From the NCBI GenBank assembly GCA_951406725.2, contig OX597826.1, positions 74,462,001 through 74,526,000 on the forward strand: a DNA stretch of 64,000 bases, written 5' to 3'. Source of the stretch: Octopus vulgaris (Eukaryota). The translations under genes and the position numbers were made by a program. The notes under the pieces were generated by a model. That model saw only the letters and a program-made list of their open reading frames with translations. It had not been told where the DNA came from and ran no database searches. This document shows positions 1 to 64,000 of this stretch, piece by piece (position 1 is the first letter of the stretch; each line of letters opens with the position of its first letter).

Positions 1-59
1 GACCCGGGGCCGGTTCTAAGTGCAGTGTAGCCATAAAGAACACAGATTGGGTTTTAAAT

Positions 60-140
60 TTACGACAGCTGTTTCGGTAGGGTTTTTATTGGTGTATTCT
101 TAGATTACATCATAGCATATAATCCCCCATTCTCAGGTAA
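60..140 (-). ncRNA. Decayed type I hammerhead motif with long stem II insert (PLE-type terminal repeat)
   Basis: Minus strand reads ttac-CTGAGAA-(~55 nt)-GAAAC-agct-GTC-gtaa. Stem I is ttac/gtaa, the loop is the palindrome AGCT and the triplet is GUC, but G8 is lost. Confidence 0.55.
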
Positions 141-219
141 TATTATAAGCAGGGGTGATAATACGTTGATGATAATGAATCCAACCAACATTTTTGGATA
201 AGTATGTATGTACATACAT

Positions 220-252
<33 letters not shown>

Positions 253-310
253 CACATATATATATACATACATACATACATACATACATACATACATACA
301 TACACACAAA

Positions 311-476
311 GGCGCAGGAGTAGCTGTGTGGTAAGTAGTTTGCTTACAAACCACATGGTTCCGGTTTCAGTCCCACTACGTGGCACCTTGGGCAAGTGTC
401 TTCTACTATAGCCACGGGCCGATCAAAGCCTTGTGAGTGGATTTGGTAGACGGAAACTGAAAGAAGCTCGTCGTAT

Positions 477-538
<62 letters not shown>

Positions 539-774
539 AAGTGTGTAAGTATGTGTATGTTTGTGTTTGTGTGTCTGTTTATGCCCCTAACATCACTTGA
601 CAACCGATGCTGGTGTGTTTACGTCCCCATAACTTAGCGGTTCGGCAAAAGAGACCGATAGAATAAGTACTAAGCTTACAAAGAATAAGTCCTGGGGTTT
701 ATTTGTTCGACTAAAGGCGGTGCTCCAGCATGGCCACAGTCAAATGACTGGAATAAATAAAAGAATAAAAGAAT
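311..774 (+). mobile_element. tRNA-derived SINE family A, full length, with internal CA/TA/TG microsatellite
   Basis: Head ggcgcaggagtagctgtgtggtaag...ggtttcagtccc and tail ggcggtgctccagcatggccacagtcaaatgactg; more than 15 similar copies in the window. Confidence 0.9.
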
Positions 775-780
775 ATATAT

Positions 781-1038
781 GGAGCGCCGCCTTTAGTCGA
801 GCAAATCAACCCCAGGACTTATTCTTTGTAAGCTTAGTACTTATTTTATTGGTCTCTTTTGCCGAACCGCTAAGTTACAGGGACGTAAACACACCAGCAT
901 ATGTTGTCAAGCGATGTTGGGGGGGGGGGGATAAACAGACACACACACACACAAACATACACACACATATATATATGTGTGTGTGTATACGACGGGCTTC
1001 TTTCAGTTTCCTTTTACCAAATCAACTCACAAGGCTTT
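781..1038 (-). mobile_element. SINE family A, partial
   Basis: Reverse complement of the family A body. Confidence 0.85.
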
Positions 1039-1166
1039 TCAAATGAAAGATAGAAGATGGAATATACGAGAATTTATTATTAATCATTACAGTCGTTATA
1101 TGTGTTATCCATTCTGTATATTGCCGTGTTATTTGTAACGAATGCTTGATACCCAGAAATTTGCCT

Positions 1167-1210
1167 CTGGTAACTCTTTTCGCCAAAACAATCCATCCTT
1201 CATCGGGCAG
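1167..1210 (-). ncRNA. Heavily decayed hammerhead-like motif in a PLE-type terminal fragment
   Basis: Minus strand reads ctgc-CCGATGA-aggatggattgttttggc-GAAA-agag-TTA-ccag. Confidence 0.35.
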
Positions 1211-1969
1211 CCGATAACTACACCGGATGTTCCACCCAACTTGCTTGGTACGCTTCCGCATGAAAAGCAAACCTTCTAAAATGTATGGACAGACTCAGAA
1301 ATGTTAACGACCATTCAATAGAGATAGGATATCATCTTAAACTGGTAGAACACGCGTTATACTGTGAGCGTCTACCAGCCAACTGTGGTTGTAAAATCGA
1401 TATGTTTTGCCTTGTACTTGTCCGCTGTCTGTAGTACAACTCATTGAGGGAGCGCTACTGGTAACAGTTAGAAATGTTAGTTCTTAAATCCTTTTCAAGC
1501 AGACTAATGAAATAGTAATGTTTATGACCACCTCAATATGGCTGTTCGATGAGACTGCCAATCAAATGAGGCCAGCTGATCGATCAACAATATTCAATGA
1601 AAAAGGACAAATATTTGACCGATTTGCAGAGCACTTCCTGCAATTTACTCAATATACAACGACACAACATTAGAAAACTTAACGTATCACACAGTTGGGG
1701 TCTCTTGGGTGACCCTCTAAGAGTGAAAGCGGTGACGTTCCACCGATGTCCATCTCGATTAGAAAGACATCAAAAGTGGATCAGGCTTCGGGAGAAGCGT
1801 TGAAAAATTAAAGAGAAATGTTTATTCGTATGGCGGAGTCTTTTATGCACGTTCCTGATCAGATCACGTAAACGACATTCAGATCAACCAAGATTGCATA
1901 CTTACACCGACGTTATTCTAATTTTATCTGAGAACTCTGTTCGAAGCTGCATTCTGTAACTGGTATCGA

Positions 1970-2620
<651 letters not shown>

Positions 2621-2779
2621 TTCTAGCGATAATCTGTTTAAAGTTACGCAACTTAATGCTAAGACTAAGATTACACATACAGTAGGGAGAAACATGTTGT
2701 TTGCTGCTGATTACGTTCTTGTGGTGCAATGGCGTATAGAATATATAAAGCCTGATGGATGTTTTGTACGGTACAGCCA

Positions 2780-3235
2780 CACAGTTTGGCTTCAGAATTG
2801 ATATCTAGAATATTTAAGTTCTTTATCATCCTAATCCGTTTGTACAACTGGCACAGTCCGAGCCAATCGTTATCGAAGGGCACAAGCTGGTTGATATAAA
2901 CTACTTTACTTATCTAGGCAGCACAATAAGGAAAGACAGCGTCGGGAATGGTGGAAAGAAAACCAGGTTTGCCAGCAGAGAAGAGATGCTGATGCCGTGA
3001 AACCTCCGCTTGTTTTGAGCAACGTTTTAAGACTGGAGGATACCCGGTTGCTAAGAAAAAATATATCGCTTCACAGCTGCCAGGTGGAACGGGAAACCTG
3101 AGTAAACCCTTTGCTGAGACACAAGGAGATGGATAAATGTAACATGAGAAGGTTGGAGATTGATAGCCACAGCTGAGCCCCAGAAACTAGTGGAGTAGAT
3201 CAGTTCACTTTCGACATTACAGGTCGTACTATTTT
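2780..3235 (+). mobile_element. Decayed RTE-like LINE fragments
   Basis: tttacttatctaggcagcacaata translates to FTYLGSTI, the RT C-terminal F.YLGS motif of RTE elements. Confidence 0.5.
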
Positions 3236-3245
3236 ATTCGGACAA

Positions 3246-4032
3246 GGCGGCGAGCTGGCGGAATCGTTAGCACGCCGGGCGAATTGCGCAGCCGTATTTC
3301 GTCTGCCATTACGTTCTGAGTTCAAATTCCGCCGAGGTCGACTTTGCCTTTCATCCTTTTTTGGGGTCGATTAATTAAGTACCAGTTACGCACTGGGGTC
3401 GATGCAATCGACTTAATTCGTTTGTCTGTCCTTGTTTGTCTGTTCTCTCTGTGTTTAGCCCCTTGTAGGTAGTAAAGAAATAGAAATAGGTGTTTCGTCA
3501 GACTTCTGAGTTCAAATTCCGCCGAGGTCGACTTTGCCTTTCATCCTTTCGGGGTCGATTTAAATAAGTACCAGTTACGCACTGGGGTAGATATAATCGA
3601 CTTAATCCGTTTGTCTGTCCTTGTTTGTCTGTTCTCTCTGTGTTTAGCCCCTTATGGGTAGTAAAGAAATAGGTATTTCGTCTGCCGTTACATTCTGAGT
3701 TCAAATTCCGCCAAGGACGACTTTGCCTTTCATCCTTTTTGGGGTCGATAAATTAAGTACCAGTTACGCAGTGGGATCGTTGTAATTGACTTAATTCCTT
3801 TGTCTGTCCTTGTTTGTACCCTATATGTTTAGCCCCTTGTGGGTAGTAAAGAAATAAGAAACGTTAGCACGCCGGGCGAAATGCTTAGCGGTATTTCGTC
3901 AGTCTTCTGAGTTCAAATTCCGCTGAGGACGACTTTCAGGGTCGATAAATTAAGTACCTTTTGCGTAGTGAAGTCGACCTCATCGACTGGCCCCCTCCCC
4001 AAAATTTCAGGCCTTGTGCCTAGAGTAGAAAA
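3246..4032 (+). mobile_element. tRNA-derived SINE family B, tandem multimer
   Basis: Head ggcggcgagctggcggaatcgttagc, B box gagttcaaattcc, and repeated gcctttcatcctttcggggtcgataaattaagtacca (Meta-domain-like). Confidence 0.9.
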
Positions 4033-4159
4033 TATTTTGAATGGACAGTCATCATCGACTAATTATGAACTACTTATGAATAAGTTTAAACTTCATGTAT
4101 AAACTATATATTATTTATATTGTCAGTTATATACATTCCCCACTGTATATATGATATTC

Positions 4160-4500
4160 ATAATGTAAACCGGATGATCCTGGTTGGCATTGATAACGTT
4201 TCGTTTATATTTATTGGTTCCTGTAAGAAGTGATACACAGTATTGATAATGTATGGTTTCTGTTGGTTTTTAGTAAATATTTCGTTTTTGGAATTGGTTT
4301 GCAAGATTCTTTATGTGAGTTTGTGTGTTGAAGCATATTCTGCTGTGTCTGGGAAGCGTCATTTTCTTTTTGTACCTTATAATTTTACACACTCACCGGT
4401 AAAATTTCCACTTTTTTCTTATTTTTATTTTCCTAAAATTTTCGTTGCATCTTCCAACCTTTTCAATAGTCTTGACTCTGTCCGTTATTTACACTGCGTT
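4160..4500 (-). mobile_element. PLE-type terminal repeat fragment with hammerhead and decayed ORF start
   Basis: HHR motif at 4433-4469, followed on the minus strand by a short decayed ATG frame (MTLPRHSRICFNTQTHIKNLANQF). Confidence 0.5.
4433..4469 (-). ncRNA. Minimal hammerhead, U3-A8 variant
   Basis: cta-TTGAAAA-g-gttg-gaagatg-caac-GAAA-at-TT-tag; stem III is the palindrome AAATTT. Confidence 0.55.
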
Positions 4501-4971
4501 CCTTTTTGTTTGTTTGTGCGCATGTGTATGGGTCAGTGTGTGTGTGTGCCTATACATGCATGCATGTACATACGTATGTATGTATGTATGTATGTATGTA
4601 TGTATGTATGTATGTATGTATGTATGTATGTATATATGTATGTGTGTATGTATGCATCTGTGTGTATGTATATATGTGTGTGTATGCATATGTATATATG
4701 TATGTATGTATGTGTGTGCATCTGCATGTATGTATCCTGCACATTCATGTGCTTGCATGTCTGTGTTTGTGTATTTTCTATGTATTTGTGTGTGTGAGCG
4801 TGTGTTTGTATATGTAAGCACCTACGTCTCCTTGTGTGTGCATGTCTGTGTGTGTATGTCTGTGTGTGTATGTGTGTGTGTGTTTTGCAACTATGTACCA
4901 TGTTTGTATGTATGGCTGTGCATCTCTATATGTGTGGACCCGTGTCTCCATATGTGTCCTTGTATGGAGTA

Positions 4972-5013
<42 letters not shown>

Positions 5014-5385
5014 GGTCATGTGTTTCAGTCTCCATTTGCGTATGTGTGCTTGTCTGTTCCTATAACCTATGTACCTATCCGTCTGTATTTTTATCTGTTT
5101 ATTTTCATATTTATATACTGGAAAGCTTGAGCTTCTAGTAGATTGCTCTTATGGGTAATAAGGGTCGGATAGTGTTTCCAGTACGGGGTCTAAAAGATGA
5201 ATAATAACAACAATAATAATGGTAATGAGAAAGGAAGGCGAAACAGGTGGTTTCGAGGGAAGTTAAGTCGGGGTGATGAGCATAACGATGAAATAAGTTA
5301 CGGGATGCAGAGACTGTTTTACGAGCGGTGGGATTGTAGTTGATGGGTCCGCTTTCGTAGACACACACACACGCGCACGCACACA

Positions 5386-5453
<68 letters not shown>

Positions 5454-5454
5454 T

Positions 5455-5590
5455 GTATATACGACGGGCTTCTACGCAATTTCCGTCTACCAAACACCTT
5501 CACAAGACATTTGTTGGCACGGGGCTATAGTAGAAGACTCTTTCCCAAGATGTCGCAGGGTGAGACTGAACTCGGAATCGCGTGCTCAAT
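5455..5590 (-). mobile_element. SINE family A, diverged 5' part
   Basis: Similarity to the family A head and body. Confidence 0.75.
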
Positions 5591-5649
5591 CGTACTTCTA
5601 TAGTTAATTAATATATTACTAATGTGTGATTTTCAAATCGGATCAAGCA

Positions 5650-6256
5650 ATAATCCGAGGAAGATATTTTCCTACAATCCTAACATGCGCAAGCAGTGGT
5701 TAAGCAAAGGCCAACTTCCGGAACCTGTCGCCATACGTAGCCGTTTCGAATACAAGGTGATGCTCTGCGTCTGGTGGAATTAAGAGACAATAATTCGCTA
5801 CGTATTCGTTCCGGACATTCGAACCATCGATGTCAACTTGTACTCTGATTGGTTAACAGAAAGTGAGTTCTTCTGCGGCAAACCACGCAAGACCTCCTCA
5901 AAATGCTCACGAATGATCTGGAATGAAGTCCAGGAACTGGAGGGAATCAAACTGATATCACATCCAGCATATAGACCGACCCTAGCTCCCTCGGATAATC
6001 ACTTGGGCCAATCACTCCCTGCGCTCGCGACGTTTCATTGACCGTAAGAAGGTGGAAGTTTCGTGTGAAGAAGTTCTTTGCCTTGAAGGACAAGAAGTGT
6101 TATCAGCATGGAATCAAAGGACTGGCAGAAGGGTGGTTTTAGATGGTGGTGCAACACGAAGGCCTCTACTTTGAATGCTTGTCTACTTTTGTTGTAACTT
6201 GACGAACAAAACCAATAAGTTACCAAAATATTTCAAGACTTTCGACTGAGCACAAT
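5650..6256 (+). mobile_element. mariner transposase relic with right end
   Basis: Translates to RKQWLSKGQLPEP...KVMLCVWWN and HPAYRPTLAPSDNHL (mariner HPPYSPDLAPSDYHL motif), with stops and frameshifts. Confidence 0.85.
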
Positions 6257-6312
6257 TAATGGTGATCAGTTAACAAAGGATCAGTCTTGGTCAACTGCTT
6301 GAACAACTTACA

Positions 6313-6502
6313 CTTTTACTTGTTTCAGTCATTTGACTGTGGCCATGCTGGAGCACCGCCTTTAGTCGAACAAAATCGATACTAGGACTTATTCTTTGTA
6401 AGCCTACTACTTATTCTATCGGTCTATTTTGCCGAACCACTGAGTTCCGGGGACGTAAACATACCAGCATCGGTTGTCAAGCGATGTTGGGGAACAAACA
6501 CA

Positions 6503-6586
<84 letters not shown>

Positions 6587-6765
6587 CATATATACATATA
6601 CATATATACGACGGGCTTCTTTCAGTTTCCGTCTACCAAATCCACTCACAAGGCTTTGGTCGGTCCGAGACTACAGAAGAATACACATGCCCAAGGTGGC
6701 ACGCAGTGGGACTGAACCCGGAGCCATGTGGTTCGTAAGCAAGCTACTTACCACACACCCACTCC
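6313..6765 (-). mobile_element. SINE family A, full length
   Basis: Reverse complement of the family A consensus. Confidence 0.9.
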
Positions 6766-7999
6766 AACTTGTTGAAGGTTTAAAGACAATCAAACTATTT
6801 TTATTTAAGAAAACATGGAACGTAATTTTCCTCGCCCACATAATTTTGCGCGGCTCTGTAAACTGAGAGTTAACACAGATAGTATCTGAAGGAACTTAAT
6901 ATTAAACTGCTAGGCTCCAGGAAAAATCTATTTACAGGTTTCCTTAAATTGATCAAGAGTTTTTAGAGTAAATTCGAAATGTTTCAACGTGATTTAGAAA
7001 GTAAAATTTTTATGTACTTCCCAAGGGAAAATAAAACATTTCAAAGAAAAATAAAAACAGCTGTAAGAATTTTAAACAATATCCACAACCATTTATAAAA
7101 GTTCTAGGGACCGCGACTGAGCGGTTTTCTTCAGCGTTTTCGAGAAAGCAATATAATTTATCAAAAACGTTGATGAAGTAGATCCGTATGTGTTTGAGTG
7201 GTTGCTGCATTTTAAGAGATTTCGGAATGCAGTTAGAGGATGACAACTCCTCGTTTCATTCTATTTCGAAGTAAACATTCATTTACACTTAAAGGTAATT
7301 TAAAACGAAACTAAATGTGAATGTCTACAAGTAATCGTGAACAAACATTTAGACTGTGAACCTCTGAGGATGGGAATTGCATTCCCGAAAAGTTTGGTGC
7401 TCTTAAAATTCTTACAAAAGCACTCGCAATTATTTTCTCATCATCGCATTTAATGTACAACATTGTTCTCAGCACTAAATAAAAAAAATATTTAAAAAAA
7501 ATAGACAAATAAACAAATAAGAGCGGACGATAACTTCGGTGAAGTTTTCACAAGATTTTAAAAATGTCTTCACACTGTTTCTGCCATAATGCAGTTGCCT
7601 TCTTCAACTGAGCAAAAGTGTTAAAGTTACGGTGACTTTTGTATTTTCTTTTTAAGAATGAAGAATTTTAAGAATACCGATAAATTTAAGAGAATCAGAA
7701 GAAGTAGTAAACACGTTTTGTGACACTTCAATTAAATTTCGACAAGGCTTAAAGTATGCAAAGAAGATCTGTTGTTATCGTTGTACTGAAGTAAGAACTA
7801 TGACTGACTTTTCATTCGTAGTTTGACTTTTGAAATGATGGGGGTGGTGAGGGTGGGGTAACATGTTTACTTTCACATCTCCACTATTTGTACAGAGTGA
7901 AACAATGGATTCAACGAAAAACGAAGGAGAAGGAAGGGAGTAGTAGTAGTAGTAGTAGTAGGAGGAGGAGGAGGAGGAGGAGGAGGCACACGTCATTGC

Positions 8000-8830
8000 A
8001 TAAAACAATGCCTTTCTTAATAAGATATCAGAAACCAAATTATGGAATGACTCCTTCTGAAAATACTTTGAAATTTGGAATAAAATAGAGTACAAAAACT
8101 TTTTTAAAAAATATTTGCAAGTAATAAAAACTAGAAGACAGCAGATAGAAAAAATGCTTATGAGATCTAAGCAGGAATAAATAAAACGTTGGGAAAATAA
8201 ACCCGATCGGTGCCGAAAGGAAGTTAATCTGAGACAAAAATATTACAAAGACGAGATTCTGATAAGAGGAATTCAATGCAACTGCCAATGTATCTATATG
8301 GTATCTTAACCAATATAAAATTACTGTGTAAACATCAAAACAAGAAAATTCTTTATCAATAGAAAATGTCGTATCCAAAAGAGGCAACGGTCTTTAGGTA
8401 ACTGGAGACAGACATCGAAACATTTACAAGTTGAACTCAGATCTTGAAATAAAACAAGGTATGTTACTAAAAATAACTGTTCGGCATAACAATAGAGAAA
8501 ACCCCCCAGTATATACATAAAGGCGAATAATCAAATTCCTTAATAGGTTTTCTACAACATAGAGGCATGCGAGGAACTCAAATACACCAAAGCAGCCGAC
8601 TCCAACAAACACATTGAAAAGCTACGAGTTACATGCAAAGGGTTGCAGTCAGAGATCAAAAGTAAAGCAGAGAATACAATGAACACCAAGCGAGAAATAA
8701 AATCATAACACAGTGGGTTTCTGAAAAGGTTAAATAAACCTAATTGCAACAAAGAACAAAGGAAGACTGACAGTATCCAGGCTAGAAAGCGAACGAAACG
8801 CTTTATGGCTGCATATCATGAACGGAAATT
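8000..8830 (+). mobile_element. Decayed LINE (RTE-like) ORF relic
   Basis: A-rich coding-like strand bias; acacagtgggtttctgaaaag translates to TQWVSEK, like the W(I/V)S linker motif between EN and RT. Confidence 0.4.
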
Positions 8831-8902
8831 TGTATGGAATATGAATTATATATACTAAAGTAAATAACCGATTGTAGACAATAATAATGTCACTGTTCTA
8901 TA

Positions 8903-9076
8903 TTTGAACACTGTTCTATTTCACCACTACGCCATATGACCACGGGCATGTGGCCTAGTGGTTAAGAGCGCGGGCTTCTAACCACAAGATTCCGAGTTCG
9001 ATTCCAAGCAGTGACCTGAACAATAATAATAACTATAATAATAATAATAATAATAACAATAATAATAATAATAATG

Positions 9077-9136
<60 letters not shown>

Positions 9137-9286
9137 TCGAAAAATACCTTAGGAATGAGAATCCAGGTTCGAAATTTCCCCAAGACACCTGAAGAAGGCT
9201 GAAGGGTATATCAGCCGAAACGTTGTGTTGACAACAAACAAGATGAGGACAAATATCCGTCGAATGTAAATAATGTAAATAATATA
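8903..9286 (+). mobile_element. tRNA-headed SINE-like unit containing (AAT)n and a hammerhead, flanked by 20-bp direct repeats
   Basis: A box tggcctagtgg (8951), B box agttcgattcc (8995), HHR at 9184-9229, tail (tgtaaataa)x3, and TSD-like aataa(t/c)gtcact(g/a)ttctata at 8883-8902 and 9287-9306. Confidence 0.7.
9184..9229 (+). ncRNA. Minimal type I hammerhead ribozyme motif, core intact
   Basis: gacac-CTGAAGA-a-ggctga-agggtata-tcagcc-GAAAC-GTT-gtgtt; perfect 6-bp stem II and palindromic AACGTT stem III. Confidence 0.75.
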
Positions 9287-9336
9287 AATAACGTCACTAT
9301 TCTATAAGTTCAGTGACACAAGACTAAACAATGATA

Positions 9337-9399
<63 letters not shown>

Positions 9400-9798
9400 G
9401 TGTGTGTACACATTGATGCAATATACAAGCAAATATATAGATGCATGCACATAAGCACATAAAAATCTATGCACATCGATACGTGCATGCATACACATAT
9501 ACATGTGTACACACGGTGTGACAGCTGTGTTTGGCGCGGGTAAAAATTTCTTGAATCTGTAATGAACACCACCGCTCTCACCAAGGCAGCAATAGTCAGC
9601 TACATTAAATAACGGATTACTTTTCTGGTCACATTCATTGAAGAAACCTTTTATTCAAGAACGTAAATATATGCGGGTCAAACTTGGATAATTCATTATG
9701 AAAAGAGATTCGCTTCAAACATCGCGGCCAGGCGCGAAACATGAGCACTGGAGGAGATTCGAAGAGAAACTTAATCGTCAAAGTTAAAAGGAATGTTA

Positions 9799-10093
9799 TT
9801 GTGTTGAGTCAAGAATTTTGCAGTATTTTGGTGACTTACTTGTTCCGATCCATGGCTCACTTCTTGGGGTCATAATGCTTCATTAACCAAGAGAAAGTGG
9901 AAGTTTCAGTGAATGAGTTCTTCGCTTCAAAGGACAAGAAATGATACCAGTGTGGGATCAAAGAACTGGTAGAAAGATGGATCCACATGGAGCCACCCGA
10001 TGACCTCTACTTTGAATGCTGGGCTGCTTTAGTTGTGACTTGAATAAAGCAAATAAGTTACAAAAATATAGTTAAACTTTTGGTTCAACACAA
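9799..10093 (+). mobile_element. Internally deleted mariner (same family as 5650-6256)
   Basis: TIRs ttgtgttga.../...tcaacacaa with TA flanks; the 3' part aligns by eye to 6050-6250. Confidence 0.75.
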
Positions 10094-10314
10094 TAGTTGT
10101 AAATAAAAAGAAACCGAAGGCCATCAAGTGCATTTTTCATGGTATTAAGAATCCCTTAATGAAATGTGTAAATGCGATCAATTGGCAAAAGAAAAATCCC
10201 TCTCTTGGCTGTATGAACTGAATGAAAGGATACATGGACAGACTTCAACCCGAACAGAATTGTTTCATGACTAAGGAATCACATTGATGCAAAAAGTTTT
10301 TGAACGATGGAAGA

Positions 10315-10495
10315 ATCGGCAGAGTGCCGAACAAAATGTCTTGCGTATTTCTTCCAGATTTTTATTTTCTGAGTCAAAATCCTGTCGAGGTCAGTACTAT
10401 TTATCCCAGAGGGGTCAATAAAATAAAGTACCTCTGATAGTGTGGGCGTTAGTATCTCCTTAGAAAGTTGCTGGTTTTGTGCCTGAAATAAAAAT
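10315..10495 (+). mobile_element. SINE family B, diverged
   Basis: ttctgagtcaaaatcctgtcgaggtc...ggggtcaataaaataaagtacc. Confidence 0.6.
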
Positions 10496-11211
10496 AAATA
10501 TCATTTCACAAAGTGCAAACCGTGCACAAATGCAATAAACAGTAATCCGCGCAGAAATAGAAATCAAAGTTAATCGCTCCGTTTAGTTGTCCTGATCAAC
10601 CAGGAAACGAAATGCCTTCTAATCGAAATATCGATCCCATTAGACAACAATAATGTGCTTCTAAAAGAAATTAAAAGATTTTATTTATTTATTTAGAAAG
10701 ATAAGCAGAATGTACCGATTGAAATGAGTAACGATTGAAATGAGTAACGATCTCTATAATAATAAAAAAACCCCTATTTTGTGAATGATTAAAAGAAATG
10801 CATACAAATATATGTCCAAACTCTTAGGATTTCGAAATATGCGAATGGTACGACTGAGCACTGTAAACATAAAACATGAAGTTCTTTCAATACTATGCAA
10901 AACACAAAACACTGCCTAACTAAGGTTCTCAGAACCACGAACAACAGCAGCAGCAGCAGCCGTCCAAAGATTTCGACCTGGAGATCTCCATTTCCAGCGA
11001 CTTCGACGACCACCTCCCAGGGGTGTCGGGCGTCAACGAAGAGCCCTCGACTACAACAAAACGACCAAAGTTGTTTTTTTCAAAGGTCTGGGGTCTCCCG
11101 CCCCTAAGCCCTAGACCATCACCTAATCACCCTTACCCGTGTTGTTGCTTAACAACAACAACAATAGAAGCAGCACACTGAAAGCATATAATAAAACTAA
11201 CACTAACTATA

Positions 11212-11605
11212 GGCACAGGCGTGGCTGTGTGGTAAGAAGTTTGCTTCCCAACCAGATGGTTCTGGGTTCAGTCCCTTGGGCAAATGTCATCTACTATAGC
11301 CTTGTGTCAACCAAAGCCTTGTGAGTGGATTTGGTTGACGGAAATTGAAAGAAGCTCGTCGTGTATGAATGTATATCTGTGTGTATGTTTTTGTGTCTGT
11401 GCTTGTCTTCCACCACCGCTTGACAACCGGTGTATGCGTGTTTACGTCCCCGTAACTAGCAGTTTAACGAAACCGACCAACAGAATAAGTACCGGGCTTT
11501 AAAAGATAAGCATTGAGGTAGATTCGTTCGACTAAACGTTCATCAAGGCAGCGCTCCAGCATGGCCTCAGTCTAATTGACTAAAACAAGTGAAAAACAAA
11601 AGATA
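11212..11605 (+). mobile_element. SINE family A
   Basis: Head, body and tail match family A. Confidence 0.85.
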
Positions 11606-11696
11606 AAATTATTACTAATTAATAATGGATTCAATTATAATTCACTCATTATGTGTCGGCCCTTAAAATCTTCTGTCAATATACCAACATCAGGAG

Positions 11697-11904
11697 GGCG
11701 GCGAGCTGGCAGAATCGTTAGCACGTCGGGCGAAATGCTTAGCGGTATTTCGTCTACGTTTTGAGTTAAAATTCCGCCGAGGTCGAATTTGCCTTTCATT
11801 CTTTCGGGCTCGATTAAATAAGTACCAGTTACATCGACCTAATCCTTTCGTCTGTCTTTGTTTGTCCCCTCTATGTTTAGCCCCTTGTGGGCAATAAAGA
11901 AATA
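11697..11904 (+). mobile_element. SINE family B monomer with target-site duplication
   Basis: Direct repeat aatataccaaca at 11678-11689 and 11905-11916. Confidence 0.88.
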
Positions 11905-11926
11905 AATATACCAACAATAGGAATCA

Positions 11927-12390
11927 TGTAGTAAAGATTGTTTGCCAACATAATATGGCAGTCCTGGTTTAGGATGAATGTTGCTGTAATTTAGCCCCAG
12001 GAGACATCATCTCCAGCTGGCTATACAACACGATCTGTGTCCTTATATTTTCGAACAAGGGAATCTAGCACCCCACTTAGCTCAAAACAATATCTGTGTA
12101 TCACAATTTCTGGGTTATTTCCCTTCATCAGCACAGAATAATTGTTCGGCTAGAGGTGGCGCTGCCAAATTTCCGTTCGAAATATATAGTTTTCAAATAA
12201 CCAAAAAAATCGCGATACACAGATATTGTTTTGAGCTGAGTTGGGGTGCTAGATTCCCTTGTCCGAAAATATAAGGACACAGATCGTGTCGTATAGCCAG
12301 CTGGAGACAATGTCTCCTGGGGCTAAATTACAGCAACATTCATCCTAAACCAGGACTGCCATGCTATGTTGACAAACAATCTTTACTACA
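11927..12390. mobile_element. MITE with ~185-bp terminal inverted repeats
   Basis: Termini tgtagtaaagattgtttg.../...caaacaatctttactaca; arms pair over about 185 bp around a ~90-bp spacer. Confidence 0.85.
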
Positions 12391-12694
12391 AAGTACCGTT
12401 GCTGAATATCTCTTATTCTGAGATTTAAAAATAGTAATTTTCTAATTAGGAATCATATTGTTGCAATTGGTTTTATTGTAATCCCCAGATCAGGGAATTT
12501 ATTACGTGTTCTCTGTGTATATGCGAAAATGATAGATTTTAAAGAAAGTATCATCTCGATAGTTTTTACTGCGAAATTCCTATCTGTAATCCGATTCTCT
12601 GGAATTTCTGACATGATAGCTATGTCTGATGTGTGAAGTAAAGACGCAAGGAGAGTGTGGTGAACAGAACACTTCTATGTCAGAGACATGATAG

Positions 12695-12772
<78 letters not shown>

Positions 12773-13333
12773 AAAATATAGATCTAAGGAGAGTGTGGTT
12801 TTTAGAACACTTCTATGTTACGGAGTTTTGGGAAATATGACGTAGTTAAACAATTGAAACCTTAATCATTGGTTCCCCACCTTTTTGTTGCGTGTCTACG
12901 GTGTGTAATTACACACAGGTAACTTTCTGAGAATCCACTTGATTTGATATGTTACACAGGTGGAGGAAACCATATCATAAGGTTTCAGAGCATGATTTTA
13001 CACTTTGCTCATTCACTGTTCGCTTCTAGAATCACTGCAATGTACACACACACACACATACATACATATACACATATATATTATATTATATATATTTACA
13101 CATACACACACACATTCTTTTATGCATTTCAGCCCAATAGTTGTGGTCACACTGGGGCACCACCAGTCTTATGACATTTTCATTGGACATGCTTTTGTGA
13201 TTGGCTTTTGGTGAACGAGGGAGTTCAATATTGCCGCACTCTTTTGAGTTTCTTGTCGTGATGTGGGTTCATTTGGGCCTTGGACTGCAAGAGATCCAGT
13301 TGTACACACACAACACATACACACACAACACAT

Positions 13334-13376
<43 letters not shown>

Positions 13377-13469
13377 ACACATATACATATATATATATAT
13401 AAAATATACACACACACACAAACACATTCACAATATATGTGTATATGTATATATGTATGTGTGCATGTG

Positions 13470-13502
<33 letters not shown>

Positions 13503-14028
13503 TTTTGAAGGAGAAAACTGCTCATTTATAAAGACCTACAAGTTGAAGAGAACGCAGGTCTATGGAAGACTTGCCGTGTTATGTCACCCTTGAAACCCCA
13601 CTGCTCTCAACCTTGATAATTTCGCAAAAACACTCGATGTTGTATTTATCATAAGCAAACCCTTCGTTCGTGTCTCCTGTGAGGACATCCTTGCTTAAAT
13701 ACCCGCTTATGAGCTTCTTGCATTTTTCATCTTCTGAATCAGAAGTTTACAGTCAGAACGAATGGTTTCGGTGTGAGGCCGACAGAAGACTTTTCTATCT
13801 ATTAATACATTCTGTCAACTCTTGTGCGTTCCAACGTTCAGTTATGTTTCCCTACTCTTCGACTCCTTATTCCTTCTTAATGTTTCTGCAATTTACAGAA
13901 GACTTGCCAATCTAGCACAGAAATCTTTAAAACATTCTTCGTTAGAGACACGACAATCTGGTCTCCGTTGATCACTGAAAGTTTTCACACATGAACAATG
14001 TGTTTGTGTTTGAGTGTGCATATGTCTG

Positions 14029-14088
<60 letters not shown>

Positions 14089-14139
14089 TTGTTGTATATT
14101 CTATGTTTTCATGTTTGGAATAACTATATCGTATGTTGT

Positions 14140-14179
<40 letters not shown>

Positions 14180-14292
14180 TATATATATACAATTGATAAT
14201 ATCAGAGTAATAAAGATTTTAGAAATTTTTACTACCTGTGGCCTATCGTGTAGAAAAATTAGTCAATAGACTATATATTATTCATACAAATA

Positions 14293-14424
14293 CAGTGTAC
14301 AAAACTCATAAGAGGTATCCGTCATAGGATTCCTTTCACGCTAGAAGGAACAGCTAGAAGCTGTTCCTTCTAGCGTGAAAGGAATCCTAAGAAGGATATC
14401 TCTTATGTGTTTGAATGTACACTG
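14293..14424. mobile_element. Palindromic Tc1/mariner-type MITE
   Basis: TA|CAGTGTAC...GTACACTG|TA; almost the whole element is a hairpin with a 3-nt loop at 14356-14358. Confidence 0.8.
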
Positions 14425-14485
<61 letters not shown>

Positions 14486-14699
14486 ATAAATATATATACA
14501 TACATACGCATGCACACATTCATACACACGCACACACACACACACACTCACACTCACACTAACTACGTGCTGAGATCTTTATTAGCGTTCTTCATTAGAG
14601 ACATGACAATTCGGTCTCCTTTGACAGGTCAGAGACCTGTTGTTAATCACTTCTCGTATCCAGGAAACAATTATGTTCCGCATTTTCTCTTGGTATGAT

Positions 14700-14885
14700 C
14701 AGCACACTGCAAAGTCTCTCAAGCTTCCTTCAAAATACTAGCGTTGACAATTTATGGTTATCTCTGGTAGCTGCACGTCCGTAAGATTGCAAAAAGAACG
14801 TCTAAAAAATCTAAGCTTTCTTGGTAGGGCCCCGAAAAAATTTCTTCCTCATAAGTTGATGACCCTCTACAAAGCTCTAATACAA
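14700..14885 (+). mobile_element. CR1/Jockey-like LINE fragment
   Basis: LSFLGRAPKKFLPHKLMTLYKALI resembles the post-RT L.TLYKA.IRP motif. Confidence 0.4.
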
Positions 14886-15326
14886 TACTACTACTACTAC
14901 TACCACCACCACAACCACCACCACCACCACCACCACTACCACTACCATTACTGCTACTTACAAATATCCTAGACCACATGCGAACTACTTCCGCTCAAGG
15001 CATTCCGACTAATTTACAAAGATTCTTTAATAAACTTGTTCTATTTGCTATCACTAAAAACGCCCTTTGCACCAATGAAACAAGAGGCTACGAACCACAC
15101 CCACACAAGTCCACCCTAGCTTATTAATGAGATACGTGTCAGTGCATTTCTCTACAGGGCTGTAGATTACTAGTGTGTGTGTGTTTGTGTGTATTTGGGC
15201 GCGTGTATGTACGTGTGTGTGTGTATGTATTTTCGATTTGATGTAGAGTTTCCATATATACCCGAAGTGAACGTGTTAAAAGCGAAAAAGACATTTGGGT
15301 GTGTGACAAAGTGTAGGTGGAAAGAA

Positions 15327-15386
<60 letters not shown>

Positions 15387-15981
15387 CAGACAGACAGACG
15401 GGGGAGTAGTGGCATGTGAATGTTTCATGGTGACACCTGTCATTATGAAAGTGTTGTATAGTCAAGAGCAAACGTGTCAGATGCTAAGTGATCGGTACAA
15501 GAATTAAACACAACACAAACAACAGGAATTTCAACTTACACAACGCTATAATGAAGGGGCTAAATAGTAATTTGAGAGAATTGGATGCGAGAAGGAGGCA
15601 CCGACCAGTGGAAATGACACTAATTAATTGAAGAGAATCCAATAGCTGGAGAAGGTACTAATTAAGAGACGCTATGGAGATACTAATTAAAGGAGATGCC
15701 AGTAAATACGGACATTATCACTGTCCGTACTGGCATTCAATTGGATTCTACATTCATTCATTGTATTTCTTTGGGGCTCAAATTTGAATCTACAAATGAC
15801 AGCATTTCATGAATAGGTACCATCTGACCGAAAATCTTCGAACTCTAAAGCAGTTTTCTCACTCATCTATATTTAAAAAGATTGGTATTGAAACTTGCAC
15901 TCGTCAGCACACATAAAAGTGACGTGAATATCTTGTAAGACTAGTAATTATATCAATGACTGGTAAATATATATATGTATG

Positions 15982-16044
<63 letters not shown>

Positions 16045-16047
<3 letters not shown>

Positions 16048-16353
16048 CATGATCACCGTGACCGACCAGGCTATCAGATGTTGCTACACATTGCTGGTCA
16101 CAATGCGCTTCACATTGTTTTAGCCTTCAAATGACGCCATCCCGCTGGCTAAGTGAGCAGGCCAACAGAAGAAAGAGAGAAATTTGTGCCGAAAGAGTAC
16201 AGCAGGGATCGCCCCCCCTTCCCTGCCGGGGCTTCGTGGAGCTTTTAGGTGTTTTCGCTCAATAAACACTCACAACGCCCAGTCTGGGAATCGAAACCGC
16301 GATCCTACGACCACCAGTCCGCTGCCCTAACCACTGAGCCATTGCGCCTCCAC
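16045..16353 (-). mobile_element. tRNA-derived SINE family C
   Basis: Minus-strand head gtggaggcgcaatggctcagtggttagggcagcgg...ggtttcgattccc. Confidence 0.88.
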
Positions 16354-16354
16354 A

Positions 16355-16444
<90 letters not shown>

Positions 16445-16445
<1 letters not shown>

Positions 16446-17616
16446 GCGGTAGACTCTCAGATTACTCAAAAAATGAAGCGACATGCTGTTATTGTGATTA
16501 TAAAGGCTGGGCATAGTGTTTTAGAAATATCACGAGTTTTAAAAGTTGCCAGATCTTTCGTCTACAAAGTTTGTAAGGAGCTAGAGACTGAAGGTGGAAA
16601 CGTATCCCCAGTATCAAACCATAAAAAAAAAACATTCTAAACGGTCTGAAATCATCAGAACACCCGGATTTATCCAGCAAGTTCAACAGACCATTGATTA
16701 CAATCCCAGAAAGTCCATGAGGTCCATTGAAAAAGGTCTCCATGTGTCAAAGGGAATAGTCAGAAATGTTGTCTACGAAGACATCAGATAATAAGTCTTA
16801 TATGACGAGGAAAGGTCAATTTGTCAGAATAAGCAAAAGAAAATCACTATATCGGGACTAAAAGGCTCTTAAACAAACCGAAAAATCCAGCAGAAGAAGA
16901 TTTGATTTGATTTTTCTCAAACAAGAAAAACTTCAACCAATATCAAAAAGTTAATAGAAGAAATGATAGTTGGTTCTATGCAGGCCCTTCTGAAGTTCCG
17001 AGTGTTATGCTTACAAAATTTCCTGCAACTGTCGTGGTTTTAGAGGTTGTCAGCAATGAAGGGCATGTGATGCCCCCTTACTTCTTTCCACAATGCCTTA
17101 GAGTTAACTCTGCTGCCTACATTGAGGTCCTGGAAATAATTGTTAAGCCCTGGGTAGACAGTGTATGCAATGGAAGGCCATATATGTTTCAGTAAGACTC
17201 TGTATTATCACACATGGCTCTAGTAACACAGGAATAGATGGTTGAAAATTTTCATGATCATATAACTCCCAACATTTGGCCTCCTAATTCCCCAGATCTC
17301 AAACCATTGGACTATTACACGTGGAGCGTTGTTGAGAGAGAGGTCAATGAACACGCCCATAACACCAAAGATTCTTTGGAAGCTACCATAGTCAGAGTAA
17401 TGTCCTAAATGAACCAGGACCACTTGATTCGAGCATGTAGACGATTTAGATCTCATATAGAAGCAGTTGTTGAAGCTGAAGGTTGCTTTATTGAATAACA
17501 TTATAGAAAAGAAGGTTTATTTTTATCCTCATAGCATTTTTTGATCAAGTTATTATCTGTTACTATATATCTGTTTTTTTATAAACATAAATCTCCCCTC
17601 ATATACCTTACCCACC

Positions 17617-17619
<3 letters not shown>
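16445..17619 (+). mobile_element. maT (DD37D) Tc1/mariner-superfamily transposon with pseudogenised transposase (~16473-17498)
   Basis: HTH-like MKRHAVIV...; FFSNKKNF; FQ*DS...WPPNSPDLKPLDYY with 37 residues between D2 and D3 (counted); C-terminal IEAVVEAEGCFIE; right end ...cccaccctg|TA. Confidence 0.9.
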
Positions 17620-17686
<67 letters not shown>

Positions 17687-18021
17687 CCCGACCTACACTC
17701 CAGCTGTTGGAGTAGAGCGCCGTAGCAAAGAAACATTTTTAAAGACTGACACATAAAAAACGACAATACGTCAGACACCAATGCAAACAAGAAAAGCCAG
17801 TGTAAAATACGATTTCGCACTAAATGGTACAAAAGTTGTATGGGTAAGTTAAGTTTAACGAAGTTTTTTTAGTGCTGTTGATTGCAAGATTGCGATATTT
17901 CTATATAAAATGTAAAAATAGATTTTTGAAAACGAAGTTAGTCAGCTTCTGTTACTGCTGACTGTTGGTCATTGAAATTTTTCCCACATGAGCCATGTGC
18001 TTGCGTTTGAGTGTAAAGGTG

Positions 18022-18130
<109 letters not shown>

Positions 18131-18254
18131 TTAAAAAATATAAATAAATAAATAAATAAATAAATATATATATGATGATTGCTACTTCTTTACAGAAGAA
18201 GGCCATCTCTTCAATAAATAAATACTGTCATATAATAATACATGAATACATATA

Positions 18255-18634
18255 TGTTTCTTTATTACCCACAAGGGGCTAAACATAGAAGGGACAAACA
18301 AACGAATTAAGTCGATTACATCGACCCCAGTGAGTAACTGGTACTTAATTTATCGACCCCGAAAGGATGAAAGGCAAAGTCGACCTCGGCGGAATTTGAT
18401 CTCAGAACGTAACGGCAGACGAAATACGAATTTCTTTATTGCCCACCGGGGGCCAAACATAGATATGGACAGTACAACTGATGGGATCAGTGAATCGATA
18501 TGATTTTACATAAATGTGACATCAAAAATAAAATACAATACATAAAAATCGAATGGAATACACAGTACAAAAACAATACAAATACGGCTACGCATTTCGC
18601 CCGGCGTGCTAACGGTTCTGCCAGCTCCGCCACC
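18255..18634 (-). mobile_element. SINE family B, partial multimer
   Basis: Reverse complement of a family B unit and head. Confidence 0.85.
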
Positions 18635-19364
18635 TTAACATGTATACATATATACGCACACAAACAAGCACTCACACACACTCACACACACACATACACA
18701 CACATACACACATACACACACACTCACACACACCTTTCAATACATTAATTTTGGTGGGTTTTTTTTTTAATTGCTAGTGCTTACGTATTCACATATTCAA
18801 GAAAATATTGTTTCATATACTCAACATTTGCCAGTTCCTCATAATAAATTATTGCGCACTTGAGCATCGCAGCTCCCCAGTTTTTGACAATGTAATTAAT
18901 GAAAAATGAAAAAAAAAAATGGTTTTCTGCCCAGAGTGTGAGTGTTTTATTCAATCACATTTGATTGGCCAACTGAAAGGTCAGAGAAATGAATGACTTG
19001 ACGAATCGTTGTCAGCAGGTTCGTGGCGAAGATTAGCTCGCAGCTAGATTTATAAACATTGCAAAATTGGAAATGATGACAATGAGATGACGGTGAGGTC
19101 GCCAACGACAAGAACAACAAGAAAACAACACCACGACCACCACCACCACCAACAGCAATGACAGCAACAACAACAACAACAACAACAACTGCAAGCTATC
19201 AGCAAGTATAGTTACTCAGTAGTTATGACCTGCGACAAGGATCACTGCGAGTGTCCATGTTAAACTGCTGACATCATAGCGCTGAAAGTATTGTATAACG
19301 AACCTGATACCAATGAAATATATACACACTTGCAAGCTAAGTATATTGCACACACGCACGCACA

Positions 19365-19724
19365 TAAATACATACATACATACATGCATGCATACATACA
19401 TACATACATACATACATACATACATGCATATGCAACTATATGCATGAGAATACATGTATAAAACATACAAATCTACACATACATACATATATACATAGAT
19501 TCATAGATACATACATACATACATACATACATACATACATACATACATACATACATACATACATACATACATAATCAGACAAAACTACCCTTTTGTTGAT
19601 GTTGAAATTACAATAAAGGAGCCTTGAATCTAGGTTAGAAACCAGTTCTTTCTCTATTGGCAAGAAATCTTAAAATTGAAAATTCCATACATACATACAT
19701 ACATACATACATACATACATACAC

Positions 19725-19757
<33 letters not shown>

Positions 19758-20165
19758 CATACATACATACATGCATACATACATACATACATACATAAAT
19801 ACATACACACATACATACATACATACATACATACATACATACATAAATACATACACACATACATACATACATATATACATACATACATACATACATACAT
19901 ACATACATACATACATACATACATAAATACATACATACATACATACATACATAAATACATACATACATACATACATACATAAATACATACACACATACAT
20001 ACATACATACATACATACATACATACATACATACATACATACATACATACATACATACATACATACATACATACATACACACATACATACATACACACAC
20101 ACACACACATACATACATACATACATACATACATACATACATACATACGTACATACGTACGTATG
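19365..20165. repeat. (TACA)n tetranucleotide arrays
   Basis: Direct reading. Confidence 0.95.
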
Positions 20166-20368
20166 TATGTGAATTTATATGCTTTGTTTAAGACTTGGTA
20201 CTACAATTGTTCCAATCTACATGTTCCAATCTGCATGTGGCATTATTCACTGCTAGATTTGTTGTAAGCAAGAAACAAATTAAACTCGGTAAAGTATGAA
20301 AGCAACACACATACACACACATGCACATACGCACGCACACACACACGCACGCATGTATATATATGTAT

Positions 20369-20541
20369 ATCACCGTGATATACACATCGCTGGTCACAAT
20401 GCGCTTCGCATTGTTTTAGCCTTTAAATGACGCCACCCCGCTGGCTAAGCGAGCAGGCCAACAAAAGAAAGAATGAGAGAAAGTTGTGGCGAAAGAGTAC
20501 AGCAGGGATCTCCACCACCCCCTGCCGGAGCCTTGTGGAGC
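20369..20541 (-). mobile_element. SINE family C, 3' portion
   Basis: Matches 16045-16240. Confidence 0.8.
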
Positions 20542-21129
20542 AGACAGACAGACAAATATATATATATATTCCGATGAAAAGATTGAAAGTCGACTCAGTG
20601 TTGTGGGTGTTGCTTGTTAATGAGCTTCAAAGCGCAGATGACTTTTTAGCAATGTTCATTGCGATGGTTTTTACCACATCTATCACCTAAATCACTTTTC
20701 TAAGTTGGGTGCAATGCAGAGCTAAACATTTGGCATTGTGTCCAGAATGTAACTTTCCAAACCACCAACAGAAAATCTATTTTTACATGGCTGACAAATA
20801 TGTATTCTGCAGTTGGTAGCTTACCTTAAATTATCTGCCCTCCTCGATTTTCTAACAAGACTAATCTTAGATATGCAAGGTCAGTTGCAAGCTGAATATT
20901 TAAAGAGATTAATATATATTGTAATTCTTTTATAATTGTCTATAGACGCATGCGAATATAAGGATGCACATCATAGAAGAACAGAATGGAATAAGCAGAG
21001 CAAGAGCACACATTAAGACACACTGAGGAGGTCACAGATGTGTGACGAAAGATTTCCGGACAATGGACATGAGTTAAAATAAGAACAATTATAAATTAGT
21101 GATGAGTGAATATATAGTGCGTGTGTTTA

Positions 21130-21600
21130 TTTGGCAAAATCAAAATGACCGTCCCGAGATACAACAATATCTGTTTCAACACACGACTTCACATCAGGAA
21201 TTTTGCAGCACAAATTTATAAACGTAATGTCTAGTTTTAATTTCACGTTTAATGGGATTGCCTTTCATGGAGTTCAGTATTTTTCTCCACGGCGCTCTCC
21301 CAGTTACAATAAGTTCCCAAGTGTCTGCATGGATATTGACTTTTTTCAAGTGGAACTTTCTAGTATCGTTTGATGTTCTTTGGTGCTGCTGCTAAGAAGA
21401 GAGGCGGCAAATCTAGTCAAGTGATACTTTTAGCTTTTATCATTTTCATTCAAAAATAGGTTTGTCAGAAGTTTAAATAAGGTGAGAACAGTTGCGCACC
21501 TTCGCCTTGGAGAAAATTGTGGTAGCATCTTCATATGACGTAAATGTTTTAGGGGAAGTATAGGAAGGTCGTGTAAACATAACCATAAAAGAGGGTGGTA
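21130..21600 (-). mobile_element. RTE LINE 3' relic
   Basis: Minus strand IHADTWELIVTGRAPWRK resembles the RTE C-terminal WE..A.DR..WR motif. Confidence 0.55.
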
Positions 21601-21921
21601 GGATGTATCTTTGCGGTGCTCATAAAGAACGTTACAGACTCTAGAAGTAGGTTCGTTGCTCTAACTCTGAGGTTAGTTTGTTTATTAGCATTGTATGTTG
21701 TGCCTTAAGGAAGTGTTTAGTTATTCTTACATGTTCCAGGATTACATGTGCTACCGTAACATGCGTTATTGTGCCATCTGTGAGTTATTTGTATGTGTTA
21801 TTGTGACACATGTTATAATGATTGACGTGAAACTGTGACACGTCATTGTGACGTGTTATTACAACCCTTGTTTTTGAGACATGTACTGTTGTGACATATT
21901 ATTATGGTATATTTTACTGTA

Positions 21922-22150
21922 GTGGAGACGCGTGGCTTAGTAGTTAGGGTGTCAGCATTGTGATCGTAAGATTGTGATTTCGATTCCTGGACCGGGCGAC
22001 GCGTTGAGTTCTTGAGCAAAACACTTTATTTCACGTTGCTCCAGTCCACTCAGCTGGCAAAAATGAGTAACGCTGCGATGGAGTGGCGTCCCGTCCAGCT
22101 GGGGAACACATACGCCATAGAAACCGGGCCCATGAGCCTGGCTAGGCTTT
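21922..22150 (+). mobile_element. SINE family C-related variant
   Basis: tRNA head gtggagacgcgtggcttagtagttagg...tttcgattcc; tail gaaaccgggcccatgag is shared with 25213. Confidence 0.75.
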
Positions 22151-22162
22151 ATAAGGGCGCAT

Positions 22163-22197
<35 letters not shown>

Positions 22198-23160
22198 TAT
22201 TTTATTGTGATGCGTTTTGGTTACGTTACTTACATAGAAATATTCACAGCTCAGAAAAGACCGTAAAAAGAAAACAAAAACAATGATACACATGACACAC
22301 AGACCTAGCGATGCATTTCCTCTTCACAAAATTACAACAATACTAATATAATAGTTGTATACTAGATCTATTGTGAGTTCTACCAATCTCTTCTGTCCCA
22401 ATATCTCCACAATAAATCACGATTGACTAAAAAGAACTTAAAATGGTGCACTCCATATAATCAAAGGCCACACCCAAATACCATTCACAGATGACTTGAC
22501 ATAGAAAATGAAAATAAGAGCTCTCCTGGACAAACTTTTTGCGCATTAGAATATTAGGTTGTTCTCGGCTTTTCCACTGAAGATGAGTTTGCGAATAATA
22601 CATAAGTGAGTAGTGTGGCTTAACGAAGGATATGGTTACATATTTAGAGGGAGGAACGTGTTTATCCGATCTGTATTATCAGCATGGCCTCTTCTTAGTT
22701 AAGAAAACGATAATGTCATTTGATATTTTAACATAGTTGACCTGTGAACGAAATAAGGTGAAGATCTGTTCAAAATGTCAGTATTTTAGTTGGATGTCAT
22801 TTAGATGTTACTGTTCCTTTATCTGACCTGCCTTGTATAACAATGTCTACGCACATTGTTATCATTGAGGGAGACGGCATCGATACATATGGATCTGCCA
22901 GAAACATATCGTTTTACTGATCTATGAATAAATACTTGCTTTAAACTATCTTGTAGTGTTGCTCTCGTAAATTCTGTGACTTCAGTTACTGAATGCTTAC
23001 CTTAGAAGCAGAGTAACAATTGTAAACTAATTTGTGTTTGTTAAAGATACTCAGATGGCAATAAGCGGTCTACATAACTTTGCGGCTAATTTTTATAACA
23101 AATATTTATGGCTTGTCTTTCTAATTATTATTATCATTATTATTATTATTATTGTTATTA

Positions 23161-23234
<74 letters not shown>

Positions 23235-23261
23235 ATTATTATTATTATTATTACTGTTATA

Positions 23262-23450
23262 AGGCGGTGATCTGGCTGAATCGTTAGAACGCTGGATGAA
23301 ATGCTTAGCGGCATTTTGTCCGTCTTTACATTCTGAGTTCAAATTCCGCCGAGGTCGATTTTGCCTTTCATCCTTTCGGGGTCGATGAAATAAGTACCAG
23401 CTAGGCACTGGGGTCGATGTAATCGATTAGCCACCGCCTCCCGAAATTTG
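23262..23450 (+). mobile_element. SINE family B
   Basis: Head plus Meta-like domain. Confidence 0.85.
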
Positions 23451-23477
23451 AGAATTAGTAGAATTATTGGTCTATAG

Positions 23478-23690
23478 TTTTCCAGTTTCAGCTCTTGAGC
23501 TGTGGCCATGCTGGGGCACCGCCATTGTGGTGAAAGAGTACAGCAGGGATCACCACCCCCTGCCGGAGCCTCGTAGAGCTTTTAGGTGTTTTCGCTCAAT
23601 AAACACACACAACGCCCGGTCTGAGAATCGAAACCGCGATCCTGCGACCGCGAGTCCGCTGCCCTAACCACTAGGCCATTGCGCATCTAC
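23478..23690 (-). mobile_element. SINE with family C head and family A-type tail
   Basis: On the minus strand the C head and body join directly to ggcggtgccccagcatggccacagctcaagagctgaaac. Confidence 0.8.
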
Positions 23691-23711
23691 ATTGCGCATA
23701 TAGTAGAAAGG

Positions 23712-23988
<277 letters not shown>

Positions 23989-24254
23989 TTTCGTGTTGTT
24001 TTTTGCGCTACGTGGCGCATTTCTGCGCATTTTTAGTTTTATTTATACTACTTCACCGACAATATTCTACCTAATGTGTATTATTTTTCCGTGTGTTGTG
24101 CATTTTCTGAAATCGTAGAATCTTGGTTTGATACCCGTTTGGCCCCTAAAGTCTGAGTCTGTCCTGCACAATTTTCTTCCTCTACATTAACAACCTGTTT
24201 ACTTTCACCGCTAACAACACGAACAACTACACGTTCGAGAACATTCTTCATTCC

Positions 24255-24405
24255 TATTTCGTTTGTCTTTACGTTCTGAGTTCAAATTCCACCGAGGTCA
24301 ACTTTGCCTTTCATCCTTTCGGGGTCGATAAATTAAGTACCAGTTGCGTACCGAGGTCGATCTAATCGACTGGCTCCCTCCTCTTGTGTCTAGAGTAGAA
24401 AAGAA
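24255..24405 (+). mobile_element. SINE family B, 5'-truncated
   Basis: B box plus Meta-like domain. Confidence 0.85.
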
Positions 24406-24852
24406 TATTCTTCATTCCTTTATCTTCTTCACTCCTGAATAAGCCACATGTGATCTAGGCAAGTCGTTCTGAATTCTCACTGGCTGCTTCAGCAGAGATC
24501 TCGAAAACATCCATCTTGTAATGTGGTCATGCAAATTTTATCTCACTGCAAAAAAAAAAATAATAAAACACCATCGCTGTAGGAAAACAATATCCTGCCT
24601 TATCTTGCGCTAAATATGAACTCTATACAACAACAAACCTTACCCTCTCTTCAAATGTTTAGTATCACCGATACAGAGGATTTCTCCTGGCGAATGTATA
24701 TCTTCGAAGCATAAACATGAAGTTGTATATGCATATACTTACATACATAAACTCATACATACACACACATAAGCTCATCCATACACACACACTCACACAC
24801 ACATACGCACACACACACACACATACGTACGTACACGTATACATAATATCAG

Positions 24853-25177
24853 ACCCACTGCGTGGCAACTTGGGCAAATGTCTTCTGCTATAGCTTCGGG
24901 CCGACCAAAGCCTTGCGAGTGGATTTGGTAGGTGGAAACTGAAAGAAGCCTATCGTATGTGTATACGCGTCTTTGTATCAGTGATCGTACCCCACTACCG
25001 CTTGACAACTGGTGCTGGTGCGTTTACGTCCCCGTTAACTGAGCGGTTCGGCAAAAGAGATGAATAGAATAAATACCAGGCTTTAAAAAAGGTGAGAACT
25101 GGGGTCGATTCGCTCGACTAAACTTCTTCAAGTCAGTGCCCCAGCATGGCCGCAGTCCACTGACTGAAACAAGTAAA

Positions 25178-25180
<3 letters not shown>
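24853..25180 (+). mobile_element. SINE family A, 5'-truncated
   Basis: Family A body and tail. Confidence 0.85.
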
Positions 25181-25212
<32 letters not shown>

Positions 25213-25213
<1 letters not shown>

Positions 25214-25484
25214 GTAACACACTCATAAGGGCCGGTTTCCTTGGCGTATAGGTTCTCCACTTGGACGGGACGCCGGTCCGTCGCAGGTGAGCTACAAGAT
25301 ACAGGAGGAAAGAGTGAAAGTTGTAGCGAAAGAGCCAGCAGAAGTTCGCCATTACCTTCTGCCGGAGCCGTGTGGAGCTTAGGTGCTTCGCTCATAAACA
25401 CACACATCGCTCGGTCTGAGATTCGAACCCGCGATCCCTCGACTGCGAGTCCGCTGCTCTAACTACTAGCTCATGTACCTCCAC
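25213..25484 (-). mobile_element. SINE family C variant
   Basis: C-type head with an alternative tail. Confidence 0.8.
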
Positions 25485-26314
25485 GATTTCTTACCTAAGA
25501 AACTTTTATTTGGATTTACAAACTTGTGTTTATTTAAATGAAATCCGTTGAGAATATTTTATCGATAGAGAAGATAAAACAGAGCCGGAACTAAATGTGC
25601 ACAATATATTGGTTTCATATTCTAAAACAATATGAAATGGATGACAAACCTAATATCCCCCATTTGAGACCTATGCTTGGCCCTTAGGGACTTTCAACTG
25701 GGACCACTTTATTGTAAGTATTAAAGTCAGGACTTTGATCCGATGATTTCTCGATATCTTTAAGTGTCCCCTTCCTACAATACAATCACCCACAAGGCGT
25801 GGTTCCTTTCTTCCTCTCCTTAAACCTGCCTCGGAGGGTCTACTGAGAATTAGGAGTGTTGCCTTTCTTTTCTTGCCCGATCCATCGAAAAATATTTACA
25901 AACAAAACTGTAAATGTCTCCAAAAGTGACACGAATTTAATGAAAATAAGAAGGCGTTTGTACATCAGACGTGGAGAATGAAAGATGGTGTTGTAATATT
26001 ATTCAGATGCCATGTTTTAAAGAGTTGAAGAGCTTCTGATGTGTGTTTCTACTTTCATCATTTAATGTTTTCCCTTAAGTTTCTAACATAACGCCCTCGC
26101 AGTGAACCAGAATTCTGTTTGCTGTGTGATATCGAATGATGTGAAAATGTCACAGAAAGTTAAGATAAGAAAAACAAGTATAAATTCTTTATAGTAAGCT
26201 ATATCTGCAGACATAAGAAAGGAGCGGAGACAGGACAAAGTGAGCGGAATTAAACGAAAGATGCATAGCAACACGATTATGCTTAGGTTTTAGTATATAC
26301 CGCTTTCTTTCCCT

Positions 26315-26355
<41 letters not shown>

Positions 26356-26394
26356 GCCTCTCTCTCTCTCTCTTCTCACAAAAACACATATGCG

Positions 26395-26555
26395 TAGATC
26401 TGGTGGATTGGTTACGAAGTTCGCTCCATAATCATTTAGTTTAGGGTTCGATCTTACTGCACGGCATCTCGGGCGAGTGTTTCTCTTCTATAGCCTCGGA
26501 TTGGATTGGCCGATGCCGTGTGAGGGGAAAACTTGACAGACTGAAACTAGGCATA
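26395..26555 (+). mobile_element. SINE family A, diverged 5' part
   Basis: ggttcgatcttactgcacggcatctcgggcgagtg...ctatagcctcgg. Confidence 0.6.
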
Positions 26556-26589
26556 TATTTGCCGTATATAAACATAGACGTGGACACAA

Positions 26590-27205
<616 letters not shown>

Positions 27206-28005
27206 GTGTGCGTGTTTGTCTGTGTGCATGTATGTACGATTAAACGTGTATTACATGATTAATTATTTACTCATTGTTTCTTGAATAACGATAAGAATCA
27301 TAGACACAAGAAACGATAATTAGAAGACATAACTAATCGCATTACTCAGCATGTCATTCAATATATCACTGGTACTTAGAGAAACGCGAAGAGCATAACG
27401 GAACACAAATACTACAGACTCGAGTCCATGCGAAAGAAATGTAAACTAAGGGCAGATCACTCTAAGTTGCATTTATCAAAATCGCATAATTTTCCGAGTG
27501 TGACTGTTTGTGCTACGTAACAAAGAGTACTACTATTTATTTCGTAGTGTAACCACTGGAAACTAACTCTGTACTATATTGCTATATTCGTATAGTAGGA
27601 GCCGGGACAAGCTTTCTACAAAGATGTTGTTTCTACAAATTGGTTAAACTACGCTGGCTTAATCAAACCGAAAACAAAACATTGTTTCGCGTATCGCCTG
27701 CAGCTTACCTAGTTTGCTATACAAGGCGTTGTGTGATCGGTGACATAGTTAAGAGATGTAAAACAGTCGCCCAGTAAACTTAGTAGAAGACTGCTAACCT
27801 TTTGTATTATCAAACTGACAGTCGACTTTAATATTTGTACAGGCCCTTTAATAGGTGTTTGTATTTACATACTTCGTAATAGCGGCGTGTATTAACGTAG
27901 GTCACTGTTCAGTAACAATACGTGTGTATGCGTATATATGTATTGTGTGAGTATGTGTGTGTATGTGAGTGTCTGTGTGTGTGTGTTTGAGTGTTTGTGT
28001 GTGTG

Positions 28006-28040
<35 letters not shown>

Positions 28041-28095
28041 GTTTGTGTGTGTGTGTGATCTGAAGCTTTCGCGTTACGTCTAAGAATATTTTCCT

Positions 28096-28432
28096 GTTTT
28101 ACTTGTTTCAGTCATTGGACTGCGGCCATGCTGTGGCACCTCCTTGAAAAGTTTAGTCGAACGAATCGATCCCATTAATTTAATTTTTTTAAGCCTATTA
28201 CTTATTCTATCAATCTCTTATCTCGAACAGCTAAGTTACGAGTTCGTAAATAAATCAACACCAGCTGTCATACGGCAGGATTCTTTCAGTTTCCATCAGC
28301 CAAATACTCTCACAAGACTTTGGTCGGCCCAGGGCTATAGTGGAAGACACTTTCTCAAGATGCTACGCAGTGGTACTGAACCCAGAGCGATGAGGTTGCG
28401 AAGCGAACTTCTTGTCACACTGCCACCCCTGC
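28096..28432 (-). mobile_element. SINE family A, diverged
   Basis: Reverse complement of family A. Confidence 0.8.
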
Positions 28433-28505
28433 ACTTAAACCGAATCTTAGAAATGTGTAAAAATAAAATAAAATAAACCACTCGGTTTACGTGTGCGCGC
28501 GCGCA

Positions 28506-28555
<50 letters not shown>

Positions 28556-28558
<3 letters not shown>

Positions 28559-28675
28559 AAAAGCGTGGGATCGAAACGCAAAATACTTTCACACCTTCCC
28601 GAGCGTTAAAATAGTTCACTTGTTTGTTGTTTATACACTTGTCTTCGTCTTTTGTTTTTCTGTAAATTTCAACTA
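28556..28675 (+). mobile_element. PLE-type 3' terminal fragment in (TA)n (same family as 42056-42315)
   Basis: ...tcgaaacgcaaaatac...ttcccgagcgttaaa...tgtcttcgtcttttgttt matches the reverse complement of 42060-42190. Confidence 0.65.
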
Positions 28676-28819
28676 TATTTATATGTATGTATATATATAC
28701 ATAAGAATATGTATATATATATATATATATATATATTTGTTTGTATGCGCGTATATATACGTATATTCTTATATACATATACGCGCGTATGTATATTTAC
28801 ACATACATATACTTTTTAT

Positions 28820-29015
28820 TAAAGCTGCAAAATTTATCAGCGGACTGTTACTCAGAGTTTCCGTTTGTTGGAACACAACTGTTCGACGAACGGGATCATG
28901 GAACTCTGAGTAACGTTTCTGTGAAAATTTTGTAGCTTTAATAATAAGTATATTATTCTACTTTTGGTATTCGAGTACTATTTTCACCACCTTGCTTTGC
29001 CCTTAAGTGTTCACC
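28820..29015. mobile_element. PLE-type terminal fragment with inverted segment and decayed hammerhead-like motif
   Basis: Inverted pair gttactcagagtt/aactctgagtaac; ctgt-TCGACGA-acgggatcat-GGAAC-tctga-GTA-ac at about 28877-28918. Confidence 0.4.
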
Positions 29016-29021
29016 TGTGTC

Positions 29022-29052
<31 letters not shown>

Positions 29053-29195
29053 AGTTTAACATCCAACATATATCTTCATATTTATTTTTCTTTTTCTTCC
29101 TTTTTATTCTCTTTCCACCTCCTATATCTCTCCCTTTCCAATATAACTTCTTACATTGAACTATATTATTTTCTTCTATTTAACTCTCTCATACC

Positions 29196-29243
29196 GTCTC
29201 TGATGATGGTATATCTGTTATATCTCTGAAACAGCTGTAAGAC
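29196..29243 (+). ncRNA. Type I hammerhead motif, core intact, stem II decayed
   Basis: gtct-CTGATGA-tggtatatctgttatatctct-GAAAC-agct-GTA-agac. Confidence 0.7.
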
Positions 29244-29304
29244 TACCCTTCTTTTTATCAAATCTCCTAGAAATTTCACACCTTGGTTTTGTTGTCTCAT
29301 TTTG

Positions 29305-29395
<91 letters not shown>

Positions 29396-29410
29396 ATATA
29401 TATATACACA

Positions 29411-29555
29411 CAGTTTCCGTTTACCTAATTCACTTACAGGGACCGGCTATAGTAAAAAAAAAAAAACACTTGCTCCAGGTGCCCCTCAGTGGGACTGAAC
29501 TCGAGACCATTAAGTTGTAAAACGAGCTTCTTAACCCTAGAGCCATGCCTGGGCC
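29411..29555 (-). mobile_element. SINE family A, 5' fragment
   Basis: Reverse complement of the family A head. Confidence 0.65.
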
Positions 29556-29936
29556 TATGTTAACGATACAACTTCTATTTCATCTTCTCATTAACGAAAA
29601 CGAGTGCGCGAACATATAACCCTAATATTTGGCGGGTGTTGGTATTTGCCTGTTTTTTTTTGTTTTTTTTTGAAGGAGTGATAAACTGTTATATTCGAAT
29701 TTGTTTTTCTTTGTGACTCTAATTGTATATTGCAATGTGTCAAAACACTGACAAAATTCTAGAAGCGATGGGGAAGTGTCAGTGACCAGGTCGAACAAAT
29801 ACGAAAATATTGTTTTGTAATCTTAATGGTGTTATGCTAAACTCTTTCGAAATGAATGAGAAGAGGATATAATAACCATTTAAGAGGGATTTCAGTTGCT
29901 ATCCTGTTTCGAACGCGATGCGAATTCTGTTTCGTA

Positions 29937-30320
29937 GGCGCAGGAGTGGCTGTGTGGTAAGTAGCTAGCTTACCAACCACATGGTTCCGGGTTCATTCCC
30001 ACTCCGTGGCACCTTAGGCAAATGTCTTCTACTATATCCTCGGATCGACCAAAGCTTTGTAAGTGGATTTGGTAGACGAAAACTGAAAGAAGCCTGTCGT
30101 ATATATGTGCGTGTCTGTGTTTGCACACACCCCCAACATCACTTGACAACCGATGGTGGTGTGTTTACGTCCCCGTAACTTAGCAGTTCGGCAAGAAAAG
30201 ACCGATAGAAGAAGTACTAGGCTTACAAAGAATAAGTCCTGGGGTCGATTTGCTCGACTAAAGGCAGTGCTCCAGCATGACCGCAGTCAAATGACTGAAA
30301 CAAGTAAAAGACTAAAAGAG
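29937..30320 (+). mobile_element. SINE family A, full length
   Basis: Consensus match. Confidence 0.9.
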
Positions 30321-30329
30321 GATATGTGC

Positions 30330-30362
<33 letters not shown>

Positions 30363-30827
30363 TATGTGTGTGAGAGAGAGAGGTGTTAGTGTGTGTGTAC
30401 GTGTGTATATGTATATGTGTGAGTGTGTACTCATGCATTAAGTGTATGATATTGATAATGCTTATATCAATGAGTCTCTTCTAACACAAAATTTGAATTT
30501 TTCTTCCGCTTATGATGTACTTCTGCAAATTAGCAGATATATTTTAGTCTAGCTGCACATTAACCCGGCTGGAAATCTGAATTCATATCGAAAGTAAGAT
30601 AAGTATATGGCACCGTTGAGCAGAGAGTATGGCGTGATATCGATATCTGTATTTCTCTTTTACTTCGGGAGCGGTTTTGCGTCGCCTAATGTTGAAGTAT
30701 ATATCTTCAAATGATCAGACGAGATACTGCAGCTACAAGCGTTTAATAACTGACATACATTAAGTATGTGATATTGATAATGTTGAAATCATTGAAGTGC
30801 TTCTAACGCAAAATTTGAATATATATA

Positions 30828-31095
<268 letters not shown>

Positions 31096-31339
31096 TAGAG
31101 TAACAAATCTGTTCAGATGTTGTTTTTACCTCGAAGCAAACGAACTCGTGTTTCTCTAGACATCATTTTTATTGTTGGTTCTATTTGTGCAAGTAACACA
31201 AATTGTAAAACTGTTCTTCAATATCTAATTAATACGAACTGTTCGGTTGTTTACACACCAGTTCGTGTTTCCCTTCTTTAACGCTTCGTAACAATCCAAT
31301 CCCACCATTTATTGAACATTGTGATTGTACGTATCACAA

Positions 31340-33440
31340 TGTTTTTAAAGGATCTTCTACCTCGGCAATTCTACATTTGTTGTCTGTTCCAGGGGATTTA
31401 TTACATTTCAGCTTCTCAGTTTCTTCTGCCGAAATAATTCCTTTCGTCTCCTGTACATTAAACGGAATTTCCTTTAATTGCTTCGGTGCATTATACCTAC
31501 CCCCGTTTTGTGCCTGTAAACCTCTTTGCAGTCTTCTCCCCTTCTTTCAGTTAACTTTATTTGCTTTGATCAGTAGGTTACTAAATTTATCTTTAAGAAC
31601 TTGACATTTAGGTAGTCTGAACTATTCTGCCTGTTGTTCTTGAATTAGTTATTCTATGATTTAACTCGAGTTCTTCACATCTTTTGTTAATCCATGTATC
31701 TTTTACTCTCATAATTCCTTTTACTACTTTGCTATTGGCCAGTCAAAAGTACATTCTTGTTGTTTCATTTTTGTATTGTTCCTATTTTAGATTTATTCTT
31801 TCATCACAATGTTTTTGTTTAACTTTCCCCTTTTTCCACGAAATCTTCGGCAGTTAGTATTTCTTCAAAGACTTCTGCTATTTCTTCAACATTTGCATCG
31901 ACAATAACAAAGGTGCGAAGTTTCTTATTTGTGCTTCATGTTCTTTTGTTCGATATTTTAAAGTTTCCAAGATTATATTGCACATTATATTTTGGTTCTT
32001 CTCGACTTATTTGAGATCTTTTTGTTTTACATTATTAAAAATCTGTGACTTCTGCCTATACCTGTACCTGGAAATACCTGAGTTTTTATTCCATTTATAT
32101 TTGACTGATGATATTTAATGGATAATAAAATTGAGCTGATTATTATATATTCCTTTAAATAAATAATTATTATATACCACCCGTGGTAAATAATCATTAT
32201 ATATCCTTTTAGAAAAATGGTCGTTATTTGCTCCTCTAGAAAAATGCCAAGTTATAGTTTTTTACAATTTATATTTAGTATAATGTTTTTTATGTTGTTT
32301 TTCTTTGAATTGTAATTTTTTTCTGCTGTTGTTGGTATTTTCCAAGTCATATCTTCCAATAATTTCTTTCCAAGTCTCAGGAGCATCTGATCCCGTTATT
32401 TCATTCTAGTCGCCTTAAATTCGACGTATGTCTTTTGTTTTGTTCGCCAGTTTTTTCCTTCTCAAACTTGACAGAATTTCTTAATTCATTCGTCATTATT
32501 AATCGCTAGTCGAGGCACAAAAAACATTTCAATGGTTAAATTGCTGTACCTTTCAGCTGTCAGTCATATTCTATATTATCTTCTAGAAATATTTGTGCAA
32601 TGTATTACTGACTTGAAAATATTGTTATGCTCCATAAAACCTGAGTCGTTTTCATGTTCACTTTCCTCTCGTCAAACCCTGTTTTATTCCCGTTAGCTGT
32701 CATAAGTTCTTTATGCTTTGTCCATCTTGTTTCAGCAATGGTGTCTATAACATTCTGGGGATGTCTCTCCATTTCATAAGGTAGATGTTATACTATTCCA
32801 CATTTATAATGTAGTCATACATTTCTAGTTACACGTTTTAAAAATATTTTTTATGGTTTGGTTTTTCTGAATATTTATCGATTTCGTTCGGGAGATAAAT
32901 AAAAGTGGATGTGGTTGTTTTTATCCCAAGCCCAGACCGATCTGGTATAGCATATGAATGTTGCTACGCCTTCATGAAATATTTCAGCAAGCAGATAATT
33001 TGCTAGAACCTATCTCCTCTCTAATGCCATTGGATTTTCTGTGAGAGTCTATTTCAGCTTTTGAAAGGTTTATTTTTAATCCATGTTTTTCAAACCATTT
33101 TCTAATTTAACGTAGATTCAGATATTTATCCAAGGCTATTTTAATCCTTATTTCTTTCCTATTCTTGCCAACCATGTGTTCTTTTCTCGTCTAATTTACT
33201 CTGTAACATAGCTACTACTCCGTACCTCTCTCAAACTATGTCCCTATTCTATATTTATTGCTCTAAAGAACCATAATTGCTTTCCTTTCCTCTTCCTATT
33301 GTCCACTTTCTTTTTTCCTCTCCACTTCCTTTATTCTTCTGATCAATTTTATTCAGTACAAGTATCTGTTTATAGTTTTTGTTTCATTTTCTTTATTCAC
33401 AGAATAGTTTTCCTAATTTGTTTAGTGTATGAACTGATGG
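31340..33440 (-). mobile_element. Decayed RTE-like LINE (AP endonuclease to pre-RT region)
   Basis: Minus-strand motifs IDTIAETRWT (~32740), GD*NEITGSD (~32390) and LKCNKSPGTD (~31400); many stops. Confidence 0.7.
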
Positions 33441-33559
33441 CGCCGTGGAAATTTTCTTTCTATTTTAGTTGACAATTAATTTGTAATCACAACCACTAAA
33501 TTACTCGACTAATAAACTCCGTTTAACTTTCTGCCTCGCTTTATGTATATGATAGCGGT

Positions 33560-35250
33560 GAAATATTGACAACACGTGAAAAAGAATTTTTTTCTCACAA
33601 TGGAGTCCAGAGCAACCAGAATTAACTGAATTTAAATTTTGGCTGTAAACTGAAACGGTGTTGCAAAGTAAGGCTACATTCAAAAGCTGGGAAGGTGGGA
33701 AGAACATTAAATTTGCATTCAAAGGAAGTTTCGCCATCACAAGAAGGTGCATATTTTAAAACGAATTTAAAACAGAGGAGCGCAGACATTCTTGTGCGCC
33801 CAACAGAAGTTGCGAATGTTTGACAAACACATCTCAGGCTCGTCTAGCTGTTGTTCCTGATATGTCTGCTTTGAGAAAAATAATACAAAGATAGCAAAAC
33901 TTAGGGAACAATGCCCCCATTAATCCCACCGATTTTCAGCAATTAGTTTTACTAGAACGATACAAAATATTTAGCACTCAAACGAGTATACTTGAAACAT
34001 TTTTTTTTGCTTGATTGAGGACCAGGCTCCGATTGGATCATCATCTTCAAAAGAGTGAGATGACTTCAACATTCAGTGTCATTTCATGTGTGGTTTGCTT
34101 ATGTTACAGTCACAATTGCTCTTTACTAAAATTGGTTTGATTTGGGTAAAATAACATCATAGTGTTTGGTCTTTTGCCGAACAAACAACACATCACGAGA
34201 ATATTCGAATCGTTGAAAAAAAAGTGAATCCAATTTGAAGCCTACTTCAATTGTGCGTGTCTTTGAACAAGTTGTGATCAGTGCCATGAAGTAATCATTC
34301 CCTGGTGTATTATAAAAGAATGCTTTCTTCACTTTGCACAAAATCTACAAAAAGATATCGTTAGATTGGGTTTCACTTACCTTTACGACACTGATGCAAA
34401 TGCTACGTTGGAAGCAAAAATGGCTTTTGCACTTGTCTTTGTATCTTTGTGCATGATTGACTAATATCTGGACGCTCTTGCAGCAGGGCTGTCACAATAA
34501 GTTTATACTTTGCTCAATTGGTTTCAAGATACATATCTGGACCTGGCATTCCGTCGGTTATGACGACATGGGTTCCAGTTGATCCAACCAACGGAACAGT
34601 TTGCTCGTGAAATTAAAGTGTAAGTACCTAAGGCACTCCACAAACACGCGCACCCTTAATGTAGTTCTCAGGAAAATCCAGCGTGACACAGAATGTGACA
34701 ATGTTGGCCCTTTAATTTACAAAATACAACTCATTTTTGCCAGTCGAGTAGGCTGGTGCAATGTGGAATGATGTGCTTTGGACAGTGACACACCGCATCG
34801 CAGGGAAACGAACACTGAACCTTACGATTATGAGCCAAATATCCTTACCACTAAGACACACGCCTTCACTTGCATGCATGTATTGGTATTAAAACAGACA
34901 AGGAAATGAAAGATGAAGTCTTCTATTTTGCCTCGAAATATGTTTTTTTTTCTTTTACCAAAGAACTTTAAACGAGATATACAATCATCCTAGGAGTAGC
35001 CCATCGTCAATTGCAGTACGATCTTCGTATGAAATATCCAACGATATGGAAAGTAGTAGATGGACTGCGAAAAATACAGAAAGGGTGAGATGCCTACTAT
35101 GAACGTTGGATATGTACTGCCTTAAACACTTAAAACGTATAGTGAAGAAGACGAAAGAATATATAAAGCTTCTGTGAATTTTGGAAACATAGATGCTGCA
35201 GAGTACTTGAGGAATGCTGCTTGAAATAATTGGCAAATAAAGAATTGAAT
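33560..35250 (+). mobile_element. Mutator-like (MULE) transposase relic interrupted by a SINE
   Basis: Motifs D*GPGSDWIIIF, LLPNK, LKPTSIVRVFEQVVISAMK, FPG..FLHFAQN, LLNWFQDTY and C-terminal YLRNAA. Confidence 0.7.
34546..34869 (-). mobile_element. SINE family C-related (tail shared with 49843-50030)
   Basis: gcattccgtcggttatgacgac...ctcgtgaaattaaagtg matches the sequence from 49843 onward; tRNA head near 34800-34869. Confidence 0.8.
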
Positions 35251-35435
35251 AAAGTTAGCTTTTCAAAAAAAAAACAACTAATTTTTTTATCTTTCGCCGG
35301 TTCATATGTCAAGGGAGATAACTCCATTTAACAAATCCAGACGATTATATTGTTTCTTTCTGACCCCGCTCCCTATCCCTTTCGTTCACTTTCTCTCTGT
35401 CGTGGACCCACATCTCTAAACCACTAAGAGTTCAC

Positions 35436-35494
<59 letters not shown>

Positions 35495-35505
35495 TGATGA
35501 TGATG

Positions 35506-35590
<85 letters not shown>

Positions 35591-35604
35591 TGATGATGAT
35601 GATG

Positions 35605-35690
<86 letters not shown>

Positions 35691-35698
35691 TGATGATG

Positions 35699-35747
<49 letters not shown>

Positions 35748-35764
35748 TGATGATGATGATGATG

Positions 35765-35852
<88 letters not shown>

Positions 35853-35863
35853 TGATGATGATG

Positions 35864-35951
<88 letters not shown>

Positions 35952-35959
35952 TGATGATG

Positions 35960-36044
<85 letters not shown>

Positions 36045-36052
36045 TGATGATG

Positions 36053-36086
<34 letters not shown>

Positions 36087-36112
36087 TAATAATAATAATA
36101 ATGATGATGATG

Positions 36113-36200
<88 letters not shown>

Positions 36201-36214
36201 TGATGATGATGATG

Positions 36215-36281
<67 letters not shown>

Positions 36282-36343
36282 TGATGATGATGATAATAAT
36301 AATAATAATAATAATAACAATAATAATAATAATGATGATGATG

Positions 36344-36426
<83 letters not shown>
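35436..36426. repeat. ~1-kb (AAT)n array with periodic (GAT)n blocks and AAC units
   Basis: Direct reading; source of the poly-N/I/L/Y ORFs. Confidence 0.95.
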
Positions 36427-36590
36427 CTGGGAACAATGTAAGACAACATAATGTGGGAAATAATAACTACAATAATAACAATCCTTGCTATTATATAGGC
36501 TCAAGGGCTGAAATTTTGTTGGCTTAATTCGTTCCATGTGTATGAGTGAGAGGAAAATATTTATGTCAACTGGGTTCATTTAATAAATTG

Positions 36591-36648
<58 letters not shown>

Positions 36649-37719
36649 TTACTTTAAGTTTTTAAAATACTGTCACTAAAAATGCTGTCGCTATAACAGG
36701 TTCAATATCTAGTGAAACCGCGCCAAATCAACAACGTCTAAACAGGCACGCCCAATCGGCCCCTTCCGTTCTGTTTAGCAACAAACTGGACTTTATATAC
36801 TCTTTGAAGAAAGATACTAAAAGCATTTGACAATGCATATAGAAAAAAAATTAACTAACCAACTCTTGCTGAGGTGTTTAAAATCCGTTCACGTGTTTTC
36901 GTATTTTTTTCTCAGCTTTGATTGCTTTGAGAATTGTGGGTAGAGAAACTATTTCACGAAACGTAATGTTATGATATCATTGAATCGACAGAAAAATATT
37001 TCTTTCGCAGCATCTCTCATATTTCAGTGATGGAAGGAAGCGGCTGAAGAAGCTGTTGTGATAAATATATTGAAATACATTCATATTGTTAGTCTCAAAA
37101 CTTAAAAGAATGTATTAACTTGTTGCAGACAGTCAATACAAGGGAGATAATGTTTCCTCATATTTGATGAGATTCGAAGTTTGAGCTTCAAATTAAGGAA
37201 TAAGGAATAAAATGCAAGAAATGCACATATTTATATATTTATTTACCTATTGTAGTTGTTATTATTATTGTGCATTTATTACAAAATGCTTAAAATGTTT
37301 AATCAGTGGTAATCATGTACAGCACTATTTCATTCTTTTTTTAAATCTTCAGCATGACACAACCTGAAATACATTAATTAACCATTTTATGAAGGACAAC
37401 ATTTCTCATGGATGGGAAATAATTACAGTCTGAAAGAAATGTGTTTTTCTGTTCATTCTTTTGTCTTCGTAGAGCGATATCATGATTCCGTAAATGATTT
37501 CACTGCTGTGCTCTACGCCGGTTTTGATGGCACCAATGAACCTTCTTCTAGCATGAAGGATTCCACAATGTCAATAGGTCATTGGCTGATGCTGTAAATA
37601 TAATTAGCTTTAAATTTAATTATAATTCAGTAAAACATTTTTTCATAATTAGCTATAGCACAAGTAAAATCTAATCCAATAGAACATGTGTGTGTATGTG
37701 TGTGTGAGCGTGTGTGTGT

Positions 37720-37759
<40 letters not shown>

Positions 37760-37767
37760 AATATATA

Positions 37768-37885
37768 GGATGTATGGCTTTGTGGTTAGGGTGTTGCACT
37801 CACGATTGGGAGATCGTGGTTTCAACTCCTTGTCCGAGTGGGGCGTTGTGTTCTTGAGTAAAAACTTCATCTCACGTTGCAACGT
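37768..37885 (+). mobile_element. SINE family C-related head
   Basis: tggctttgtggttagggtgttgcactcacgat...ggtttcaactcc. Confidence 0.65.
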
Positions 37886-38019
37886 TAATTTCATGGAGGC
37901 AGTACTGCACGTGCATTTGATTGCAATTTAACAAATCATTCGTGCACGTCGTTCTGCAAACGCTGAACACTCATCGAAGAGAGATTCTGTTTTGTGTGTG
38001 TGTGTGCGTATGCAGGAAT

Positions 38020-38065
<46 letters not shown>

Positions 38066-38116
38066 GGAAAATAGTCAAGGTAGAAAATGCTAAAATAATT
38101 TTATAAAAAACATTTC

Positions 38117-38150
38117 AGTACCGGTTTCAGTTATTGGGACCTTTTCAACT
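38117..38150 (-). ncRNA. Minimal hammerhead, U3-A8 variant, in a (TA)n-flanked PLE-type fragment (38066-38280)
   Basis: ag-TTGAAAA-ggtc-ccaat-aact-GAAAC-cg-GTA-ct; palindromic ACCGGT stem III. Confidence 0.5.
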
Positions 38151-38299
38151 TTAAGTATGGAAAACAATTAAATTCAGAAAAATTTTAAAAGTTTTTTTTT
38201 TAAGAATATTGTTCAAATACAAGCTTCTGCCTGTCTCTGTCTCTCTTGTTTACTCCTGTGGGTTCGAGGTCGTTGCGTATATATATATATATATATATA

Positions 38300-39960
38300 T
38301 ATACTCAATGGTAGATAGATTTAATGTAATTCAAACACAGTAATCCAGGAATCAGACATCTGGGGGCTGCGTTAGCGATTTAAGAAATCGACTGAAAATT
38401 TTCAGGATCAAAACAAAACGGAATAATGATAACAAAAACGGGAGCAAATCACAAAAAAAAAAAAAGAAAAATGGACTGTATAGCATATTAATTTACAAGA
38501 AAGAAATATGGAGTGTTTAACGCCTCGGAGAATAGTCCTTCATAAAAAAAAAAAAAAACAGAGAGAAAAAAAGAAGAAAATGATAAAATAAGAAAAGAGG
38601 AGAAAGTTCTCTCTAACGGTTTTAGATTTGTCGTCAAAGATACGTGTATGAAATGTAAGATGGACGGAGGTGGATGGGGAAAGAAGCTGTTTTCACAAAA
38701 AGTATATCATTTGTCAAGAGAGACAATTAGCGAGCGAGTAGTTATTTAGCAAAGAAGAATGTTTACAAATGTGGTTGAGAAGAGAAGTGCAATCAAGAAT
38801 ATGATCATTGTGCCTTTGTGCACGAAGGCAACTGATGTGCATGTGGAATTGTGTGTGTGTGTTTATGAGGTGCTGTGCGTGTGGGTGTGAGTGCAATGAT
38901 GAAGCTTTAGTGCGTAAGTTTTGGATGTGTTGTGTGTTCATGTGTAAGGGTGTGCATGTATGGAGTGTGTTATTGTGTAGTAAATGGAAAATTTGTTCTG
39001 AGTATGTGTATGTGTTGCTGTGCAGTTTTTTATGAATAGAACGATTGGCGTGTGTAAGCATGTGTTATGCTGTATTGAGTAGTGAATGGAAACGTGTGGA
39101 GCGCGCTCGTGTGCGTGCGTGCGTGTGTGATGTGTATGATAAGTGCATGATAAATATCATAGGACAAGGAGACGTTGGCGAGTGTACCGAGACAGAAGAG
39201 TGTTGGCGAGTGTGCCGAGACAGAAGAGGAATGCGGACACCCAAAGAGTTGTGAGTGTGTTATCTGTATGTATGTATATGTCTGTGTGTGAAGGATGGGA
39301 GTCGGTGTAACCTGTATACGGGTATTTGGAAGTAGTGAGTGTGTATGCTTTTAGAGTGAGGTGTGTGTGTAGTGCGTGTGGAGTCATTCAGTGCGTCTGT
39401 GTGTATTTGGAAGCCGTGTACGTGTTTGTGTTTGAGCTGGGTGCATGGGTAGTGGTGATGTATGTATAGGTACACGGATGTGTGTGCGTGTGTGTGTATG
39501 TATGTGCGTTCGTGAACCTGTGTAACCAAGGAGGAGCTTGTTTAAGCCGTGTGGATGTGTTGTGCCAAGGTGGAGAGTAAGTTATTTGGGTTGTAGCCAA
39601 GCTACAGGAGAACGATGGCGTAGGAGAATACCAGAGTCTGGAAGATACAGAGAAGATTGGTCAACTGAGCTGAATCGATGGGCCACAGGTGACCGGTGGC
39701 ATTTAATAGAGTAAAGGAAGTTTCTGTTTGTAGTGTGGAGCACGAGATTCTGAGGCAATGGTTCGAGTTCGAATGGCAATGGATACGGGGACAGGCAAAG
39801 AATCAAGGATAAGCCTAAGAGTGTGCCAATAAATCACTCCGATTGCGAGTGCGCTTGATAGAGTAGGTATTTGGGAAGGAGCTCGGAAGGGATGAGGTCC
39901 GACTGAAGTGCTGTAGGCTGGTGTGTTGAGGGGGAGGGGTAACGTGCAGGAGTGAGAGAT
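38300..39960 (-). mobile_element. Penelope-like element relic: GIY-YIG endonuclease C-terminus, CA-rich 3' region and terminal repeat
   Basis: Minus strand GVIYW..., SPVAHRFSSVDQ and LGTTHPHGLN (39540-39569), matching the PLE GIY-YIG S.VA.HF and L.T..P.GLN motifs. Confidence 0.65.
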
Positions 39961-40666
39961 GGAAGGAAAAGGAAAACGGTTTCTGTTGGGATGGGCACGA
40001 AGCAAACGAGCAAATGTATTCTAGACTTCAGTGTACGATTCTCAAATAACCGGACGTCTCGAACAACCGGTACCCAAATAAAAAAAAAAAAAAATAGAGA
40101 AAATGAAGAGTCAAGAGATTTTATGCTAACTTATGCTAAATGAATCATTGCTTCTTCTCAAAGTAAAGTGTTTTATTTTACTGTATTTATAGGACCTGTA
40201 TTTTATTAGGTTAATAAAGCTTGTTCTTTACTTAAATCATATTTTTTTAATTTCTTTCTATTTCTCTCATTTCTACGATATTTAGAATATTAATTACAAT
40301 ACTGATGTATGTGTGTGTATGCGTTTATATGCGTGTGCGTGTGCAGTATATGTCAATGACAAATTATTTTCCACGCATCGGTACTTATGCACGTGGATGT
40401 GTGTGTGAAATGTGAGAGTGTGTGTCTGCTTCTGTTTACATCTATGTATGTATGAATATCTGCAATATAATGTATATAAATTTATATGCACGCGTATATA
40501 TGTGATGTCTATGCGAATGCATGTGTGTGTTTGCGCGTATGTACGTATGAGTGTCTACGCATGCGTGTTGGTGCTAATACGTGTGCGTGTGCGGTGTATG
40601 TCAACGATGGATTGTTTTTGCACGCATCGATACTCATGGACGTGGTTGCGTGTATGTATGTGTGTG

Positions 40667-40730
<64 letters not shown>

Positions 40731-41069
40731 TGTGTATCTAAATTTTAATCTGTCCAATTGTAAGTCTACATGTAACACAGGCCACTCGGGGGTTTTCGTG
40801 CCTTGTAATTTCCTGGGTTTCTTTTATTTAGACAGACATTTAAGCGGAGTCTGAACGTGAAACCCTATCTCTAACACAAACATCATGCTACAGCTACAAA
40901 CAGCTTCTCTGAGTAACAGAACACACACACACGCTACATGGGTGTGCGTACGCCCATACGCATGCCTTCAGATACACGAAAACACACACACACACATTCA
41001 TTTATATACGTAGCTGTATATATATCTGTATGTATATGTGTATATGCTGAGGACTTACCACATAATTGC

Positions 41070-41175
<106 letters not shown>

Positions 41176-41211
41176 TAGGTGTCGCTTCCGACAATCTCTG
41201 TTCGATGGTTT

Positions 41212-41257
41212 TATTTACCTAGTTTCGGTGGAATACATCCACTTGTTTTCAATAATA
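41212..41257 (-). ncRNA. Degenerate hammerhead-like motif (U3-A8) in a (TA)n-flanked fragment
   Basis: tatta-TTGAAAA-caa-gtgga-tgtat-tccac-c-GAAAC-tag-GTA-aata. Confidence 0.4.
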
Positions 41258-41377
41258 GAAATATTAAATTAACTAAGTCTCTCTAAAAGAGATTATTTTA
41301 TATATATATATATACACACATACTCATATTTCAAATTACTATGCTCCTATGTATATATATAATATATATATATATTA

Positions 41378-41477
<100 letters not shown>

Positions 41478-41988
41478 CGTGCGTGCGTGTGTATACGTAT
41501 GTCTATTTTAGTGAACATGATGGAATACCGTCCGCAACATAGAAATTCATAAGTGGTCCCTCGCTATATTTAGAAAATGTTGACCTTGTCTGCAGTGACC
41601 ATGGAGGGGAATGAGTGCACGTTTATCACGACTTCAAAAATGTCACTTTACCAAGTGAAATTACTCACCAGTTAACGCAGGCAACTCCTTAGCAGATTTA
41701 ATGATCTTAAAATTTACGCTTTTTTGCAAAATTACAATAGCAAATGTGGGTGACCCTACAAGTAGTAGTATCAGAATACCACTATTGTAGCTAAAACACT
41801 TGTGATACCCGTATATCTGCACTGGGTAGGAGTATTATAACGTCAGTCTATTAAAATAGACGTTCATATTTCTCTTCTTAAGAAGGCGGCAGTGTCGGAG
41901 AAAATGTCGGACAAAATGCTTAGCGGTATTTCGTCCGACTTTACATATACATAGATATACACACTCATATTTCAAATTACTATGCTCC

Positions 41989-42055
<67 letters not shown>

Positions 42056-42057
<2 letters not shown>

Positions 42058-42311
42058 GGAAAATTCACAAAAAAATAAACAAAAGACGAAGACAGGTGGT
42101 GTAGACAACAAACAGATGTATTAGTTTAACGCTCCTCGGGAAGTGAAAAAGTCTTTAACGTTTCGAGCCTACGATCTTCCACAGAAGGGAACACGGAAAG
42201 AAACAAGGAGAGAAAATTATGAATGTGTAGTGGCTAACGATCTATCATGGCGAAGGCCGGACAAAAGGGTCACACACAGGAGAGCTGGGGAGAAGGGGAG
42301 ATAACAAAGTG

Positions 42312-42315
<4 letters not shown>
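42056..42315 (-). mobile_element. PLE-type terminal fragment in (TA)n with atypical hammerhead-like motif (42153-42187)
   Basis: ctt-CTGTGGA-a-gatc-gtag-gctc-GAAAC-GTT-aaag; A6 is substituted. Confidence 0.55.
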
Positions 42316-42365
<50 letters not shown>

Positions 42366-42503
42366 CAGCAAAACAATTAAGATTCAAATGAATTCAAATG
42401 AATATGGTACTTAATTTAGATGCACCAGAATTCTTTAGGGTATTAACCATAAAAATATATGGGGTGATTATAGCCAAGAAGAAAGTAACAACAATGGATC
42501 AGT

Positions 42504-42595
42504 AATTCGGTACAATTGTTTCATACTGAGAACATTTTTATTTGAAGCTGCAAATATTACAGCAAATATAATGTCAAGAATTCATCAGCCAAATC
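42504..42595 (-). ncRNA. Type I hammerhead ribozyme motif, intact core
   Basis: Reverse complement of 42741-42832. Confidence 0.75.
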
Positions 42596-42740
42596 ACATA
42601 TATGTTTTCCAACCATCCTAGAAAGTGTAAATATCCTTATATAAAGTCAGTTTATTACCTTACATCAAAGTCATAGAACTCACTCTGAATGCTTCATAAG
42701 GATATTTACACTTTCTAGGGTGGTTGGAAAACATATATGT

Positions 42741-42832
42741 GATTTGGCTGATGAATTCTTGACATTATATTTGCTGTAATATTTGCAGCTTCAAATAAAA
42801 ATGTTCTCAGTATGAAACAATTGTACCGAATT
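42741..42832 (+). ncRNA. Type I hammerhead ribozyme motif, intact core, extended stem II
   Basis: gatttgg-CTGATGA-(59-nt hairpin)-GAAAC-aatt-GTA-ccgaatt; 7-bp stem I and palindromic ACAATTGT. Confidence 0.75.
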
Positions 42833-43050
42833 ACTGATCCATTGTTGTTACTTTTTTCTTGGCTATATATATATTAAAAAAATTTTTTTTAATTATTAAT
42901 ATAAATTAATAATTTTAAATTTAAATAATTTAAATTTCAAATTTTATATTTTATATATTTTGTAAATTATATAAATTATTTTAATTTTTATGTTTTGGTC
43001 TATGTTTTTCACTGTTTGATTTGCCTAATAGTGGTTTTATCTCTAATTTA

Positions 43051-43092
<42 letters not shown>

Positions 43093-43227
43093 GCACACGC
43101 ATCTCTTTCACTCTCTGTAAATATATATATACGTATATGTGTTTGTGTGTGTATGTGTATGTCTATATTAGTGATTTCCATTGTGTGAACATGATGGAGC
43201 ACCGTCTGCTATATAGAAATCCGTAAG

Positions 43228-43618
43228 TCCATCTTTACGTTCTGAGTTCAAATTCCGCCGATGTTGACTTAGCCTTTTATCCTGTTGGGGTCGATAAGAT
43301 AATTGCCATTTAATCCCTGGGCTCGGTGTAATCGATTAGCACCCCCACCCACCCAAATTTTAGACCCTGTGCTTAAAGCAGCAAGATTTATTACTGTTCT
43401 TAAGGCAGTTAATGGGCAGAATCGTTAGCAAGCCGGATAAAATGCTTAGCAGCATTTTGTCCGTCTTTCCGTTCTGATTTGAAATTTTGCCGAGGTCGAC
43501 TTTGCCTTTCATTCAATCAGAGTCAATAAAACATGTAGCACTTGAGCCCTGGAATTCATGGAATTGACCCACTCCTTCCTCAAAATGTCAGGCCTTGTGT
43601 CGCCTGTAGCAGAAAGGA
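43228..43618 (+). mobile_element. Two adjacent diverged SINE family B copies
   Basis: Two B-box/Meta-like segments. Confidence 0.75.
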
Positions 43619-44274
43619 TTAACACCGTTCTTATATTGCTAATGACGTCAATGGATCGGTGGCTGCAACAAAGTCATTCACGATTGTCATTGACTTCAGT
43701 TTCCTGAGTAAGTGTCATTTAATCACAATTTAACTACAAGGAAACAAAGAAACAGAAAAATGGAAAAATAAGGAAGGGGATTAAACAGTAGAAGATGGAA
43801 GAGAAAGAGGAGGAGGAGGAGGGGGTTAATGAGTTAGAATAAAATCAAGTAACACTGGCACGAACTTCCGTAAATATGTTTCAAGATTAGATATCGTCAG
43901 ATTTACATTTACATCACCAACCTAGCTGCACCCGGTGCTTACAAAGTCCTGACTAACCCTTCCCACAAAAACCTTCTGCTACCAACAGATGTGAACTGTA
44001 CAACTTTATGGTATTTAGTTATGTATGGCATTGGCGAACTGTGCTGAGAACTACACAATACGAGTAAGATGTGACTAGCAGACGTTTCGGCTATTTGTTG
44101 CGGTTCAATATTGGCGAAACCATCTGTCATTGTTTCTTAACCCATGGCATAAAAGAAGCGCATAAACTTATATCTGTCTATCTGTTGGCCTTTCATTCTT
44201 CCCTTTTTTCTTTCTTTCTTTCTTCCTTTCTTTCCTTCTTTCTTTCTTTCTTTCTTTCTTTCTTTTCTTCTTTA

Positions 44275-44697
44275 TACTCTCTTTTACTCTTTTACTTGTT
44301 TTAGTCATGTGACTGTGGCCATGCTGGAGCACCGCCTTTAGTCGAGCAAATCGACCCCAGGACTTATTCTTTGTAAGTCTAGTACTTATTCTATCGGTCT
44401 CTTTTGCCGAATCGCTAAGTTACGGGGACGTAAACAGACCAACATCGGTGGTGGTGGTGGTGGTGGGACAAACATCGATGGTGGTGGTGGTGGTGGGACA
44501 AACACAGGCACACACACACATACATATATATACATATATACGACGGGCTTCTTTCAGTTTCCGTCTACCAAATCCAATCACAAGGCTTTGGTCGGCCTAT
44601 AGTAGAAGACACTTGCCCAAGGTGCCACGCAGTGGGACTGAACCCGAAACCATGTGGTTGCTAAGCAAGCTACTTACCACACAGCCATTCCTACGCC
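44275..44697 (-). mobile_element. SINE family A, full length
   Basis: Consensus match, with an internal ~30-bp duplication (aacatcg-gtggtgg...gggacaaac). Confidence 0.9.
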
Positions 44698-45269
44698 TAT
44701 GTATGTATGTCTATATGTATGACCTTAAACCGACCCTCTGTTGCCCCAACATTTTCCCTCTAAATACGTGTCGCTCCGATGGTTAACTGGTCGACTTTAT
44801 TGTTTCGTATACCACGGCTTCTGCACTGTGCTGACTGTTTACTAGGCACTCACTATAAACCCTGCATGAACATCCTGCCTCTATCTCCAGTGTAAAAGTA
44901 TTGCTATATTTTTAGCGTTGGGTGAGCGACGTGTCTGCTGTCGTCCGTATTGTCTATTGGTAAAATTCGGTGCGAAACCTATGGTAACATACTGATCAAT
45001 TATATGCAAAACCAGTAAAATATTGTTCAACGATATAAAAAACATATGTGCTTTCTTACTTATACTGAGTGTGCATATGTCTGATTTATGGACACCTAAC
45101 TACTTACTCTCACATACTACACCCACATTCATAACTTAAATTTAGAGAGGATCCGTCCCCTCTATCCCCCATTCTATTCTACTCTGTGACAGAAAGCGAT
45201 CAAAATCTACTTTTTGCCACCCTCTTTCACTCTTTGTCCGCCTGTTTCTCTGATTTCTTCTTTTTGCTA

Positions 45270-45506
45270 TTTCTCTCTCTCTCTCTCCCTCTCTCTTTCT
45301 CTCTTCCTCCCCCTCTCTTTCTCTCTGTATGTATGCATATATATGTATACATTTATATTTGTGTGTGTGTGTACGTGTGCTTATACGAATGCATGTTTGT
45401 ACATGTATATTTATACACACATGTATATATATATATATATACACATATGTATATATGAATGTACATACATATATATATGTATGTATATGTATGCATATAT
45501 ATATAT

Positions 45507-45601
<95 letters not shown>

Positions 45602-45626
45602 CATATATATATATACATGTATATAT

Positions 45627-45682
<56 letters not shown>

Positions 45683-45684
45683 AT

Positions 45685-45735
<51 letters not shown>
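45270..45735. repeat. Compound CT/TA/CA microsatellite
   Basis: Direct reading. Confidence 0.9.
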
Positions 45736-45737
<2 letters not shown>

Positions 45738-46869
45738 CACACGCGTACGCAGTCCAGAGACATGCAAGTGGTGTCATATGCAGACAGACACAGAAAATAT
45801 GGTTAATATGTTTGTCATTCACTCTTTGCCAGCCTTTGCCTAAGCCTAAAGGAATATGCGTGTGTTTATGTGTGTTTGTGAATGTGTGTATGAGGGGAAA
45901 GCAGAGTACGATGTATGTGGGAATCTTTGAGAAAGACTTATGTGACTTGATAAAAAAAAAAGAAACATGAAAGAGAACTGGAGAAGGACGGGTCGGACAT
46001 ACATTCCTACAGAGAGAGAGAAATAGCTATAGACAGCCAGGCGCGCAACTGATAAGGTTCCTCAGTGAAATTAATATATACAACTGATATGAAAGCGAGG
46101 TTGTGGTGTTGTCGTCGTCAGACAGGGTCAGTTTAAAAGGTTCAATCGTTATATCTCAATTTCTGGAGTTCCACAATTGTTTCTCTTAGCACGGCTGTCA
46201 TTTTGACCCAGCTGGCAAAGCACGAGAACACTATTTTCTGGTTGCTTTTTTTTCTTCTGGTCGTGTCACAATCCCCAGACAGTTTCAACAAGGGTTTTGA
46301 CGAATCAGTAAGTAAATAAATAGATGCCCAAATAATTAGGATGGTGGTTAGCCGGTTTCAGAGGTGTTTTCTTGACAAGCATGAAATAAAATTCTTCAGC
46401 TTACAATCCTAACTGAAGATAGATTAGCAAGAAGGTTTAAATGTCAGCTGTAAACGGATTGCTACAGAATGAGACTGCCACACATCCGGTATAGGGTCTG
46501 TGAGGGTTTCCTGAACTATCCAAGTTTTCTTTTTCGGTACAACTGGAGAAGAAACACCGTAAAGGATAAAGGATCTGATTTTAAGCTGAAAATGGATCCG
46601 GGGTTAATATTTGTCGCAGGTGTTCGAATTCGGGTATTTTGTTATGAATGTTAATAGAACATATTATTCTAGCTACATTATCGAGGATCACCTAACAAGA
46701 GACTGGAAATATTTCTGAAAACTCCTACTGTTCTATCCAGAGAAGTAATTGACACTCATAACAGTTCAAGACGTGATGGCCGTTAACAAGTATTTAGAAT
46801 GGTGTTGAGAATATATTTTATGAAAACATAGACGTAGTTAAAAAGAAAGGAAGTTTTTAACCATGAATA

Positions 46870-47038
46870 TTGGTTTCAAAGGTCAGCGATTTCGGGGAAA
46901 GGTCTAAGTCGATTATGTCGACCCAGTGTTCCCAAAGGATGAAACGCAAAGTCGATCTCGCCGGAATTTGAACTCAAAACGTAAAGATGGATGAAATGCC
47001 GCTATTTTGCCCGACGTGGTAGCAATTCTGTTAACTCG
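46870..47038 (-). mobile_element. SINE family B, diverged
   Basis: aggatgaaacgcaaagtcgatctcgccggaatttgaactc. Confidence 0.75.
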
Positions 47039-47394
47039 TATTCTTATATAGGTCTAAATATTGGCTGGAAATAGAACTGAAATAAAATCGACCATTTTCT
47101 ACCGCAGCGTTGTTGTGGGGAGAGATAAGGATATGGTTTTGAGCTATCATCTTAAATATGTAGTGCTGTCCATCAATAATTATTGCAGGGCAAGCATTTT
47201 ACTGTACGACCATTATCAAACAATATATGGTCACTATCTATCAGATAGTGTATAACCATCAATAGTTAACTTCTGACTACCAACAGTCAGTGTATGGCTC
47301 TCAGTTTATGTATGAATACTATCAGCCAGTGTATGGCCATAAAACAGTCAATGTATGACCAACTGGTTAAATGACTAACCAATTGACTAGCAAC

Positions 47395-47568
47395 CGATCG
47401 GTTGTTTGTCTGTCAAAGTTCTTTCGTTGCTGTTCGCAAACTTTTCAGTGACTCGTGACTCCCAACTCGCTCCAAAGTCTGCTTTGTCTCTCTGAGAGTT
47501 GGTCTTATAAGAGTCAAGGGTGCGAACACCAACAACAGAACTTTGCCGGACAAACAAACGACCGATCG
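47395..47568. mobile_element. MITE-like element with ~45-bp imperfect TIRs, followed by aaccctaaccctaacc
   Basis: cgatcggttgtttgtctgtcaaagttct...gttcgca pairs with tgcgaac...agaactttgccggacaaacaaacgaccgatcg. Confidence 0.6.
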
Positions 47569-48065
47569 ATAACCCTAACCCTAACCAACACATTAAACAA
47601 ACGATTGATTCTTTAATTGATTGGCTGGTTTGATACTTAATAAATTAACTAATAATACAGAAGAGGAATTGAACCTGTGTGTGTGTGTGTGTGTGTTAAT
47701 ATTATTGGCGCAATGACTCTCCCAAAATGCGACTGAACTTGTTTCAAGACACGAATTAACACCAAGAACCTTGTGAGCCAAACACAAAAATAAAAATAAA
47801 CTTCCTAAAGTACATGTCATTCCACGTTTCCTGAAATGCGTTTCCTTTGAGAAAAATGGTTTATTTTTGTTTAAAAGTAAACCGAATGCGTTTTCACAGG
47901 CAAAACGGAACTGAAAATCTAAACTAAAGAGTGCAGCACTGCACTAATTGCAAACACATGTATAATTACTCCAGTCAAGGTTTCCCTCCCATTTTAATAA
48001 ACCCTCGTTACACTTTCTACGGGGTTAAAAACCTGAATAGCTAATTGATTAAATATTTCGTTTAT

Positions 48066-48488
48066 TCTTTTACTTGTTTCACTCATTTGACTGCGGCCAT
48101 GCTGGAGCACCGCCTTTAGTCAAGCAAATCAACCCCAGGACTTATTCTTTGTAAGCCTAGTACTTATTCTATTGGTTTTTTTGCCGAAACGCTAAGTAAT
48201 GGGGACGTAAACACACCAACATCGGTTATCAAGCGATGTTGGGGGGGGGGGGGCAAACACAGACACACAAATATATACACACACATACATATATATGTGT
48301 GTATGTATATATATATATATATGTACGGCGGGCTTCTTTCAGTTTCCGTCAACCAAATCCACTCACAAGGCTTTGGTCGGCCCGAGGCTATAAGAGAAGA
48401 TACTTGCCCAAGGTGTCACGCTGTGGGACTGAACCCGAAACCATGTGGTTGGTAAGCAACCTACTTACTACACAGCCACTCCTGCGCC
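48066..48488 (-). mobile_element. SINE family A, full length
   Basis: Consensus match. Confidence 0.9.
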
Positions 48489-48562
48489 TAAGCATTTCAT
48501 TTCTATATCTTTATTCTATATAATATAGATAACTAATATATTTGGTAAATAGTTACTTAAGC

Positions 48563-48681
48563 GTGGAGACGCAATGGCCCAGTGGTTAGGGTAGCTACTC
48601 GCGGTCGTAGGATCGCGGTTTCGATTCCCAGACCGGGAATTGTGAGTGTATATTGAGCGAAGACACCTAAAGCTCCACGAG
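48563..48681 (+). mobile_element. SINE family C head (truncated)
   Basis: gtggagacgcaatggcccagtggttagg...ggtttcgattccc. Confidence 0.85.
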
Positions 48682-48777
48682 TCTTGATCTGAGATCGTGT
48701 GTTGGAATGAAAACAATTGCAGCGTTGGAAGGTGTTTATAAGCCATTTAAGTAACACACGAAGAACCAGCACGGGAT

Positions 48778-48828
48778 TTTGTCAGTGAACAGGTCGCGGT
48801 CTCAAAGCAACGAAAATATTTTGACAAA
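48778..48828 (+). ncRNA. Minimal hammerhead, G3-C8 variant, inside an inverted PLE-type terminus (48682-48885)
   Basis: tttgtca-GTGAACA-g-gtcgc-ggtctcaaa-gcaac-GAAA-atat-TT-tgacaaa; perfect 7-bp stem I and palindromic AAATATTT. Confidence 0.6.
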
Positions 48829-48913
48829 TTAAATTTAAATGCTGAAGTGAATCTAACGGTTTTTTGTGTGTTTCTTAAAAATATTTGTCGTCTTATTATC
48901 ATAAACTTATCAG

Positions 48914-49512
48914 GGCGGCGAGCTGGCAGAAACGTTAGCACGCCTGGCGAAAAGCTTTGCGGTATTTCGTCTGCAGTTACGTTGTGAGTTCAAATTCCGC
49001 CGAGGTCGACTTTGACCTTCATCCTTTCGGGGTCGATAAATTAAGTACCAGTTACGCACTGGGGTCGATGTAATCGACTTAATCCATTTGTCTGTCCTTG
49101 TTTGTCCCCTCTGTGTTTAGCCCCTTATGGGTAGTAAAGAAATATGTATTTCGTCTGCCGTTACGTTCTGAGTTCAAATTCCGCCGAGGTCGACTTTGAC
49201 TTTCATCCTTTCGGGGTCGAGAAACTAAGTACCAGTTACGCACTGGGGTTCGATGTAATCGCCTTAATCCGTTTGTCTGTCCTTGTTTGTCCCCTCTGTA
49301 TTTAGCCCATTGTAAATAATGTCGAAATAGCATGACTAGTAAAGAAATAGGTATTTCGTGTGCTGCTACGTTCTGAGTTCAAATTCCGCCGAGGTCGACT
49401 TTACCTTTCATCCTTTCGGGGTCGATAAATTAAGTACTAGTTGGGTACTGCGGTCGGCCTATTCGACTGGTAACCCCCAGAAAAAATTTCGGGCCTTGTG
49501 CCTAGAGCAGAA
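48914..49512 (+). mobile_element. SINE family B tandem trimer
   Basis: One head and three B-box/Meta-like units. Confidence 0.9.
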
Positions 49513-49842
49513 ATGATTATTATAAACCTATAATTCCTTTCATTCGTTACAGAATCTCTCTGAAGATGGAGAAAAGCTTTAAGGTTAAATCGAATCTCCC
49601 TAATCGGTGATTGTGCTGCAATGGCCGAATGGATCAATTCCTCTTGGTTTGTATTCAGCCTTTCGCTATGTAAAAGGCGATGGAGCTCGTAACTTTTAAT
49701 ACACAAATCTGAGGATAGAATAGGTAAAAAAAATAAACTGGAATAATTAGATATTGATGCGCTGTTTCGCTGTATAGAGTAACAGGATCGAATCCTGATA
49801 CAGCAACATCAATTAACCAGCCCTGTCTCTGTGGGGGGGGGC

Positions 49843-50221
49843 AGCACTCCGTCGGTTACGACGACGAGGGTTCCGGTTGATCCGAATCAACGGAACAGCC
49901 TGCTCGTGAAATTAAAGTGCAAGTGGCTGAGCACTCCACAGACACGTGTACCCTTAACGTAGTTCTCGGGGATATTCAGCGTGACACAGAGAGTGACAAG
50001 GCCGGCCCTTTGAAATACAGGTACAACAGAAACAGGAAGAAAGAGTGAGAGAAAGTTGTGGTGAAAGAGTACAGCAGGGATCACCACCATCCCCTGCCGG
50101 AGCCTCGTGGAGCTTTAGGTGTTTTCGCTCAATAAACACTCACAACGCTCGGTCTGGGAATCGAAACTGCGATCCTATGACCGCGAGTCCGCTGCCCTAA
50201 CCACTGGGCCATTGCGCCTCC
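49843..50221 (-). mobile_element. SINE family C, full length
   Basis: tRNA head at about 50150-50221 plus a long tail. Confidence 0.9.
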
Positions 50222-50408
50222 CCTGTCTCTGTAGGCAATATTCGTACCGCAGCCTCGAAAAGAGCCCCATCGAATTAATAGGCCTGTTGACTTCTTGGGT
50301 CTCATTATGTATACAAGTGAAGTGTGGGGCACAAATATTTGCCAGAAATTCTCGTAGCTTCAAGTTTAGATTTACCAATAGATTTGCACTAGAGCTTTTC
50401 CTCCCCAC

Positions 50409-50587
50409 CAGTGGCGCAGCTAATAGGGGAACAAAGGGAGGTACCGCTATCCCTGAACACATTTTTCGAAATTGGGGCCCCTTATAAAAAAATTAATCAA
50501 TCAGTTGGAAATCATTTGATGTGTGTCACGGTGCCCTTTTTTTTACGTGCTTGGTCCCACTAACTTCAGAACCTGGCTACGCCACTG
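50409..50587. mobile_element. hAT-type MITE
   Basis: TIRs CAGTGGCGCAGC/GCTACGCCACTG; 8-bp TSD ctccccac/ctcctcac. Confidence 0.85.
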
Positions 50588-50693
50588 CTCCTCACACACA
50601 GCACAAAATTACAATATTTTTTCCCCAGTCCACTATTTCAATCTCTCTGACTGTTTGTCCCTTTTTCTCTCTCTTTCTCCTTCTCTCTCCCTC

Positions 50694-50734
<41 letters not shown>

Positions 50735-50950
50735 TCTCTCTCTCTTTCTCTTTCACTCACTCAATTTTTACCCCCATCTCTGTTTTACCCTCTTCTTTTC
50801 TTTTTTTCTTTTCCAAGTAGTCTTTTCACTCTATCAATTTTTCTTTATTACTTTTCATTTCTTTTCTCTTTATCAGCAACATTCTTCTTTTTCTTTCTTT
50901 TCCTTTCTCCGACACCAGTATCCGTCTTTTCTTTTCCTCTTTCTTCTGTT

Positions 50951-50985
<35 letters not shown>

Positions 50986-51470
50986 TCTTCTTATTCCATG
51001 TCCATAACTTTCAACAGGATAATTTGCCTTGATTCAAGCTAAATTCCCCTCTTGCTTATTTACACAAACCTGCCGCCAGCTGTTCAAAGATATAACAACA
51101 TTCCTGTCTTCTACTCTTCCATGACACACGACCTTCAACATGTAAAAGAAACACTCATAGAACCCTAGTCTTTAAAGGAGCATATAACTCCTTAGAATCG
51201 TATCAGAGTAATGTCCCTTGTCCTATAACACTAGATAAAAAAAAGTCACCCGCAGTAAAAGAACATGGACAATATTATTTATGTATATAGAAGTTATTTT
51301 TAGGCAATCCGGCCTCCTGCGATTTACGTCTGTTTTATTTGAAATACTTATAAGACAGCTTCTGTAAACTTACATGATTTCTGAACGGAAATGTTCTGAG
51401 AACGAAGAGGAATTAATTTTAATATAGTTTTTTTTAAAGTATACAGTGTAATGATATGCAACTCTCTCAA

Positions 51471-51898
<428 letters not shown>

Positions 51899-52145
51899 TA
51901 CACACATACATGTGTGTGTCTGTGTGCTCGACGTATAACCTTATTTTAAAAACTTGTGTTCCTTTATGAAAGAAAACATTGAAGTGGAGTCATGCTATTT
52001 CGACAAAATTTCTTTGTTAGTAGCGACTTTCCTTGGTTATAGAGACAGACCACAGACTATTTATACAAAAATCAAGTCTATAGAGTATATTGTCGAATTT
52101 TTAGTGTATATACACATATACCTATATATAAATAATATACACACA

Positions 52146-52560
52146 GGCGTAGGAGTGGCTGTGTGGTAAGTGGCTTGCTTACCAACCACATGGTTCCTAG
52201 TTCAGTTCTACTGCGTGGAACCTAGGGCAAGTATCTTCTACTATAGCCTTGGGCCGACCAAAGCCTTGTGAGTAGATTTGGTAGACGGAAACTGAAAGAA
52301 GCCCGTCCTATATATGTATATATGTATATGTATGTGTGTGTATATGTTTGTGTGTCTGTGTTTGTCCCACCACCACATCGCTTGACAACCGATGGTGGTG
52401 TTTTTACGTCCCCGTAACTAAGTGGTTCGGCAAAAGAGACCGACAGAATAAGTACTAGGCTTGCAAAGAATAAGTCCTGGGGTCGATTTGCTCGACTAAA
52501 GGCGGTGCTCCAGCATGGCCACAGTCAAATGACTGAAACAAGTAAAAGAGTAAAAGAGTA
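52146..52560 (+). mobile_element. SINE family A, full length
   Basis: Consensus match. Confidence 0.9.
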
Positions 52561-52561
52561 C

Positions 52562-52606
<45 letters not shown>

Positions 52607-52659
52607 TGATAAGAAAATGAGATGACAAAGGAATAAGCGATTATCTTATGTACTTCATT

Positions 52660-52746
52660 AGCTTACAGATGTTTCTGCTATAAGATGCAATGGAGTCCTC
52701 ATCATAGATGAGTACCTAAGTAACACCCTATAGCATCATCGGAGCC
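52660..52746 (-). ncRNA. Type I hammerhead motif with long stem II insert (U4C)
   Basis: ggct-CCGATGA-tgctata...tatagca-GAAAC-atct-GTA-agct. Confidence 0.6.
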
Positions 52747-52800
52747 GCGAATATCAAATACTATTTATTTCGGAAAATAATTACATATATATATATATAT

Positions 52801-52999
52801 ATCCTTAAATCCTTAAAGATTTTTCGGCCCGAATGCTGTGGCCATGCTGGGGCAGCACCGTTGTAACAAAGTGTAACGCTTACAGCACCTAGGTTTCCCA
52901 AGCGGTCACCCATCTAAGTACTAACTAGACTCGTCGTTGCTGAAATTCGCTGATCGAACGAGAACTGGTGCTTTCAACGTGATGTGGCCGGCCGTAAGC
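52801..52999 (-). mobile_element. 5S rRNA-derived SINE-like element or chimeric 5S retrocopy
   Basis: 52878-52999 on the minus strand is a full-length diverged 5S rRNA (gcttacggcc...ttagtacttagatgggtgaccgcttggga...gctgtaagc), followed by an A-type tail and (ttaaggat)x2. Confidence 0.8.
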
Positions 53000-53013
53000 A
53001 TTACCATGAACCA

Positions 53014-53064
<51 letters not shown>

Positions 53065-53083
53065 ACAAAGTGTACGTACGCCG

Positions 53084-53124
<41 letters not shown>

Positions 53125-53128
<4 letters not shown>

Positions 53129-53375
53129 TAAAATAAAAAGGGACAACAAAACATCCAGATAGACGATACAAAGAAAACAAGGACGGGTCATTCGGAGTTT
53201 TCTTTCTTCAGTCAAGCAGCAGATTATCCTCGCAATTTCGGCTGATTATTCTTGAGATTGCTCCAATCTGGTCAGCTCCAAGGCCAGATGGATGTCTATC
53301 TGGATGCTTTGTTGTCCCTTTTTGTATCACCTAGCTGTCCGGATGTTCTGCGTTCTTGTCCCATTTTGTATTTTA
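53125..53375. mobile_element. PLE-type terminal fragment with inverted duplication, in (TA)n
   Basis: Inverted pair aaaagggacaacaaaacatccagatagac / gtctatctggatgctttgttgtccctttt; same family as 30828. Confidence 0.6.
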
Positions 53376-53464
<89 letters not shown>

Positions 53465-53650
53465 GGCTTTAGCGATGTGTCAACTTGTATTAAATGTGAG
53501 AGTATTGTTTTCGTTCTTTAGTTGTCTTATTTGTATGTACATGTACAAACGTGCACTCACACAACACATACACACAAATAATATACATACACCCAAGCCA
53601 GGCTACCATGAAAACGGGCATTGAACGAAGATGATGATTCGCACAAACAT

Positions 53651-53686
<36 letters not shown>

Positions 53687-53763
53687 ATATATAATTCTAT
53701 GTAAAAGAAATACGAACATGGCAAACTTAACCATTTTCCGTTGATTGGAAAAGGGAAGAATGG

Positions 53764-53804
53764 CCTAAATCAATTTTCGAACCTTATTGGGGTCTCATCA
53801 GAGG
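53764..53804 (-). ncRNA. Decayed minimal hammerhead motif
   Basis: cct-CTGATGA-gacc-ccaataa-ggttc-GAAA-attga-TTT-agg. Confidence 0.5.
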
Positions 53805-54624
53805 TGTTTTTCATCACTTAACTAACCCCAAATAAATAAGCAGCCAATCTGTTTATACAAAAAAGTACAGTAGATCCAGAGAAGAGAAGCTACTGATTTG
53901 CACCTTATTTTTATTTAACAATTTATATAATATCAGTCCCCGGCAACGGAGAGGCCACTCCACAGAGTGACAAGGTATGATATAATATGTAGACATCAGT
54001 AGAAGAGATACAAGCATGGCAAATTTAACCATTTCTTCGTAGACTGAGAAATATATAGTAATTAATGAAATGTTTCGCAAACATGACGAAAATATTTCCC
54101 TTGTGCAAAACAATTTGCGAGAGTGCTCAATAAAATTTTCGAGTTTAAAGCGGTTATATCATGATATGATAAGTCTACTACTAATACGAATATGCTCTTT
54201 AAAAAATGTAATCAACTGAATATTGAAATAACTACGTCATACATTCCATATCTTTTTCATACTTGATTTTATTTCTAGTAGTCAAACGTTCATGGTCGCA
54301 AACGGACACGTGGTCGTTTCACAGCTTACGTATGCCACGGAGTAGAAACCATTAAAAAATTAAGAACACAATTACTCTTAATTTGCTTTCTAGTAAGAAA
54401 CTCTACTCATTGAAATATTAAAAGAGGATGTAGAACTAACCTCCAGAAATTAGCTGTTTTAGTAATTAGAGAGAGAAATCTTTCGGAATTATAACATAAA
54501 CATTTTTATTATTGCCCTAAATCGTCCTCAGACGCGATACGTTTTGAAAAAATATTTTCATTATAATTTTGAAATATTTATCCCTCTAATTACTATAACA
54601 GGTTATTCCTGTTAGTTTACAGTC

Positions 54625-54652
54625 ATACACACACACACACACACACACACAG

Positions 54653-54689
<37 letters not shown>

Positions 54690-54926
54690 CATACATACAC
54701 ACATACATACGTATATACATACATACGTATATACATACATACATACATACACACATACATACATACATACGTACACACATACACACATACATACACACAC
54801 ATACATACATACATACACACATACATACATACATACATACATACACACACATATACATACATACATACACACATACATACATACATACATACATACATAC
54901 ATACATACATACATACATACATACAT

Positions 54927-54957
<31 letters not shown>

Positions 54958-54980
54958 TACATACATACATACATATATAC
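54625..54980. repeat. CA/TACA microsatellite
   Basis: Direct reading. Confidence 0.95.
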
Positions 54981-55446
54981 ATTATAACTGATAGGCTCCT
55001 CCGATTTCCCGTGCTCCGAGTTACTCGCTTACGATCATCTGCTGGTAAACCGAGCCTGGTTTTCTTTTGAATATTCACTGTCTGAATATTTTTTGAAATA
55101 TGAAATGAAAGGTTGAAGGAAACGCTTATCCTTATGTTCTTTGGTTTAAAAACCTTTGTGAACTACACCTACGAAAACAGATGCTTCGAGCTTACGCTTT
55201 GGATGTCATTTCTGGCTCCCGCGGTAATATTGTTATAACCGTCATAAACATAAAATGTAATGAGAGTCGCCTATAGAGGACATTGCCTGACGACTCTACC
55301 CCCACGAGAATTTAATTTCAATGAATCAATACACGAAGGAGACGGATGAACGAAAGGGTTTTATGGTGGTGTCTGTTTGAAGTATGTCTGACCATACCAA
55401 GATTAAAACATTTTTTCACTAGGTTTGTCGAAATATTTATGCTATA

Positions 55447-55875
55447 GCTGCAGGAGTGGCTGTGTGGTAAGTGGCTTGCTAACCAACCACATGGTTCCGG
55501 GTTCAGTCCCACTGCGTGGCATCTTGGGTAAGTGTCTTCTGCTATAGCCCCGGGCCGACCAATGCCTTATGAGTGGATTTGGTAGACGGAAACTGAAAGA
55601 AGCCTGTCGTATATATGTATATATATATGTGTGTGTGTGTGTATGTATGTGTTTGTGTGTCTGTGTTTGTCCCCCCCCCCAACATCGCTTGACAACCGAT
55701 GTTGGTGTGTTTACGTCCCCGTCGCTTAGCGGTTCGGCAAAAGAGACCGATAGAATAAGTACTGGGCTTACAAAAAGAATAAGTCCCGGGGTTGATTTGC
55801 TCGACTAAAGGCGGTGCTCCAGCATGGCCGCAGTCAAATGACTGAAACAAGTAAAAGAGTAAAAGGGTAAAGAGT
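55447..55875 (+). mobile_element. SINE family A, full length
   Basis: Consensus match. Confidence 0.9.
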
Positions 55876-56429
55876 ATAAAACTACTACACGGTATCATTT
55901 TCCAATATCCGTGTCTCGCGATTCATGATGTGGGGTCCTATGCATTTCAATTTATCTTTGAAACGGTTTCGTGCTAAGCCTCAGTTGGCTCTGCAGTAGT
56001 ATGGCGAACCTCTATTGAATACTCACTTTATCAGATAAGATATTAAAAACGGGTCCACTAAGGTTATCTACACAGCAATCGGATCCCTTGTTTACAGATA
56101 TTGTTTCTTCATTCAAACATTTCTCTAGTGTTTCTTATATCCTGAAGACTTACTATTTCAGATCTGAAATGTTTAGACCAAATTCTTTGAATATAGTGAC
56201 TTTTTTTTTCCTTCCTAAGTTTATCTATATCATGTCCATTCATGTTAAGGAATGCGATAATTCCGTCGTATCTGTATACTTAAGTGATATTAGGTTTATA
56301 TTACGTTCCTGGGTATGGACACAAATACATAAACAACCAATAATATAGTTTTTCATCGCCCTAGCTACCCTTTGACACATTCAATTCTATGTTGCTTGAT
56401 CCAGAAGAAACCGTCATAGAAACTAATGG

Positions 56430-56560
56430 TTTCAAATTTTGGTTATATAGGGCCAGCGGTTTCTGAAGGGAGTGGGAAGTTGATTACATCGACCCGAGTA
56501 CATGACTGGTACTTATTTCATCGACCCCGAAGAGATGGAAGAAAAAGTCAATTCTGCCTG
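56430..56560 (-). mobile_element. SINE family B 3' fragment
   Basis: gattacatcgacccgag...ctggtacttatttcatcgaccccga. Confidence 0.7.
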
Positions 56561-56588
56561 CTCGACCTTCATTGTTATTATTATTATT

Positions 56589-56832
56589 GAGTGAGAGAGC
56601 AGTGCATGCCATCAAAGTGACACTGGGGTAAAATATACGAAACCCAGTATACCCATCATGACTACCCGTCTAATAACGGTACACCAGGCACATGCATCAC
56701 AACCATATGTGCACGACATGGTGATCTCATAACAAGATAAACAGCGCATGACCTTGCGGGTGGGGCCCAATGACCTTGCGGATGGGGCCCATGACCTTGC
56801 GGGTGGGGCCCATGACCTTGCGAGTGGGGCCC
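56589..56832. mobile_element. Retroelement-like fragment inserted in (ATT)n, ending in four 21-22-bp tandem repeats
   Basis: (atgaccttgcgggtggggccc)x4 at 56748-56832; (ATT)n on both sides. Confidence 0.5.
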
Positions 56833-56894
<62 letters not shown>

Positions 56895-56904
56895 GTTATA
56901 TTGA

Positions 56905-57031
56905 TTTCAAATTCGGGCCAGCAATTTCGATGTGGTAGAGGGGTGCAAGTCGATTTGAACTCAGAACGTAAAGATGGACGAAATGACGCTAAGCATTTTG
57001 ACTGGCATTCTAACGACTCTACCAGCTCGCC
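56905..57031 (-). mobile_element. SINE family B, internally deleted
   Basis: tttgaactcagaacgtaaaga...ctaacg...ccagctcgcc. Confidence 0.7.
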
Positions 57032-57118
57032 TTCTTCTTCTTCTTCTTTTTCTTCTTCTTCTTCTTCTTCTTCTTCTTCTTCTTCTTCTTCTTCTTCTTC
57101 TTCTTCTTCTTCTTCTTC

Positions 57119-57150
<32 letters not shown>

Positions 57151-57245
57151 CTTCTTCTTCTTCTTCTTCTTCTTCTTCTTCTTCTTCTTCTTCTTCTTCT
57201 TCATCACCATCACCATCACCATAACCATCATCATCATCATCATCA

Positions 57246-57309
<64 letters not shown>

Positions 57310-57315
57310 CATTAT
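57031..57315. repeat. (CTT)n-(CAT)n-(ATT)n compound microsatellite
   Basis: Direct reading; explains the poly-E/D/N ORF. Confidence 0.95.
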
Positions 57316-57331
57316 AAGGGTATCGATTATA

Positions 57332-57497
57332 TGGCGGCGAGCTGGCAGGGTCGCTGGTAAGTCGGGCGAAATGCTTAGCACGCATTTCTCCCGACTCTTT
57401 TCGTTCCGGGTTCAAACACCGCCTAGATAAACTTTGCCTTTCATCATTTCGTGGGTAGATAAAATAAAGTACGAACCAAGTACTCGGATCGAGGTAA
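57332..57497 (+). mobile_element. SINE family B, diverged
   Basis: ggcggcgagctggcag...ttgcctttcatc. Confidence 0.75.
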
Positions 57498-57498
57498 T

Positions 57499-57891
57499 AC
57501 TTGTTTCAGTCATTTGACTGCGGCCATGCTGGAGCACCGCCTTTAGTCGAGCAAATCGACCCCGGGACATATTCTTTGTAAGCCCAGTACTTATTCTATC
57601 GGTCTCTTTTGCCGAACCGCTAAGTGACGGGGACGTAAACACACCAGCATCGTTTGTCAAACAATGCTAGGGGGGGCAAACACAGACACACAAACACATA
57701 CACACACACATATATATATATACATATATACGACAGGCTTCTTTCAGTTTCCGTCTACCAAATCCACTCACAAGGCATTGGTCGGCCCGGGGCTATAGCA
57801 GAAGACACTTGCCCAAGATGCCACGCAGTGGGACTGAACCCGGAACCATGTGGTTGGTTAGCAAGCTACTTACCACACAGCCACTCCTGCG
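57499..57891 (-). mobile_element. SINE family A, full length
   Basis: Consensus match. Confidence 0.9.
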
Positions 57892-58051
57892 TAATGTTTT
57901 TTTTTTTTCAAATTCGCAAACTTTCAGAATGATTTTACTAAACTCAGTAGAGTTACATTTGGATTTATCTTCGATATTAAACTTCGTGTGGCGTTACTGC
58001 AGTTCCATTTGCTCCGGGTTCGTTATTTTAAAAAATTATGGAATTTTGAAA

Positions 58052-58548
<497 letters not shown>

Positions 58549-58823
58549 AACGAGCAATTTATTGCTTTCTAAGTACACCCTGTTTATTCTTAGTTTTCCT
58601 TCCTTCCTTCCTTCTTATTTTCTTTTTCGCTTTTTTTCTTTTTCGATTGAAGAACCTACAAAGTTTTCAGTGTGGGTTTATTTAGTATTAAGCGGGATTT
58701 ATGTAGGTTCGGGTGTTACATCTGATCTTCCATGTTCAGAGGCTTAGCCAAGTCTTTTGTTTCGTTGTTCATTACATCGCATGTGCTTAGGCTTATTTAC
58801 ATAAATGTTTTCATTACATAGCC

Positions 58824-58884
<61 letters not shown>

Positions 58885-58939
58885 TAATTTTTTTAAATTT
58901 AATTTAATTTAATTTTATTTATTATTTTTTTTTATGTAT

Positions 58940-59082
58940 TAGACATTCACTAGTACAACACCAAAAAAAAAACAACCCCTCCCCCAAATATATGGCACAG
59001 AACTTCCAACCTGTTGTCTCTTGAGGTCTCTGGGTGAGACTTGGAGCCAACTTGTACAGACATAAAGCAAAAGTCAAACATA

Positions 59083-59120
<38 letters not shown>
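58940..59120 (+). mobile_element. Possible 3' end of a (TAA)n-associated non-LTR element (Dong/R4-like)
   Basis: Short unique segment (gaggtctctgggtgagacttggagcc...) ending in (AAT)n, next to another (AAT)n; the family assignment is inference. Confidence 0.35.
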
Positions 59121-59867
59121 CATAATATGTCGAGCTCATATATATATTTTTATTTTCTCAGCTGAGGAAATATTGTTTGAATTTTTAAAGGGTAATAAGG
59201 TCTCGTTTAACGTGTTTTAAAATCTGTTTAATTGAAGATTGAATCTTATCTTATAAGTTTAATTACATCCAGTTCGTAATTCTCTTTTTTGCCCCCGTTG
59301 GGGCGAGCCTTTCGTTTGTGTTGAATTGTTTATTTGTAGATATGTTGGTCATGCCTTTGTCGAAAACAATGCTTCCCATTTAATCTCTTAATGTATTTTC
59401 ATTTTCTTTTCTGGGGAGCTTAGAAAATTTTTGTAAAATTTTACACTGTTTTACATAAAAGAAAATATACCATTGTTCAGTATTGAATTCTCAGTTCATT
59501 TGTTGAACTCTTTCCAATTAAGAATAATTAGCATTTTTAGAGTATAATTATTAAATGCATTTAGTGGTGCTCTTTAGGTTTCCACAAATTCTCATTTTTT
59601 TTCAGGCCACAAAATTATGTTTCGTGATGATAACATGCAACGACGATCAAAACATTTGAAACAGTTCAAGATCGGTTCGGGTCATAAGCATCCAAGTGGT
59701 TTGGGATGCTTTAGTTCCGAGGTCAATGGGAATAAATGGCGGGAGTACAAAAAATATCAATAATAGATTTTAGGAGGTGAGACTCGGGATTTCTCAATGA
59801 GAACAACTGATGTAGTATATCCAGTGGAGTAATTGATAGCTGAGGGTATAGTATGAGAAACAGCAAT

Positions 59868-60652
59868 CTATTTCTTTATTACCCACGAGGGGCTGAACAC
59901 AGAGAGGTCAATCAAGGACAGACAAACGGATTAAGTCGATTACGTCGACCCCAGTACGGAACTGGTACTTAATTTATCGACCCCGAAAGGATGAAAGGCA
60001 AAGTCAACCTCGGCAGAATTTGAACTCAGAACGTAGCGGCAGACGAAATACCTATTTCTTTACTGCCCACAAGGGGCTACACACAGAGGGGACAAACAGG
60101 GACAGACAAACGGATTAAGTCGATTACATCGGCCCCAGTGCGTAACTGGTACTTAATTCATCGACCCCGAAAGGATGAAAGGCAAAGTCGGCCTCGGCGG
60201 AATTTGAACGCGGAACGTAGCGGCAGACGAAATACCTATTTCTTTAATGCCCACAAGGGGCTACACACAGAGGGGACAAACAAGGACAGACAAACGGATT
60301 AAGTCGATTACATCGACCCCAGTGCGTAACTGGTACTTAATTTAATCGACCCCGAAAGGATGAAAGGCAAAGTCGACCTCGGCGGAATTTGAACGCGGAA
60401 CGTAGCGGCAGACGAAATACCTATTTCTTTAATGCCCACAAGGGGCTACACACAGAGGGAACAAACAAGGACAGACAAACGGATTAAGTCGATTATATCG
60501 ACCCCAGTGCGTAACTGGTACTTATTTAATCAACCCCGAAAGAATGAAAGGCTAAGTCGAAAACGGCGGAATTTGAACTCAGAACGTAGCGGCAGACGAA
60601 ATACGGCTACGCATTTCGTCCGGCGTGCTAACGTTTCTGCCAGCTCGCCGCC
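59868..60652 (-). mobile_element. SINE family B tandem tetramer (184-185-bp period)
   Basis: Unit marker ctatttcttt at 59868, 60052, 60236 and 60421; single head ending at 60652. Confidence 0.92.
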
Positions 60653-61436
60653 TTCCGAGCACACATCGAACAGTATTGGCCACAACAGGATACACCATAT
60701 ACCATCTTCTTCTCCTGTATGATGTCCTTGGTCATCGTCGACAACGACGGACGAACTAATAATAATATCAGTGAACTGAAAATGGATGTTTTATGATAGA
60801 CACAGCTCTACTCTACCGGTGGTGATCTAGCAAGGGAATGGCAGCTGGCCTGTCGATCAAACGCTTGTTTATCTGGCTAAAAAAAAGAAAGAAAAACTAA
60901 TCCAGCAATTCGTATCCATCGAATAACGGTCTATTTTAGGCGTATACATTTAATTTTTAATGGCTCAGTTTTTCAGACAATAAATTGGCACAATAATGAA
61001 GTACTATTCACGCGTCATCTGCGAAATATCTGATAAACCTTCAACCATAATACTCTATCAACTAAAATATAGACTGTCAGTTTATTAATGATCCTGATAC
61101 GAGCGGCAGAAAGACGACCTTTTGTGGGGGGAAGAAGAAGTGCGGGGCTTCAAATCAAAATAAACACGTTTTATGAGCAGACGACACTCGTTTGACCTGA
61201 CAAAGAACTGGTGTTTTGATTTATAACCTTGCTGTTGTGTGTGTGTGTGTGTGTCTTTTGGGTGGGCGGGTGTGGATGTGCGCGCGTGTATGTGTATGTG
61301 GGTGTGTGTGTGCTCATGTGCTCATGTGTGTGTGTGTGTATGTGTGTGCGTGTATGCGCGGGCGCGTGTTATTTTATAACTTAACAGAGTAAGCAAGATT
61401 AACATGATCACACACACACACATTCAAGTTATCTCT

Positions 61437-61474
<38 letters not shown>

Positions 61475-61666
61475 ACCCTTTCTCCTTCTCTCTCTCCCCC
61501 CTCCCATTTCTCCCTCTCCCTTTCTCTCCCTCCCCTTTCTCCCTCTCTCTCTCCCCCTTTCACTGCAGCTGTCTTCTATCTTCACCAGTGTTTTTTTTCC
61601 CTTCTCCTTTCTCTCATAATTGATTCCTCTTTTTATTGTCTCCATTCAAAATGTCTGCCTACTCAC

Positions 61667-62070
61667 AACTGGTATGTGGAGGTGGGCACGACTGAACCGA
61701 ATGGGATCGTTGCTGTAGTTGCTGCTGCTGCTGTTGTAGTTGATGATGATGATGATCTTCTGACAAGAGCAGACCTGTGCTGAGAGGAATTCTAACCGTG
61801 GCCACCAGAGTTTGGCGGCAGAGAAGATATCCAGAAACTCCATTACCTCTTTTGTCCTTTCTACCTTTTAAAGAAAGTGGAATGTAATTTGACGGAGATT
61901 TGACTGTTGTTTCTAGCGAAGCGAGTGACCGGTGTAGAATCATAATAGAACGTATGACGGATAATAATAACCGGCTTAAGTGATGCGAGTGAGAGGAACA
62001 GAAATGCTTTGAGGCGAACGAAGCTCACCAAATTATGCATCTGATGCAAAATCTTGATGACGGAAGGAGT
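61667..62070 (-). other. Candidate 5' exon of a minus-strand host transcript
   Basis: Unique, GC-balanced sequence with a poly-H/Q frame (SEDHHHHQLQQQQQQLQQ) ending at a consensus GTGAGT donor (61666-61661). Confidence 0.35.
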
Positions 62071-62087
62071 TTCTCTTGGAATCTCAG

Positions 62088-63195
<1,108 letters not shown>

Positions 63196-63490
63196 TGCTG
63201 CTGTTGTTGTTGTTGTTGGTCACCTCAAGCGCCTGAGGATAACTCTCAGAAGCGCTAGAGCCGTGGAAGGGAGACGAACCATCTCATCCATTGTAGCCCC
63301 TAGTTGGCGGATATTGCGTTCCACCATCAGGGCCGGGCATCTCAGCCAGAGATGTTCTGCAGATTCCACCTCCTCATTACAGAGTCTGCATTGATCTGTG
63401 TCGCTGCGTCCTGCCATCTTTTGCCACCGCCTGAGTGCCGGATGATGACCACCACTACGGAAGCGTATCATGTCTGTGAAGTCTGCCTTC
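63196..63490 (-). mobile_element. 3' end of an I-group (Ingi/Nimb/R1-like) LINE: C-terminal zinc knuckle and (CAA)n tail
   Basis: RFRSGGHH...CRLCNEEVESAEHLWLRCPAL...LRRLR* followed by caacaacaacaacagcagcag. Confidence 0.75.
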
Positions 63491-63789
63491 GAGAAGGCTG
63501 CTGTTGTTGTTGTTACTGTTGTTATTGTTGAAGATGTTAACTAATTGAATGATTTGAATGACGGTGATTTGGTAGAATTAGTAGGGTGCCCTTCATTGGG
63601 TCTCTTTAGGTTTTTCTAGGTTTCCCTCCTTGTTGAAGTCGCTTTGTCCTTCCTCTCATCAATAAACTAAATACCAGTCATTAGTGGATATCTATGCAAT
63701 GTCTTGTTACTTCTTCTTATGGCCTTTTGGTCGTGGTTACAATCATTCATTAGTCATATGCACGCGCGTGTGCGTGTATCCTCTCTTTA

Positions 63790-64000
63790 CTCTCTCTTTT
63801 AGTTGTTTCAGTCATTTGACTGCGGCCATGCTGGAGCACCGCCTTTAGTCGAGCAAATCGACCCCGGGACTTATTCTTTGTAAGCCCAGTACTTATTCTA
63901 TCGGTCTCTTTTGCCGAACCGCTAAGTGACGGGGACGTAAACACACCAGCATCGGTTGTCAAGCAATGCTAGAGGGACAAACACAGACACACAAACATAT
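63790..64000 (-). mobile_element. SINE family A 3' half, cut by the window edge
   Basis: Consensus match. Confidence 0.9.

Follow-up and report, generated by a model that had tools for sequence, protein, structure and literature searches.

A 64,000-nucleotide stretch of the Octopus vulgaris genome (hereafter the window) contains two nearly identical inverted arms, each of which carries a hammerhead ribozyme motif, and the question raised by this locus is whether the two motifs form a working ribozyme pair or are a by-product of the way in which a mobile element was inserted. The answer that we consider very probable is that the locus is one 5'-truncated insertion of a Hydra-clade Penelope-like element (PLE), in which two hammerhead-bearing ends stand head to head, were likely written in one insertion, and are likely silent as ribozymes at this site.

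The arms, at 42469-42640 and 42696-42867, are 172 nt long, are separated by 55 nt, and differ from each other at exactly 2 sites (42720 and 42855 in right-arm coordinates), which confirms the arm lengths, the approximate mismatch count and the spacing given in a first-pass annotation of the sequence. The bounds proposed there, 42469 to 42867, hold for the arms, but the left bound does not hold for the element, which reaches 42361 by way of a 108-nt tail that is present in other copies of the family. The left arm lies on the minus strand and, when aligned with tail-bearing copies, corresponds to the 3' part of a pLTR, 5'-truncated at 42640; its tail runs on the same strand from 42468 down to 42361, is common to tail-bearing copies, and ends at a position designated site B. 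To the left of the tail lies a 47-nt (TA)n microsatellite (42315-42361), the likely insertion target, family arms ending in TATA and mostly running into (TA)n. The right arm, on the plus strand, is also the 3' part of a pLTR when aligned with family copies, carries no tail, and ends at site A, 42 nt past the predicted hammerhead cut. Because the left arm carries the family tail followed by (TA)n, the whole insertion is taken to be the 507 bp from 42361 to 42867; no target duplication is discernible in the TA target. The 55-bp length assigned to the spacer is correct, but the spacer is itself element sequence: 42641-42695 (+) is the unshared 5' part of the right arm and is collinear with it in family copies, positions 1-227 of a query made up of the spacer and the right arm being matched in most of the listed copies. 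The arms meet at a 2-nt microhomology (42639-42640), scored as an overlap of 2 against the reference copy L033.

The surrounding window is rich in simple repeats, and no host exon was found among the 140 of 255 filtered stop-to-stop frames of at least 55 aa that were scanned with Pfam, in which there were three sub-threshold matches. A sub-threshold zf-RVT match at 63223-63540 (-), with an E value of 2.2e-4, is likely a LINE remnant, and a 5S rRNA-like sequence at 52877-52992 (-), with an Rfam score of 69.1 bits, is either a gene or a 5S-derived repeat. Short, diverged direct repeats flank the element (41511-41554 with 43185-43228, and 41908-41942 with 43434-43468, at 84-86%) and are likely pieces of other common repeats.

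By descriptor scan, each arm has the boxes CTGATGA and GAAA, between which lie 59 nt of stem II, together with the palindrome ACAATTGT and GTA as cleavage triplet. In the right copy, which spans 42739-42834 (+) and is defined by the scan together with the family alignment, the core occupies 42748-42754, stem II 42755-42813, GAAA 42814-42817 and the palindromic stem III 42817-42824, with cleavage predicted after 42825; the left copy is its mirror image at 42597-42502 (-), with cleavage predicted after 42511. Stem I has 7 bp, or up to 9 bp with G-U pairs. The anatomy that had been read from the letters (the 7-bp stem I, the 59-nt stem II and the palindromic stem III) is thus found in each arm, and the predicted cut position after 42825 was likewise correctly read. 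The description of both hammerheads as intact can be kept for the core and not for stem II, whose third pair is U-U (42757/42811; mismatch at 42579 in the left copy) as a result of a substitution at 42757 that is present in both window arms and in 0 of 39 other arms.

The motif belongs to type I, with the core CUGANGA, GAAA, NUH and stems I, II and III, and covariation is found in all three stems. In an alignment of 24 copies, hand-picked across subfamilies, 91.9% of cells are paired and both partners vary in 10 of 21 pairs; the covariation score was reached by 0 of 500 shuffles, a control that ignores relatedness among copies, and slid controls are 31-50% paired. The pair 42757/42811 of the window is the sole unpaired cell at that position of stem II among the 24 aligned rows. 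Stem III is self-complementary throughout, as ACAATTGT, as ACGATCGT or, with G-U pairs, as ACGATTGT. A profile search gave 173 matches, from which 14 partial ones were dropped, and the remaining 159 reduce to 83 distinct strings. The first-pass annotation had made its ribozyme reading depend on conservation of the core across the family, and that conservation is observed: CTGANGA is intact in 78 of the 83 distinct strings and the interval between the boxes is 56-63 nt in 79 of them, both counts being biased upward by a search pattern that required 40-70 nt and few core mismatches. As the isolated 92-nt motif folds no better than shuffles do (z -0.5), the support for the ribozyme fold is comparative, and it indicates that the hammerhead is likely genuine and selected at the level of the family.

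For this locus Rfam returned no hammerhead family at the gathering score, nor any at E values up to 10, where the only structures reported were sub-threshold matches to miRNA hairpins; the long stem II is the likely explanation. An unaided RNAalifold consensus likewise did not return the hammerhead; what it gave was the stem II apical hairpin together with an alternative one that takes in GAAA. This alternative hairpin (alignment columns 77-93) is conserved, covers both GAAA and the cut site, and could, if the folding predictions are followed, lock monomers in an inactive form. In parents with a tandem arrangement, the motif would act as a double hammerhead by means of its palindromic stem III, perhaps with the aid of a protein. 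At four loci (L012:1202-1291, L029:1524-1613, L059:2516-2606 and L116:1366-1454), 12 nt flanked by short direct repeats are missing from the apical hairpin of stem II, a deletion that in L012 and L116 is confined to one arm. Other hammerhead families with an extended stem II (29-55 nt) adjoin copies of the family at L061:7731-8143, L082:67-146, L087:7378-7457 and L076:1430-1501, and one of them again forms a head-to-head pair.

The identity of the parent element must be established from related copies, as no tblastn match to RT or GIY-YIG coding sequence lies inside the window. The 227-nt query has at least 43 matches at 89-100% in the 2.8-Gb genome, a lower bound on copy number since 40 of 1438 first-look candidates were scored; oriented copies stop sharply at site A and are then followed either by (TA)n or by the common tail. 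Three sister copies, L031-L033, are 90-94% identical to the window copy over the 227 nt and have upstream of it a GIY-YIG frame whose match to PF01541 (E 2.4e-4) falls slightly short of the curated cut-off; in L033 this frame is preceded by an RT frame, although L033 is split by a mariner-type insertion and its ORF is broken. The RT fragment of L033 has at least 149 matches in the genome, several of which lie in open frames of 940-984 codons, and the window pLTR is matched at 70-90% in 40 of 40 stretches that were chosen by hand across the ranking of these RT matches. In the long relatives the endonuclease is C-terminal to the RT, and in L031-L033 and the longer relatives the pLTR is contiguous with an ORF of this RT plus C-terminal GIY-YIG type, as in EN+ Penelope-like elements, whose layout of direct or inverted pLTRs, 5' truncation and a tail at one end is also that of the family. 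The unit measured between direct pLTR ends is 4.0-4.7 kb (L063, L065, L066 and L074), and in L074 the first ATG lies about 169 nt past the pLTR end, or site A. In the longer relatives the tail corresponds to the opening stretch of the element body (5' UTR), being homologous to the sequence that follows the upstream pLTR in L063, L065, L066, L068, L073 and L074; where pLTRs stand in direct tandem, the body begins with the tail sequence. Some relatives (L072-L077 and L080) have open frames of 970-984 codons, several with pLTR pairs that are 98-99.7% alike, which suggests, as far as sequence can, a recently mobile lineage.

The features diagnostic of the Hydra clade in the portions compared of Craig et al. 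2021 (PMC8557442) are RWK, DKT in place of DKG, CxCX5C, CxxC before a conserved E, CxH after a conserved N, and no CCHH. L074 has an open 957-aa ORF with RWK (in RRIRWK) and DKT (in PADKTG), and its endonuclease and linker contain CKCRIKSKC, CQLC before the E and CVH after the N, with no CCHH. This check was made on a relative with 66% RT identity to L033, which represents the subfamily of the window and is itself broken; L033 retains CRIKSKC and CQLC, with a stop codon at the first position. The clade's insertion into (TA)n is seen in the left flank of the window copy (42315-42361) and in most terminal arms. On the strength of these motifs and a by-eye comparison with Hydra-1_Obim, the window insertion almost certainly belongs to a Hydra-clade PLE; Pfam assigned no RT family to the two long family ORFs searched. 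Membership in Neptune, which a motif had seemed to suggest, was rejected in view of the Hydra diagnostics. Naiad/Chlamys elements have an N-terminal endonuclease and no canonical hammerhead, whereas the endonuclease of this family follows the RT, and a non-LTR retrozyme would be a head-to-tail tandem of non-coding hammerhead units, whereas here there is one head-to-head pair that forms the end of a coding element.

The arrangement of the window arms recurs throughout the family. An opposite-strand partner is found within about 1.5 kb in 15 of 34 distinct short loci, two of which (L013 and L016) have flanks in common and cannot be counted as independent, and 13 of the 15 were resolved, L006 and L008 being left out; all 13 are divergent and have exactly one tail each. 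The arms are mutually non-nested, each containing sequence that is absent from the other, in 6 of the 13, the present locus included, and the junctions show an overlap of 1-6 nt in 7 and a gap of 1-38 nt in 6. Among the 40 RT-selected stretches, a simple inverted pair surrounds the ORF in 11 and inverted pLTRs are combined with direct ones in 2; these 13 long elements have one terminal tail each, which is on the inverted arm in 4. L072, with one arm that stops before site A, departs from this pattern. The suggestion that the inverted repeat is the footprint of a PLE insertion is therefore borne out by head-to-head, one-tail arms in 13 short pairs and 13 long elements. For PLEs, 5'-truncated copies in inverted orientation, with TA targets and a tail on one side, are described in the text compared of PMC8557442, and an inverted pLTR with a one-sided tail is also reported for rotifer PLEs in that of PMC3846280.

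The repeat had also been taken for a young inverted duplication. Arm divergence is 1.2% in the window copy and 0.9-2.9% in the 10 pairs measured, so this copy has no special youth. Both arms likely derive from one insertion rather than from a duplication. Within a pair the arms differ at 1-5 sites, compared to a median of 2-16 sites to outside arms, in 10 of 10 pairs. Sites A and B resemble each other in sequence, each having TATA, then AT and then several C in a row (L065:6350-6564, L090:6360-6575 and other bodies), so base pairing between the TA target and the RNA would be possible at either start site. Two short consensus hairpins are present in the tail, but only 2 of 12 pairs in them show two-sided change, so that the tail structure is suggestive only.

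How a single insertion could produce two inverted arms is best accounted for, in our judgement with reasonable probability, by two separately primed cDNAs. The element endonuclease would cut both strands of the (TA)n target, and each free target end would prime reverse transcription on element RNA; one cDNA would start at site A, the pLTR end 42 nt past the cut site, and the other at site B, 108 nt beyond site A and 150 nt past the cut site, and both would stop early, after 227 and 280 nt, to be joined through the 2-nt microhomology. Since both start sites lie past the hammerhead cut site, the template must, on this mechanism, have been uncleaved. In vitro, according to the portions compared of PMC11167929, another PLE cuts and extends both target strands, its tail spans the interval from one RT start site to the other, and its hammerhead is protein-assisted and dispensable for insertion.

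Other origins of the inverted repeat have to be weighed against this two-primer mechanism. The one that comes closest, although it is unlikely, is that the inverted arm was made from one nucleic acid strand that folded back to prime itself or switched template, as in the self-priming on an antisense template that Arkhipova et al. 2013 propose and through which the text compared interprets the palindromic junctions of rotifer PLEs (PMC3846280). A base that is private to both arms, such as the one at 42757, is what would be expected if one strand templated the other, but a shared private base occurs in only 1 of the 10 pairs, and it would be explained as well by one RNA or donor serving both cDNAs or, equally, by later gene conversion between the arms. 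The geometry of the arms also speaks against fold-back: the tail-less arm extends 55 nt further 5' and the other arm carries the 108-nt tail, so that neither can have been copied from the other; other short pairs show this non-nested relation too, and the junction of the window copy has no palindrome, only the 2-nt overlap. Each arm therefore holds sequence that it does not share, which favours two primed cDNAs.

Near-perfect palindromes can arise as assembly or library artefacts, and this general experience is what speaks for such an origin here; it is nevertheless highly improbable for a repeat whose arms differ at 2 sites, end at sites A and B, and obey the family rule of one tail per pair. 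Still harder to credit is a DNA transposon of the MITE or foldback type, whose terminal inverted repeats would be the 172-bp arms and whose target duplication would be TA; it would account for long inverted repeats that end in TA, a short spacer and the lack of an ORF. A transposon of this kind is a fixed unit, while arm lengths and junctions vary at each resolved locus of the family, 19 of the 34 short loci have no partner within about 1.5 kb, the tail is one-sided, and the sequence is contiguous with PLE RT and GIY-YIG frames.

A broader form of the two-primer account can be put forward tentatively, with a chance that we place slightly below even: twin priming, in which site A always provides one end and site B always the other, would explain both the inverted pLTR and the one-sided tail, the window copy would represent two cDNAs from one RNA, the 59-nt stem II and the tail of about 110 nt, with its two conserved hairpins, would serve to bind protein or to mark start sites, and the family would be a Hydra-clade lineage without a description in the literature compared.

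There remains the question of whether the window copy can act as a ribozyme, and meaningful cleavage in vivo is, on the folding models, improbable at this locus. The first-pass annotation regarded it as the best candidate for activity in the window and supposed that cleavage would compete with hairpin formation. The models argue against such a competition, as the antisense arm is transcribed first on either strand and the full repeat folds at about -290 kcal/mol, a form constrained to contain the hammerhead being about 130 kcal/mol costlier. Opposite-strand motifs cannot dimerize in cis, and even the free motif is predicted to misfold owing to the stem II mismatch shared by the arms: the cost of reaching the hammerhead fold is 4.4 kcal/mol for the window copy compared to 2.0 kcal/mol for the sister copy L004, and two strands of L004, when co-folded without constraint, adopt a double-hammerhead fold, whereas strands of the window copy mispair the core with stem II. 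In homodimer co-folding the probability of the core-closing pair is 0.01 for the window copy, as against 0.72 for L004, 0.33 for L002 and 0.89 for L020, values which, together with the private mismatch, make this copy a poor choice as best candidate in the models. The same pair also has a low probability, 0.00-0.12, in L055, L066, L074 and L078, of which L066, L074 and L078 come from lineages with long open frames; the test is thus not specific, and a low core-closing score does not show inactivity.

An active or switchable ribozyme pair, in which, for example, transcripts initiated in the spacer would free hammerheads that cleave as trans dimers, is therefore to be judged against evidence of both kinds. 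Stem I, stem III and the core show no defect, co-folding gives stem III a trans-pairing probability of 0.99, and the fold covaries in the family. The pair nevertheless seems decidedly improbable, since its stem II mismatch lies directly beside the core and carries the energetic and pairing costs given above, both motifs are hidden in the full repeat, just 98 nt of pLTR lie upstream of the right motif, and the layout is a by-product found across the family; published metazoan PLE hammerheads are, in the portions compared of PMC4209133, weak cleavers even as dimers. Under the preferred reading of a silent insertion, read-through RNA of the locus, if any is transcribed, would form a 172-bp duplex on which A-to-I editing or small-RNA silencing could plausibly act. 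The window contains a second, unrelated hammerhead motif at 9184-9229 (+), with a well-paired 21-nt stem II and an ACGT palindrome, to which a motif at L036:3967-4012 is similar, and it may be a better candidate for activity than the pair at 42469-42867.

The layout and its association with hammerheads are already published: the text compared of PMC8557442 describes for Penelope-13_HM a 5'-truncated inverted copy with a hammerhead on both strands, and that of PMC4209133 records dual hammerheads on opposite strands, 100-700 bp apart, in metazoan PLEs. A literature search that covered few subscription journals and did not extend to Repbase or Dfam found no account of this family and, within the same scope, no PLE paper that joins "pLTR" with "twin priming". 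What appears new relative to the literature compared is the longer Hydra-type family, the 59-nt stem II, a tail about 110 nt long, and the combination of a strict one-tail rule with arms that are not nested, with the qualification that the supplements of PMC11167929 and PMC4209133 may hold long-stem hammerheads or longer tails. The locus itself, a truncated transposon stub, is of little weight, and the interest lies at the level of the family. Published PLE descriptors limit the spacer to 7-17 nt and half-cores to 35-50 nt, in the portions compared of PMC8557442; a stem II of about 59 nt exceeds these descriptor limits, and Rfam did not report the motif, so such motifs are probably undercounted. 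The one-tail-per-pair rule and the non-nested arms are relevant to the unsettled issue of how inverted repeats arise in PLEs.

Comparison with known systems, which draws on portions of the cited papers, places the family closest to the Hydra clade as represented by Hydra-1_Obim and Penelope-13_HM (PMC8557442), with which it shares RWK, DKT, CxCX5C, CxxC, CxH and the lack of CCHH, as well as (TA)n targets and a type I hammerhead near the 3' end. Its units, at 4.0-4.7 kb, are longer than the generally less than 3 kb described for the clade, which is a tendency and not a defining motif; it has a long Asn-rich linker; and 56-63 nt separate its core boxes, compared to about 12-26 nt, judged by eye from File S2, in the clade. 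Its tail, of 108 nt here and about 110 nt in relatives, is also longer than the 30-40 bp that are a typical published size for PLE tails and not a strict criterion. Hydra-1_Obim is taken to be another family because its hammerhead is short and different. The biochemically studied Poseidon_Ac (PAc) of the green anole (Frangieh et al. 2024, PMC11167929) resembles the present family, which is known here from its sequence, in that two fixed end points past the hammerhead cut site define the tail, the targets are AT-rich and the template is likely uncleaved, but it belongs to another clade and its ORF starts inside the hammerhead, whereas the ATG of L074 lies well beyond the pLTR end. The Penelope elements of Adineta vaga (Arkhipova et al. 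2013, PMC3846280) share the head-to-head inverted pLTR, the optional tail on one arm and Asn-rich stretches in the ORF, and differ in having a 31-bp tail, palindromic junctions and target duplications, where the tail of the window copy measures 108 nt, its arms overlap by 2 nt and no duplication is discernible. The minimal metazoan PLE hammerheads with a palindromic helix III (Cervera and de la Pena 2014, PMC4209133) are likewise of type I, with a stem III suited to dimers, but their helix II has 6-8 bp, whereas that of the present family is built of several segments over about 59 nt and has an apical hairpin that is conserved.
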